DNA of 64,000 nucleotides from assembly GCA_028289455.1 (NCBI GenBank), contig JANQPN010000074.1, forward strand, positions 2,147-66,146. The letters are read 5' to 3'. Under the pieces are notes generated by a model that saw nothing but the letters and a program-made list of their open reading frames with translations, did no database searches and had not been told where the DNA came from. The DNA is from Wenzhouxiangellaceae bacterium. GTDB lineage: Bacteria > Pseudomonadota > Gammaproteobacteria > Xanthomonadales > Wenzhouxiangellaceae. Shown piece after piece: positions 1 through 64,000 of the stretch (its first letter is position 1; each line of letters begins with the position of its first letter). Both the position numbers and the translations under genes were made by a program.

Positions 1-1978
1 CCAGGTCAAGATCGCACAGGGTCTCGTTGATAATGCTGACAGTCAGTGTTTCATCGGGCAGGCTGATGCTGCTGGAACCGGTCAGGCTGATATCAAAGGT
101 TTCGGTGTCCTCGGATACGTCATCACCAAGTATGGTCACGGCCAGCTGCGCCTGTGTGCTGCCGGCCAGAAACTGCAGCGTGCCGGAATTGGCAAGGTAA
201 TCTGATCCGGCCGTCGCAGTGCCATCAACGGTCTCAAAGTCTACGGTAATGTCACTGTCGATAGACTCAGCCATCGTCAATGTGACTATCAGCTGGGTGC
301 TGGTGCCGGCAATGCCCGGTTCGTCAACCGTTTTACAATCCTCGGCATCGTCGTTGTCACAATCGGCTGTTATATCGGGTGTTGAATCGTCGTTGTTGAT
401 GGTGATATCGGCCTCGTCAGCATCATTTTTGATCACCGCATTGATGGCATTCTCGAGATTGAGGGTAAAAATTTCATCGTCTTCAAAATCAGTGTCGGGA
501 ATAATCGGCACCTGAATGGATTGGGTTAACGAGGCGCTTTCACCCGGAAAGGTGAGGGTGCCTTCGGCACGCTCGTAATCGATGCCAACCAGGGCTGTGT
601 CATCGCGGGTGAAATAATTTACCTCGATATCATCACCGGCGGGGTGAGCTCGCGTGAGCGCTACATCAATTACTGCCACATTTTGAATGCCGCGCGTCGG
701 ATCGCCTTCCTGGACCGAGACCGAACTGACTTCAATTTCAGCCGGCAGAAAGATTTTGCTGACATAAAAGAAACCAAAATTGTCAGTCAGGCCGGTGGCC
801 TGCGCCATCAGAATGTTGCCGTCCTGGGCAAAAGTCACATCATTGCCTTCATTGCAGTCGCCAGGCGAGAAAACCGTCTCAGGATCCACATCGGCATCAA
901 AAGCCAGTTGGGCCTCAATGGTACAGTCACTGCCGGAGGTCAGCTCTGTGGTAACCACATAATCCTGAGTGGCTGAGTTGCCGCCAAGGCTGGGACTGTT
1001 ACCGGAAACCAGCGTTTCCTGTGAATCTGCTATGTCGCCATCCAGTAGCAGGTTGGCGGAATAGGCGTTGTCGCCATCGGTCCATGCGACCACGTATTCA
1101 CCATTTTCATAGGCAACCGCCAGTGGGTCATAGAAATTCGAAGCGTCATTGCCGTCGTCATCCTCAACCTCATCGTTGAGTTGGGTGGCATCGCTGATAG
1201 CTGTTCCTGATTCACGGTAGGTGATGGCATAGATATTGCCCGCACAGCTGTCATCATCACGATCAACCGGCTCTACCCAGGTAATAATCAAATCACCGGA
1301 AGCACTGCTGGCTACATCGGAAAGGTCGCAATCAGCAATCAGAAAATCGTCGGCAATCGCGTCAAACAGCAGCACGTTATCCTGAAAGGTGCCTGCACTG
1401 TCATAGTAGAAAAACTCTGTTTCAAACAGGCTGAAGGTGTCCACATCGGTTTCCGAACTGCCCACTACCCAGAAAGTATTTTCCGTGACCGCCAGATTCA
1501 CATCCCACCAGAAGCCCGCGTCGGTGGAGAACTCAATCGCGTCAAACAGATCATTGCCGTCTATATCAAAACCCTGCACAAAGGCTTTGTCGTCACCGGT
1601 CCACAGCACATACATGTCATTCTCGTCGTTAATGCCGACATCCAGATTGGAGAGATCAATGCTGTAGCTGGTGCCCGTGGTCGACAGGGTGCCCAGACTG
1701 GAGATTAAGATATTCGAGATTTCATCGCCATCAGAGTCGTGAACGTAACAGTCGATGTTATACCGGGTGCCCTCGGCTACCGGGCTGACTGAAAAGCCCA
1801 CACAGGTAACGATGTTGCCGGTGGCCGCATCGCTGTCGAGGCTGAAGATAATGTCATCCACGCTGGAATTGTAATTGCCGACATTGATGAAATCCTCATC
1901 AATACTCACCAGTTCAGCGTGTAGCTGACTGATGGTTCCAAGGGTAAGCAGGGTTGCGATAATAATAAGCCGTTTCAT
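1..1978 (-). CDS. Giant exported Calx-beta repeat protein, copy 1 (first ~659 codons only; 3' end lies beyond the left window edge)
   Basis: The minus-strand frame is open from the ATG at 1976-1978 to position 1. GGAGGA lies 7 nt upstream, and the N-terminus MKRLIIIATLLTLGTI is signal-like. It is absent from the ORF track because no stop falls in the window. The translation shares AYENGEYVVAW, two Calx-beta-like blocks (..VDGTATAGSDY..) and IINETLCDLDL with the 1230-aa protein at 4939..8631. Confidence 0.85.
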   Translation of the reverse strand, partial: MKRLIIIATLLTLGTISQLHAELVSIDEDFINVGNYNSSVDDIIFSLDSDAATGNIVTCVGFSVSPVAEGTRYNIDCYVHDSDGDEISNILISSLGTLSTTGTSYSIDLSNLDVGINDENDMYVLWTGDDKAFVQGFDIDGNDLFDAIEFSTDAGFWWDVNLAVTENTFWVVGSSETDVDTFSLFETEFFYYDSAGTFQDNVLLFDAIADDFLIADCDLSDVASSASGDLIITWVEPVDRDDDSCAGNIYAITYRESGTAISDATQLNDEVEDDDGNDASNFYDPLAVAYENGEYVVAWTDGDNAYSANLLLDGDIADSQETLVSGNSPSLGGNSATQDYVVTTELTSGSDCTIEAQLAFDADVDPETVFSPGDCNEGNDVTFAQDGNILMAQATGLTDNFGFFYVSKIFLPAEIEVSSVSVQEGDPTRGIQNVAVIDVALTRAHPAGDDIEVNYFTRDDTALVGIDYERAEGTLTFPGESASLTQSIQVPIIPDTDFEDDEIFTLNLENAINAVIKNDADEADITINNDDSTPDITADCDNDDAEDCKTVDEPGIAGTSTQLIVTLTMAESIDSDITVDFETVDGTATAGSDYLANSGTLQFLAGSTQAQLAVTILGDDVSEDTETFDISLTGSSSISLPDETLTVSIINETLCDLDL

Positions 1979-3351
1979 GGCGAAGTCCTCCGGATTCCAT
2001 TCCCGTTCCCGGTCAGGGATTGATAAGACATGGCAAACAGCCGATAAGCGGTCAGGTAATCCTGCTGGTTATAGGCCACATCCCCATCAGCCAGCAGCGA
2101 CAGCGCAGTGTTGGTGTTAGCGCCTAATCCCTGGTACGCAGTGATCGCTGCGATCACAATTTCACGTGCCGCTTCCAACTCGCCGCCAGCTGATTGAGGC
2201 AGCATAAAACGCACGATATGACTGTCCGAATCGGCCAGGGCAGCCACCAGCAATGCCTTGCTGGCTTGGCCCAGGCTGCCGGTCAACTCGGTCTGCAGAC
2301 TGTCCAGACTGGTTTGCAGATCGGTTAACGATGAAATGATCGACTGTGTGTCCGTGCGTATTTCCCCGGCGGTTTCCTGGGCATCGTCGGCCCGGGTCTG
2401 GGCATCTTCAACGTCGATCTGATTTTCCTGCACCCTCAATTGGATGTCGCTGGAGACGGAAATCAGGTCATTGGCATCGGCCATTAATTCATCCAGCTCA
2501 TCCAGTGCATTTTGTAAATCATTTTCGATGCTGGTCAGATCAGTGCTCAGACTGGTATCTAAATCGCTCAGGCTTGAGATGTTGCTGCTTACTGTAGTCT
2601 GTACGTCATCGACGGAGTCTTGTGACGCCCGGCTGGAGCTGGTGGCATCAACAAAATCACTGAGGTGGTCAGCAATGTTCTCCTGAGTTTCCAATAATGC
2701 TTCAAGGTAGGCATCGCGCTGTTCTTCCAGACACGCGACGGCGCCTAGATAAATAAACTTAAAAGCATCGTTCAAAACCGATTCAACTTTGCAGCTTTCA
2801 GATGCATTGAATCCGCCAATTTCCTGGATACAAACCCAACGTGTCACCGACAGTACCTCACGCACAATGCTCCAGACACTAAAAGCAGCAAAAGTAGTGG
2901 TCGCATTGATCAGAGAACACTGGGAAATGGTGAGTTCGGGTTCGGGGAATTCAATGTTGCGGGTTTGATGGCCAAACTGCATGTCTGCCAGGGCATCGTC
3001 CAGCTCTGCTTCTGCCCGAATCAGGCGTTCTTCCAGACTTGCCAGAGGAGGTGCTCCGGCTGCCAGCATCTCCAGCGTCGGGGTATCCATCAACTGCACG
3101 TCAAGTTGCAGGTTTTGAATCTCCGCCAGACCCTGCATGTTGTCGGTGACCTGCATGGCTGTCTCCATGGCCAATAATGACCGTATTAACAGCGCACGTA
3201 CTGCCTCGCCGTCATTTTGCTGCATCGGTGCCGGCGTCGGGCTGGTAACAGGCGAAGCGGGCGCCTCAGCAGTGGACTTTTGCGCATTCGCGATAGGCGC
3301 CAGCAGCAATATCAGCAGCAGGGCGATTGAATGATGTCGTTTGGAAATCAT
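1975..3351 (-). CDS. Exported helical protein, type A, cassette 1 (unassigned family)
   Basis: ORF 1975..3366. The preferred start is the ATG at 3349-3351 (MISKRHHSIALLLILLLAPIANA-Q), with GAGGAG 7 nt upstream. Its stop overlaps the giant-gene start as ATGA. It is a paralogue of 8628..10052, sharing CL(E/Q)EQRDAYL and four conserved Cys. Confidence 0.85.
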   Translation of the reverse strand: MISKRHHSIALLLILLLAPIANAQKSTAEAPASPVTSPTPAPMQQNDGEAVRALLIRSLLAMETAMQVTDNMQGLAEIQNLQLDVQLMDTPTLEMLAAGAPPLASLEERLIRAEAELDDALADMQFGHQTRNIEFPEPELTISQCSLINATTTFAAFSVWSIVREVLSVTRWVCIQEIGGFNASESCKVESVLNDAFKFIYLGAVACLEEQRDAYLEALLETQENIADHLSDFVDATSSSRASQDSVDDVQTTVSSNISSLSDLDTSLSTDLTSIENDLQNALDELDELMADANDLISVSSDIQLRVQENQIDVEDAQTRADDAQETAGEIRTDTQSIISSLTDLQTSLDSLQTELTGSLGQASKALLVAALADSDSHIVRFMLPQSAGGELEAAREIVIAAITAYQGLGANTNTALSLLADGDVAYNQQDYLTAYRLFAMSYQSLTGNGNGIRRTSP

Positions 3352-3362
3352 GTGACTGCTCC

Positions 3363-4697
3363 TCATTTGCCGTTACCGAAATCAACCAGAGACTGATAAG
3401 CCTGAGCAAACAGCTCATAGGCCGTCAGGTACTCCGAATTGTTATAGGCAACGTCCCCCAGTGCTACCAGAGACAGTGCTGTGCCGGTATCACCCAGATT
3501 CAGATTCTGCAGTGCCAGTACGGCTTGAATCACAATTTCTCTGGCGGTTTCGAGTTGGCCACCGGCTGCAGCAGGTAATGCGTACTCAGGTACTACAAAC
3601 CCGGGACGGGTTAATGCCGCTGCAATGGTGTCCTGATTGACCTGTCCATAACCACTGTTCAGATCACTGGACACGCTATCCAGATCATCCTGAATACTGG
3701 CCACGCTGCTGATTATGCTCTGGGTATCAGTGCGAATTTCTTCAGTGCTTTCCTGTAGATCGGCGGTTGTCGTTTGGACGTCTTCGATGTCAATCTGATT
3801 TTCCTGTACCCGCAGTTGAATATCTGCAGCTATTGAAGCCAGATCGGTCATGTCAGCCAGTAATGTGTCCAGATCCGACAGACTGGTGTCCAGATTGGCA
3901 TCGATGGTTGTGAAACCAGTGTCCAGCTCATCCTGAATCGAGCTGATGCTGGTCATGCTGGTATCCACGTCGGTTTGCAGATCATCCACAGAATCCTGGG
4001 TTGCCCTGCTGGAGGTGGTCACATCATCCACAAATATGTTCAGATAACGACCAATATTTTGAGTCAGCTCCAGGGATGTCTCGCCCTTGGCTGCGCGTTG
4101 CTGATCACGACAGAATTTAGCGTTTTCATATAGCAGATCCGCGGTGTTCTTAGCGAATGACAAGACTACACAGAGCAGTGCACCATTAACACCGTCCACA
4201 CTTTCCAGGCAGGTAAATTCTTTGGCAGCCAGGGCGGCGCCGGCCAGCTTGGAAACAGCTAATTCACTGAACGCAATGGCGCCGGTGGCGTAATCACAGA
4301 ACCCTGGTTCAACATTGACATTGGGAATATCGATTCCACCGTCATCTGCAGCGCGGGTGTTAACTGCCGGTGGTAATGGTGTCTGCAGTAAATGGATGAT
4401 TTCATCATGGTATGTATTAATCAGCTGCTGTAATTCCACCAGCGAATCATCACCGGCATTCAATGCCAACAATTCATCGTCGGACAGTGACTGCAACTGT
4501 GATTGGACATGAGCGGCCGAGTCCAGCAGTTCTGTCCGTCCGCTCAATTCACTGGACAGTTCGATCAACTCGATCAGGTCGGTATATGCCGAGCGGTATT
4601 CAGCGGCAGATTGCGCATGAACAGGCATTGCCCAATTCCACACAAATACACCCACAAGCAGGCTATACAGCATGCTCAATGCATTAAGGCGTTTCAT
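3363..4697 (-). CDS. Exported helical protein, type B, cassette 1 (unassigned family)
   Basis: 444-aa ORF with GGGAG 7 nt upstream of the ATG and signal peptide ..WNWAMPVHA-QS. It is a paralogue of 10058..11413, sharing FCRxxxRAAKGE, SSRATQDSVD and EIRTDTQ. Its stop overlaps the first ATG of the A1 ORF. Confidence 0.9.
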   Translation of the reverse strand: MKRLNALSMLYSLLVGVFVWNWAMPVHAQSAAEYRSAYTDLIELIELSSELSGRTELLDSAAHVQSQLQSLSDDELLALNAGDDSLVELQQLINTYHDEIIHLLQTPLPPAVNTRAADDGGIDIPNVNVEPGFCDYATGAIAFSELAVSKLAGAALAAKEFTCLESVDGVNGALLCVVLSFAKNTADLLYENAKFCRDQQRAAKGETSLELTQNIGRYLNIFVDDVTTSSRATQDSVDDLQTDVDTSMTSISSIQDELDTGFTTIDANLDTSLSDLDTLLADMTDLASIAADIQLRVQENQIDIEDVQTTTADLQESTEEIRTDTQSIISSVASIQDDLDSVSSDLNSGYGQVNQDTIAAALTRPGFVVPEYALPAAAGGQLETAREIVIQAVLALQNLNLGDTGTALSLVALGDVAYNNSEYLTAYELFAQAYQSLVDFGNGK

Positions 4698-4901
4698 CTG
4701 TTAACTCCCTTGGACATCATGTCCTCGCGGTTGTTGGTCCTATAAAAACGGGTGCTGGCACACCTTCTTTTTCATCTAATGGTCAATTCATTTGCTGGTT
4801 TGACCATACGGTTCAGTATACACAATCCAACAGTCTCAATTATGAAGATTTATAGGATTTTTTAATAGCCGGAAAATATTAAAGCAGCTGGTGAGGATCA
4901 G

Positions 4902-4924
4902 GCTTCCAGGCAGTGCCTGGAAGC
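4902..4924 (-). terminator. Stem-loop between the two cassettes (possible terminator or processing site, no U-tract)
   Basis: gcttccaggc-agt-gcctggaagc is a perfect 10-bp stem with a 3-nt loop. It lies 15 nt downstream of the stop of 4939..8631. Confidence 0.3.
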
Positions 4925-4938
4925 TGTTGAAAACACGG

Positions 4939-7900
4939 TTATTGTGTGCACATTGATGGCATCAGCGGGATGACTTCTTCAAATGAATCATCCAGCAGAA
5001 TATCTGTTTCACCGGCCGGTGTTGCAGTGCCGGTTACCCTGAGTTCGCTAAACTGCGCATTGTTGTCATTTACCATGAAGCCGGCGTAACCGAGCGGTTC
5101 ACTGAACATGGCTTCCAGCTCCAGCAGTTCCACGCCATCGATTTCGGCAAAGAAATTCACACCGTCAAAACCCAGGGTAAGATCATAAGGTGTATTCGGC
5201 ACTATCGAGACTACCGGCGCTTCGACCATGGTGGTTTCACCGCCGACCGTCTGGAACAGCCGCCAGGTATTGGCAAATTCATCCATGGCCAGACCGACGA
5301 AACTGGTGTCATCCTGATACCAGCCAACCATGGTTAGCACATCCATGCTGCCGTTGCTGGCAGTGGTTACTGTTACCGTCGATTCAATCTTACAATCCGT
5401 GCAGGCATTGGACATATCAATTGCCGTTCCCATGCCATTGCCCAGCAGGAAGCCGATCAACTGATCATCAACAACCGTCCAGTCGCCATCTGGGTCAAAC
5501 AGCCAGTCGACCGGCAGCCCGGTTTCAAACGGCTCGTAAATCAGGAAACCTTCCTGAACCAGGTCAATGTCGATAAGCGGCAGATTCTCCAGGCTGACCA
5601 ACAGCTGCATGGTGCCATTACGCGGGCTCTCGCTCAGGTTACTTTGCGCCTGAACCGTTGCCGTTTCATCGCCTTCACCAGCGCCGTTGGTCAATATTTC
5701 CAGCCAGTCCTGCTCTTCCACCAGCTGCCAGGTACAACCATCGGTCGCAGCAACATTCAGAGCAAACAATTCACCATCCGGACACAGGCCTAAGGAGGCA
5801 GGGTCTACGTCGAAAGAACATTCCTGCGCATTTTGATTGACGGTCAGAATTTCATCACCGATTAACACCGTTCCGGTCCGGCCTTCCACTGAAGGGTTAT
5901 CCAGCACGGCCAGGGTAACGGTTCCACCACCACTGCCTGATGCGCCATCGGCGATAATAATCCAGCTGTCCTGACTGGTGGCAGTCCAGCTGCAGGCACC
6001 TGGATCACTACCGGGCGCCAGTACATTCACTGGTACATTGTCATCTTCATCAGCAGTCACATTAATAGTCGACTGTTCAAGCGAATAACTGCAGCCGTCC
6101 TGGTTGATGGTGTAATCGAACTCATCACTGATCAGGGTAAAGCTGCGTGCAGGGTTTTCGACGTTGGTTTCGCCGGCGTTGTCACTAACAGTGAATTCCA
6201 GCACGCCGGTTCCGGTGGCTATTTCCAACGGTGATGTGACAGTCACCCATTCAACACTGCTGGTGCCCGCCCATTCGCAGGTTTCATCAGACGGCATAAC
6301 GGTAAAAGAGCCGCTTCCACCATCTACCGGAAAATCGGCACTGTCCATACTAAGGGTAAAGTCACAATCTCCATCCTGACCAACCATAAATACCAGCGGG
6401 TCCTGGGTAACCAGCGTATCGTTCAGGGTAACCATGATGCTGCCGTTACGCGCCTGCGGTTCTCCGGGAGCTGGGTCATATGGATCGGCAGTGAAGTCAA
6501 CCGTGGCAGTTCCTGTTCCGGAGCCTGTAGAAGGGTTGGTAATTGTGATCCAGTCTGAATCTGTGCTGATATCCCACAGACAACTGGTCTGGGTGCTGTT
6601 GACGGTGAAAGAGGGCGTCTGCCCATTGATCAGGCCGGCACTGTCCAACACCACTTCATTGGGATCAGGATCCAGATCCAGATTACACAGGTTCTCATTG
6701 ATGATGCTGAATGTGATGCTGGTTTCTATCAGACTGACTGTATCGGCTCCGGACAGCTCCAATATAAAGGTCTCGGTATTCTCATTAATCGTGTCGCCAA
6801 ACACCGTCAGCACAATGGTGGCTTCGGTGCCACCCGGTAAAAACTGCACACTGCCTGAAGCTGCCTGGTAGTCATCACCCGCCGTGGCAGTGCCATCGAC
6901 AGTGTCGTAATTAACCGTGACAATCCGGTCTATCGCCTCCGCCATGGTCAAAGTAATGAACAAGTCGACGGTTTCTCCCGGAGCCGGTTCATCGACATTA
7001 TCCGGACAGCTGCCTGAACCGCCTATGCCGCAGGAAAAACTGATGTCCGGAGAACTGTCGTCATTGATGATCAACACGGTACCGGTATCACCGCCATTCC
7101 TGATGACGGCATTGTCGGCATCTTCAATCACCATACTGAACAGTTCATTATCTTCAAATTCAGTATCGGAAATGATGGGAATAAATATTGACTGAGACTG
7201 CTCTCCACCACTGACGAACCTCAGTGTGCCTTGCACCGGCGTGTAATCAATGCCGGCTAGTGCTGTATCGTCACGGGGGAAATAAGATACCTCGATAGCC
7301 TCTCCATCCGGTTGTGGGCGATTGATGGTTACTTCCACGGTGGCCAGCGTTCCCTGACCGCGTTGCGGATCACCTTCCAGAATGGATGTGCTGCTGATTT
7401 CCAGTTCAGCAGGCAGGCCAATTCTGTAAACCAGAATATCGCCGTTCAGCTCATCATTACTGGCTCTTACCAGAATTATGCTGCCGTCTGACACAAACTG
7501 AATCTGCCGGTCCCAGTGGCACACACCGGTGAAAATATTAAACGTGACTGACGGTGAAATATCAGCATCCAAAGCCAACCGACCATTCACGCCACAGTCG
7601 TTATTGGCGTCGTCATAACCCAAAACAACGTAATCCTGGGTCGCAGCATTACCTCCTACACGAACATCACCTCCAACGCCAACAAGGCTGGACTGGGTCA
7701 CTATGCTGCCATCCAGCTGAAGATTAGCAGCATAAATTGCGTTGTCTGTATCTCTCCATGCAACCACATATTCGCCATTCTCATAGGCAATTGTGGCGGG
7801 ATCGTGGAAGTTGGAAAGGTCGCTGCCATCGTCCGGGTCAGTGATGCTATCGCTCAACTGCACCGAGTTGCTGATGTTATCGCCGTTCTCACGAATTGTC

Positions 7901-8631
7901 TCTGCGAAAACCGATCCTGCACATACGCCTTCAGTAGCGGTTATCGGCAGGTTTGGTTCCGTTCTTGCCAATATCACATCACCGGTTCGACTGACCGCTG
8001 CATCAATAACAGGGCCACATGAGACAAGTCCATATATATCGTTTACAAGTGAACCAAACAGCCTGTTAAGGACAAAACCACCATTGCTCCGGTCATGAAT
8101 CGCATAGTAACTCTGCAGACTTACCTCATCACTCGTAATCAACCGGTAAGAGCCGACAATCCAGAAATTGGACGGCGTCAATACCAGCGACAAATCGTCC
8201 CAGGTGGAAGTATCGGCCTCGGTTTCTTCGACTGCATTGAATAAAGCATCGCCATTGCTGTCAAACCCCTGCACAAATACCGACTGGCCGGCACCGTTGC
8301 TGCCAGTCCAAAGAACGTACATATCACTGTCATCATTGATCGCCACATCTACATGCATTCCATCAACATCGATGCCCTGTTTTACAACCGTCGTCAGCAC
8401 AGTGTTGTCATTGTCCATCCGCATACAGGTGATCTCTATGATCCCCGAGCGGTAACAGACGGCATATTCGCCGGTTACCGGGTTGGTATCCAATGCCACA
8501 GCCGTTCCGTTTATATCGACCGCATAACTACCGATGCTGGTATCGAAATCAAGGCTGATTAATTCGGCATATGTCGATGTGCTGGTGACCAGCAACCAGA
8601 GTGAAAAAATCTGTTTTATGTATATATTCAT
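4939..8631 (-). CDS. Giant exported multidomain protein, copy 2: N-terminal repeat (propeller-like) region, 2x Calx-beta, 4x BACON/Ig-like Cys-Trp modules, C-terminal LamG/jelly-roll-like domain
   Basis: 1230-aa ORF with signal peptide MNIYIKQIFSLWLLVTSTSTYA. Calx-beta signatures are GIDYTPVQGTLRFVSGGEQSQSIFIPIISDTEFEDNELF and GDDYQAASGSVQFLPGGTEATIVLTVFGDTINENTETF. Four modules fit the pattern C.W......W..(I/V)....G.G.G...(V/L), e.g. CLWDISTDSDWITITNPSTGSGTGTATV. Confidence 0.9.
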   Translation of the reverse strand: MNIYIKQIFSLWLLVTSTSTYAELISLDFDTSIGSYAVDINGTAVALDTNPVTGEYAVCYRSGIIEITCMRMDNDNTVLTTVVKQGIDVDGMHVDVAINDDSDMYVLWTGSNGAGQSVFVQGFDSNGDALFNAVEETEADTSTWDDLSLVLTPSNFWIVGSYRLITSDEVSLQSYYAIHDRSNGGFVLNRLFGSLVNDIYGLVSCGPVIDAAVSRTGDVILARTEPNLPITATEGVCAGSVFAETIRENGDNISNSVQLSDSITDPDDGSDLSNFHDPATIAYENGEYVVAWRDTDNAIYAANLQLDGSIVTQSSLVGVGGDVRVGGNAATQDYVVLGYDDANNDCGVNGRLALDADISPSVTFNIFTGVCHWDRQIQFVSDGSIILVRASNDELNGDILVYRIGLPAELEISSTSILEGDPQRGQGTLATVEVTINRPQPDGEAIEVSYFPRDDTALAGIDYTPVQGTLRFVSGGEQSQSIFIPIISDTEFEDNELFSMVIEDADNAVIRNGGDTGTVLIINDDSSPDISFSCGIGGSGSCPDNVDEPAPGETVDLFITLTMAEAIDRIVTVNYDTVDGTATAGDDYQAASGSVQFLPGGTEATIVLTVFGDTINENTETFILELSGADTVSLIETSITFSIINENLCNLDLDPDPNEVVLDSAGLINGQTPSFTVNSTQTSCLWDISTDSDWITITNPSTGSGTGTATVDFTADPYDPAPGEPQARNGSIMVTLNDTLVTQDPLVFMVGQDGDCDFTLSMDSADFPVDGGSGSFTVMPSDETCEWAGTSSVEWVTVTSPLEIATGTGVLEFTVSDNAGETNVENPARSFTLISDEFDYTINQDGCSYSLEQSTINVTADEDDNVPVNVLAPGSDPGACSWTATSQDSWIIIADGASGSGGGTVTLAVLDNPSVEGRTGTVLIGDEILTVNQNAQECSFDVDPASLGLCPDGELFALNVAATDGCTWQLVEEQDWLEILTNGAGEGDETATVQAQSNLSESPRNGTMQLLVSLENLPLIDIDLVQEGFLIYEPFETGLPVDWLFDPDGDWTVVDDQLIGFLLGNGMGTAIDMSNACTDCKIESTVTVTTASNGSMDVLTMVGWYQDDTSFVGLAMDEFANTWRLFQTVGGETTMVEAPVVSIVPNTPYDLTLGFDGVNFFAEIDGVELLELEAMFSEPLGYAGFMVNDNNAQFSELRVTGTATPAGETDILLDDSFEEVIPLMPSMCTQ

Positions 8632-10046
8632 TGTGCAAACCCCGGTTTGACTGGTGCGGTATTCGCTGTCAATGCCTGATAGGCCTGGGAAAACAAATCA
8701 TATGCGGCCAAATAATTCTGCTGGTTGTAAGCGGCATCACCCTGGGCCAGCAGGCTTTGGGCGGTTGTGGTTTTTGCGCCGATATTATTGAACGCCACGA
8801 TTGCCCGGATGACCACCTCCCGGGCCTGCTCCAACTCGCCGCCCACCGAGGCAGGGGCTTTAAAACGGATGATATTACTGTCCGGATCAGCCAATGCGTC
8901 GCTTAAAGCCGCCTGTGTCTGTTGTGTTAATCCCGACTGGATGCTATTTGAAATATCATCGAGGCTGGACTGGAAGGTACTGAGCGATGCAATCATTACT
9001 TGTGTATCTTCGCGAATTTCTGTGGCCTGTTGTTGCGCGTCAGCCGCACGCAGTTGAGCATCCTCAATATCAACCTGATTAACCTGGCTGCGGAACCGAA
9101 TGTCATCAACAATAGCGGTTAAACTGGTCAAATCGGCGGTTAATACATCAAGATCACTGATGACATTATTCAGGCTGTTTTCAGTACCCGTGAAGTCAGA
9201 ATTGAGTGAAGACTGCACCACGGATAATTTGGCATTTACATCATCAACATCACCCTGGAGTATATCCACTGAGTCCTGCGTGGCCCGACTGGCTACCGTG
9301 GTATCGATATATTCGTTTAAGTAATCGGCAATATTGGTTTCTGTATCCAGAATGGCCTGCAGGTAGGCATCACGTTGTTCCTGCAGGCAAAAATCTACTG
9401 CCAATGAGGAAAACTTGGCTGCATCGGTGGCGATATTGGCCGGTGAGCATAATTCTGCAGCATTCTCACCGGCTATGGTTTGTACACAACTCCATTTCAT
9501 GCCGGCCAGTACTTCTGCAACAATTCCCCAGGCAGTGATTAATGAAAAGCCCAGCTCAGATGGAATGTTCTGACACGGTCTGAAATCTGTACCTGGAACA
9601 ATCGCATCCACCTGAGGGTTGGGGAATTCTATTTCGCCGGACTCGGATGAATTTCGTGTAATAGGGATAGTCGGAAAATCCTGCGCAAGTGTAATAGACG
9701 TTTCAAGCGCCTGCTGCGCCTGCAGGGCGCGAGCCTGAAGTATTTCAATTGAAGGGAGATTCTGGATCATCAATTCAAGTTGTGAAATATCCATCAGCAT
9801 AATTTCACTGTTGAGCTGGTCAAGAAATGCCTGCTGTTCAACTGAGCCGGTGTACTGTACGGTTAGCTCCAATGTTTCAGTTAACGTCAGCATGAGCTGC
9901 TGAAACCCATCTACTGTATTACCTGAATCCATTGACCGGGTATCTGAACGATCAGAAATACCTCCACCGGTAAAATCCTGTGCTGAAGCAGGCTGAGTGG
10001 CTAAAACTGCAGCAACGATCAGTACGACTAGAAATGGTTTAATCAT
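8628..10046 (-). CDS. Exported helical protein, type A, cassette 2 (unassigned family)
   Basis: ORF 8628..10052. The preferred start is the ATG at 10044-10046 (MIKPFLVVLIVAAVLATQPASA-QD), because GGAGA at 10053-10057 directly abuts the first ATG. Its stop overlaps the giant-gene start as ATGA (8628-8631). Confidence 0.85.
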   Translation of the reverse strand: MIKPFLVVLIVAAVLATQPASAQDFTGGGISDRSDTRSMDSGNTVDGFQQLMLTLTETLELTVQYTGSVEQQAFLDQLNSEIMLMDISQLELMIQNLPSIEILQARALQAQQALETSITLAQDFPTIPITRNSSESGEIEFPNPQVDAIVPGTDFRPCQNIPSELGFSLITAWGIVAEVLAGMKWSCVQTIAGENAAELCSPANIATDAAKFSSLAVDFCLQEQRDAYLQAILDTETNIADYLNEYIDTTVASRATQDSVDILQGDVDDVNAKLSVVQSSLNSDFTGTENSLNNVISDLDVLTADLTSLTAIVDDIRFRSQVNQVDIEDAQLRAADAQQQATEIREDTQVMIASLSTFQSSLDDISNSIQSGLTQQTQAALSDALADPDSNIIRFKAPASVGGELEQAREVVIRAIVAFNNIGAKTTTAQSLLAQGDAAYNQQNYLAAYDLFSQAYQALTANTAPVKPGFAQ

Positions 10047-10057
10047 ATGCATTCTCC

Positions 10058-17131: not shown

Positions 17132-19813
17132 ATGCATAGAATAATATTAATATTACTGCTCCTGTTAACAGCCTTTAATCCCATTTATGCTCAAGATGCG
17201 ACTTCTGATGAAGAGGTTGATCAGGTTGCCGAGCAGGAAGAGGATTCAGATGCAGTGTTGGAATCACTGGTTGTTACAGGCACCCGTCGTGAGGCCCGTT
17301 CGGTGGAGGATTCACCGGCGCCCATTGATGTTTTGACCAGTGAGGATCTGTTAAATCAGGCCACCCTGGATCTTAGCGATGCATTACGTACCGTAGTGCC
17401 GTCATACAACGTTAACACCCAGCCGATTTCCGACGCGGCAACCCTGGTGCGCCCGGCTAATCTGCGTGGTCTTTCTCCTGACCATACGCTGGTTCTGGTT
17501 AACGGCAAACGCCGGCACAGAGCGGCTGTCATTTCTTTCCTTGGCGGCGGTATCGCTGATGGTGCCCAGGGGCCGGATATTTCCGTTATTCCAGCTATCG
17601 CTCTGAAACAGGTTGAGGTCTTGCGTGACGGTGCAGCCTCACAATACGGTTCTGATGCGATTGCAGGCGTGGTTAACTTTATTCTGAAAGATGATCCCAG
17701 TGGTGGTTCAATCGAAGCACAGTACGGCTCAACCTATGCCGGCGATGGTGATAACTACCGTTTTTCCGCCAATCTCGGGTTGCCTGTTACTGACCAGGGC
17801 TTCTTTAATATCAGCGCTGAATTCAGTGAAACTGATGCCACCAGCCGCTCCGTACAGCGCGATGATGCAGCAGGGTTAATTGCTGCCGGCAACCTGGACG
17901 TAGCCGACCCGGCCCAGATATGGGGACAACCCAATGTCAATGACGACCTCAAGTTGTTCGCTAACTTTGGTGTAGTCTTTAATGATTTTGTCGAAATGTA
18001 TGCTTTCGGCAATTATGCCGAACGTGAAGTTGAAGGCGGCTTTTTCTTCCGTAACCCGAACACCCGCGGCGGCGTGTTTTCCAATGATAACGGCGCCACT
18101 TTGCTGGTGGGTGATCTGACACCTGACGGTTCCGGCAACTGTCCGACCATCACTGTCACCAACAATGTGCCCGATCCGGATGCATTGGCTTTGGTATCTG
18201 CCGATCCGGATTGCTTTGTATTCAATGAACTGTTCCCGGGTGGCTTCACACCGCGTTTCGGCGGTAACCTGGAAGATAAATCCATTGTCGCCGGTTTCCG
18301 TGGCGTTATCCCTGTAGGCAGCGGTCTGAGCTATGACCTGAGCTACAGCTACGGCCAAAATGAAGTCGACTTCTTTATCAATAACACCGTTAATGCCAGC
18401 CTGGGTCCGGATACACCGACATCATTTGTACCTGGTGGTTATACCCAGACAGACAATAACTTTAATATCGATTTTGCCTATGGCATTGCATTGGAAAGCT
18501 TCGGCGAATACCTCAGCCTTGCAGCCGGTTTTGAATACCGGGAAGAGGAGTTTGAAATTTTTGCCGGTGACCCGGCATCATTCGCTATTGGCCCGTTGGC
18601 GGCGCCATCTGCTGCCTTCCCGGTAGGACAGGGTTTCTCATCCAGCTCAAACGGTTTTGGCGGTTTCACCACTGCCAGTGCAGGCGCCAACGATCAATCC
18701 AACACCGCTGTCTATTTTGATACGGAACTGGACGTAAACAGCCGCCTGTCATTCCAGGGCGCTATTCGTTTTGAAGATTTTGACACCTTCGGCAGCACCA
18801 CCAACTATAAGTTTGGCGGCTTGTTCAAGGCGACTGAGAATCTTGCTTTCCGTTCTACCTATAACACCGGCTTCCATGCACCAACTGCTGGTCAGGCCAA
18901 TGTAACCAATATCACCACCGCTTTCTCAGGTACTGTTTTACAGGATCAGGGCACCATTCCTTTATCCAGTGCAGCCGGTCAGTTTATTTCTGACTTTATC
19001 GTTGCCAACGGTGGAGAACGCCCAACACTCGGACCTGAAGAGTCAGACAGTTTCTCTATAGGTGCAGTATTCAATGTTGGTAATATCGACTTCACAGTCG
19101 ACCTGTACAACATCGAAGTGGACGATCGTATTTCCATTTCCGAGCAGCAGGACTTCCTGTTTGCATTGCAGCAGACTGCGACACAGAACAATGTCTCATT
19201 TGACCCCAATGCAACCACCAGTCAGTTACTGAATGCACTGGATAATGCCGGTGTATTGAACAGTGCAGACTTTGCCGGTTCGGAAGATTTGACCAGCTTC
19301 GGGTTCTTCAACAACGACTTTGATACCCGCACCCGCGGTATCGATATTGTTGCCAGCACCAACCACAAGTTTACTGATGACAGTGATACCAGCTTTGTGA
19401 TGGTCTGGAACTACAACGATACCGATGTGACCGATCGCGGCAACCTGGGTGACACGCGTTTGCGGCAACTGGAAGAAAACCTGCCAAGCTGGCGTGGTAC
19501 CTTTACTGTTACCCATAACCAGGGCCCATGGCATGCGCTGGCCAGAGCGAACTTTTTCGGTTCCTTCTTTGAAGCGCATCTGGATTCCGGCGATCTGCCC
19601 ATCGAAGCAGGCTCGGAAATCACACTGGATCTGGAAATCGGCCGCCGTATTTTTGACAACTTCGACATCAGTGCCGGTGTGAGCAACCTGTTCGATAACT
19701 TCCCCGATGAAAACCCGTTTGCCGGCGTAGCCGGTTCGCGTTTCCCGGCCACAGCACCTGGTGGCTTCCTGGGCGGAGTTTACTACTTCCGCGCACGTTA
19801 CGACTTCCTGTAA
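17132..19813 (+). CDS. TonB-dependent outer-membrane receptor
   Basis: 893 aa, with a signal peptide and a plug region (LVVTGTRREARSVEDSPAPIDVLT..LRGLSPDHTLVLVNGKRRH). It has a long Gly/Asn/Phe/Tyr-rich beta-barrel and an aromatic C-terminus ..YYFRARYDFL. Confidence 0.9.
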   Translation: MHRIILILLLLLTAFNPIYAQDATSDEEVDQVAEQEEDSDAVLESLVVTGTRREARSVEDSPAPIDVLTSEDLLNQATLDLSDALRTVVPSYNVNTQPISDAATLVRPANLRGLSPDHTLVLVNGKRRHRAAVISFLGGGIADGAQGPDISVIPAIALKQVEVLRDGAASQYGSDAIAGVVNFILKDDPSGGSIEAQYGSTYAGDGDNYRFSANLGLPVTDQGFFNISAEFSETDATSRSVQRDDAAGLIAAGNLDVADPAQIWGQPNVNDDLKLFANFGVVFNDFVEMYAFGNYAEREVEGGFFFRNPNTRGGVFSNDNGATLLVGDLTPDGSGNCPTITVTNNVPDPDALALVSADPDCFVFNELFPGGFTPRFGGNLEDKSIVAGFRGVIPVGSGLSYDLSYSYGQNEVDFFINNTVNASLGPDTPTSFVPGGYTQTDNNFNIDFAYGIALESFGEYLSLAAGFEYREEEFEIFAGDPASFAIGPLAAPSAAFPVGQGFSSSSNGFGGFTTASAGANDQSNTAVYFDTELDVNSRLSFQGAIRFEDFDTFGSTTNYKFGGLFKATENLAFRSTYNTGFHAPTAGQANVTNITTAFSGTVLQDQGTIPLSSAAGQFISDFIVANGGERPTLGPEESDSFSIGAVFNVGNIDFTVDLYNIEVDDRISISEQQDFLFALQQTATQNNVSFDPNATTSQLLNALDNAGVLNSADFAGSEDLTSFGFFNNDFDTRTRGIDIVASTNHKFTDDSDTSFVMVWNYNDTDVTDRGNLGDTRLRQLEENLPSWRGTFTVTHNQGPWHALARANFFGSFFEAHLDSGDLPIEAGSEITLDLEIGRRIFDNFDISAGVSNLFDNFPDENPFAGVAGSRFPATAPGGFLGGVYYFRARYDFL

Positions 19814-19839
19814 GCGTTAACTGAGAGGTAAACATTCAG

Positions 19840-19872
19840 CGCCCGGTAAGGTTTTGCCTTACCGGGCGTTTT
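19840..19872 (+). terminator. Rho-independent terminator after the TonB-dependent receptor
   Basis: cgcccggtaagg-ttttg-ccttaccgggcg is a 12-bp stem followed by TTTT. Confidence 0.85.
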
Positions 19873-20119
19873 CTATCTGAACAGGTGTAAATTATTTTCT
19901 ATATCCCGGCAATATTAAAATCTATTATTGAATGAACCGATAGCATTTCTATCGCAGGTCGGGGATAAAATCCGGTTTGGCCTGATACGATTAAGCAAAG
20001 TAATGTATATTTCGTACACCAACGCTGCTACAGCGCAGGTATTTTGCGCCGAATGAGCAGTAACTGGCTGCCTTAACAAGGGAATAAACCACATAGCAAA
20101 GTTCTGGAGGACACCACCA

Positions 20120-21904
20120 ATGAGCAACGCTCGCGACAAGATAATCAAACGTATTGCGGTACTTTTAGTTGTACTGTTCAGCTGGCCGACCAGTGTTGCG
20201 GCGCTGGTGCTGGAACGGATTACCTCATTTGACCGGATAACCAATACCGATGATTTAATAGTCGTGGACGAACGGTTGTTCTATGTGGAATTGTCGTCAA
20301 GGTTTCCGGGGATTGTTACCGAACCTCCTGCGTTGATGGTAACCGGTGGAGGGCAGGGCACCCTGAGGCTGGCTGAAGATTTGCAGAACGCATTTGATTT
20401 CACCCACATTGTTGAAGCCGGCGGCCTGGTTTACTTCTTGCAGGAGCCATTTGAACTGTGGGTCACCGACGGTACCCCAGCCAATACCAGGCTGGCGATC
20501 AACTTGCGGGATACCGCACCGGATATCAGTTTTATCACCGAATTTGTCGCCAATAATGATCTGGTGGTGCTGGAAATACTCAACAGCGATGACAGCCGTG
20601 GCGTGATCTCAACAAACGGCACATTCCAGGGTACCGTGACATTCAATCCGGATGAAAGTTACCGGATGGACTCGCTGTGTGTGTTCAATGAAAACAATTT
20701 CATTGCACAAACCACTTCCAGGGACAGCTACAGCCAGTTCAGCAATGGCGCCATTAATACCACGGCATTGACCGGTTCCGGCCGCTTCAACTTTGATGCA
20801 GTCAGCCTTGCTGATTTATCCGATGCCTGTGTATACCGGGTTAATGATCTGCAGGCAGACGGTGGTCCGGTAGAACAATTGCTGCAGATCAATCAGGATG
20901 GATCACAGCAGCTGATAACCGTTCCGGATGCAGTTACCCAGGGCCGGCAGCTGGCCACCCGTCAATTTATGGACCGGTTGATTGTCTCGCGGTCTGATAC
21001 CAGTGAGTTTTTTACCGTGCGGCAGGCCCGTGGAGAAGTCTTCGAACTTCGTACTGAATCGGCTACATTAATCAACACAGGCATTGCCGATTTGGTCCCC
21101 AACGGTTCGTCATTACTGGATATCGGCTTTACCGACGATACCGGCTACTTGCTGCAGTTCAATAATGCACCGGTATCCCCGCCGCCGCCGCCATTCATCA
21201 CCCGGTTTGACGCCAACTATCAACCGATAGCAGAAGCCGGCTTCCCGGTTTCCGGCGGTTCCAGTGCTTCATTTGCCGATTTCGCTTTATTTGACAGGCA
21301 GGGTGAAGATTTCATTTTCAATAAGAATGCAGAAGAAATTTCGGCTTTCAGCAACTTCGAGCAGAATCGCATCCGCACCAGCAATGTGAGCATCAATCAG
21401 TTCATCAACCAGCCCGGCAGCGCCAACCAGGCGGTATTTGCTATCGGCACGGATAGAACGGTCCAGCGTAACGATATCTACCGTTTTCAGACCACGCCAT
21501 CGGTATCGATGCGGCTGGAGGGGCTGTGGGGCAGCCCGGAGGCCAATTCCCAGGGTGTGCAGATCAGTACAGGTATCGGTAGTGACAGGGAATCGCAGTT
21601 TCTGTTTATGACCATTCTGGCCAATTCAGATAATCAAGCCATATGGTTCGGCGGTTCTGCGCCAATTCCGGATGGCGGGTCCAGTATTCAGGTGGATCTG
21701 CGTTTAACGTCCAACCTGCCATTTCTGGGCGATAACGTTTCTGTGGTACCCAATCGCACCGATGTGGGCACAGCAACAATTACCGTGACCGGTTGCGATA
21801 CCCTTGATCTGGATCTGCAGTTGATTGAACCTTTCGGCAATCGTCAGCTGGAGCTGTTGCGGGTGCTGGATCAATCTTTCTCTGATTTATGCACTGATGG
21901 CTGA
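20120..21904 (+). CDS. Exported ELWxxDGT-motif protein, paralogue 3
   Basis: 594 aa, with GGAGGA 8 nt upstream. It carries ..VAA-LVLERI, FELWVTDGTPANT and the C-terminal LEGLWGSPEANSQGVQIS..FLFMTILANS..IWFGG..GTATITVTGC. Confidence 0.9.
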   Translation: MSNARDKIIKRIAVLLVVLFSWPTSVAALVLERITSFDRITNTDDLIVVDERLFYVELSSRFPGIVTEPPALMVTGGGQGTLRLAEDLQNAFDFTHIVEAGGLVYFLQEPFELWVTDGTPANTRLAINLRDTAPDISFITEFVANNDLVVLEILNSDDSRGVISTNGTFQGTVTFNPDESYRMDSLCVFNENNFIAQTTSRDSYSQFSNGAINTTALTGSGRFNFDAVSLADLSDACVYRVNDLQADGGPVEQLLQINQDGSQQLITVPDAVTQGRQLATRQFMDRLIVSRSDTSEFFTVRQARGEVFELRTESATLINTGIADLVPNGSSLLDIGFTDDTGYLLQFNNAPVSPPPPPFITRFDANYQPIAEAGFPVSGGSSASFADFALFDRQGEDFIFNKNAEEISAFSNFEQNRIRTSNVSINQFINQPGSANQAVFAIGTDRTVQRNDIYRFQTTPSVSMRLEGLWGSPEANSQGVQISTGIGSDRESQFLFMTILANSDNQAIWFGGSAPIPDGGSSIQVDLRLTSNLPFLGDNVSVVPNRTDVGTATITVTGCDTLDLDLQLIEPFGNRQLELLRVLDQSFSDLCTDG

Positions 21905-21974
21905 GTGATACTGAAACAGCAATCAGAACAGTGATTGTTGATAATTTCCGCTGTAGTGCATAGATAATGTAGTC

Positions 21975-22502
21975 ATGGATCTTGAATCACTCGCTAATCT
22001 CGCTGAAATCTTCGGCGCTCTGCTGGTTATCGGCGGTATGGTGCTGGGTGTTATAGAAATCAGAAACTACCGCACCCAGCGCCAGGAAACCGCGGCCATG
22101 GAAATCATGCGGGCATTTCAATCGCCCGAATTCACCCGCGCCATCCAGCTGGTGATGGAATATGAAGGCGACAGCCGTGACTGCTGCGACCCGGAAGTGT
22201 CACCGGAACTGCTAAAAGCCGTGATGCTGATTTCCACCACACTGGAATCCATCGGCCTGATGGTTTACCGGCGCTCGGTGCCGTTCAGCCTGGTCCAGCA
22301 GCTGATGGGCGGCACCATTCAGGCCTGCTGGTCGGTATTGAGTTCCTATGTTGACCGGGTACGCAAAAATGCCGGCCGGGATTCGCTGTATGAATGGTTT
22401 CAATGGCTGGCTGAACGGCTTGAAGCGCATCCTGAATACCGTGATGATGAAGGGGCTTATGTGAAGTACCGTGATTGGAAGCCGGAAAACAGGCGCAGCT
22501 GA
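21975..22502 (+). CDS. Hypothetical single-pass membrane protein
   Basis: 175-aa ORF with one N-terminal hydrophobic helix (IFGALLVIGGMVLGVI). I see no catalytic motif. Confidence 0.6.
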   Translation: MDLESLANLAEIFGALLVIGGMVLGVIEIRNYRTQRQETAAMEIMRAFQSPEFTRAIQLVMEYEGDSRDCCDPEVSPELLKAVMLISTTLESIGLMVYRRSVPFSLVQQLMGGTIQACWSVLSSYVDRVRKNAGRDSLYEWFQWLAERLEAHPEYRDDEGAYVKYRDWKPENRRS

Positions 22503-22760
22503 GCAACCTGTCACGGCTGTGTATTGACTTGAAACAAAGCAAATACCGCTTCAGGTAAAACATTCAATAATCAGCATAAGCTATTAATATAGTTAATGAA
22601 TAATACGATATTAATCAAGAATATTATTGCCGGTAACATTGCCGAGGAATAACAAGTCCCGAAGTTGATGATGAACCACTTTTAATCTGTTTTGCGCGAT
22701 AATAATCAGCTGAGCAAAATACTTTTTGCTTTAATGCAGAGGTTGACTTAGGGAAAATCA

Positions 22761-24362
22761 ATGACACGAATTCATAGAGTAAGCCTGTGGCTGATGCTGG
22801 CTGTACTGCCGTTGCAGGCCAGTGCCTTTCTGTTTTCCAAGAAAGACAGCAGCATAGAAGCTCAAAAAGAACTTGACGCCGGCAACGGCTATGTTGGGCT
22901 GGTTGTAACCATTGGATCCGGCAAGTTGAATGATGTGCTGGAACCCAGACTGGATATCAGCTATTGGCATAAGCTTCACCTGAAAAACCTTGATGAAGAC
23001 AAACGCTTTGAAATCAGCCCTTTAGGATCAATCAATACAAACTCAAAAGTGTATCTCGGTCAGCTGCCGGCCGGTCGTTACCAGTTGCTGAAGCTTGAAT
23101 CTGAAACGTTTGATTCGGAAAACAAAAAGATCATTACCCATGCTTTCAGCGAACGGGGTGAATTTAGCATTGCATCCGGCCAATTAGCTGACCTGCAGGG
23201 GATAGCTTATTACGCCACAGATGAAAGTATCGAGCCGGACAAATCCTTTCTGGAAAAAGCATTAATGCTGGGCGTCAGAAATGAAACATCACTGGCTTTC
23301 GCCATGCCATTCGCTACCGATGTTGTTAAACATTACGCTGCTGAGAAAATATCACCGGATATACAGACCAGCACCGTCACAATCAGCAATATCGACAGTT
23401 CTGCAGAAACGCTCAGCACACAATTACCGGTTGCTGTTGACAGCTCATACCTGGCCGGCACAGAGCAACAGCTTAAAATGCTTGAAGGGCGCTTTGGCAC
23501 AGGCTTTATCGGCAAAAAAGGGTCGGCATGGCAGACAATAAGACTACCGACATTTTTTGCCGTGACTGCTATTGCACCATTGAGCGACAATCTGGTGCTG
23601 GCTGGTACTGAGTTTGGCACCATTTTTGAATACGACCTGGCGCAACAGCAGGTAACCAGACAGCTGCAGACAGGACTGAAAGATCAAATCCATTTATTGG
23701 ACAGAATCAGTGACACCGAAATCCTGGTAATCGACAGCCGGAACTCGAACTATTCAGTGTCGATTCTAGACATCAATAGCTGGGAATTGACGCCCGTTTC
23801 TGAAAGCTTTGCCGAAGACGAAATCGATTATGACGAACTGGATCAAAGCGAACTCAAGGATTTTGTTTTCAGGCTGACCAGCGATGAACCACAGCAGCAG
23901 TATTACCTGGCCAAGGGAATCTATGAGTTCGACGGTGGCAGTTTCGAGAGATCGCGTAAAGCGTCCAGAGTCTTTGACTTCCAGCAGGGCAATGCAGTGA
24001 TACGCTCCGGCCGCAGAGCCAGCTATAACAACGGCAAACGCTGGGAAAATCCCCGCAAAGCCACCCGAATCAACGATCCGAACCAGGACAGGGCATTTAT
24101 ATTCACCAGCAAGCAGCTGCTGAAACCTGCAGCGCTTTATGAAGGCTTTTCCGCTGAGCGGAAGGTGGTGGGCGTGGAGTTCTTCAATTCCCGAAATTTC
24201 GCCAAAAGCTGGGAATCATTGAGCAGGCTGGATCAGAATTGTGATCATGTGCTGTATGGCATTTCGCTCAATGATGAGGTTTATGTTCACTGTAAAGACG
24301 GGACTTTCAAAGCCTCATGGGATCGAGGTAAATCCTGGGAGGCTGTGGATGACACACCATAA
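22761..24362 (+). CDS. Hypothetical exported protein with Asp-box (BNR-like) motif
   Basis: 533 aa with signal peptide VSLWLMLAVLPLQASA. The C-terminal SWDRGKSWE fits SxDxGx(T/S)W. Confidence 0.7.
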   Translation: MTRIHRVSLWLMLAVLPLQASAFLFSKKDSSIEAQKELDAGNGYVGLVVTIGSGKLNDVLEPRLDISYWHKLHLKNLDEDKRFEISPLGSINTNSKVYLGQLPAGRYQLLKLESETFDSENKKIITHAFSERGEFSIASGQLADLQGIAYYATDESIEPDKSFLEKALMLGVRNETSLAFAMPFATDVVKHYAAEKISPDIQTSTVTISNIDSSAETLSTQLPVAVDSSYLAGTEQQLKMLEGRFGTGFIGKKGSAWQTIRLPTFFAVTAIAPLSDNLVLAGTEFGTIFEYDLAQQQVTRQLQTGLKDQIHLLDRISDTEILVIDSRNSNYSVSILDINSWELTPVSESFAEDEIDYDELDQSELKDFVFRLTSDEPQQQYYLAKGIYEFDGGSFERSRKASRVFDFQQGNAVIRSGRRASYNNGKRWENPRKATRINDPNQDRAFIFTSKQLLKPAALYEGFSAERKVVGVEFFNSRNFAKSWESLSRLDQNCDHVLYGISLNDEVYVHCKDGTFKASWDRGKSWEAVDDTP

Positions 24363-24431
24363 CAAATCCGCATAAAAGGACTTGGGATTCCAGCGGGTGC
24401 GTGAAGACATTTACTCTATAAAAACATAATC

Positions 24432-24469
24432 GTTCCACCTTTGTTCTATAGAATGTTCCATGTATGTTC
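24432..24469 (+). promoter_or_regulatory. Operator array 2: GTTC-N7-GTTC-N8-GTTC-N7-GTTC
   Basis: GTTC cores start at 24432, 24443, 24455 and 24466. The array ends 122 nt upstream of the Y-family polymerase start. Confidence 0.7.
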
Positions 24470-24591
24470 TATAAAGTGATTGGCACTGACCAGTCGCTGA
24501 AGGTAGTTGAAATGTTTTATTGTTATCGGCAAATCGCTGAATTTGCTATGTTTTTCACTATGCAGGATGCATTTTATACCCAAAAACCATC

Positions 24592-25836
24592 TTGTTGACG
24601 CGGTGGAAGCGGGCGATTGTCCATGCGGACATGAACGCTTTTTTTGCCAGCATCGAACAACTGGATGATCCTGCACTAAGAGGCAAACCTGTGGGTGTCA
24701 CCAATGGATTGACGGGCACCTGTGTGATTACTTCTTCGTATGAGGCGCGTGCTTATGGTGTGAAAACCGGCATGCGGCTTAAGGAGGCAGAGCAGATCTG
24801 CCCGGGCTTCATCAGACGGCCCGCCAGGCCGGTGCGTTATGCCGAGCTGTCCACACGCATCATGAATGCGCTTACTGAACGTGTCAGTCCCGAAATGGAG
24901 GTGTTTTCCGTGGACGAGGCCTTTCTGGATGTTACCGCCAGCCAGAAACTGCTGGGGACGCCTGAACAGATCGGCAAACATGTTAAGGACGCGGTATTCG
25001 GGGTTTCAGGCATAAAGTGCAGCGTTGGTATCAGTGAGGGCAAACTCACCGCCAAATGGGCTGCCAAACAGAATAAGCCGGATGGTTTGACTGTTCTGCA
25101 TCCGGATGATGTCAGAACGGCCCTGGCTGACCGGCCCGTGGAGGAAATCTGCGGTATTGCCAAAGGCATGAGCAAATACCTGGCGGCGCATAAAGCCTAT
25201 ACCTGCGGGGATGTGGCAAAGCTACCGATAACCATACTGGCATCGCGCTGGGGCGATATCGGCCGGCGCATGTGGTCGGTATGCCGCGGGCACGATCCGG
25301 CGCCGCTGGAATTTGATATGCCGCCGCCGCAATCCATCGGCCACGGCAAAGTGATGCCGCCCAATACCAAAGAGAAGGAAACCATCAGAACCTATCTGTA
25401 CCACATGGCGGAAAAAGTCGCCGCCAGGCTCAGAAAGCACAACTTCGAAGCCACCCGGTTTTTTGTCGGCATCCGGACAGTGCATGAATGGCAGGCGCAT
25501 AAATACAAATCCGTACCCACCGACGACGGCAAGCTGATTCGATTGATGTGTGAGGATCTGCTGGCCAAGCACTGGGATGGAAGAGGGGCCTTCCAAGTAC
25601 AGGTAACCGCCCTGGACCCCAAAGAAACCGCCTACCAGCATGACTGGCTGCGGGATAATGATCAGCGGAGGAGGGCGCTTAACGCTGCTGTGGATGATAT
25701 TTGTGAGCGTTTTGGGGAGTTCAGCGTGTCACCGGCGCCGTTATTGGCACGGTCGGATATGCCGAATGTGATTGCGCCGGCGTGGCGACCGTTTGGGCAT
25801 AGGCAGACCATACAAGACCAGAATGTAAAAAGTTAA
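24592..25836 (+). CDS. Y-family DNA polymerase (DinB/Pol IV-like, catalytic residues present)
   Basis: 414 aa with a TTG start in the track. Motifs: HADMNAFFASIEQ, GKPVGV, SSYEARAYGVKTGM and SVDEAFLDVT. Confidence 0.85.
   Translation: MLTRWKRAIVHADMNAFFASIEQLDDPALRGKPVGVTNGLTGTCVITSSYEARAYGVKTGMRLKEAEQICPGFIRRPARPVRYAELSTRIMNALTERVSPEMEVFSVDEAFLDVTASQKLLGTPEQIGKHVKDAVFGVSGIKCSVGISEGKLTAKWAAKQNKPDGLTVLHPDDVRTALADRPVEEICGIAKGMSKYLAAHKAYTCGDVAKLPITILASRWGDIGRRMWSVCRGHDPAPLEFDMPPPQSIGHGKVMPPNTKEKETIRTYLYHMAEKVAARLRKHNFEATRFFVGIRTVHEWQAHKYKSVPTDDGKLIRLMCEDLLAKHWDGRGAFQVQVTALDPKETAYQHDWLRDNDQRRRALNAAVDDICERFGEFSVSPAPLLARSDMPNVIAPAWRPFGHRQTIQDQNVKS
25689..25713 (+). repeat. 25-nt direct repeat, copy 1 (inside the polymerase 3' coding region)
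   Basis: tgtggatgatatttgtgagcgtttt matches 25912-25936 at 24 of 25 positions. Confidence 0.9.
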
Positions 25837-25911
25837 TCGGGCACGTCAGAAACTAAATCATGCATAGAGTATGCATTATAACGCTAGCAATGCGCGATTA
25901 GTTTCTACTAA

Positions 25912-25936
25912 TGTGAATGATATTTGTGAGCGTTTT
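25912..25936 (+). repeat. 25-nt direct repeat, copy 2 (intergenic, at the edge of the low-GC island)
   Basis: tgtgaatgatatttgtgagcgtttt would encode ..VNDICERF.., compared with ..VDDICERF.. in the gene. Confidence 0.9.
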
Positions 25937-26006
25937 TTAAATATGGCATAACTGCAGCACAGCTGATTTGGTATATATAGCTTGAAAGTATTAGGATGCT
26001 AATTAG

Positions 26007-26032
26007 CAAGGCTTCAAAAAAAGCCTTGTTTG
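26007..26032. terminator. Hairpin next to the SIR2-like gene stop (possibly a bidirectional terminator)
   Basis: caaggctt-caaaaa-aagccttg followed by TTT on the + strand. It lies 5 nt beyond the minus-strand stop at 26034-26036. Confidence 0.4.
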
Positions 26033-26033
26033 A

Positions 26034-27065
26034 TTATGCCATGGCAAGTCTCATGTTAAACTCGTTAAACATGTCCTTACATTTTGCGTTTGGAGCAGAA
26101 TTGAATATGCTGCGACCAAGGTCTTTTCCATTCTTAGCAATCAACATCTCTCTTACATAATCAATATCATCAACTGGCATATCAAATGCACTGAATATTA
26201 TATCTCCAGACTGAATTATTTTTCTTTCTTTACTATATAGCAAATCCATATTTAATTTGTTAAAACCAAAACCAATAAAAACCACAAGTTTTGATTGCAT
26301 TATCTTTTTGCTAATCAACTCTGTGACACTTTTTTCATTTGTGCTTTCAGTAAATGTCTTTATGTTCTCAGATGCTGAAATTAACTTGTAATAAGAAGTA
26401 TTTCCTTGTCTTTCAAATATATTTTCACCATATTTCAGAAAATCACTTGCATTATTTTCCCAGGGTAGATTACTCAATTTTCCATATGGATGTATGATGT
26501 TTATTTTACTCATAACCTCAGATGCTTTTCCTTCACTTAAATCATAGAAGCTCTTAATAGCATTGAATAAATAATGCTCCAAACACCTATCATAATTAAA
26601 TATAATGAGCGTTAATAAATCCATTTTTTCTTCAAAATCATTGATATTTTCGCAACCTTCTTTAAGTTTAATAAAAAAGTTAGCATGCCAAGTTTTTCTT
26701 CCTGCATCAAGGATATCGCTATGCTTGTAAATAGAGTTAACCTCACCATTTAATATATGATAGGCAATCCCAAGCTTTGAGCATATCGCAATTTCTTTTA
26801 TTTCCTTATTTTCATTAATAAAATTATCAATAGAAGGGGAATTTAAAGCATGCCTTTCTATCATTTTATATGCTTTAGCATAACCGCCTTGGTTTTCCCA
26901 AAACCCAGGAATCATTCTAAGGCAGCTTTTCAAAAAAACAGCACCTGAAGACCCACTATGAGAAAAATCTGTAAAGGTATTATTGATCTTATTCTGAAGC
27001 TGGTAACCTGTTGGCAGGCCAATATCAGCGCTTGCTCCTGCTCCAATAATAAATATATAGCTCAT
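26034..27065 (-). CDS. Standalone SIR2-like (SIR2_2-type) protein, candidate NAD-consuming defence effector
   Basis: 343 aa. Motifs: IFIIGAGASADIGLPTG near the N-terminus, IIFNYDRCLEHYL, IIHPYGKL and VVFIGFGFN. The gene is strongly AT-rich. Hand counts gave 23/60 and 12/60 G+C on two lines, against 35/60 in the polymerase gene. Confidence 0.7.
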   Translation of the reverse strand: MSYIFIIGAGASADIGLPTGYQLQNKINNTFTDFSHSGSSGAVFLKSCLRMIPGFWENQGGYAKAYKMIERHALNSPSIDNFINENKEIKEIAICSKLGIAYHILNGEVNSIYKHSDILDAGRKTWHANFFIKLKEGCENINDFEEKMDLLTLIIFNYDRCLEHYLFNAIKSFYDLSEGKASEVMSKINIIHPYGKLSNLPWENNASDFLKYGENIFERQGNTSYYKLISASENIKTFTESTNEKSVTELISKKIMQSKLVVFIGFGFNKLNMDLLYSKERKIIQSGDIIFSAFDMPVDDIDYVREMLIAKNGKDLGRSIFNSAPNAKCKDMFNEFNMRLAMA

Positions 27066-27203
27066 AGTCTATCCGATACACATGAATTAATTACGCATAA
27101 TTTTCAATATAAAATAGTCTTTGGCTAATCCGATGGAATTCAAATAGACAATAGAGCTCGAACAAAAGCCAATTTAACAGCAAGCGCAAGCGGTGATCTT
27201 TTT

Positions 27204-27905
27204 TTAAAACTGCCGAGGCATTTTAACACTACCTAGTGTAAGCCACAGCGCAAGTGATAACTCCGCAACCAAGCAGGGCATAAGAACATATGGGAACAGT
27301 AAATCTGCCAGCTCCGGCAATACAAACAGCGAAAAACTATTCAGCAAATAGCAAAAACCCGCCACCGACATCAAAAAGCCCAGAAACCTGGGCAGAAAGC
27401 CGGATCTTATAATCAGATTACCGATCAACAGACAGAAGAAGCCGAAAAACACCAGGCTTATCCCAAAGCCCACTGAAAACAGCTCAACAAACGCATACGC
27501 CACCGGATACAAATGTTCTGTGTTTCCCTCAGACACCAACAGCCGTACCGGTGCGAAATGATTCAGCAGGTTTGCCGCTTCAATGGCAATAGCAACCATG
27601 TTAAACATCAAGGCCAGGGCGGCCACGTTTCTGCTTACAGGTTTGAACAAACGGTAAAAGATAAACGCCAGCGGTACAGCGCACGCCACATAGAACAGAT
27701 GCACTGCAAAGCCCAGCCGGTAAAGCGTTTCATTGGCCAGGATATTCTGCATCGTGGCCGTGGCGTCACCATCAACCATCAGCTGCTGACGGACAAACAC
27801 TTCCGCGAAAATGCCGCCGAAAATAATGATCAGGTACAGAACGCCTGCAGTTCTGGCTGCTTGTTGTGGCCAAAAGCCTGTTTCTGCCTGCGTACTCATA
27901 TCCAT
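27204..27905 (-). CDS. DUF4386-family integral membrane protein
   Basis: 233 aa and multi-pass. It carries AARTAGVLYLIIIFGGIFAEVFVRQQLMVDGDATATMQNI, which is typical of the family. Confidence 0.65.
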   Translation of the reverse strand: MDMSTQAETGFWPQQAARTAGVLYLIIIFGGIFAEVFVRQQLMVDGDATATMQNILANETLYRLGFAVHLFYVACAVPLAFIFYRLFKPVSRNVAALALMFNMVAIAIEAANLLNHFAPVRLLVSEGNTEHLYPVAYAFVELFSVGFGISLVFFGFFCLLIGNLIIRSGFLPRFLGFLMSVAGFCYLLNSFSLFVLPELADLLFPYVLMPCLVAELSLALWLTLGSVKMPRQF

Positions 27906-27988
27906 CCTCCTAATAGGTTTTGATTGTATTGCGGGGCAGGGCGCTTATGCGAGCTCTATTACTATAGCTGCGTAAACAACTGACGCCA

Positions 27989-29008
27989 CTATTCGCAGAA
28001 AACAGCAGAGGCAAGCTCGGCGGAAATACCCTGGCCCGCCCAAATCCAGCCCCAGTCTGTCTCTACGCGGTTAGAAAAAATTGCAAAAGAACGATCATTA
28101 TCGATATCAAGAACCGTCAGCACTTTTACGCCTTCTATATCACCACGCCTTTCTACCAGGCGAATCGGTTTCTCGCAGCCGGCAGGGCTTGCCTGGTAAC
28201 CCCAGGCGCCTAGAGCGACATAGCCGATTCCCGGGTCACCATCGGTAAACATTTTAAGGGTTGTTGGTTCTTGCAGCAGTTGGCCGGACATTAGCCTGTG
28301 ATTCAATGCTGTCAGGTCAGCAGGGGAGCCAACGATTGCACCACCAGCACCAAAAACCGCTAACTGAAAACCACGATCAATCTTTTTGCCATCAGCATAA
28401 CCGGTGATTTCAGCATCATCATCCGATTGAGTAACGACACGAACTGATGACAGCCCAAGATCCTGCTGTAAACGCTTTTCGATAAGCGCTTCATAACGCA
28501 ATCCAGTGATGGCAAACAGAACGTCTGCAAGAACTACAAAGTCACAGTTGTTATATTCGAAACGCTCTCCAGGCAAGGCTGCAGGCGTACCATCACAATA
28601 GGGGCGGGTTGGGTGCCCGGCTTTGTACCAGGCAAGGTTTTCATCACTGTCAGGGTTGATCAATCCACTGGTATGATTCAGAAGCTGCCTGACGCTGATG
28701 GCACCAAAGTGCTCAGGTACGTCATCAAGGTAGTCCGTCAGCATTGCGTCCAAGTTGATTCGTCCTGCTTCAACTTGCTCCAGAATCAATAAAGCAGTAA
28801 TCATCTTTGTAACAGATGCCCAGCGCCATTCTGAGCCAATCATATGCGGCGCGTTACTGTCTGGTGAAATTGAGCCAAATGCTTTCTGATAGGTTATCCG
28901 GTCACCGGCCTGAACAACCAGTTCACCAGCGAATATCCCATCAGCAATGGGTTCATGCAGAATCTGTTGGTATTCATCTTTTGAATCAGCGATACCAACA
29001 ACAGGCAT
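27989..29008 (-). CDS. Serine hydrolase, beta-lactamase/PBP4* family (N-terminus probably extends to 29083 via a non-ATG start)
   Basis: It has the SxxK motif (ASVTKMIT). The in-frame upstream sequence IIIASTPKRLLKRSLFTLAILTLAS looks like the missing signal peptide. Confidence 0.8.
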   Translation of the reverse strand: MPVVGIADSKDEYQQILHEPIADGIFAGELVVQAGDRITYQKAFGSISPDSNAPHMIGSEWRWASVTKMITALLILEQVEAGRINLDAMLTDYLDDVPEHFGAISVRQLLNHTSGLINPDSDENLAWYKAGHPTRPYCDGTPAALPGERFEYNNCDFVVLADVLFAITGLRYEALIEKRLQQDLGLSSVRVVTQSDDDAEITGYADGKKIDRGFQLAVFGAGGAIVGSPADLTALNHRLMSGQLLQEPTTLKMFTDGDPGIGYVALGAWGYQASPAGCEKPIRLVERRGDIEGVKVLTVLDIDNDRSFAIFSNRVETDWGWIWAGQGISAELASAVFCE

Positions 29009-29283
29009 GCTTGCGAGTGTGAGTATTGCGAGTGTGAATAGCGATCGTTTGAGTAATCGTTTAGGTGTGGAAGCGATGATAATGTTTCTCCGTATCTGAC
29101 TCTAAACCCAGCTTATAGATACTTAGCTCATTGCCAGCTATTTCGCATAAAACGGTTTTGTCGATTCAATCAACAATAGGAAGATAGCTTAATAATATAT
29201 AACTTTTAACATAATATACATTATACGCAATTATATATTATCCTAAGAAGGCCCTCAGCTTGCATAAAACAACAGTTTTCGGC

Positions 29284-29697
29284 CTATTCCCCGTATTCCT
29301 TCAAGTACAGGACCAGTGCACTCACTTGGTTATCATCCAGAATATCAGCGAACACCGGCATAAACCCGCTGACGCATGGCTGTCCATTGCAATTGCTGGA
29401 AATACTTTCTTCAGGATCCAGAATTGCAGTTTTCAGCTGCTCATCTGATAAGCGGTCGGCTATGTTGGTTAAATCCGGCCCTAGTGAAGAGTTGGAAACA
29501 TTATGAAATGTATGGCAGCCGGTACAGCCACGCGTACTGAACAACAAACCGCCCAGTTCAGCACCTTGTTTGGAATCTGCGCCGGCAATAAACTCACGGG
29601 CATCCGGAACCAATGTAAATTCGAACTTCACATATATAAAGAATAAAACGATTATAATTCCGATACTTACAAGGAATATTTTAAGTCTTTTATTCAT
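29284..29697 (-). CDS. Membrane-anchored c-type cytochrome
   Basis: 137 aa with an N-terminal TM helix, a CTGCH haem-binding motif and a downstream Met-containing segment. Confidence 0.8.
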   Translation of the reverse strand: MNKRLKIFLVSIGIIIVLFFIYVKFEFTLVPDAREFIAGADSKQGAELGGLLFSTRGCTGCHTFHNVSNSSLGPDLTNIADRLSDEQLKTAILDPEESISSNCNGQPCVSGFMPVFADILDDNQVSALVLYLKEYGE

Positions 29698-29730
29698 AAG
29701 ATTACCGTGGCCTTAGGCCATGTGATTTGA

Positions 29731-30582
29731 TTAAGTAATACGCGGCAGCCACATCCCCATAGTTGCACCGAATATCCCTACGCCCATAATCAGAGTCAAC
29801 ACCACCACGATGCCTGACATGGCAAACCGTGCGGCGGTGCTGGTGCTTTTCTGAGTACGAAAATACAGTTCAAGAACGGCCAGCGGCACCAGATACTGCC
29901 CGAATGACAGAAACACCAGAAACGGACCGGTAAACGTTTCCATATCAAAACCAGCCGGCCCATTGTTCAGAATGATCCATGCCATCAATCCGATTCGGAA
30001 AAACCAGACTGCATTAACCAGCATGAACAAGCGCATTGCCCATTGCCTGTGCACAGCAATGTTTCTGCGCATGGCATGGCGAACAGCAATAACACCGAAA
30101 ATAATGATCAGAACGCCACCCAGACTGGTGCCTAGATGCTGTATAGGCGCACCTACACTGCCTCTTGTCATAATCATGTACAAGCCAAACAGACTTATGG
30201 CGAATGCTCCGAATACGAAAATGCGCCCATTCCAGCGGTGAAATGTAGGAAACCGGGTGCGTAATTGCGGAATCAACTGAAGTGGTCCGCCGAAGACCAC
30301 AATGATGGCCAGAAAAACATGCATGGCCATGGAGAAGTTGCCCAAGCTATCGCCCGGAATAATCCCCTGCGGCCCACCTGCACTCCAGGCAGCCCAATCG
30401 CCCTGCAGCGCAGTTCCACCATAGTGAACCGCTACGTAATAGACAAAGATCCATTGGCCGATCACGGCCGCCAGAAACCAGAATGCTGCAGACAGTTTCA
30501 GGCTTTTATCGGCAATTCGGTAATATTTCCTATCCGCTGGTGACCACGGTTTATTCAATAAGGTGTCTTCGACAGACGCCAT
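29731..30582 (-). CDS. DUF2306-family membrane protein
   Basis: 283 aa and multi-pass. It carries GGPLQLIPQLRTRFPTFHRWNGRIFV, which is typical of the family. Confidence 0.6.
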   Translation of the reverse strand: MASVEDTLLNKPWSPADRKYYRIADKSLKLSAAFWFLAAVIGQWIFVYYVAVHYGGTALQGDWAAWSAGGPQGIIPGDSLGNFSMAMHVFLAIIVVFGGPLQLIPQLRTRFPTFHRWNGRIFVFGAFAISLFGLYMIMTRGSVGAPIQHLGTSLGGVLIIIFGVIAVRHAMRRNIAVHRQWAMRLFMLVNAVWFFRIGLMAWIILNNGPAGFDMETFTGPFLVFLSFGQYLVPLAVLELYFRTQKSTSTAARFAMSGIVVVLTLIMGVGIFGATMGMWLPRIT

Positions 30583-30942
30583 GATTATTCCTTCTCTGAC
30601 TCAGTTTTTATTGTAGTAGTGGCTAAATTCCCATACTTAGCCAGTCTAGTCATGGGGCATTAGTCATATTCGGAATATTTGAAGTATTTGCCGGTTATTC
30701 AGCGCCCTGCCCTGGTCAGCCAGGCAAGCGTAGAGCGTGTAAGCCACTCTAGTTAAAGATAATCAGTACAATCGATAACCAATTGCCTTATCGTCATGCC
30801 AATAAATTGACTCTCAGGCACTGGAAAAAAGCAAATCTACACATATCTACGTACATAGACATTTTTACTGGTATCGCTGTCGATTCTGATCAAATATAAA
30901 CGTCATATACATAAACACCAAGAGACAGGAGGTTGTGTTGAT

Positions 30943-30980
30943 GCTCTATGTATGTTCTATATTTTGTTCTATTTATGTTC
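30943..30980 (+). promoter_or_regulatory. Operator array 3: GCTC-N7-GTTC-N8-GTTC-N7-GTTC
   Basis: Cores start at 30943, 30954, 30966 and 30977. TATAAT follows immediately at 30981-30986. The array ends 106 nt upstream of the efflux adaptor ATG. Confidence 0.65.
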
Positions 30981-31086
30981 TATAATGAATCACGATACCG
31001 ATTAACTGAAGTGATGCTTTTCTGTATTACGCGAATTCAGTTTCAACATAACAACAAGGCGGCAGTTTTTGTCAGATAACATCATT

Positions 31087-32211
31087 ATGAAAAAAGCAGT
31101 CATTTTCAGCATACTCGGAGTCATCATACTCATTGCAGCATTGGTCGGCGTCAAAGGCCTGCAGATCAATACCATGATTCAGGCCGCAGAAAATTTTGCG
31201 CCACCACCATCACCTGTAACTGCAGTCGAAGTATCCGCTCAGTCATGGTCATCAGAACTGCACACGGTAGGTGCTTTTGCTGCCGTGGAAGGAGTAACTG
31301 TGTCCGCAGACTTGTCCGGCAGAGTGGCCGAAATCAGTTTTGAATCAGGCGCTTACGTCGAGGCTGGTGAAGTTCTGCTACAGCAGGATGTATCCACTGA
31401 GCAGGCACAACTGCGAGAAGCGGAAGCCTCTGTGGAGCTGGCTCGCCTGGAGTTGGATCGCAGCCGCCGCCTGCTGAACACCAATGCCGGGTCACAGGCC
31501 ACCTTTGACAGCAATAATGCGACCTTGCAGCAGGCCATCGCCCGTGCCGACAGCATCCGTGCAACCATTCGCAGAAAGACCATCCAGGCGCCCTTTTCCG
31601 GCCGCCTGGGTATACGTCAGGTGAATCTGGGGCAGAACCTCAGTGAAGGCCAGGCGATAGTATCTTTGCAGAACCTGGATCCCATCTATATCAATTTCGT
31701 GTTGCCACAAAGACATTTCGCTGAACTGCAGATTGGTATGCAGGTACGCGTGCTAACCGACGCAGTAAGCGACGGCAATGGTGCACAGCCACTGTATGGT
31801 GAAATCACCACCATCAACCCGGAAGTTGACGCCAGTACCCGTAACCTGGCGGTGCAGGCCACCCTGCCCAACCCCGACGGCAATGTGCTGCCGGGCATGT
31901 CCGCCAGTGTATCGGTGATTCTGCCAGATCCGGAAACCGTACTGGCCATCCCGGTGACTGCCGTGCTGAACGCTTCCTACGGGGATTCTGTATTTATCAT
32001 TGAAGATAATAACGGTGCACAGACCCTGCGCCAGCAGTTCGTCCGCCTGGGGCGTGCTGTCGGTGATTATGTTGCAATCGATTCGGGCCTGGAATCGGGA
32101 CAGCAGGTGGTGACAACCGGTGTTTTCAAGCTGTTCAACGGCCAGCCGGTGGTGATTGACAACAATCTGCAGCCGGATTTCCAGCTACAGCCTGAACCCG
32201 AAAACCGTTGA
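31087..32211 (+). CDS. RND efflux periplasmic adaptor (membrane fusion protein)
   Basis: The start is taken at MKKAVIFSILGVIILIAALVG. It has a coiled-coil hairpin region and a HlyD-like layout, and it lies directly upstream of the RND pump. Confidence 0.85.
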   Translation: MKKAVIFSILGVIILIAALVGVKGLQINTMIQAAENFAPPPSPVTAVEVSAQSWSSELHTVGAFAAVEGVTVSADLSGRVAEISFESGAYVEAGEVLLQQDVSTEQAQLREAEASVELARLELDRSRRLLNTNAGSQATFDSNNATLQQAIARADSIRATIRRKTIQAPFSGRLGIRQVNLGQNLSEGQAIVSLQNLDPIYINFVLPQRHFAELQIGMQVRVLTDAVSDGNGAQPLYGEITTINPEVDASTRNLAVQATLPNPDGNVLPGMSASVSVILPDPETVLAIPVTAVLNASYGDSVFIIEDNNGAQTLRQQFVRLGRAVGDYVAIDSGLESGQQVVTTGVFKLFNGQPVVIDNNLQPDFQLQPEPENR

Positions 32212-32221
32212 GGCTGTGACC

Positions 32222-35200
32222 ATGAAATTCACCGACATCTTTATCCAGCGCCCGGTACTGGCCATCGTTGTCAGTCTGTTGATTATTGTTGCCGGACTGC
32301 AGGCGGTTAATTCACTGAATGTGCGCCAGTACCCACGCAATGAAAATTCTGTGGTTACCATCAGTACGGTATATGTCGGCGCCAGTGCAGAACTGGTGCG
32401 CGGATTTGTTACGGTGCCGCTAGAGCGCGTAATAGCTGAAGCCGACGGTATTGATTACATCGAGTCGCAAAGCAGCCAGGGGCTGTCTACTATCAGTGCC
32501 CGCCTGAAGCTGAATCATGACCCTATTTCGGCACTGGCGGAAATCAGCTCCAAGGTGGACCAGGTGCGTAACGACCTGCCGCCGGAGGCAGAAGTACCCA
32601 CCATTGACGTGGTATCGGCCGACAGTGAATTTGCCTCTGCCTATTTGAGTTTCAGCTCGGATATCCTGCAGCAGAACGAAATCACCGAATACCTGGTGCG
32701 CGCGGTTGAACCCCGCCTGGCAGCCATTGAGGGTGTCCAACGGGCGGAAATACTGGGTGGCCGTACCTTTGCGATGCGTATCTGGCTTAAGCCGGAACGC
32801 ATGGCATCGTTGAATGTTACCCCGGTTCAGGTGCGTCAGGCCCTGGCAGCCAATAACTTCCTGTCTGCCCCGGGCAGCACCAAAGGATCTTTGATCGAGC
32901 TGCGCCTGACTGCCGATACCGATCTGCAGAATGTCAACGAATTCAAACGCCTGATCATACGCCAGGAAACCAATGGCGTGGTGCGACTGGAAGACATCGC
33001 CGATGTGGTACTGGGTGCTGAGGATTATGAAACCGAGGTGCGTCTGAGCGGCGTTACCGCCGTGTTTATGGGCATCTTTGTACTGCCCAACGCCAATTCC
33101 CTGGACGTCATCGGCAGAGTGCGTGCAGAGCTGGGTAAAATCAGTGAAGAACTGCCCAGTGGAATGGAAACCAGCATCGGCTACGATGCCACCGAATATA
33201 TCGACGCATCAATCCGCGATGTGGTGAAAACGTTGAGCGAAACGCTGCTGATTGTGATCATCGTTATTTTCCTTTTCCTGGGTTCTTTACGATCCGCGTT
33301 GATACCGGTCATTGCCATTCCTTTATCGCTGATCGGCGCAGTGTTTTTAATGCAGGTTTTCGGCTTCACCATTAATCTGCTGACCCTGCTGGCAGTGGTG
33401 CTGTCTGTGGGACTGGTGGTCGATGATGCGATTGTGGTGGTAGAAAATGTAGAACGTCACCTCAGCGAAAACAAACCGCGAATGCAGGCCGCACTGATCG
33501 GCGCGCGGGAGCTGGTCAATCCAATTATCGCCATGACCATTACCCTGGCAGCGGTATACCTGCCAATCGGTCTTCAGGGCGGCTTGACCGGCTCATTGTT
33601 CAGGGAGTTTGCCTTTACCCTGGCGGGTGCGGTTGCCATTTCCGGCATTGTGGCGCTGACCTTGTCGCCAATGATGGCATCCAAACTGATGAAGCGCGGC
33701 ATGACCGATCGCGGGCTTGCGGCGATTTCCGCCGGCGCATTTGAGCGGTTCAAAGCATTTTATACACGGCTGCTGGATGCCAGCCTGAAGGTTCGCCCGG
33801 CGATTTATCTGATCTGGCTGGTTATCAGTCTGCTGACCATCCCGATGTTCATGATGTCCGCCAAAGAGCTGGCCCCGGTTGAGGATCAGGGAGTGATTTT
33901 CGGTATCGTTGAAGCGCCTGCCAATGCCACTTTGGAATACACCAGCCGCTACACCAGAGCTGCCAATGAGATTTTCCTGGATTATCCGGAAAGTGATTTC
34001 ACATTTGAACTGACCAGCCCGACTTTTGGTTTCAGTGGTGTAGTACTAAAACCCTGGGATCAACGTTCACGGACGGTTTTTGACCTGCAGCCGGAGATTC
34101 AGCAACGCTTGTCCGGATTAACCGGCATCAATCTGTTCCCGATAACACCGCCTGCCCTGCCCGGCGGCGGGCAGTTTCCGGTCGAATTTGTCATAGCATC
34201 CACTGCTGATACTGAACAGCTGGTAGCACTTGCCCAGCAATTGCAGCAGAACGCTGCTATGAGCGGCATGTTTGCCTTTCCACCAACCATTGACGTCAAA
34301 ATCGACCAGCCGCAGGCCAAAATACACGTGAACCGCAGCCGCGTTGGCGATCTGGAATTGACCCTGGAACAGGTTGGCTCAGATATCGGCGCAATGGTAG
34401 GTGGCAACTTCGTCAACCGGTTCAGTATTGACGGCCGGAGTTATAAAGTAATTCCGCAGATTCAGCGCAGTGAACGGCTGACCGCGGAACAACTGGAAAA
34501 TATCTATGTTACTGGTCCAACGGGTGAGCTGGTGCAATTGAGTGGTCTGGTGGATATTGAATACGCTACCGTACCCCGCTCCATTAATCGCTTTCAGCAA
34601 CTCAACTCAGTAAAGCTTAGTGGTGTGGCCATCCGCCCGCTGGACCAGGCTTTAAGCTACCTGGAAGATGAGGCTGCCAAAATCCTACCGGACGGCTATG
34701 TAATTGATTACACTGGCGAATCGCGACAGTTGCGTACTGAAGGCAATAAATTCCTGCCAACCTTTATTCTCGCCATCACCTTAATCTTTTTGATTCTGGC
34801 GGCACAGTTCAACAGTTTCCGGGACCCGCTGGTTATTCTGGCCGGTTCTGTACCGCTGGCCATGTTCGGTGCTCTGGTGTTTACCTTCCTGAAGATGCCT
34901 GATCCCAATCAGAACTTCTGGACCGATGGCTGGACCACCACATTGAATATTTATTCACAGGTTGGCCTGGTTACTTTGGTCGGCCTGATCGCGAAAAACG
35001 GCATTCTAATAGTTGAGTTCGCCAATCAATTGCAGCGCCAGGGATTAAGTAAACTGGAAGCGGTCCGCGAGGCTTCCATCACACGCCTGCGGCCGATCAT
35101 GATGACAACAGTCGCCACCATTGCAGGTCATTTCCCGCTTGTACTGGTAACCGGGGCCGGTGCTGCTGCACGAAACTCCATTGGCCTGGTACTGGTTGGC

Positions 35201-35317
35201 GGAATGTTTATCGGCACATTGTTTACGCTGTTTGTTGTTCCGGCAATTTATATGCTGATCGCACGGCAGCATGATCAGGAAGAACCTTTGCATGAGTTAC
35301 AGCCTCAACCTGCGTAA
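32222..35317 (+). CDS. RND family efflux permease (AcrB/Mdt-like)
   Basis: The start is taken at MKFTDIFIQRPVLAIVVSLLIIV. It is about 1031 aa with a 12-TM layout, and carries VVDDAIVVVENVERH. Confidence 0.9.
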   Translation: MKFTDIFIQRPVLAIVVSLLIIVAGLQAVNSLNVRQYPRNENSVVTISTVYVGASAELVRGFVTVPLERVIAEADGIDYIESQSSQGLSTISARLKLNHDPISALAEISSKVDQVRNDLPPEAEVPTIDVVSADSEFASAYLSFSSDILQQNEITEYLVRAVEPRLAAIEGVQRAEILGGRTFAMRIWLKPERMASLNVTPVQVRQALAANNFLSAPGSTKGSLIELRLTADTDLQNVNEFKRLIIRQETNGVVRLEDIADVVLGAEDYETEVRLSGVTAVFMGIFVLPNANSLDVIGRVRAELGKISEELPSGMETSIGYDATEYIDASIRDVVKTLSETLLIVIIVIFLFLGSLRSALIPVIAIPLSLIGAVFLMQVFGFTINLLTLLAVVLSVGLVVDDAIVVVENVERHLSENKPRMQAALIGARELVNPIIAMTITLAAVYLPIGLQGGLTGSLFREFAFTLAGAVAISGIVALTLSPMMASKLMKRGMTDRGLAAISAGAFERFKAFYTRLLDASLKVRPAIYLIWLVISLLTIPMFMMSAKELAPVEDQGVIFGIVEAPANATLEYTSRYTRAANEIFLDYPESDFTFELTSPTFGFSGVVLKPWDQRSRTVFDLQPEIQQRLSGLTGINLFPITPPALPGGGQFPVEFVIASTADTEQLVALAQQLQQNAAMSGMFAFPPTIDVKIDQPQAKIHVNRSRVGDLELTLEQVGSDIGAMVGGNFVNRFSIDGRSYKVIPQIQRSERLTAEQLENIYVTGPTGELVQLSGLVDIEYATVPRSINRFQQLNSVKLSGVAIRPLDQALSYLEDEAAKILPDGYVIDYTGESRQLRTEGNKFLPTFILAITLIFLILAAQFNSFRDPLVILAGSVPLAMFGALVFTFLKMPDPNQNFWTDGWTTTLNIYSQVGLVTLVGLIAKNGILIVEFANQLQRQGLSKLEAVREASITRLRPIMMTTVATIAGHFPLVLVTGAGAAARNSIGLVLVGGMFIGTLFTLFVVPAIYMLIARQHDQEEPLHELQPQPA

Positions 35318-35408
35318 ACGTTAAACTGCCGGTCTCTTCAGGAGCCGGCATTACGAAATAATGATGCAGGTTTGCTACAGTAACGGTGGTTGACCGTCAG
35401 GAAGGGGT

Positions 35409-36485
35409 TTGAGCATAAGCAACACCCGCGTTTTAGTCGTCGGCGCCGGCCCAACCGGCTTAACTGCCGCTGTGGAACTGGCGCGACACGGGCTGCGTGT
35501 TGAAGTTATAGATCGCCGAATCGAAGCCTCCACTCTATCCAGGGCCGTTGGAATTCTCCCGCAAAGCCTGAAGCTGTTGGAGCCTTCGGGCGTAACGGCT
35601 GAATTACTGCAGCAGGGCATCAAACTGGAAGCTGTCCGCATCTACTACAAAACAGCGCTGAAACTTACCCTGCCATTTAAGAATGCTCATCCTGAGCACA
35701 ATTACATATTGGCGCTGGCGCAGGATAAAACTGAAGCCATACTCAGACAGGCGCTGTTTAATCATGGCGGCACCATCAGTTACGGCACAGAACTGACAGG
35801 CTTGCGCCAGAACGAATCCCAGGTAACCATTGAGGATAATCACGGCCATGAAATCAGTGTTGATTATGTTATTGGTGCTGATGGTATAAAGAGCCGCACA
35901 CGGCAGGCGCTGGGTATCGAGTATGCAGGCCATGATTTGCCTGAAACCTGGTCGATAGCCGATGTTGATGCTGATAATTGGATCAATCCCAACATCTTTT
36001 CTGTTTGTCTGCTGAATGCCGGACAGGTCGCTGTAGTGGCCCCGCTGGAAAGCTCACGCTTTCGAATCATATCCAACACCGAAGATGCGCTGGCCAGTCT
36101 ACCGTTGCCGATTAATATCACCAATATTCGCCGGCAGGCTCAATTTGAGATATCCATCCGGCAGGTTAATCAATATGCAATGAGCCGGGTATTCCTGGCC
36201 GGGGATGCTGCCCATTGTCATTCGCCGGTGGGCGGCCGGGGTATGAACCTGGGTATTGCAGATGCAGTGGAACTGGCCCGCAGAATAGCTGAAAATGATT
36301 TAGCCGGATATCATCCAGCCCGGCACTCAGCAGGTGCTGAAACCATTGCTTTAAGCGAGCGCGCACGAAAAATCATGACTGCTTCAAACCCCATGGCACG
36401 CGGCTTGCTGTTAGGCGGATTTGCATTTGCCGGCATTCTGCCTTTGATAAAAAGCCTGATTGCGCGAAGATTCTTAGGCAGTTGA
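35409..36485 (+). CDS. FAD-dependent monooxygenase (aromatic-ring hydroxylase fold)
   Basis: VLVVGAGPTGLTAAVELARHGLRVEVIDRR (GxGxxG) and LAGDAAHCHSPVGGRGMNLGIADA. Confidence 0.8.
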   Translation: MSISNTRVLVVGAGPTGLTAAVELARHGLRVEVIDRRIEASTLSRAVGILPQSLKLLEPSGVTAELLQQGIKLEAVRIYYKTALKLTLPFKNAHPEHNYILALAQDKTEAILRQALFNHGGTISYGTELTGLRQNESQVTIEDNHGHEISVDYVIGADGIKSRTRQALGIEYAGHDLPETWSIADVDADNWINPNIFSVCLLNAGQVAVVAPLESSRFRIISNTEDALASLPLPINITNIRRQAQFEISIRQVNQYAMSRVFLAGDAAHCHSPVGGRGMNLGIADAVELARRIAENDLAGYHPARHSAGAETIALSERARKIMTASNPMARGLLLGGFAFAGILPLIKSLIARRFLGS

Positions 36486-36651
36486 TATTCAATGACATCC
36501 AGGTAAGCCGCTTTCAGCAACTGAAACCGGTTTATATCTCGCCCAGGCTGTAATTAATCTACTCAATCGGCTTTCTCTGTAAATACTGCAGAGCAAGATC
36601 GGCTAAGCTATACCCAGCGATGCAGGGACCGTTTGAAAATGTGAATGAAAT

Positions 36652-37659
36652 ATGATGTCAAACCGTTTTAAGTGCACCGCTGTCATTGGCTTTCTCTGTC
36701 TGATACTTACTGGCTGCAGCAGCCTGACAGTATCTGATCGCAGCTTTCCTCCCTTATGGAAGCTGGAACACCCTGAACAACGGGGTAATGTCTGGTTATA
36801 CAGCACAGTACACTCACTGCCCTATGGCAAGGCACCCAGTATCCGCTTTACCCAACGACGCGGTCCGAGCAGGTTGTTGCTGCCTATCAGCAAACCGGAA
36901 TGGGTATCCAATGAATTGAATCAGGTTTTGCGGCGAATCGATTTGCTGGTTCTCGAGTTGGATTACAGCCGTGACCCGGTGACCAACAACAACAGAAAGC
37001 CACCGATGAAAGTCGATGACTTCATAGATGAAAAACAGAATCTTACACCACTTTTCTCATACTTGGATGAAGAAGAAAAGCAATATGTTCTCAATGCAGC
37101 AGAACAGCGAAACCTGCCCATTGAACAATTAGAAAAACTCTCTCCTCCCAGCGCATTATTCATGTTTTCGGTACTGCCGCGCCGTGACTCGGATTTGCAC
37201 AAACTGGGCGGTGTTGAAGATTGGCTGCTGTCTTATGCACGGGTTTCCCGAACTCCACTGGGTGGCCTGGAGACACCAGGGTTGAGGTTGGAAGCCATTG
37301 TTTCAGCCATGCAGTCAGTAGACCGTGAAAAGCAGCATCAGATTGTGCTGGATTATCTTGGGTCTTCCATCGAAGAAGCTGATGACCCCATACAGGAACT
37401 CGAAGAGCTTTATCAGGTATGGACCAGCGGTGATTTAACCAATGTGGAGCGCCAGCGTGAAGCCTTCGCGCAGTATTACCCTGAAATTTATGAGGCATTT
37501 CTCGGCTACCGCAACCGGGCCTGGATTCAACCGATTATTGATCAGGTCAACAGCGGCAAAGATGTATTAATCGCAGTTGGCCAGGGCCACTTGATCGGTC
37601 CTGACAACATACGCCAATTACTTAGAAAAGAAGGTTACCGGGTACTGCGCCTGCAGTAG
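36652..37659 (+). CDS. TraB/GumN family lipoprotein
   Basis: Lipobox LILTGC, plus C-terminal AVGQGHLIGPDNIRQLLRKEGYRV, which is typical of GumN-like proteins. Confidence 0.7.
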   Translation: MMSNRFKCTAVIGFLCLILTGCSSLTVSDRSFPPLWKLEHPEQRGNVWLYSTVHSLPYGKAPSIRFTQRRGPSRLLLPISKPEWVSNELNQVLRRIDLLVLELDYSRDPVTNNNRKPPMKVDDFIDEKQNLTPLFSYLDEEEKQYVLNAAEQRNLPIEQLEKLSPPSALFMFSVLPRRDSDLHKLGGVEDWLLSYARVSRTPLGGLETPGLRLEAIVSAMQSVDREKQHQIVLDYLGSSIEEADDPIQELEELYQVWTSGDLTNVERQREAFAQYYPEIYEAFLGYRNRAWIQPIIDQVNSGKDVLIAVGQGHLIGPDNIRQLLRKEGYRVLRLQ

Positions 37660-37696
37660 CCAACAGGTGTAACAGCATAGTCTCATGTGATATTAT

Positions 37697-37720
37697 TTCG
37701 ATATTCCTGGAAATATCGAA
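37697..37720. promoter_or_regulatory. 9-6-9 perfect inverted repeat immediately upstream of arsR (candidate ArsR operator)
   Basis: ttcgatatt-cctgga-aatatcgaa, ending 2 nt before the arsR ATG. Confidence 0.4.
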
Positions 37721-37722
37721 TT

Positions 37723-38058
37723 ATGCAACACATCAAACAACTTTCTGCACTGGCGCATGTCCAGCGCCTGGCAATATTCAGGTTATTGGTACAAAGCGGT
37801 ACCGGGGGAATGTGTGCCGGCGATATTGCCCAGCAATTGGAATTGCCCACCTCATCATTGTCAGGTTACCTGGCAACCCTGGAACAATCAGGGTTGCTGC
37901 AGGCCACCCGTGATGGGCGTTATATCCATTACGCAATCGATACAGACACAGTACGCCAGTTATTCAGTTATTTAATCAGTGACTGCTGTGCCGGACGACC
38001 GGAACTATGTGACCTGGCTAATTTAGGCAGCCCTGTAACCACGGAGTGTGCCGCATGA
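37723..38058 (+). CDS. arsR: ArsR/SmtB family repressor with C-terminal CCx5C arsenite site
   Basis: It has a winged-HTH core (LAIFRLLV..MCAGDIAQQLELPTSSLSGYLATLEQSGLL). The C-terminal DCCAGRPELC has the n, n+1, n+7 Cys spacing known from Acidithiobacillus ArsR. Confidence 0.8.
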   Translation: MQHIKQLSALAHVQRLAIFRLLVQSGTGGMCAGDIAQQLELPTSSLSGYLATLEQSGLLQATRDGRYIHYAIDTDTVRQLFSYLISDCCAGRPELCDLANLGSPVTTECAA

Positions 38059-38564
38059 TCAACGTACTGTTTTTATGTACCGGCAACTCAGCCAGAAGCG
38101 TGCTTGGTGAAGCATTATTGAATCATCTCGGTAAAGGTGTTTTTAAAGCCTACAGCGCCGGTAGCCACCCGGCAGGCAGCGTCCAGCCTCTGGCGCTTAA
38201 AGCACTGCAGAATAATGGAATAGACACCCGCGGACTGCATTCAAAAAGCTGGGATATCTTCAGCGATACTTCTGCGGCAACCATGCAGCTGGTACTGACA
38301 CTTTGTGATGATGCGGCCGGTAGAGCCTGCCCGGTATGGCTGGGTGATGGTATACGCTGCCATTGGGGCCTGCCCGACCCTGCGGCAGTTACCGGTGACG
38401 AAGCTACACGGCTTAATGCTTTTGAACAAACACTCGGCAAACTTTCAACCCGTATTTCTGCACTGCTGCAACTGGACGAGACTCTGTTTATCGATACACA
38501 GGCACACTTACAGCTGCTGCAGGAACTGCAACAAATCCATCAACAGGCTCTGGACAATGAGTAA
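38055..38564 (+). CDS. arsC: Arsenate reductase, LMW-PTP (thioredoxin-coupled) type
   Basis: MINVLFLCTGNSARS (Cx5R P-loop) and LCDDAAGRAC (second Cys pair). Its start overlaps the arsR stop as ATGA. Confidence 0.85.
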   Translation: MINVLFLCTGNSARSVLGEALLNHLGKGVFKAYSAGSHPAGSVQPLALKALQNNGIDTRGLHSKSWDIFSDTSAATMQLVLTLCDDAAGRACPVWLGDGIRCHWGLPDPAAVTGDEATRLNAFEQTLGKLSTRISALLQLDETLFIDTQAHLQLLQELQQIHQQALDNE

Positions 38565-39240
38565 CAAATCCTTGCAACGCTGGCTGGCTGAATTCACCGG
38601 CACCGCTTTTCTCCTCGCAACTGTGGTCGGCTCCGGTGTCATGGGAGAACAGCTGGCCAATGGCCAGGCCGGCCTGGCATTGCTGGCCAATGCAGTGGCC
38701 ACCGGTGCAATACTCTATGTCCTGATCACTATTCTGGGACCAATCTCAGGTGCTCACTTCAATCCGGCAGTAACACTGGGCTTTTTTCTGCGCAGAGAAA
38801 TCAGTCTGAGGGAATCAATGGGTTTCGTTGCAGCCCAGATCAGCGGTGGCATCCTGGGTGTGATTTGTGCTCATCTGATGTTCGGTATGCCGCCGGTGTT
38901 GTTGTCCAGCCACGCCCGGATGTCCAATGCGCTGTGGTTTTCCGAAATTATCGCCACATTTGGCCTGTTGCTGGTCATTTTTGGCGGCATTCGACATAAC
39001 GCCAGAGCTGTTCCTGCGCTGGTTGGTCTGTACATCACTGCTGCCTATTGGTTCACAGCTTCCACATCGTTTGCCAATCCTGCCGTGACCATTTCCCGAG
39101 CACTGACCGAAAGCTTTTCGGGCATCCATTATCATTCGGTGCCCTGGTTTATCCTGATGCAACTGCTTGGTGCTGTTCTAGCTGTTATGCTGAGCAAAGT
39201 TTTGTTTGACAGACCGGTACATGCAACAGCAAGCAGTTAA
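38557..39240 (+). CDS. MIP-family channel (aquaglyceroporin-like, AqpS-type position in an ars operon)
   Basis: The start is taken at MSNKSLQRWLAEFTGTAFLL. There are two NPA boxes (HFNPAVTLG, FANPAVTISR). The start overlaps the arsC stop by 8 nt (ATGAGTAA). Confidence 0.85.
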   Translation: MSNKSLQRWLAEFTGTAFLLATVVGSGVMGEQLANGQAGLALLANAVATGAILYVLITILGPISGAHFNPAVTLGFFLRREISLRESMGFVAAQISGGILGVICAHLMFGMPPVLLSSHARMSNALWFSEIIATFGLLLVIFGGIRHNARAVPALVGLYITAAYWFTASTSFANPAVTISRALTESFSGIHYHSVPWFILMQLLGAVLAVMLSKVLFDRPVHATASS

Positions 39241-40123
39241 CACCAATGTAGATCAATGGCGGCAGGCGGGCCATTTCAGTGAATTCCAAAACCAGACTGT
39301 TTTCAACCGCCACAATCAGGGACCACCACAAAGCGACAAGCCTTCGCTGGTACTGATTCACGGATTTCCGACCGCCAGCTGGGATTGGCACCGGATGTGG
39401 GGTGACCTGGAACAGCAGTTTGAATTAACCGCCGTAGATATGCTTGGTTTCGGTCTGTCCGGCAAACCGGCACAACTGAAATATACAATCGCTCTTCAGT
39501 CTGACCTGCATGAATTTGTGCTGCAGCAGCGTGGCATCAGCAACTGCCATCTGCTGGTTCATGATTATGGCGTATCGGTGGCGCAGGAACTGCTTGCCAG
39601 GCAACTGGAAAATCAGCTCAGATTTCAAATCAAATCCTGCATTTTCTTGAATGGCGGCCTGTTTCATGGAATACACCGGCCATTATTGATTCAAAAACTG
39701 CTGGCCTCACCGTTGGGTTTTCTGTTGCCGCCCCTGATGGGCAAGGGCTCGCTGCAGCGCAGTATGCGGCGCATCTTTTCTCCACAATTTCAGCCGGATC
39801 AATGGGAAATTGATCAGATGTGGTCGTTAATCGAACAGGCTGACGGCAGACGTGCCATTCCCAAAGTCAGCCGTTATATGCATGAGCGCAGAGTGCATTA
39901 TCACCGCTGGCTGAATGCACTGCAGCAGGCCAAAGTGCCGTTACGCCTGGTTAGCGGCAGCCTGGATCCGATATCAGGTGCCAATCTCGCTCAGGCTTAC
40001 CGGGAGCTGATTCCCAACCCTGATGTGGTCGACCTGACCGATACCGGACATTATCCTCAGCTGGAAAACCCTGGAGCGGTGCTTAACGCCTGCCGGGCTT
40101 TCTGGAATGATTTGCCTGTTTAG
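39221..40123 (+). CDS. Alpha/beta-fold hydrolase
   Basis: LVLIHGFPTASWDWHRMW and HDYGVSVAQE (nucleophile-elbow position), plus a C-terminal TGHYPQLE. The start is uncertain (TTG 39206 or ATG 39221). Confidence 0.75.
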   Translation: MQQQAVNTNVDQWRQAGHFSEFQNQTVFNRHNQGPPQSDKPSLVLIHGFPTASWDWHRMWGDLEQQFELTAVDMLGFGLSGKPAQLKYTIALQSDLHEFVLQQRGISNCHLLVHDYGVSVAQELLARQLENQLRFQIKSCIFLNGGLFHGIHRPLLIQKLLASPLGFLLPPLMGKGSLQRSMRRIFSPQFQPDQWEIDQMWSLIEQADGRRAIPKVSRYMHERRVHYHRWLNALQQAKVPLRLVSGSLDPISGANLAQAYRELIPNPDVVDLTDTGHYPQLENPGAVLNACRAFWNDLPV

Positions 40124-40544
40124 CATCTATGCACAAATACAATGAAAGGCGCCGGAAAATATCGGCAGTACACTGATAACGCCATACCCAAAGCGCCAAT
40201 CTGTGCCCATTACACCTGCCGCAGATGATCACGAGGTGAGCACAACAGAAGCCGCCCTGCCCCAGTTCAAGTGAAAACCGGGTTTGTCGATGGTCAAACA
40301 ACCACCAGTTTCCTTCGGCATCCCGTCTCAATTCACGCCATCTTTCCAGTCTGGATATTCTCCGATGCTCATGTGAGCAGTAAACTACCGCCACCGGCAG
40401 CATACAAAGTTTCGCCATTAAAGATATGCCGGCTACACATATAGCAACGACCGCTAAAGCAACGGTCAAATAAGCAGCTACAGTCAGCCGGCCTGACGGC
40501 TGTAACCGAACAGCTAATGGTGGCGTTATTCCGCTTTCAGACAT
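40083..40544 (-). CDS. Small two-TM membrane protein, YgfX/CptA-like
   Basis: L.LQPSGRL is followed by two hydrophobic helices, a W-rich soluble part and ..FRRLSLYL at the end. The layout resembles E. coli YgfX. The start is taken at MSESGI. Confidence 0.4.
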   Translation of the reverse strand: MSESGITPPLAVRLQPSGRLTVAAYLTVALAVVAICVAGISLMAKLCMLPVAVVYCSHEHRRISRLERWRELRRDAEGNWWLFDHRQTRFSLELGQGGFCCAHLVIICGRCNGHRLALWVWRYQCTADIFRRLSLYLCIDAKQANHSRKPGRR

Positions 40545-40595
40545 CTGCTTGATTAAAACCGTTTTTTGCACGCCCGGATACGGTAAAATCACGCT

Positions 40596-41984
40596 ATGAA
40601 CTGTAATCCTTTAACCAGTTATGCTGACTGGGTCAGCACTGTCGAATCCACCTGGTCATCTACAGCGATACAGCGCACCATTAATGCCTATATTGATACA
40701 TTGGCCGTCAGCATCGCCGGCAGAGATGATCCTCCCGTCGGCATCGCTCTGCAGCTGGGAGAGCGCTGGGGAGCGGGCAACTGCCGCATCATCGGCCATT
40801 CACAACAACTGTCTGCGCCAATGGCTGCACTGGTCAACGGTACCGCCGCTCATGCGCTGGATTTTGATGACAATTTTGATCCGGCCAAAGCACATGCGTC
40901 CGCCGTATTGGTGCCGGCGATTCTGGCGCTGGCTGACGAACGCGACCTTGAAACCAGCCGGCTGATCGATGCCTTTATTGTCGGGCTGCAAATTCTCGGA
41001 AAGGTAGGACAGTCGGTTAACCCGTTCCACCGGAGCCGCGGCTGGCATGCCACTGCAACCCTGGGCACAATCGGTGCTGCAGCGGCATGTGCCCGTTTGC
41101 TGCAGCTGAATGCCACACAAACTGCACATGCGATTTCTCTATCCACCAGTCTGTGCGGCGGCATGATGAGTCAGTTTGGCACCATGACCAAGCCGCTGCA
41201 TGCCGGGCTGGCCGCCAGTGGTGGCGTGCAGGCAGCCTGCTTCGCTGAGCAAGGGTTAACAGCCGGCGCAGATACTCTGCACGGCAGTAAAGGATTACGG
41301 CAGCTGATGGTAGGGCCTGATGTCGAATCACTGGCTGAGCAGATGCGCGGCAAAGCTGAACATGGCCAAACCATGCAGTTCAACACAGATAACATTGGCG
41401 CGCCGGTGCATATAGAAGAGCATGGCCTGAAAGTTAAGCGCTACCCCAATTGCGGCAGCGTGCACCGTGCGCTTGACGGCTTACTGGAATTGCGTCAGCA
41501 GTACGACCTGACTCCGGATACTGTAGATCATGTATTGGTGCGCGCACCGGCTGCACACCTGGCCAATCTGATGTATACCCAGCCGGAAAACCCAATGCAG
41601 GCGAAATTCAGTCTGGAATATAATCTGGCTGTCGGACTGCTGCGCGGTCAGGTCACACTGGCCGATTTTGAGCCTGACGTTATCGCCCAACCGGAAACCT
41701 GGCAGCTATTGGATAATATACGCAAACAGCCTGTTGATCGTCTGGAGTCTGAATTTCCGACTGAAGTGCACATCCATTTGAACAATGGCCAGCACCACCA
41801 GACCAGCATTGCCATGCCAATCGGCAGCCTGGCCAATCCACTGTCTCAGGAACAGCTGTGGCAAAAGTATAATGGCTGTGTGCAGCCTTTACTGGGAGGT
41901 CAGAAAGCAGCAGATTTACAGCAAGCACTTGAGCAGTTGAATACACGTCAATCTGTTCGCAGCTTATTGGATTTAACCCGTTAA
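40596..41984 (+). CDS. MmgE/PrpD family protein (2-methylcitrate dehydratase superfamily)
   Basis: 462 aa. It carries AALVNGTAAHALDFDD, which is typical of the family. Confidence 0.8.
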   Translation: MNCNPLTSYADWVSTVESTWSSTAIQRTINAYIDTLAVSIAGRDDPPVGIALQLGERWGAGNCRIIGHSQQLSAPMAALVNGTAAHALDFDDNFDPAKAHASAVLVPAILALADERDLETSRLIDAFIVGLQILGKVGQSVNPFHRSRGWHATATLGTIGAAAACARLLQLNATQTAHAISLSTSLCGGMMSQFGTMTKPLHAGLAASGGVQAACFAEQGLTAGADTLHGSKGLRQLMVGPDVESLAEQMRGKAEHGQTMQFNTDNIGAPVHIEEHGLKVKRYPNCGSVHRALDGLLELRQQYDLTPDTVDHVLVRAPAAHLANLMYTQPENPMQAKFSLEYNLAVGLLRGQVTLADFEPDVIAQPETWQLLDNIRKQPVDRLESEFPTEVHIHLNNGQHHQTSIAMPIGSLANPLSQEQLWQKYNGCVQPLLGGQKAADLQQALEQLNTRQSVRSLLDLTR

Positions 41985-42014
41985 CCCATTCAGGAAATCA
42001 GCTTAGGGAGCAAC

Positions 42015-42821
42015 ATGACTCAACAACCAAAAATGAATGCATTGATTTTGGCCGCCAGCCGCAAAGGTGCGGAAGATGCCGTTGCCAAAACTCAAAATGT
42101 CAGCCATAAGTGCCTGATAGATTTGGATGGCACGGTGATGCTGCAGCGGGTTGTCGAAGCACTGATCGAATCCGGTCAATGCAAGCGCATTATTGTGACT
42201 ATTGAACAGCGCGAATTGATTGAAAGTGTGCCGAAATTGAATCAATTGCTGGCGGACGGAACCATTGAATACCTGCCCAGTGAAGATAATCTGTTTGCCT
42301 CAGTTTCAGCAGCTGCACAGCTGGATGACCCCTGGCCATTAATGATCACCACCGGTGATAACCCCCTGCATACTCCTGAAATGCTGCAGCATTTCTGCGC
42401 AGAGCTTCAGCGGGTTAAACCGGATGTAGCGGTAGCCATGACACCTGCAGATGTCATATTGAAAGCATACCCCGACGGCAAACGCGCTTTTCATAATCTC
42501 AAGGACGGTGGCTGGTCCAGCTGTAACCTGTATGCATTAATGAACTCAGAAGCATTGAAGACCGCCAAAGCATTTGAAGGCGGTGGCCAGTTCGGTAAGC
42601 GCCCTTCCCGTTTGCTGAAGGCATTTGGCCTTGGCTTTGTCATTCTATACAAATTCAAACTGGCCACCCTGGCGCAACTGGCGCAAAGGCTATCACGCCG
42701 CTGGAACCTGAACATCCAGGCCATCACCATGCCTTTTGCCGATGCACCTATCGATGTTGATAACCCGGGTGACATGGTGCGGACTGTAGCCATACTGAAA
42801 AAACGCCGGGGAGCAGAATAA
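42015..42821 (+). CDS. Nucleotidyltransferase-family (MobA-like NTP transferase) protein
   Basis: 268 aa with N-terminal NALILAASRKG..KCLIDLDGTVMLQRVVEAL and TTGDNPL. Confidence 0.5.
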   Translation: MTQQPKMNALILAASRKGAEDAVAKTQNVSHKCLIDLDGTVMLQRVVEALIESGQCKRIIVTIEQRELIESVPKLNQLLADGTIEYLPSEDNLFASVSAAAQLDDPWPLMITTGDNPLHTPEMLQHFCAELQRVKPDVAVAMTPADVILKAYPDGKRAFHNLKDGGWSSCNLYALMNSEALKTAKAFEGGGQFGKRPSRLLKAFGLGFVILYKFKLATLAQLAQRLSRRWNLNIQAITMPFADAPIDVDNPGDMVRTVAILKKRRGAE

Positions 42822-42847
42822 CCGGGAGGTTGACAGCTTGCGCTGCT

Positions 42848-43099
42848 TCAGCAGCGCATTTGTGTAATTTGTGCTACGAGTTGCGCGAGCACCGGTTGTT
42901 CAGGCACATCACGGCCCGAGAGCCAATCCCACAGGACATCATCCTGCTGCTGCAATAACGCTGCGAATGCCAGTTTTTGCGCATGCTCAGCGTGCTCATA
43001 CTGCTGATCCAGGTATCTCAGCAGCAATATATCAAGCTCCTGCATGCCACGCCGGCAGCGCCAGCGCAATTGGCTTTGGGACAATAACTGTGAGGTCAT
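42848..43099 (-). CDS. sdhE: FAD assembly factor SdhE (YgfY/SDHAF2 family)
   Basis: 83 aa with LRWRCRRGMQELDILL (RGxxE motif). It lies 66 nt downstream of sdhB. Confidence 0.9.
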   Translation of the reverse strand: MTSQLLSQSQLRWRCRRGMQELDILLLRYLDQQYEHAEHAQKLAFAALLQQQDDVLWDWLSGRDVPEQPVLAQLVAQITQMRC

Positions 43100-43165
43100 A
43101 CGGATCCCATTATCCGCAACAGGTCGAAATGATTCCTGAGCAGGCAGGAATCATCGTCATAATGC

Positions 43166-43951
43166 TTACAGCGACTGACGCCCAACCAGCTCTTTTTTGA
43201 TTTCGGCAATGGCTTTGGCGGGGTTCAGACCTTTGGGACAGGCACTGGTGCAATTCATGATGGTATGACACCGGTATACCCGGAATGGGTCTTCCAGCTC
43301 ATCCAGGCGTTCACCTTTGGCTTCATCACGAGAATCGGCAAGCCAGCGGTAGGCCTGCAACAGTATGGCCGGCCCGAGGTAGCGGTCGCTGTTCCACCAG
43401 TAGCTGGGACAGGAAGTCGAGCAGCAGGCACACATAATGCACTCATACAGCCCATCAAGCTTTTCCCTTTCCTGAGGCGACTGCAGCCGTTCCTTATCGG
43501 GCGGCGGCGGGCTTTCGGTATGTATCCAGGGTTTAATGGCAGCATGTTGCGCATAGAAGTTGGTCATATCCGGCACCAGATCCTTGACCACCTGCATATG
43601 CGGCAACGGGTAGATTTTAATGTCGCCCTTAAAATCATCAATCGCCTTGGTACATGCCAGCGTATTGGTACCGCCGATGTTCATTGCACAGGATCCACAG
43701 ATACCCTCGCGGCAGGAACGGCGGAAAGTCAGTGTAGGGTCGATGTGATTCTTAATGTAAATAATTGCATCAAGAATCATCGGACCGCACTGGTCCAAAT
43801 CCACATCGTACCGATCAACGCGGGGATTTTCTCCACTATCCGGGTCCCAGCGGTATACCTGAAATGTTTTGACGCGTTTAGCATCGGCAGCGGCAGGGAA
43901 ATGCTTGCCTTTCTTGATCCGCGAATTTTTCGGTAAAGTAAACTCAGCCAT
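43166..43951 (-). CDS. sdhB: Succinate dehydrogenase iron-sulfur subunit
   Basis: Three Cys clusters: [23 protein letters not shown] and [12 protein letters not shown]. Confidence 0.95.
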
Positions 43952-43974
43952 CTGGCAATCCTGTCAATCTGTTA

Positions 43975-45762
43975 TCAGTAAACCCGCTTTTTGGGCGGTA
44001 TGACTTCTACATCATCGGTCAAGGTGTACATATGCACCGGCCGGTAATCAATTCTGACCTGGTCCTGTTCCAGCCAGGTCAGGGTGTGTTTCATCCAGGT
44101 TTCGTCATCACGATCCGGAAAATCTTCCTGCGCATGCGCACCACGGCTTTCCTTGCGGTTATCGGCAGCCACCATGGTGGTTACCGCATTGCCCAGCAGA
44201 TTTCTCAGTTCCAGGGTCTCAGCCAGATCAGAATTCCACACCAGCGAACGGTCGCTGACTTTAACATCAGCAAAACTTGCAGCCACCTGATGAATCTTCT
44301 GGACACCCTGCTGCAGAGTCTCTGCAGTACGGAATACTGCAGCATCCTCCTGCATAACCTTCTGCATATTATCGCGGATACCGGCAGTTGACTGACTGCC
44401 GTCGGCGTAACGGACGGCATCAAAATCAGCCAGCAGCTTATCCAGCTTATCCTGCTGAACCGCCGGGTGTTTCTTATTGGGCTGCATGGTTTCACCGCAG
44501 CGATGCGCGACCGCACGGCCGAATACAATCAAATCCAAAAGCGAGTTCGAACCCAGCCGGTTAGCGCCATGCACCGATACACAGGCCGCCTCACCAATGG
44601 CGTACAGCCCCGGGACCACTGAGTCCGGATCGCTGTCTTTTAAAGTCACCACTTCGCCATGATAATTGGTGGGAATCCCGCCCATGTTGTAATGCACCGT
44701 AGGGAGTACCGGGATAGGTTCTTTGGTGACATCCACCCCGGCAAAAATTCGGGCGGTTTCGGCAATACCCGGCAGCCGTTTATGGATTACATCGCTGCCC
44801 AGGTGCTGCAGATTTAAATGGATATGGTCGGAATTACCGCCGACACCCCTGCCCTCACGGATTTCCACCGTCATCGAACGGCTGACCACATCACGTGAAG
44901 CCAGGTCTTTGGCATTGGGGGCATAGCGTTCCATAAACCGCTCACCCTCAGAATTGGTCAGATAACCGCCCTCACCGCGCACGCCTTCGGTAATCAGGCA
45001 ACCTGCGCCATATACACCGGTCGGATGAAACTGGACAAACTCCATATCCTGCAGCGGCAGACCGGCACGCAACACCATGCCGTTGCCGTCACCGGTACAG
45101 GTATGCGCCGATGTGCAGGAAAAATACGCCCGCCCATAGCCACCTGTGGCCAGAATGACGCCATGTGCCTTAAACAGGTGCAGCTGGCCTTCAGACAAAT
45201 CCCAGGCCAGCACACCCCGACAGGTTCCATCGTCATCCATCAGCAGATCGATGGCAAAATATTCAATAAAAAACTGAGCCTTATGTTTCAGCGATTGCTG
45301 ATACAGCGTGTGCAGTATGGCGTGCCCGGTACGATCGGCAGCTGCACAGGTCCGTTGGGCAGTGCCTTCACCGAAGTGGGTGGTCATTCCACCAAACGGG
45401 CGCTGATAAATCTTGCCGTCTTCTGTACGTGAGAACGGCACCCCGAAATGTTCCAGTTCGATAACCGATGCCGCTGCCTCACGGCACATGTATTCAATCG
45501 CGTCCTGGTCGCCCAGCCAGTCTGACCCCTTAATCGTGTCGTACATGTGCCAGCGCCAGTTGTCCTCTCCCATATTGCCGAGTGCAGCACTCATTCCGCC
45601 CTGAGCCGCCACTGTATGACTGCGGGTGGGAAAAACCTTGGTAATGCAGGCGGTTGTCAGTCCGGTTGCCGCCAGCCCCATGGTTGCACGCAGTCCGGCG
45701 CCACCGGCGCCAACCACTACAATATCGTATTCATGTACGATGGGTTCGTAGGCTTTGCTCAT
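43975..45762 (-). CDS. sdhA: Succinate dehydrogenase flavoprotein subunit
   Basis: The start is taken at MSKAYEP, with AAGGAA upstream. It carries [14 protein letters not shown] and [10 protein letters not shown] (covalent-FAD His). Confidence 0.95.
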
Positions 45763-45772
45763 GCTTAATTCC

Positions 45773-46168
45773 TTATCCTGCCAATGGAGCAACGCCGAAC
45801 GCGATGCGAAGAATAGCCAGCGTACCCATTACCGATAACAGCAGCGCCAGCAGCTTAACGGTGATCTGCAGAGTAACTTCCAGCCAACGGGTATGAATGT
45901 AATCTTCAATCACCACCTGCAGACCAAGCTGTCCGTGATAGAACGCGGAAAGCGTAAACAATATGGCAAATACGGTATTCCACGGCAGCGCCAGCCATGC
46001 CCGGGAAGCCGCAAACCCGCCACTGGCGGCCACCTCAATGGCCAGTACCAGCCATACCGTAAGCGCAATTAATACAATTGCTGACAGCCGTTGATTCCAC
46101 CAATGATGCACACCATCACGCGCAGATCCATGATTTCGGGCTTTTGCCAGAGGGCTGCGTAAACTCAT
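45773..46168 (-). CDS. sdhD: Succinate dehydrogenase membrane anchor subunit
   Basis: The start is taken at MSLRSPL, overlapping the sdhC stop as ATGA (46165-46168). It has [16 protein letters not shown] and three TM helices. Confidence 0.85.
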
Positions 46169-46545
46169 TGCCAGAACCTCCAGGCCAGTGCGGCTAATAC
46201 CAAAGATAAAATTAACACTGCCCAACCTGCCCGGCGTGCTGTGTCCAGTTCCAGCCAATGGCCGGTATCCCAGATTAAATGCCTGATTCCATTCAACAGG
46301 TGGTAAAACAGTGCCCAGGTAGCCAGCATTGCCACAACCATTCCCGGTACCGAACTGAGCAGGTCCTGGAACGTCTGTAATGCATGCTCGCCACGATTAA
46401 GGCAAATCAGCCAGACAACCCAACCAGCCGCAAATAACGTCAGCAGGATGCCGGTAATTCGATGCACAATGGACAGCACCGAAGTAATCTGTGGTTTATA
46501 AACCTGTAAATGTGGTGACAGGGGACGTGCCGGGCGTTGATTCAT
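46165..46545 (-). CDS. sdhC: Succinate dehydrogenase cytochrome b556 subunit
   Basis: RPLSPHLQVYKPQITSVLSIVHRITG, 126 aa. Confidence 0.9.
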   Translation of the reverse strand: MNQRPARPLSPHLQVYKPQITSVLSIVHRITGILLTLFAAGWVVWLICLNRGEHALQTFQDLLSSVPGMVVAMLATWALFYHLLNGIRHLIWDTGHWLELDTARRAGWAVLILSLVLAALAWRFWQ

Positions 46546-46563
46546 ATCTAACTGCCTTTACGG

Positions 46564-46815
46564 TTAAAAGTCTATACAACGGCCGTTTTTCTCCCAATCG
46601 CCGTAACGGGTGGGTTCCAGGCCGTCACGGCCGCCGATTTCACTCGGTGGAGCTTCCGCAGCCGGTTGGATGCCGGTGTTTTTATTAAGGTTACAGTCTG
46701 TTTCGACCTCTGCACCGGGTTCGGATGCAGAGTCGCTGCTTCCGGGTTCAATTTTGTGATCAGAATGCTGGCTCATATCAGGCTTGCACAGAGGTTCTGC
46801 AGTATTGTAATTCAC
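46564..46815 (-). CDS. DUF1674 / SDHAF4-like succinate dehydrogenase assembly factor
   Basis: The C-terminus GGRDGLEPTRYGDWEKNGRCIDF matches the SDHAF4 signature ..GPEPTRYGDWERKGRCIDF. Its stop lies 18 nt upstream of the sdhC start. Confidence 0.85.
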   Translation of the reverse strand: MNYNTAEPLCKPDMSQHSDHKIEPGSSDSASEPGAEVETDCNLNKNTGIQPAAEAPPSEIGGRDGLEPTRYGDWEKNGRCIDF

Positions 46816-46850
46816 CTGATCTTGATGTCCAACAGAAATACCTCAATGCT

Positions 46851-47681
46851 ATGCCCATGGATACAAGAAACAACCTGAATATGATGCAAACTGTTCCACA
46901 CCTGGATTGTATTGAAATAAGCGGCGCTGATGCTGCCGGTTTTCTTGATGCGCAACTAAGCGTGAATGTCAGCGACCTGGAGAACAGTGCACGCCGTCTG
47001 GCGTGCTGGTGTAATGCCAAAGGCCAGGTGATTGCTACCTTTCTGGTTATCCGGCACACACCACAGGCATACCGGTTAATTCTGTCTACCAGCCTGACAG
47101 GAGTGGTTCTCAAGCGCATGCCGATGTATGTCCTGCGCAGCCAGGTTGACATCAATGCCGCCCCTGAACTGCAGGTCACTGCACCACAGCGGCTGAGAAA
47201 TGACCCTCTTTGGAAGCAGCTGGAATGTGTGAACGATACCGGGAACCTGACTTCAGACGGTGGGGATAATCTGCCGGCGCATGACATTGAAGACGGAATC
47301 TGCTGGCTGGCTCCGGAAACCAGCGAACAATTTCTTCCGCAGATGCTGGCAATGGAACATCTGGGCGCTCTGGATTATCAAAAAGGCTGCTATCCAGGTC
47401 AGGAAATTATCGCCAGAACGCATTATTTAGGTCGTGTTAAAAGACGCTTATGGCGTATTCAGGTGAATACACCTGCTGCACACTTGCAGGCAACTCCAGG
47501 GGCCCCTATAGTGGATACGCAAGGTGGCATTCATGGCCAATTGGTGACATCGGCTGATACCGGCTCTTGTACTATTGGATTAGCAGTTTTACGTGATAAT
47601 CATATAGATACAGTGCTAAGCTACGAAACTAATGGAACTCAGCAAACCGTATCAGCGTCACACGCCATTGGAACAACATAA
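46851..47681 (+). CDS. ygfZ: Folate-binding tRNA-modification/Fe-S repair protein YgfZ
   Basis: KGCYPGQEIIARTHYLGRVKRRL signature. The start is uncertain (ATGs at 46851, 46857, 46881, 46884). The track start at 46725 would overlap the DUF1674 gene. Confidence 0.85.
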   Translation: MPMDTRNNLNMMQTVPHLDCIEISGADAAGFLDAQLSVNVSDLENSARRLACWCNAKGQVIATFLVIRHTPQAYRLILSTSLTGVVLKRMPMYVLRSQVDINAAPELQVTAPQRLRNDPLWKQLECVNDTGNLTSDGGDNLPAHDIEDGICWLAPETSEQFLPQMLAMEHLGALDYQKGCYPGQEIIARTHYLGRVKRRLWRIQVNTPAAHLQATPGAPIVDTQGGIHGQLVTSADTGSCTIGLAVLRDNHIDTVLSYETNGTQQTVSASHAIGTT

Positions 47682-47707
47682 GCAAGGGAATTGCACTGTT
47701 TAGGATT

Positions 47708-48514
47708 ATGCGCCAGACAATTAGTCAGTATTTTATCGTATTCTTTTTGATCATCTCTGCGGCTACAGCTGCAACCGCTCAACCACTGCAGATGGTCGCT
47801 CAACCCATCTTCCCGCCGGATCAGGCCAGATTGGTCTATCAGCCGTTGGCTGATTATCTGAGCACACAGTTAAACCGTGAAGTGCAGTTGATTATTCCAA
47901 TTAGTTACCAGCAGCACTGGCTGGATATTAAGAATGACAATGTGGTTGATCTGGCCATCGAAGAAGCACCGCTGACAGACTACCGGGTCAATTATAAAAA
48001 CTTTGTACCACTGGTGCGCGGCGAAAATTCGGTAAGCTATTCACTGGCGGTACTGGATACCAGCTATACCGTACGCGATGATCTGGTCGGCCTGCCGGTT
48101 GCTTCCATGTCTGCGCCCAGTACCGGTTATCTGGTTCTGGCCAGATGGTATAACAACCCGCTCAGCCAGGCGCAGATCATCTCCAATGCAACCAGCTGGG
48201 ATGATGCCGTGCAGCAGATATGGGGCGGTGAAGTTGAGGCGGCGATTATTCCAACACGCCTGGCGCAGGATTACCCCCAATTTACAATTATTGATACCAG
48301 TGTAGAAATGCCCTCCCTGGCTATCAGTGCATCTCCTGATTTGGACGCCGAGCTGCATCAGGCGATTGCTGATGCGCTACTGGCCTTGAACGGGGACGAA
48401 ACCAACAGCGATGCACTGGTAGAACTTGATATACAGAGTTTTGTACCGGCTGCCGCGAATGAATACCGCGGATATGCTGAATGGCTGCGCGCCATCAGCG
48501 CCAATGAGTTCTAA
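47708..48514 (+). CDS. Periplasmic PhnD-like (phosphonate-binding fold) solute-binding protein, paralogue 1
   Basis: 268 aa with a signal peptide. It carries VAQPIFPPDQARLVYQPLADYLSTQLNREVQL and YQQHWLDI. Confidence 0.6.
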   Translation: MRQTISQYFIVFFLIISAATAATAQPLQMVAQPIFPPDQARLVYQPLADYLSTQLNREVQLIIPISYQQHWLDIKNDNVVDLAIEEAPLTDYRVNYKNFVPLVRGENSVSYSLAVLDTSYTVRDDLVGLPVASMSAPSTGYLVLARWYNNPLSQAQIISNATSWDDAVQQIWGGEVEAAIIPTRLAQDYPQFTIIDTSVEMPSLAISASPDLDAELHQAIADALLALNGDETNSDALVELDIQSFVPAAANEYRGYAEWLRAISANEF

Positions 48515-48654
48515 TTTATCAACGCGTTAAAACGCATTCCTAACAAATAACCACCCCCGGTATTGCTTATTGCAGTTAACAATCCGTAACAGAATAGGCT
48601 AGAATGCCTGTCTATACTTTAGTTTTACTATAACTATCGCTGGGAAAGGGTTTT

Positions 48655-49584
48655 ATGATTGCTATTCCTTGCAGAAATGTTATTGCAGGGAAGCGGGCAT
48701 TCGGCATTATTTTTTTACTATCAGTCTGTTTATCAGCCGGGTTAAAGGCGCAAACGCTGCAATTAATCGGCGAACCGGTATATCCGGCAAATCAGGCCAG
48801 GCAAATCTATTCATTACTGGCTGAATACATCAGCAGCAATATCAATCGGGAAATATCACTGACGACACCTGTCAATTTTCAGCAGCACTGGCTGACTATC
48901 AGGCAGGGAAGCACACCGGATATTGTTATCGATCAGGCGCCGCTGACCGATTTCTGGGTACGTTACAAAGGTTATATTCCACTGGTACGGGAATCACAGA
49001 ATACCGGCTATGCACTGGTCACCATGAACCCTGAGTATCAGGACTACAATGATCTGTTTATGCGCCCGATAGCGACCATGCCCTCACCCGGTACCGATTA
49101 TCTGGTGCTGATCCAATGGTTTGAAAACCCTTTATGGCAACCTTCAATCATTTCCAGTTCCTCAAGCTGGGCAGACTCAATTCAGAAGCTTTCTGAAGGC
49201 ACTGTTGCAGCTGCTGTTGTTCCCAACGGGCTGGTTGACTCAGACTCTGAGTTCAGGGTTATCCAGACCAGTAATGATATGCCGGGATTGACCATCAGCG
49301 CTGCGCCCTGGGTGGAACGTTCACTGCGCGAAGAACTGCAACGGGTATTGTTGTTCTTAAATGACAACACCGGTAACCGGGCGATATTGGAGGGGCTAAA
49401 TATCGAAGCGTTCGAACCTGCCGAAGCGTTGGACTATGAGGGTTATGCAGAATGGTTGCGGACCGTCAGCGTGTATGATTTCCCTGAACTGATTCAACCA
49501 CAGCCTGAAACGGAAGAACAACCGGAACAACAGATTGATGCTGGTGATCTGCAGGATGATCCGCAAGCTGCCGTTCAGGGTTAG
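48655..49584 (+). CDS. Periplasmic PhnD-like solute-binding protein, paralogue 2, with acidic C-terminal tail
   Basis: 309 aa and collinear with 47708..48514 (IGEPVYPANQARQIYSLLAEYISSNINREISL, FQQHWLTI). It has the tail PQPETEEQPEQQIDAGDLQDD. Confidence 0.6.
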   Translation: MIAIPCRNVIAGKRAFGIIFLLSVCLSAGLKAQTLQLIGEPVYPANQARQIYSLLAEYISSNINREISLTTPVNFQQHWLTIRQGSTPDIVIDQAPLTDFWVRYKGYIPLVRESQNTGYALVTMNPEYQDYNDLFMRPIATMPSPGTDYLVLIQWFENPLWQPSIISSSSSWADSIQKLSEGTVAAAVVPNGLVDSDSEFRVIQTSNDMPGLTISAAPWVERSLREELQRVLLFLNDNTGNRAILEGLNIEAFEPAEALDYEGYAEWLRTVSVYDFPELIQPQPETEEQPEQQIDAGDLQDDPQAAVQG

Positions 49585-49617
49585 TTCCCCTTCAAAACTC
49601 AGCTAGCAACAACTGCG

Positions 49618-50445
49618 TCATTTCTGCGAAACCAGATAGCAGATCCAGCCGGCATCAGCATCCCCCTCGGTCTGCACTGAATATATCCCATCGCCTTCAT
49701 TGGTTTCTTCATCGGTTCCTTCCCAGTAAACCTGGACGCGGGAGAACCCTGCTTCCTGCAGGATTTCCTGTAATTCAGGCAACGACCACAACCGCCAGTT
49801 GTAATTAAAGGCCTGATTGATCCGTGAGCCGTCAGGAAATTTGAAGTGAATCTGACAATTCATGTGGTGATTGATGGGGTTGAACCGATGCTGATCCCAG
49901 ATATAAGTAAACTCGCCGATCTCCTGGTCTTCGCATTCACGCTCTTCTTCCAGCTCCTGGTGTGCTTCATAACCGCCATAAGCATCCATAAAAAGCATGC
50001 CGTCAGCAGCTAATGACTGATAGACCCGGCGGAAATACTGGCACAGGGCAGATCTTTCCAGAAACAGGTAATAACTGAAATTCATTGCCAGAACAGCGTC
50101 AACCTCGGTGGTGGCAGGCTGCCTGACATCACCGTGAACCAGTTGGATTCTTTGCTGCTGTTCATCACTCAGAGCATTGAAGTTGTGCGTTCTACCCCAT
50201 TCCAGCACTTCGTTGTCCAGATCAACCGCAATAGCCTGATTCTTTTTATGCCGCCTGATCCAGTCACAGGCAGTGTTGGCAGTACCACAAAAGTCTTCAC
50301 GGAGCAGTCTCAATGCTCTGCCATTCAGCGCCTGAAATGTATCGGCCACGAATTCCAGTTCAGCTTCAGTATCCTGAACCGAATTCTGATACAACGAATG
50401 CCTGTCGGCACGCGCCGCCGATGTGGGCTTATTTTTTTTACTCAC
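49618..50445 (-). CDS. Class I SAM-dependent methyltransferase
   Basis: LLREDFCGTANTACDW..AVDLD (motif I and post-I) and DAVLAMNFSYYLF. Confidence 0.75.
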   Translation of the reverse strand: MSKKNKPTSAARADRHSLYQNSVQDTEAELEFVADTFQALNGRALRLLREDFCGTANTACDWIRRHKKNQAIAVDLDNEVLEWGRTHNFNALSDEQQQRIQLVHGDVRQPATTEVDAVLAMNFSYYLFLERSALCQYFRRVYQSLAADGMLFMDAYGGYEAHQELEEERECEDQEIGEFTYIWDQHRFNPINHHMNCQIHFKFPDGSRINQAFNYNWRLWSLPELQEILQEAGFSRVQVYWEGTDEETNEGDGIYSVQTEGDADAGWICYLVSQK

Positions 50446-50541
50446 AATTATCTAATCCTGCAAAATCAGCACAGCTGCAGTCGAATGCCGCAACTCAATT
50501 GTTTATCTAATAATCTGAAATGCCTGGTTTTTTATTTAATA

Positions 50542-51105
50542 TTACCTGGCTTCTTCTTTCAGAGTCGGCCAGGCTGCCGCCAGGTATATGAACATTGACC
50601 AAAGCGTCAAAGCCGCTGCGATAACCAGCAACAACAGGCCAATATGGAATATTGGGAAAACCCAGATAGGTTCGCCATACAACAAAAACCCAATGGCGAC
50701 TAACTGGACGGTAGTTTTCACTTTGCCCAGCATCCCAACTGAAACCAATCCACGCCGGCCTATTTCCGCCATCCATTCACGTAACGCAGAAACCGTGACT
50801 TCCCGGCAGATGATCACAGCAGCAGACAGCGCCAGAAAAATATCAGGGTGCTGCTGGAGTACTACAATCAATGCAGCGCTGACCATCAGCTTATCAGCTA
50901 CCGGATCCAGAAAGGCACCGAAACTGCTGGTCTGATCTGTGCGACGGGCCCACCAGCCATCCAGCCAATCGGTGACTCCCGCCACGATAAAAATTATAAC
51001 TGCCAGCTCATTGGCCCATGAAAACGGCAGGTATAGCGCCAGCACCAGCACTGGGATAAGCGCTATACGAAACAGCGTCATGATTATTGGGGCGTTGATC
51101 GGCAT
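50542..51105 (-). CDS. pgsA: CDP-diacylglycerol--glycerol-3-phosphate 3-phosphatidyltransferase
   Basis: DWLDGWWARRTDQTSSFGAFLDPVADK fits the CDP-alcohol phosphatidyltransferase motif D-x2-DG-x2-AR-x8-G-x3-D-x3-D. Confidence 0.9.
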   Translation of the reverse strand: MPINAPIIMTLFRIALIPVLVLALYLPFSWANELAVIIFIVAGVTDWLDGWWARRTDQTSSFGAFLDPVADKLMVSAALIVVLQQHPDIFLALSAAVIICREVTVSALREWMAEIGRRGLVSVGMLGKVKTTVQLVAIGFLLYGEPIWVFPIFHIGLLLLVIAAALTLWSMFIYLAAAWPTLKEEAR

Positions 51106-51280
51106 CGTAAATCAATCAGTTATCGACCGCATATTATCCCCTACTTTGCCTTATTACCGCTACCCGAAGGATTACGACAGCAATAAATCCATTAACTGGT
51201 GGTATCAAATACACATCCCCACACCAGTATTACCAGGCAAATGTTATTCTATTCTTTGTTTACCGGGCATTAACTCAGCC

Positions 51281-51805
51281 ATGAAATTCTATATTTTTGC
51301 TTTGATGCTGCTGACCGCAGCAGGTCATACTTTGATTGCCGATGCAGCCACTTTCTATCTGGTACGGCATTCTGAAAAGCAGGTCACAGCTGAGAACAAA
51401 CAAGACCCCGGGCTGACTCAAGCCGGAATAGCCAGAGCAGAAAAAACGGGGGTGATACTGCGAAATATTGATTTCACAGCGATCTACAGCAGTGACTTTC
51501 AGCGCACCAGGGCAACAGCGGAATTAATCCAGGGCTCACGTGATACACCTATCACAATCTATGACCCCAGAAAACTGGAAGCCTTTGCTGAACAGCTTAA
51601 AAATTCAACAGCCGACAGTGTTATTCTGGTTGTAGGGCACAGTAACACCACTCCACAGCTTGCTGAAGCTTTGAGCGGCAAACCGGTAGCACCTATTGAC
51701 GAGTCGGTTTACCACAATCTTTACCGCGTTGGCATTGAATCGGATGGATCTTCGACAGTTGAGATATTGACCGTACCGCCAATATCCTCACCGACCGATG
51801 GATAA
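51281..51805 (+). CDS. Exported histidine phosphatase family protein (SixA/PGM-like)
   Basis: The start is taken at MKFYIFALMLLTAAGHTLIADA. It carries FYLVRHSEK and VVGHSNT. The track start at 50939 is antisense to pgsA. Confidence 0.7.
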   Translation: MKFYIFALMLLTAAGHTLIADAATFYLVRHSEKQVTAENKQDPGLTQAGIARAEKTGVILRNIDFTAIYSSDFQRTRATAELIQGSRDTPITIYDPRKLEAFAEQLKNSTADSVILVVGHSNTTPQLAEALSGKPVAPIDESVYHNLYRVGIESDGSSTVEILTVPPISSPTDG

Positions 51806-51816
51806 CGCCCGGCAGC

Positions 51817-52635
51817 TTATTGCCACTGGCCTGGGTTAACGCCGTAATATCTACGCAATTGCTTGAACAGTTCAGGATGGCGTTTTTGCAGTGCTTCAGG
51901 CTGTTCAAAAAAGTGTTCTGTGGCGACAGCGAAAAACTCTGCCGGATTGGTCGCACCGTAATGCTTCATCACTCGTCGATAGCCACGGCGTGCATCACGC
52001 TGCAACTGAGAAAACTCATCCGATAATATCTGTGCCCAGCGGCGGTAGCCTGCCCTGTCCTGCAGTAACGGGGCACCGTTGGCCACACCCGATTCCTGGT
52101 CAAGCTGATGGGCGAATTCGTGCAGCACGACATTCTCACCATCATCATAATCCCTGACCCCATGCATCACATCATCCCATGACAGCACCACCTTTCCATT
52201 CCCCCAGGATTCACCCAAACGCCCCTGGACACTCTCAGTTACCACACCGCCCGCACCCACCTCCTGATGCGGCGCCTGATAGGCGTGTGGGTAGATATAG
52301 ATAAACCTGAGTTTTTCATAAACAGTACTGGGCTGATGCAGCACCAGCAGACAGGCCTCTGCAGCAACGGTAAGCCGGATCTCATCGGTAATCTCCAACC
52401 CTGCACAGCCGACAAATTCTTTCTTATAAAGAAAGTAATGGATCAGCTGTTGTAAGTGCCGGCGCTGCTGCTCACCCAGCCGGGGGTAAACAGGCATGTT
52501 GGCAGTGAGTATCTTTGACCATTCAGCCGGAAACGGCCGGCGCATGACCTGTCTGCGGCGATAACCGGGCCACCACCATATCCATGCGAAAAATACTGTC
52601 AGCAGCAGCGCTGCTGTAACGGATATCCAAAGCAT
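51817..52635 (-). CDS. M90 (MtfA-like) zinc metallopeptidase with N-terminal TM helix
   Basis: VVLHEFAHQLD (HExxH) and NPAEFFAVATEHFFEQP. Confidence 0.8.
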   Translation of the reverse strand: MLWISVTAALLLTVFFAWIWWWPGYRRRQVMRRPFPAEWSKILTANMPVYPRLGEQQRRHLQQLIHYFLYKKEFVGCAGLEITDEIRLTVAAEACLLVLHQPSTVYEKLRFIYIYPHAYQAPHQEVGAGGVVTESVQGRLGESWGNGKVVLSWDDVMHGVRDYDDGENVVLHEFAHQLDQESGVANGAPLLQDRAGYRRWAQILSDEFSQLQRDARRGYRRVMKHYGATNPAEFFAVATEHFFEQPEALQKRHPELFKQLRRYYGVNPGQWQ

Positions 52636-52729
52636 AATCAGTACTTATTCAGTGTTCTTAACAGAGCCTGGCATTATTCAATCAGCTATCGAAATCCGAT
52701 TCCAGTGTTGCTGCCTGTTATTGATACAA

Positions 52730-53071
52730 CTATGTTACCAGTCCGGCAACCAGCGACAGGCCTTTATCCAGGATACCGACAAAATCTGCCACGGCCTGCG
52801 CTTTATCAACCGCAGTACGCATCTGTCTGAGCTTTGTCTGGGCTTTTTCGTTCAGGTCCTGAAGCTCCGACATGATATTACCGGCATTGCCGTTCCAGTC
52901 ATCCATGACTTTGCCACGCATGACGTCGATTTGATCAGCCAGCTTCTGTTCCGCCTGATCAACCTTAGTGGTGTCTTCCCCCATGGTCAGCAGCTCGATG
53001 GAAGCATGCTGCAGTTTGCCCCGCAGGAAGATTAGATATTTTAATAAATCCAGTTTTTCTTGAGTGGTCAT
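52730..53071 (-). CDS. Small helical hypothetical protein
   Basis: 113-aa ORF, 12 nt downstream of 53084..54082. It looks predominantly helical and charged. Confidence 0.55.
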   Translation of the reverse strand: MTTQEKLDLLKYLIFLRGKLQHASIELLTMGEDTTKVDQAEQKLADQIDVMRGKVMDDWNGNAGNIMSELQDLNEKAQTKLRQMRTAVDKAQAVADFVGILDKGLSLVAGLVT

Positions 53072-53083
53072 TCTGGTGTCCCT

Positions 53084-54082
53084 CTATTCCGCCGGCGATG
53101 GATTGCTGGCTTTTAATGTTTCATATTGCTGCTTGATATTGGCCGCATAGTTAATTAACTCTGCCAGATCGACCTGCTGATTGGATTTAATTGCAGCAAT
53201 TAACTGTAATTGTGAACTCGGCAATGCACCGTATCCGTTATAGATATTTTTATACAGTTCCAACTGCTGAGTGATCTGGTCGTTCAGGCTCAGCAGGCTG
53301 TCCAGCGATGTGCTGTCATTGTTTTGAATAATATTGCGGGCCAGGCTCTGCCTTTGATTCATGTATTCATTTTCAGCATTCACCGACGTAATCAACATTG
53401 CCTGTTGCGCCTGATCAACAAATTTCTGCAGCGGCCCGAGTCCTTCATTGAGTATTTCTGTCAGCAGTTCCGAGCGTTTATTTTCCAGATAGGCTTTGGC
53501 CAGATTTGCCGCTATGGTTGAAAACAACGCCAGATCTTTGGAGGTGACACCGCTGGTATTCACTCCGAGGCCATTTAACTGACCCAGCAAAGAACTTGCT
53601 GCGCTGTCAAACTCTTGCGCTTCATCTGCAGGATTAAACTGAGTGCTGTCATCTGCTCCGGATAGGGCCAGCAGCAGACCGGCATAATTCAACAGCTGGG
53701 TGTTCATGGCAGCCATTGTCTGGCGCATATCAGCAACTGAGGCAAATAGCGGCCGGGCCGGCTGGGTTGCCGGGTCACTGGGTGCAGGATAAGCCCAAAC
53801 AAAGTCCTGATCAGGAGGGAAATTCAGTAGCAGTTGAGGTACCAGTGCTTTATCGCCGGCCAGTATCTTGGCTTTGAATTGATCCAACTCCGCCTGATAA
53901 ACCGCCTGTAACGCCTGGTCTGACTGATCCTTAAGCGTGGAGATAGCACTTTGATAATCCTGAAAAGGTTGAGTATCAAGCTGGTTTACCGCTGCACAGG
54001 CAGGCAGTAATAATATCACTCCAGCAATAGTCAGAATCCTTAGAAATGCCCGTGTGGACAACGATCGGTGTGCTTCTTGCAT
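53084..54082 (-). CDS. Helical hypothetical lipoprotein
   Basis: 332 aa with lipobox LLLPAC. The sequence is Q/L/A-rich and helical. Confidence 0.7.
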   Translation of the reverse strand: MQEAHRSLSTRAFLRILTIAGVILLLPACAAVNQLDTQPFQDYQSAISTLKDQSDQALQAVYQAELDQFKAKILAGDKALVPQLLLNFPPDQDFVWAYPAPSDPATQPARPLFASVADMRQTMAAMNTQLLNYAGLLLALSGADDSTQFNPADEAQEFDSAASSLLGQLNGLGVNTSGVTSKDLALFSTIAANLAKAYLENKRSELLTEILNEGLGPLQKFVDQAQQAMLITSVNAENEYMNQRQSLARNIIQNNDSTSLDSLLSLNDQITQQLELYKNIYNGYGALPSSQLQLIAAIKSNQQVDLAELINYAANIKQQYETLKASNPSPAE

Positions 54083-54260
54083 ATCCCCTCCATCTGCTCT
54101 GACAGGTTTTATTTGATGCTATCTTACACTACCGGATTCTGGCTTAGAGCGCTTCCCGGGATTCGCCGGTATGGATTTACCGTTTGTTTTCAATAACAAT
54201 GACCCGCTGAAAGCCTGAGTTTGATAACCAGGCGTCAAGTTTTTCAATCACAGCAACCCT

Positions 54261-55337
54261 ATGCCAGATTCCAGTACCGACACTCACCCGATACTTGCTG
54301 AAGTGGTTCTGCCTTCAGGTGATTTATCTGAGACCATCCGTTTTTTTATTGACAGGCTGGGCTTCAGGATGGACAGCATTGCACCCGCAGACGACCCTGA
54401 AGTGGCGCAATTAAGCGGTCATGGTTTGCGTATACGACTGGATCGTGATTACCAGGGACAACCCGGTACGCTTCGACTGGCAACAAGAGATGTTGAACTC
54501 GAACAGCTGACTGCACCAAACGGTACGCAAATTTTATTTGAACCGGTAAATCCACCATTGCAGATGCCCGCTCTTCAGGCACAGCTATGCATTCAGCGTC
54601 ACAATCAGCACAATGCCTGGGTTACCGGTCGCGCCGGCATGCACTACCGCGATTTGATTCCCGATCGCCAGGGCGGTCGGTTTATTGCCTCACATATACG
54701 CATACCGGAAGGCGGGCCGGTGCCTGATAACGTGCACTACCACCATATCCGTTTCCAGATGATTTATTGCTATCGGGGATGGGTCAAACTGGTATACGAA
54801 GACCAGGGTGAGCCTTTTGTGATGAATGCCGGCGACTGTGTATTACAACCTCCGTTAATCCGGCATCGTGTTTTAGAATCATCCGACGGACTGGAAGTGA
54901 TTGAAATCGGCAGTCCGGCCAGGCATATGACTTTTCTTGACCACGACATGCCACTACCTACCGGCAGGCTACAGCCTGGAAGGGATTTTGACGGTCAGTT
55001 GTACCATTTTCATCAGAACAGCAATGCCGACTGGATAAACGACGCGTCAGGCTGCTTTTCCAGTTGCGATCTGGGTATCAGCAGCGCGACCGACAGGCTG
55101 GCCCGAGTCCGGGTATTACGCTATAGCAAAGCCGCCGATGCACAGTTGACAAGCACTACACATGACAAGGAATTCGCATTCTGGTTTGTCCTGCAGGGGC
55201 AACTGCGACTGTCAGTCAATCAGCATACAGAGCAGTTGTCCGCCACCGATAGTTTTGTAGTGCCCGCAGGCATGGCGTATAGTTTTAAACATTGCTCCGA
55301 TGACCTGGAATTACTGGAGGTATGCCTGCCCGGATAA
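54261..55337 (+). CDS. Cupin-domain protein with N-terminal glyoxalase-like module
   Basis: VLPSGDLSETIRFFIDRLGFRMDSI, then HYHHIRFQMIYCYRGWVKLVYEDQGEPFVMNAGDCVLQPPLIRHRV. Confidence 0.65.
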   Translation: MPDSSTDTHPILAEVVLPSGDLSETIRFFIDRLGFRMDSIAPADDPEVAQLSGHGLRIRLDRDYQGQPGTLRLATRDVELEQLTAPNGTQILFEPVNPPLQMPALQAQLCIQRHNQHNAWVTGRAGMHYRDLIPDRQGGRFIASHIRIPEGGPVPDNVHYHHIRFQMIYCYRGWVKLVYEDQGEPFVMNAGDCVLQPPLIRHRVLESSDGLEVIEIGSPARHMTFLDHDMPLPTGRLQPGRDFDGQLYHFHQNSNADWINDASGCFSSCDLGISSATDRLARVRVLRYSKAADAQLTSTTHDKEFAFWFVLQGQLRLSVNQHTEQLSATDSFVVPAGMAYSFKHCSDDLELLEVCLPG

Positions 55338-55391
55338 GCACTATCAGCTGCACAGGGCATACGGCTGACCTGTTGATCTGCGGGAGGGGAA

Positions 55392-56372
55392 ATGAATCAG
55401 CACATTGCAATGCCTTATGGGTTCTCCGTCAAACATGATGGAATGCTTAAATACCTGATTGTCCTTTTGCTGCTGTGTAGCCTCTTTGTTGCCGGCTGCT
55501 GGCAGGATAATCAACAGGAGCAGGAAGATGGTGGTGCACTGAGAGCCCCGACAGCCACTTTCAGTAATGCCAGCATTGTTACCGGATACACTCTGCCGGT
55601 TGCTGCATCAACTATTCAATCCGGTGATGTAACACTCACCATCAGGCCACCGGCAGCGGCCGCCAATGTAATCCCAACCATTGCCGGTGTTAATCGCGCC
55701 ACGATCGTTAATATCCGACGCGCAGCAGGCAGTATTACTTTTAATGTAAAAGGCACCAGTGCAACCCCTGCAAACATGCCCAACGGCGATACATTCGTTG
55801 AAGCCAGACTGGGAAATCAAGTGCTGGCACGCGCAAATATTGTGGTGGTAATCCCAACTGTCATCAGCAGACCTCATCCTACTTTTAACGGCAATGTGAA
55901 CGGTACCAACATCATCATGGATACCAATTCATCGCCAGCATTTTTTGGTGTGTTGCTACCAACCGATGTGAGACTCGCCACCACATACATTACTTTTCTG
56001 AAAATCACTGTAGATGATCAGTTCGGCTCTCCACTGGACCCAATCTATGCCGGCACACCGGTGACAGAACAAGGCGGCTTTATGATTAATCAGGCGATGC
56101 AGGCAAACGGCACCTATCAGGATCCAGTTGGCCTGGTGCTGGTTCAGCGGATGGCGGTTCCCAGAGAGAACCCTGCCGGTACAGACAATCCTCAACTGGC
56201 TGCACATCTGGCTGCCGCACCAGCGGCGCCCCGCAACTTCAATGAAACACAGACCAAACTGGTTCAGGTTGGCGGGCACTCATTGAATCAGGGTGTTACC
56301 AACAGAAAGGTAACCGTATCAACCATTGCCGGAAGCAATACCAAGGCACAGCTGGTGATTACCTGGCCTTAA
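55392..56372 (+). CDS. Hypothetical lipoprotein
   Basis: 326 aa with lipobox LFVAGC. The sequence is beta-rich (T/V/N/G). Confidence 0.65.
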   Translation: MNQHIAMPYGFSVKHDGMLKYLIVLLLLCSLFVAGCWQDNQQEQEDGGALRAPTATFSNASIVTGYTLPVAASTIQSGDVTLTIRPPAAAANVIPTIAGVNRATIVNIRRAAGSITFNVKGTSATPANMPNGDTFVEARLGNQVLARANIVVVIPTVISRPHPTFNGNVNGTNIIMDTNSSPAFFGVLLPTDVRLATTYITFLKITVDDQFGSPLDPIYAGTPVTEQGGFMINQAMQANGTYQDPVGLVLVQRMAVPRENPAGTDNPQLAAHLAAAPAAPRNFNETQTKLVQVGGHSLNQGVTNRKVTVSTIAGSNTKAQLVITWP

Positions 56373-56743
56373 CTGGCCGCCTCTAGATAATACTTGAATT
56401 CCAGCAGATTGCCTGCTGTGTCCTGAATGATAAATTTGCCCTGTTCTGAGGGCGTTCCTTGCTGCCTGATGACCGGCGGTAAAACAAAATCCAATGCGTT
56501 GGTTGTACAGTTGTCAATCAGCGCCAGCCATTCATGTTTTCCCAAAACAGGGCCGAAGTGATCGATGGCGACTGCCGGCATCAGATCACTCTGCTGATGC
56601 AAAGTCAGTTGGTGGCCAAAGAAATTGACATCAATCCAGGTTTCTCTGTCCCGCCCGGTTTCACAGCCGAGCACAGTTTGATAAAAGTTTTCAGCCTGCC
56701 GCAGATCAGGCACAACAGTAGATAAATGAAAAGGCTTCAACAT
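56369..56743 (-). CDS. VOC (glyoxalase/bleomycin-resistance/dioxygenase) family protein
   Basis: MLKPFHLSTVVPDLRQAENFYQTVLGCETG, 124 aa. Confidence 0.75.
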   Translation of the reverse strand: MLKPFHLSTVVPDLRQAENFYQTVLGCETGRDRETWIDVNFFGHQLTLHQQSDLMPAVAIDHFGPVLGKHEWLALIDNCTTNALDFVLPPVIRQQGTPSEQGKFIIQDTAGNLLEFKYYLEAAS

Positions 56744-56766
56744 ATTTTTCTTCTAATTATATTCAG

Positions 56767-57288
56767 TTACCAGGGCAATCCGCACAAATCAATCAGTTCG
56801 GGCTCAAACCAGGAACCTTCATTGGTCAACAGCATACAGTTGGCTGACCAAACCCTTATACCCCCGGGTTGTTTATAGCGAATTTCCGCACTGGTCAGCC
56901 GCCAGCCGAATTGCGCGTAGAATTCTACCAGCTGATCTGCACACAGCAACAAGCCGTATTCTGCTTTGAACTGGTTGAACCAAAGCTTTTGAGTGTTTTC
57001 CAGTAAATGCGATGCCACCCGGCGACCCCGAAAAGCCGGCAGGGTGATCATATTATTCAATCCGGCGAGCATAACCGGTTTGCCGTCAAACTCAGCTTTG
57101 CGTAGTACCAGGTTATAACAGCCGGCCAGTTCATTTTCATAACTGCACAGAAATACCCAGTTTGGACTCGCCCATTCGGTGTTGCGGACAATATCAAAAC
57201 CACCGAACTCATCATCAGCCAGCGCTATGAGACGGTGCCGCTCTTCTGGATTTAAATCATCATAAGATTTTGAGGTAACCTCGAGCAC
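56767..57288 (-). CDS. GNAT family N-acetyltransferase
   Basis: 173 aa with an acetyl-CoA motif region (ITLPAFRGRRVASHLL). Confidence 0.75.
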   Translation of the reverse strand: MLEVTSKSYDDLNPEERHRLIALADDEFGGFDIVRNTEWASPNWVFLCSYENELAGCYNLVLRKAEFDGKPVMLAGLNNMITLPAFRGRRVASHLLENTQKLWFNQFKAEYGLLLCADQLVEFYAQFGWRLTSAEIRYKQPGGIRVWSANCMLLTNEGSWFEPELIDLCGLPW

Positions 57289-57294
57289 AGGTGC

Positions 57295-57969
57295 TTACTG
57301 CCCAGTCATGACACGATAAATCGCCTGAATATGCGCATCTGCACAATCCAGCACTGGAAAGCCGCAATCATGGCCGGCAAACGCCAGAAACAGATCTGTA
57401 CCGCCCAGAACCACTATATCCGCACCCTGCTCCACACAGAGCTTTCGACCTATGCCAAACAGCGTTTCACGTTGCTGCTCATTAGCCTGACCGGCCTTAG
57501 CCATACCAATATAGGCTGCATGAGCAGGTTCTATTTCGTCAGGCTCGGGCAGGACTACCTCAAAACCAGACAGTCCACCATACAATCCTGAATTCATTAC
57601 CACCTGAGTCCCAAGCAACCCAACCCGTCGGCAACCGCGCTGATCAAGCTCACCAGCAACAGCCGGAATGGCATTGATGATCGGCAGTGGCGATATTGGT
57701 GCAAAGGCATCTATGCAGAAATGACCGGCCAGCGAGGTGATCGCAAGTGACCTTGCTCCGGCGGCTTTGAGCTGCAGCCCCAGCGACAAAAATTCCCTGG
57801 CCTGCCGGTCAGCCGAGCCGGATTGTATGTTATCCATCAAGACAGTCATCTGGGCATGCGCCATCGTGAGCTGCATCTGAAATCCATCTTCAGTACTCGC
57901 ATCACATAACTGCCGGTAATAATAGGCCGCAGCGGCAGGACCGATGCCTCCAATTAAGCCTATATGCAT
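57295..57969 (-). CDS. Aspartate/glutamate racemase family protein
   Basis: MHIGLIGGIGPAAAAYYY and IVVLGGTDL. Confidence 0.75.
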   Translation of the reverse strand: MHIGLIGGIGPAAAAYYYRQLCDASTEDGFQMQLTMAHAQMTVLMDNIQSGSADRQAREFLSLGLQLKAAGARSLAITSLAGHFCIDAFAPISPLPIINAIPAVAGELDQRGCRRVGLLGTQVVMNSGLYGGLSGFEVVLPEPDEIEPAHAAYIGMAKAGQANEQQRETLFGIGRKLCVEQGADIVVLGGTDLFLAFAGHDCGFPVLDCADAHIQAIYRVMTGQ

Positions 57970-58015
57970 ATCAATGTTTCCTTGTGTGAATAGTGATGAT
58001 GAATTCCAACCTATT

Positions 58016-59497
58016 TTAGTGCCTGCCGAGCATCCTGCTAAGCAATCGATAGCATTCTGCCAATCGCATCACACCTTGTGTCACTGCACTTTGTTCCAGT
58101 CCGGAAAATCCCATTAGCCAGCCGCATCTATCAGGCTTTTCCAGGTAATAAGGTTCAATCGGGTAAATGCCGACGTGTTGTTTTCTGCAGTCACTGATTA
58201 GCTGTTCGATGAAACCAGGTTGGTTTTGTTTTGACCATACCACTACATGAGTGCCTGCGTTGGAGCCACTGATTTCCACATGGTCACCAAGATGATCACG
58301 GAGACCATCGACCAGCAGCTGCCGGTTTACGGCATAACGCCGGTTCATTCTTCGCAAATGCCGTTCATAACCACCTGACTCAATAAACCTGGCCATAACC
58401 CTCTGATATATAACGGGGTTACCGCGGTCAATCAGCCATTTCATATCGCCAAATGGTTCCACCAACTGAGGTGGTAAAGCCATGTATCCGATCCGCAAAC
58501 TGGGAAACAATGACTTGGCCAGCGTCCCCAGATAAATCACCGGGCCGGCCTGACTGAGGCTGGCAATGGCTTCGAGTGGACGACAGTCATAACGGAACTC
58601 GCTGTCGTAATCGTCTTCAATGATGTACGTGCTGGTTTGAACCGCCCAGTTGATCAGTTCCAGCCGGCGCCCTACCGGCATAACCACGCCAGTCGGGAAC
58701 TGATGTGAGGGCGTTACGTAAACCAGTTTCGCTGTATCAGCAGTTGCATTCAGGCTGGCAGAATTCAATCCGTATTGATCTACCACTGCAGGAATAATAT
58801 CAGCGCCTACCGCTTCAAATGCCTGTCTGGCACCCTGGTAAGCCGGCTCTTCCAGAACCACCTGATCACCCGGGTCCAGAAAAACCCGGGCACATATATC
58901 CAGCGCCTGCTGAGAACCGCTGGTAATGATGATCTGCTCCGGGCTGACCGTCACCGCTCTATGCCGTTGCAGATGTCCGGCCAGCTGCTGTCTCAACAGC
59001 GTGTCGCCGGCTGGGTCGCCATAATCAAAAGCATCATCATTGATTACTTTGGAATGCAACCGCTCCAGTTCCTGGACAGTTTCACGATCCGGCCGGGTAA
59101 CGCCATATTCAAAATCAAAACGCAGATCACGTTTAAAACAGGCCAGCCCTCGGCCTTCACGCGCAGCTTTTGATGCTCTAAGACCATTCCTGGATAATTG
59201 AGCTGTCATTGCCGGAGGTTGTATACCAGTATTACCGGGCTGCTCCGCCAGCAACATGTCATCGGGCAATTTATCAGATACAAAAGTACCCGATTTCAAC
59301 CGGGTAACCAGATAACCTTCCGCCAGCAGCTGATCATAGGCGGCCAATACGGCATTTCTGGAAACTTTCAATTGTCTGGCCAGTTCCCTGCTCCCCGGTA
59401 ATCGAGCACCCCGCCGGTAATCCTGCTGACGGATGGAACGTCTCAGCCCGCGACTTAGCTGTTGATACAGAGGACCGTTACCATCCAGGCTAATCAT
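58016..59497 (-). CDS. MocR/PdxR-type regulator (GntR HTH fused to a fold-type I aminotransferase domain)
   Basis: It has an N-terminal GntR HTH (LPGSRELARQLKVSRNAVLAAYDQLLAEGYL) and a large aminotransferase-like C-terminal domain (YVTPSHQFPTG). It is divergent from a PNPOx-like gene. Confidence 0.85.
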   Translation of the reverse strand: MISLDGNGPLYQQLSRGLRRSIRQQDYRRGARLPGSRELARQLKVSRNAVLAAYDQLLAEGYLVTRLKSGTFVSDKLPDDMLLAEQPGNTGIQPPAMTAQLSRNGLRASKAAREGRGLACFKRDLRFDFEYGVTRPDRETVQELERLHSKVINDDAFDYGDPAGDTLLRQQLAGHLQRHRAVTVSPEQIIITSGSQQALDICARVFLDPGDQVVLEEPAYQGARQAFEAVGADIIPAVVDQYGLNSASLNATADTAKLVYVTPSHQFPTGVVMPVGRRLELINWAVQTSTYIIEDDYDSEFRYDCRPLEAIASLSQAGPVIYLGTLAKSLFPSLRIGYMALPPQLVEPFGDMKWLIDRGNPVIYQRVMARFIESGGYERHLRRMNRRYAVNRQLLVDGLRDHLGDHVEISGSNAGTHVVVWSKQNQPGFIEQLISDCRKQHVGIYPIEPYYLEKPDRCGWLMGFSGLEQSAVTQGVMRLAECYRLLSRMLGRH

Positions 59498-59593
59498 TTC
59501 AACTGGTACCTTTGATTAATCAAAAACTGGACCTTTTATAGAACCAATAATCAGCATAGCATTTACCTCAGATAACAACCAGAGTCATTGCCC

Positions 59594-60256
59594 ATGACAG
59601 CCGATCTAAAGCAGACACCAAAAAACAAACTCAAGCGCCTGCCGGAACGAGGCAGCTACGACCGTGAAAAGGCCTATGCCATTCTGGATGAAGGCTTGAT
59701 TTGTCACGCCGGCTTTGCAATGGGCGAAGATATTTTTGTTATCCCGATGGCTTATGCCCGCATGGGTGATGTACTGGTGATGCACGGTTCAGTTGCCAGC
59801 CGGCTGGCAAAAACACTTAGCACAGGCATCAATATGAGCGTCTGCGTTACTCATCTGGACGGACTGGTACTGGCCAGATCGCAATTCGAAAGCTCAATGA
59901 ATTATCGCTCTGTGGTGGCGTTCGGTAATGCGGTTGCAATAATTGATGAGGATGAGAAGAATCAGGCACTTAAAGCATTAACCGAACACCTGGTGCCCGG
60001 TCGCTGGTCAGACTCCCGTCAACCCAATCGTAAAGAACTGGGTGCTACCACTGTGCTGACCATGCCGCTGCAGGAAGCCAGCATCAAAGTTCGCACAGGT
60101 CCTCCCAAGGACCTTGAAAAAGACATGGATTTTCCATCCTGGGCCGGTGTTGTTCCTCTGAAAGTGGTTACTGGCACACCTATACCTGACCCGACTCAGG
60201 ATAGCAGCGTTACACCGCCAGAGTATGTCACTAACTATCAACGTCCTACCCGCTGA
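59594..60256 (+). CDS. Pyridoxamine 5'-phosphate oxidase-like FMN-binding protein
   Basis: LKRLPERGSYDREKAYAILDEGLICHAGF is typical of the Pyridox_ox_2 group. Confidence 0.7.
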   Translation: MTADLKQTPKNKLKRLPERGSYDREKAYAILDEGLICHAGFAMGEDIFVIPMAYARMGDVLVMHGSVASRLAKTLSTGINMSVCVTHLDGLVLARSQFESSMNYRSVVAFGNAVAIIDEDEKNQALKALTEHLVPGRWSDSRQPNRKELGATTVLTMPLQEASIKVRTGPPKDLEKDMDFPSWAGVVPLKVVTGTPIPDPTQDSSVTPPEYVTNYQRPTR

Positions 60257-60285
60257 ATAATCCAGCGCTCGCCCAGGAAAGTCAT

Positions 60286-60960
60286 ATGTCCATCAAGCTC
60301 TATTCCGGTCCATTAAGCCTGTTCTCGCACAAGGTGGAAATCGTATTGCGTGAAAAGAAGCTGCCGTTTGAACGTGAAATGGTCCCATTCAATCAGGCAA
60401 CCGGTTATTCACCCAAGCACCCGGAGGTGCTGAAGCATAATCCCAAAGGCCAGGTGCCGGTATTGATTGATGATGATCTGGTGCTGTTTGATTCAACACT
60501 GATTATTGAATACCTGGAAGATGCCTATCCCGAGCCGGCATTACTACCCAAGGATCCAAAAATGCGGGCGCAATGCCGGTTACTGGAGTTGCAGGCTGAT
60601 GAAGTTTTATTGCCGCTGGTAGTCAAATTGATGTATCGAACAGACCCGCCAAACCCAGATGCTGATCCGGTATTACAAGAACAGAAAGAAACCGAGGGAG
60701 CTTTGGCTGAAAGAGAAATTGAAGGGTTTTATCGGCAACTTGATGAAAGGTTAATCGACAGAAATTATTTCTTCGGTCAGTTTTCAGCCGCTGATATAGC
60801 TATGTTTATGACCGTGTTGTTTGTCCTGAGGTTACAAGGCGCGGATTTGAGCGGCTTTAATCGTCTGTCTGTATGGTATGAGCGAGTGATGAGTCGGCCG
60901 AGTGTTAAACCGGTTGCCGAAGGCGTAGCGAAAGCGGATCAGGTTCTATCAGAGCATTAG
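60286..60960 (+). CDS. Glutathione S-transferase family protein
   Basis: IKLYSGPLSLFSHKVEIVLREKKLPFE, an N-terminal thioredoxin-like fold and a helical C-terminal domain. Confidence 0.8.
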   Translation: MSIKLYSGPLSLFSHKVEIVLREKKLPFEREMVPFNQATGYSPKHPEVLKHNPKGQVPVLIDDDLVLFDSTLIIEYLEDAYPEPALLPKDPKMRAQCRLLELQADEVLLPLVVKLMYRTDPPNPDADPVLQEQKETEGALAEREIEGFYRQLDERLIDRNYFFGQFSAADIAMFMTVLFVLRLQGADLSGFNRLSVWYERVMSRPSVKPVAEGVAKADQVLSEH

Positions 60961-61017
60961 GCTTTCGATTCATTCTCAGACCAGTATTGCGAGTACCTCC
61001 CAGAGGGTTAATTAGAG

Positions 61018-61719
61018 TTACTGAGTATCTATTACGGTCAATGTATTCCTAATACGATTGAGCAGCCCCTCTTCAATTGTCGGCCAATCCGGTGAATCCG
61101 TAGTCAGCTCATCAAGTTCTTGCTCGCTAAACCCCTGTTCAGACAAATCATCAATGAAAATAATCATTAACTCTTTTTTTCTGGTTTCATCAGTCAGATA
61201 TACAAGGCGGGCATAACTGAAATGCGGTGGAAAAGTGTAACCTTTGCTTGCCAGGAATTGCCTGGCCAAAGCACCATCAGTGCCCGGTCGCCGTCGGCGG
61301 TTGGGATCATACTCAACCACATACGTATCAATAAAGAACTCAAAACCATCGATGGTTTCCCGCAATGGCGAATCATCGTAGTCATATGAAAAAGGCTGAC
61401 CGGGCAAATAGGCTTCATATTGAACCCAGTAGACGCTCTTTAATTTGTCCTCACTGGTGGTTTCTACAAAAAAATGCTGTTCGGTATCTGCATTTCCATA
61501 AAGAATAAATTTCTGACCTCCAATATGCTGATATGCAGAGTCAAAACGCAACGTGGCAGCCGGATCATGTGTGGATATCAGATCAGAACCGGAGACTGTC
61601 CTGCTGAGACCACTGTATTCAGGCTCCGTAGTGAACCTTCCTCGATCTGAGTAATACCAGTGGGCAATACTCACACTGATAACAACAAACACGAGAATTA
61701 TTAGAATAACTTTTTTCAT
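61018..61719 (-). CDS. Hypothetical membrane-anchored protein
   Basis: 233 aa with an N-terminal TM helix (MKKVILIILVFVVISVSIAHWYY). I see no recognisable motif. Confidence 0.6.
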   Translation of the reverse strand: MKKVILIILVFVVISVSIAHWYYSDRGRFTTEPEYSGLSRTVSGSDLISTHDPAATLRFDSAYQHIGGQKFILYGNADTEQHFFVETTSEDKLKSVYWVQYEAYLPGQPFSYDYDDSPLRETIDGFEFFIDTYVVEYDPNRRRRPGTDGALARQFLASKGYTFPPHFSYARLVYLTDETRKKELMIIFIDDLSEQGFSEQELDELTTDSPDWPTIEEGLLNRIRNTLTVIDTQ

Positions 61720-61790
61720 AAGTAATTGCTGCTACCCATACAAACCAGTGCAGACCACATAAAACCAGCAACTTTGCGCTTAGACGCCAG

Positions 61791-63425
61791 TTACTCGAAG
61801 CCATTTATAAAGAAAACCTCTTCTAAACCACCATAGATAACATATAGCTCACCAGCCTCATCTCTTCCATCCGGATCTGCTTCAAAAGCACTAATTATAA
61901 AGTCATCAACACCATCTCTATTCATATCACCAATTTTGGTAGAAAGAGATACTGAATCAAAAGGATCAATACCATGATATATAACACTGTCAATATCATC
62001 TAAATTACTTAATTCGATAGCATCAGGGAGATTTGCTCCTCCGTGTATCAAATATATTTTTCCTGCATTGATATTGCCATTTGGCTCTGCACCACCTGCA
62101 CCAATTATAATGTCGTCGAAACCATCAGCATTCACATCACCTGCTGCATTAACATTTCCTGAAAAATCAGATTCTGCAGCGCCATTAATAATTACACCGT
62201 TTACAAAATTGATGTTATTTATTTCTGGTAAGTTAAACTCCGAGGGGAGGTTTTCGCTTCCATATATCAAATAACTTTGGCCTGAAGCGTTTGCATTATT
62301 GGGGCTCGCTAGAGTAGCCCCTATTAAAATATCATCAAGCCCATCATCATTCACATCACCAGCGTTACTAATCGAAGAACCACTTTGATTACCTTCTTGA
62401 GTCCCGGTAATAAGCACACCACTAGCGCTACCGGGCTGATTAAGCTCGCTTAAATCAATTTCATTTGGTAAGTTTTCACTTCCATAAATAATAAAAATCC
62501 CACCAACATTTGGCAATGAATCAACTTCAAGGTTAGGCGTGGATGTTAAAATATCTGAAATACCATCGCCATTAATATCCCCTATAAAATTTACAGGATT
62601 CGTTCTAAACGCTATCGTTGCTCCAATACCATAAAGAACAACACCGCCATTTTGATCGATAACATATTGATTTAAATCAATAGTTTCTGGTAATTGATCA
62701 CTGCCAAAAATAATAAATGTATGATCAACTAATTCTCCGGTTATTGGATGTTCAGCGCGAGTTCCTAAAATTAAATCGTTAACACCATCATTATTAAAAT
62801 CACCCCCACCATCTATACTATTACCAAGCCTGCCTAATGAATTAAAGCCATTGATCAAAATACCTGGTACTCCATTTTCTAAATTCAGCAAACTCACATT
62901 TATTATTTCGGGAAAGTTTTTCTGCCCATAGACGACATACACTTCTCCTGCGGTTAGCATCCCACCTGGGTCCGCCATGTCTGCACCTATCGCAATATCA
63001 TCTATTCCATCATTATTGATATCACCTGCATTAGATACAGTAATACCTAACACATCATTCATATCAATTCCGTTTATTGTGATTCCTGCTAATGAGGGGT
63101 TTGTTGGATTTAGATTTGTAAGTTCTATTACAGGTGGGAGAGACTCATTTCCATAAATGACATAGGCTTGCCCTGAACCAAAAACATTATTTGGATCAGC
63201 AAATGGCGCGCCGATTAATATATCAGGCATTCCATCACCGTTAACATCACCAGAAAAACTAACACTTCTTCCAGCCTCATCACCATTAAAAACCCCATTT
63301 ATTAATATCCCTGTCGGACCATCAGGTTGATTAAGCATGTTAAGCTCAAAGATTCTTGGAAATACCTGCGTATATCCAATAGAACAGTAAAGAAGGCATG
63401 AAAGTATAAATAGCTGATACTTCAT
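61791..63425 (-). CDS. Exported FG-GAP repeat (integrin-alpha-like beta-propeller) protein
   Basis: Repeated GD(V/I)N(G/D/N)DG.(D/P)D(I/L).IG... units are each followed by G..Y(V/L)IYG. The start is uncertain (63452 or MKYQLFILSCLL at 63425). The gene is AT-rich (hand counts 23/60 and 18/60 G+C). Confidence 0.85.
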   Translation of the reverse strand: MKYQLFILSCLLYCSIGYTQVFPRIFELNMLNQPDGPTGILINGVFNGDEAGRSVSFSGDVNGDGMPDILIGAPFADPNNVFGSGQAYVIYGNESLPPVIELTNLNPTNPSLAGITINGIDMNDVLGITVSNAGDINNDGIDDIAIGADMADPGGMLTAGEVYVVYGQKNFPEIINVSLLNLENGVPGILINGFNSLGRLGNSIDGGGDFNNDGVNDLILGTRAEHPITGELVDHTFIIFGSDQLPETIDLNQYVIDQNGGVVLYGIGATIAFRTNPVNFIGDINGDGISDILTSTPNLEVDSLPNVGGIFIIYGSENLPNEIDLSELNQPGSASGVLITGTQEGNQSGSSISNAGDVNDDGLDDILIGATLASPNNANASGQSYLIYGSENLPSEFNLPEINNINFVNGVIINGAAESDFSGNVNAAGDVNADGFDDIIIGAGGAEPNGNINAGKIYLIHGGANLPDAIELSNLDDIDSVIYHGIDPFDSVSLSTKIGDMNRDGVDDFIISAFEADPDGRDEAGELYVIYGGLEEVFFINGFE

Positions 63426-63458
63426 TCTAAATACATAATTCATCACAAACACTTAACT

Positions 63459-64000
63459 TTACCGAATAGCCCCAACAATTCTCTCAGCCAGCTCCTCACT
63501 AATCCCGGGGACCTGCATAACCTCTTCCACCCCAGCCTTTTTTAACCCCTGCAACCCGCCAAAATGCTGCAACAACTCCCGTCGGCGCTTCGGGCCGATT
63601 CCCGGAATTTCCTGTAATGCAGAAGTGGTTCTCGCTCTGCTGCGGCGCTGACGATGCCCGGTAATGGCAAAGCGATGCGCTTCATCACGAATCTGTTGGA
63701 TCAGGTGAGCGGCCACAGATGAAGGCTCAGGCTTAATTTCAGGCTGTGGCGGCGGCATTATCCAGCGTTCATAGCCGGAGCGGCGGGTTCGGCCTTTGGC
63801 CACGCCCATCACCAGCAGATGCTGCAACTCCAACTCTGCCAACACTTCCAATGCCTGCTGTACCTGGCCGGCGCCACCATCAACCACTATCAGATCCGGT
63901 AACTGGGCGCCTTCCTTTTGCTGGCGTTTATATCGCCGCAGTAACACCTGCCGCATAGCCGCATAGTCATCGCCGGCAGGAATGTCTTTTATGTTGAATC
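63459..64000 (-). CDS. uvrC: Excinuclease ABC subunit C, C-terminal part (5' end beyond the right window edge)
   Basis: IRDEAHRFAITGHRQRR and a C-terminal (HhH)2 region (LQEIPGIGPKRRRELLQHFGGLQGLKKAGVEEVMQVPGIS). The frame stays open to position 64000. Confidence 0.9.
   Translation of the reverse strand, partial: FNIKDIPAGDDYAAMRQVLLRRYKRQQKEGAQLPDLIVVDGGAGQVQQALEVLAELELQHLLVMGVAKGRTRRSGYERWIMPPPQPEIKPEPSSVAAHLIQQIRDEAHRFAITGHRQRRSRARTTSALQEIPGIGPKRRRELLQHFGGLQGLKKAGVEEVMQVPGISEELAERIVGAIR

Follow-up and report, generated by a model that had tools for sequence, protein, structure and literature searches.

A solitary SIR2-like gene in an AT-rich islet of a Wenzhouxiangellaceae genome: a member of a large unnamed SIR2_2 family and a candidate one-gene defense

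Can a small SIR2 enzyme, with no fused sensor and no partner gene, serve as a defense system by itself? The question is raised by a gene on the minus strand of a 64,000-nucleotide stretch of a Wenzhouxiangellaceae bacterium genome (contig JANQPN010000074.1), referred to here as the window. The gene occupies positions 26034–27065, starts with ATG and encodes a single-domain protein of 343 residues of the SIR2_2 or 'SIRim' type. It sits between a Y-family polymerase gene on the left and a DUF4386 gene on the right. A first-pass annotation had proposed that it is a horizontally acquired, compact and autonomous defense gene.

The gene differs sharply in composition from its surroundings. As the first-pass annotation had claimed, it is far richer in AT than its flanks, with a G+C content of 0.317 (31.7%) for the gene and 0.326 for the region 25837–27203, compared with 0.497 for the remaining window. 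Among sliding segments of 1032 nt, the minimum of 0.305 falls at the SIR2-like gene, about 4.5 SD under the mean (0.493, sd 0.042). The polymerase end (25737–25836) has a G+C content of 0.52 and the DUF4386 gene one of 0.44–0.50. The left spacer of the islet, from the polymerase stop codon to the SIR2 stop codon (25837–26033), is AT-rich with 34–38% G+C (0.38 at 25837–25936 and 0.34 at 25937–26033). The right edge is a 138-nt spacer upstream of the SIR2-like gene on the minus strand (27066–27203), which has 34% G+C (0.341) and whose end coincides with the DUF4386 stop codon. The limits of the islet, from the polymerase stop to the DUF4386 stop, are accurate, because the G+C content shifts segment by segment at these points.

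The 138-nt spacer presumably holds the gene's own promoter; a promoter consensus scan yielded none in 27066–27203, and the match count of the region was not above that of shuffles. On the other side of the gene, a perfect 8-bp inverted repeat (CAAGGCTT / AAGCCTTG) at 26007–26028 ends 5 nt 3′ of the SIR2 stop codon. Hairpin RNAs of this segment fold with −14.4 and −17.0 kcal/mol (z = −3.7 and −3.1 relative to shuffles). A simple terminator scan did not report the inverted repeat. The polymerase and SIR2 genes converge here, and the hairpin likely serves both as a bidirectional terminator.

The 3′ end of the polymerase gene carries traces of rearrangement. A 25-nt relic copy of this end lies on the plus strand at 25912–25936, reads VNDICERF followed by LNMA and a stop, and lies at the left boundary of the DNA with the highest AT content. 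It is identical at 24 of 25 positions to a plus-strand stretch within the polymerase gene (25689–25713, VDDICERF), as found by a repeat search and local alignment. The match has a BLAST E value of 1.8e-6, and the best of 30 shuffles reached 20/25. In the genome of the closest relative (L083), whose polymerase is 86% identical, a duplication begins at the base equivalent to the 25689–25713 stretch. This genome is the sole syntenic relative found and is rearranged downstream of the polymerase; the SIR2-like gene is absent from the equivalent site. More distant polymerase relatives of 64–75% identity (P0123, P0124, and P0127) belong to LexA/S24-linked operons and are non-syntenic, and no precise empty site was found among the polymerase relatives. 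The polymerase 3′ end appears to be a hotspot of insertion or recombination. An imperfect direct repeat of 16 nt (14/16; 25926–25941 and 27193–27208) on either side of the SIR2-like gene was considered as a target-site duplication and rejected as short, AT-rich, and within the range of chance matches. The low G+C content and the absence of the gene from the L083 site support its foreign origin and horizontal acquisition, in line with the first-pass view. Taken by itself, the host genome has gained a single accessory gene by horizontal transfer.

The neighbors in the window offer no partner. Domain matches assign the left neighbor to the Y-family polymerases (IMS and IMS_C, E = 3e-44) and the right neighbor to DUF4386 (E = 3e-50), the same identities given in the first pass; a beta-lactamase-family protein is also among the neighbors. 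The polymerase has a long ORF and an annotated 401-residue form. None of ten scanned window proteins, eight of them within about 6 kb of the SIR2-like gene, matches a PADLOC model at E ≤ 1e-3. TIR, HerA, pAgo, and KomA- or KomB-like genes are absent from the scanned neighbors, and domain and PADLOC scans detected no Ham1/ITPase-like, deaminase, TIR, or cyclase gene beside the SIR2-like gene. As for a possible integron-cassette origin, the scanned neighbors include no integrase gene. Searches of the window for tRNA, tmRNA, and Rfam families were negative, and it does not form a defense island. The adjacency of the SIR2-like gene and the polymerase is not functional; it does not recur in the SIR2-like family.

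The AlphaFold2 model of the protein (pLDDT 87.4, pTM 0.89) comprises a single six-stranded Rossmann domain and a helical insert. From residue 3 onward, the SIR2 fold fills the entire protein of 343 residues, with no N-terminal module. Strand 3–7 leads into the GAGAS NAD loop (G8-A-G-A-S12), and the catalytic motifs are located at the C-terminal ends of strands 1–3 in the model. The insert spans approximately residues 20–150 and is all helical. The C-terminal 150 residues, which the first pass had proposed to check for a hidden sensor fold, constitute strands 4–6 of the Rossmann sheet and contain no sensor fold; the earlier statement that no sensor domain is fused to the protein is thus upheld by the model. 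All four SIR2_2-type motifs quoted in the first pass are present: IFIIGAGASADIGLPTG (residues 4–20), IIFNYDRCLEHYL (154–166), IIHPYGKL (190–197), and VVFIGFGFN (260–268).

Several comparisons agree on a SIR2 fold, as first assigned. A Foldseek search against the PDB returned SIR2 folds for each of its top 41 matches, the best being of defense or immune types, namely E. coli SIR2-HerA (E = 4.6e-4), human FAM118B, SPARSA, ThsA, and AVAST5. These structural matches are modest, with TM scores of 0.40–0.45. Pfam SIR2_2 (PF13289) matches weakly (E = 9e-4, 19.8 bits, below the gathering threshold of 24.5 bits). PADLOC SIR2 models also match, the Aga_SIR2 match spanning only residues 3–33, around the NAD loop. 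The 343-residue sequence contains no CxxC pair and the model no zinc module. Proteins of the SIR2_2 type possess a helical small domain in place of the zinc-binding module (PMC12700824), and in the model the ~130-residue helical subdomain likewise replaces the zinc module of deacetylase sirtuins. Canonical deacetylase sirtuins require this module, and its absence assigns the protein to the SIR2_2/SIRim branch.

The window protein is a divergent member of a large unnamed SIR2_2 family of solitary proteins of ~320–380 residues. Clustered at 50% identity, its members (E ≤ 1e-30) form at least 3,240 groups, and the family is patchily distributed, occurring in 454 of 185,579 species representatives from many phyla. 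The nearest relative of the window protein is 36% identical, and the protein is the sole member of its own 90% cluster. Across 141 representatives that are mutually less than 50% identical, 42 positions are at least 95% conserved. The window protein keeps 38 of the 42 and deviates at four near-invariant positions, with D14 for E, S198 for G, I264 for L, and P297 for S. The catalytic asparagine and histidine landmarks of the first pass hold across the family: N157 and D159 are conserved in 100% of the representatives and H192 in 97%, and the window protein retains all three. Its spacing and its place behind strand 189–191 of the model suggest H192 as the catalytic histidine. NADase activity is predicted from these features.

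The family is also distinguished by invariant elements of its own, SIDNF, K97, E108, W126, TFTE, and C329; the helical insert bears S78-I-D80, K97, E108, and W126. Cysteines are conserved at C95, C161, and C329. At E ≤ 0.01, 13 of 32 family members match Pfam SIR2_2 (the best with 6.6e-7), and the PADLOC model Aga_SIR2 matches 28 of 32 (best E = 2e-12). Pfam, NCBIfam, and PADLOC contain no model dedicated to the family, a divergent subfamily that Pfam SIR2_2 only just reaches. Among PDB sequences, the family profile reaches only the KomC SIR2 NADase (E = 9e-6), with a match that extends across the GAGxS, NYDR.iE, and F.G(F/Y)...N motifs and aligns the NYDR of the window protein with that of KomC.

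Homologs display the same compositional contrast and the same solitude. The family gene exceeds the surrounding DNA in AT content at 68 of 70 genome loci (median −0.108) and at every one of 28 IMG/VR loci. On viral contigs they lie no more than three genes from head, portal, CI-repressor, and integrase genes. Other members reside on rhizobial megaplasmids, and one on an Agrobacterium pAt plasmid lies near a restriction endonuclease and an ATP-dependent endonuclease/helicase pair. A tblastn search of 50,697 GenBank phage records and a search of BFVD viral structures found nothing significant. Horizontal transfer carries the family, as a unit of one gene, into chromosomes, temperate phages, and megaplasmids, and its occurrence in prophages and plasmids fits a conflict gene.

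Neighbors of family genes were scored by profile scan at one gene to either side in genome loci and three in viral loci, without a control set. No partner gene and no small ORF is conserved beside the family gene in 76 loci, which extends to the family the first-pass remark that a partner is missing; no neighbor cluster is common to more than eight of the 76, and those few occur at scattered positions. The immediate neighbors vary from locus to locus; most are ordinary genes of metabolism or transport, such as those for ribonucleotide reductase, MurJ, urocanase, queuosine synthesis, and transporters. A few are defense genes: ThsB_TIR twice (2/132), Cas3, DRT8, PDC-S05, and mad. HerA is absent from the listed neighbor families. 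The homolog survey called for in the first pass has a divided outcome: carriage by prophages and plasmids was found, but a consistent defense-island setting was not seen among the immediate neighbors.

A solitary SIR2 protein has precedents. AbiH, an abortive-infection protein of Lactococcus lactis (Pfam PF14253) with about 346 residues, is likewise the product of a single gene with no fused sensor. It is now recognized to have a SIR2-like/SIRim fold, is associated with mobile elements, and has been proposed to deplete NAD+. However, PF14253 gives the window protein no match at E ≤ 1 and only one of 32 family members a weak one (E = 4e-4), and the PADLOC AbiH model matches neither the window protein nor the 32 members. 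The window protein therefore belongs to a different subfamily with invariant motifs of its own. Sole-Sir2, from a CRISPR-supervised immune system, is also a standalone Sir2-like one-gene system; it has NADase activity in vitro, and a close homolog protected E. coli against T2 and T4 (bioRxiv 10.1101/2024.12.27.630466). As described, it differs in its size of ~440 residues and its extra N-terminal module, a proposed sensor preceding the C-terminal Sir2 domain. The idea of a minimal autonomous SIR2 protein is thus not new.

The closest solved structure by sequence is KomC of Kongming (PDB 8zsf), which has the GAGxS, NYDR.iE, and F.G.(F/Y)..N motifs in common with the window protein. KomC is a small SIR2-domain protein with a 264-residue chain and lacks most of the family's helical insert. 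It works only in complex with KomB and responds to dITP (PMC13454610). The complex is a KomBC filament, and the triggering dITP is made with KomA. Genes for KomA (a deaminase) and KomB (a Ham1-like NTP pyrophosphatase) are not linked to the window gene or the family. The best structural matches are the SIR2 protein of SIR2-HerA (Nezha; PDB 8uae and 8sub) and human FAM118B (PDB 9r0p), with E values of 4.6e-4 to 6.6e-4. Both are zinc-less SIR2_2 folds with a helical subdomain, like the window protein, and both are regulated by oligomeric assembly; FAM118B is also of similar size. Their TM scores with the window protein are only 0.40–0.45 and their identity is 12–13%. In addition, FAM118 is a vertebrate-specific clade (PMC12700824), and no HerA gene is adjacent in the window.

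DSR2, ThsA, and SPARSA share the SIR2_2 catalytic core and deplete NAD+ upon phage sensing, but each carries or is paired with a dedicated sensor (the DSR2 C-terminal domain, SLOG or Macro, and APAZ/pAgo, respectively) that is missing here. The window protein has no fused SLOG or Macro domain and its gene no adjacent TIR gene, in contrast to Thoeris (ThsA/ThsB). It has no APAZ domain and no pAgo gene nearby, in contrast to short pAgo-associated SIR2 systems. DSR1 and DSR2 are proteins of ~1000 residues with a C-terminal sensor region, compared with 343 residues and one domain.

We infer that the most likely function of the gene, by a little over an even chance, is a self-contained one-gene abortive-infection defense that acts by NAD+ depletion. 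The protein would be a single-domain SIR2_2 ('SIRim') enzyme with a Rossmann NAD+-binding core, the GAGAS loop, and the putative catalytic set of N157, D159, and H192. In uninfected cells, the enzyme would be kept inactive. A phage-derived cue, either a protein or a nucleotide, may bind the family-specific helical subdomain and turn the enzyme on, probably in a manner coupled to oligomerization. The active enzyme would then hydrolyze NAD+ and arrest the infected cell. The analysis shows the fold, the conserved catalytic residues, the lack of a fused or linked partner, the foreign composition, and the presence on mobile elements; the NADase activity, the trigger, and the defense phenotype are predictions. 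A more specific proposal, which we regard as tentative and somewhat doubtful, is that the family represents the smallest self-contained SIR2 immune receptor-effector, with the ~130-residue helical insert as the sensor for a phage protein or nucleotide and with activation by induced oligomerization, without a separate sensor domain or partner. The compact autonomous defense gene of the first-pass annotation stands with regard to its fold, its solitary organization, and its mobility; its defense role is still reached by reasoning and the concept itself had been anticipated.

The gene may have a role outside immunity, in protein ADP-ribosylation or deacylation, in NAD-linked regulation, or in benefiting a mobile element through addiction or competition between elements. 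The mostly ordinary neighbors of the family are consistent with such a role, as are the absence of PADLOC defense genes at the window locus and the fact that defense-island enrichment was not demonstrated. On the other hand, the lack of a zinc module places the protein in the SIR2_2/SIRim branch, which contains all known bacterial antiphage SIR2 proteins; in a published survey, defense genes were 12-fold more frequent near members of this branch than near the sirtuin branch. A housekeeping enzyme would not be expected to show such a patchy distribution, foreign composition, and carriage by prophages and plasmids, and no conserved operon partner hints at a pathway. A nonimmune role is unlikely. 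It is rather improbable that the protein is a non-autonomous, ligand-gated SIR2 NADase like KomC or ThsA, for which signal-making partners would be unlinked or supplied by other defense systems. The exclusive profile match to KomC (E = 9e-6), the dependence of this small protein on KomB and dITP, and the ThsB-type TIR domain in 2 of 132 immediate neighbors point in this direction. However, no partner of any kind recurs in 76 loci, the window gene adjoins no Ham1/ITPase-like, deaminase, TIR, or cyclase gene, and a need for unlinked partners fits poorly with the way the gene enters prophages and plasmids by itself.

The window copy could also be an inactive relic of a once-functional gene that was kept by chance after insertion. 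Its isolation in a 90% cluster of its own, a nearest relative of only 36% identity, the four deviating near-invariant positions, and the lack of a convincing promoter would agree with decay. Yet the full-length ORF is intact and retains 38 of the 42 near-invariant residues and all catalytic motifs, AlphaFold2 predicts its fold confidently, and the gene still has an upstream spacer of its own and, immediately 3′ of its stop codon, a stable hairpin. Decay is very improbable.

If the family defends, a very common and very small one-gene NAD+-depletion system would join the defense catalog. If the receptor-effector proposal is true, the family would be a widespread, previously unrecognized one-gene defense family and a minimal model for the gating of SIR2 NADases. 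The same gating question stands for AbiH, which was discovered nearly 30 years ago. A family that defends would provide a stripped-down test case for how a lethal SIR2 NADase is silenced and triggered without a dedicated sensor.

The SIR2 gene is an intact open reading frame of 343 residues with an ATG start, located on the minus strand at 26034–27065. It converges with a gene for a Y-family DNA polymerase (24592–25836; IMS and IMS_C domains) and is arranged in tandem with a gene for a DUF4386 membrane protein (27204–27905), after which comes a beta-lactamase-family gene. The G+C content is 31.7% in the SIR2 gene, 32.6% over the islet 25837–27203 and 49.7% in the remainder of the window. The islet is the lowest-G+C 1-kb stretch of the window, about 4.5 SD under the mean, and composition shifts sharply at the stop codons of both neighbours. 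The single-gene low-GC island described in the first-pass annotation is therefore correctly bounded; its coordinates, length, strand, motifs and neighbour identities for the SIR2 gene also agree with the ORF call, domain scan and composition.

Directly 3′ of the SIR2 stop codon, a perfect 8-bp inverted repeat (26007–26028) folds far better than shuffled sequences (z = −3.7 and −3.1) and is thus likely a bidirectional terminator. No tRNA, Rfam family or integrase was found in the window. Two further low-G+C patches (0.36–0.40) may be other acquired genes. One (61018–63452, minus strand) contains a 553-residue FG-GAP repeat protein and a 233-residue ORF without a Pfam match; the other (14780–16672, plus strand) contains a 630-residue ORF without a Pfam or PADLOC match.

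Single-sequence profile matches to the window protein are weak, yet all agree on SIR2. Pfam SIR2_2 scores 19.8 bits (E = 9e-4), below its gathering score of 24.5 bits, several PADLOC SIR2 models match weakly, and NCBIfam gives no match. The profile of the family to which the protein belongs reaches the SIR2 NADase KomC of Kongming (E = 9e-6) via the GAGxS, NYDR.iE and F.G(F/Y)..N motifs. An AlphaFold2 model built with 32 homologues is confident (pLDDT 87.4, pTM 0.89). It is composed of one Rossmann sheet of six β-strands (residues 3–7, 151–155, 189–191, 260–264, 288–292 and 321–324) and an all-helical insert at about residues 20–150. The C-terminal 150 residues, once suspected of hiding a sensor fold, instead contribute strands 4–6 of the same sheet. 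In a Foldseek search of the PDB, all top 41 matches have a SIR2 fold, upholding the proposed SIR2 type. Ranked highest are the SIR2 subunit of E. coli SIR2-HerA (E = 4.6e-4) and human FAM118B; SPARSA, SIRT2, ThsA, CobB and AVAST5 come next, and TM-scores are only 0.40–0.45. The window protein contains neither CxxC pairs nor a zinc module and is therefore placed in the SIR2_2 or 'SIRim' branch of the sirtuin superfamily (PMC12700824), which includes all known antiphage SIR2 proteins.

The window protein is the sole member of its own 90% cluster and shares 36% identity with its nearest relative. Despite this divergence, its sequence clearly assigns it to a large and uniform family. When 1.84 billion representatives were searched exhaustively with a profile, 3,240 clusters matched at E ≤ 1e-30 and 8,205 did so at E ≤ 1e-10; the best 150 matches are all 319–377 residues long and aligned end to end. 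No dedicated model for the family is present in Pfam, NCBIfam or PADLOC. Pfam SIR2_2 is reached by 13 of 32 members, and the PADLOC pAgo-associated SIR2 model by 28 of 32, mostly through the NAD loop.

Among 141 representatives sharing less than 50% pairwise identity, 42 positions are at least 95% conserved. They include G8-A-G-A-S12, S78-I-D80, K97, E108, W126, F156-N-Y-D-R-C161 and E163 in the first half, and H192-P-Y-G195, T237-F-x-E240, G265-F266, N272 and C329 in the second. The window protein retains 38 of the 42, including every catalytic candidate. It looks functional rather than decayed. Of the conserved cysteines, C161 and C329 are present in 98% and 97% of the 141 representatives, respectively, and C95 in at least 90% of 32 members; the family has no zinc ribbon.

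Neighbours were compared by fetching 80 loci from the 454 species representatives that encode a relative, calling ORFs and clustering all neighbours. The most widespread neighbour cluster occurs in at most 8 of 76 loci, at scattered positions, and no conserved small ORF (25–90 residues) lies within 450 nt on either side of the family gene. The unit of inheritance is therefore a single gene. PADLOC matched none of 10 window proteins scanned, eight of them within about 6 kb of the SIR2 gene, in keeping with the earlier statement that no partner gene is nearby. Adjacency to the polymerase is not a family feature. The suggested survey of homologues for defence islands did not point consistently to such a setting. 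A few of the 132 immediate neighbours are defence genes (two ThsB-type TIR genes, Cas3, DRT8, PDC-S05 and mad genes), but the set spans 119 Pfam families, nearly all occurring once, with examples such as ribonucleotide reductase, MurJ, urocanase, queuosine synthesis and transporters. The two TIR domains (best E = 1.4e-10, pooled neighbours of loci L001–L080) raise the possibility of a Thoeris-like pairing, lacking a SLOG domain, between TIR proteins and a few family members.

Compared with its flanks, the family gene is richer in A+T at 68 of 70 genome loci (median difference −0.108, with 20 loci below −0.15), and every one of the 28 viral-contig loci shows the same bias. Occurrence is patchy: a member is encoded by about 0.24% of species representatives, in Pseudomonadota, Planctomycetota, Chlorobiota, Nitrospirota, Bacteroidota, Cyanobacteria, Verrucomicrobiota, Acidobacteriota and CPR lineages. 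No member was found among 50,697 GenBank phage records or the BFVD structures. The gene is present on 28 IMG/VR contigs, where genes within three positions match PHROGs for major head protein, portal, head protease, CI-like repressors and integrases. Temperate phages therefore carry some members as cargo. On five related IMG/VR contigs (L106–L110), the family gene directly adjoins the head module, an unusual place for cargo, beside genes of about 380–390 and 220 residues and one of about 425 residues on the opposite strand; the matches to major head protein, head maturation protease and portal refer to pooled viral-contig neighbours, not to individual genes.

Fourteen rhizobial megaplasmids carry the family gene, and an IS66 element adjoins it on a Rhizobium plasmid. 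On pAt of Agrobacterium fabrum C58, its vicinity includes a restriction endonuclease as well as a pair formed by an ATP-dependent endonuclease and a helicase. This member is ATU_RS24105, annotated as hypothetical. The surrounding stretch (L081, plasmid At 25850–42716) also holds a Fic protein, the endonuclease and helicase pair looks Gabija-like, and the stretch is likely a defence island.

The closest relative of the host found is the metagenome-assembled genome OFTM154, whose polymerase is 86% identical to that of the window. Upstream synteny is kept (DUF4760, one gene, then the polymerase), and downstream a Na+/H+ exchanger gene stands in place of the SIR2 and DUF4386 genes. Beyond the exchanger gene, the final ~130 nt of the polymerase gene recur as a second copy, ~87% identical (contig JAJFKX010000020.1, L083; 9092–9221 versus 11188–11312). 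The window contains a 25-nt relic of the same 3′ stretch at 25912–25936, identical at 24 of 25 positions to 25689–25713 in the polymerase gene, versus 20 of 25 for the best of 30 shuffles. The relic sits 75 nt past the polymerase stop codon, where the most AT-rich DNA starts. Since the duplications in both genomes begin at the same base (TGTGGAT...), the sequences suggest that integration or recombination recurs at the polymerase 3′ end, with different cargo per strain.

OFTM154 has no SIR2 gene beside the polymerase on L083 and encodes a distant family member, 34% identical, on another contig (JAJFKX010000049.1, L008). Related genomes thus seem to have acquired the family independently, each at its own site. 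Two Logan contigs with a polymerase relative (L085/L086) carry, at 2343–6766, a four-gene cluster upstream of an S24-peptidase/polymerase operon: a D12-class methyltransferase gene, an unknown gene, a GHMP-kinase-like gene and a Ham1-like gene with AAA domains. T4SS coupling-protein genes lie on the same contig, and the cluster is possibly a module for defence or nucleotide modification carried by a conjugative element.

Two solitary SIR2 defence proteins are precedents. AbiH, a single-gene lactococcal Abi cloned in 1996, is now recognised as a SIRim fold. Sole-Sir2, of about 440 residues, is an NADase in vitro, and E. coli carrying a close homologue was protected against T2 and T4 (bioRxiv 10.1101/2024.12.27.630466). 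The window protein may work in a like way but belongs to neither group: the AbiH profile gives no match to it, and its AlphaFold2 model lacks the N-terminal module of sole-Sir2. Nor does it have the partners or domains that define Kongming, Thoeris, SIR2-HerA, SPARSA and DSR.

The best-supported reading, which we hold with moderate confidence, is a putative one-gene NAD+-depleting abortive-infection protein. It draws on a SIR2 fold of the defence type whose catalytic set is intact, solitary inheritance, foreign composition in nearly every host, carriage by prophages and plasmids, and the precedents of AbiH and sole-Sir2. Its main weakness is the genomic setting of the family, in which defence genes are a small minority of the immediate neighbours. 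A non-immune enzymatic or element-selfish role is unlikely, and an orphan effector relying on unlinked signal producers is quite improbable. That the gene is an inactive relic is very doubtful, given the retained catalytic candidates. The putative abortive-infection protein has no sensor domain. Other SIR2_2 proteins are gated by assembly, including KomBC filaments, SIR2-HerA, FAM118B, AVAST5 and ThsA (PMC12700824, PMC13454610). By analogy, ligand- or protein-induced oligomerisation via the family-specific helical insert could gate the enzyme.

The window protein is best filed as a new, divergent solitary SIR2_2/SIRim protein. The solitary kind is already known, and the finding will not surprise a specialist; its large subfamily is so far without name or characterisation. 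The likely island on pAt, a well-studied plasmid, offers a convenient entry for experiments on the family. Being large, uniform and minimal in architecture, the family would lend itself well to work on the gating of SIR2 NADases.
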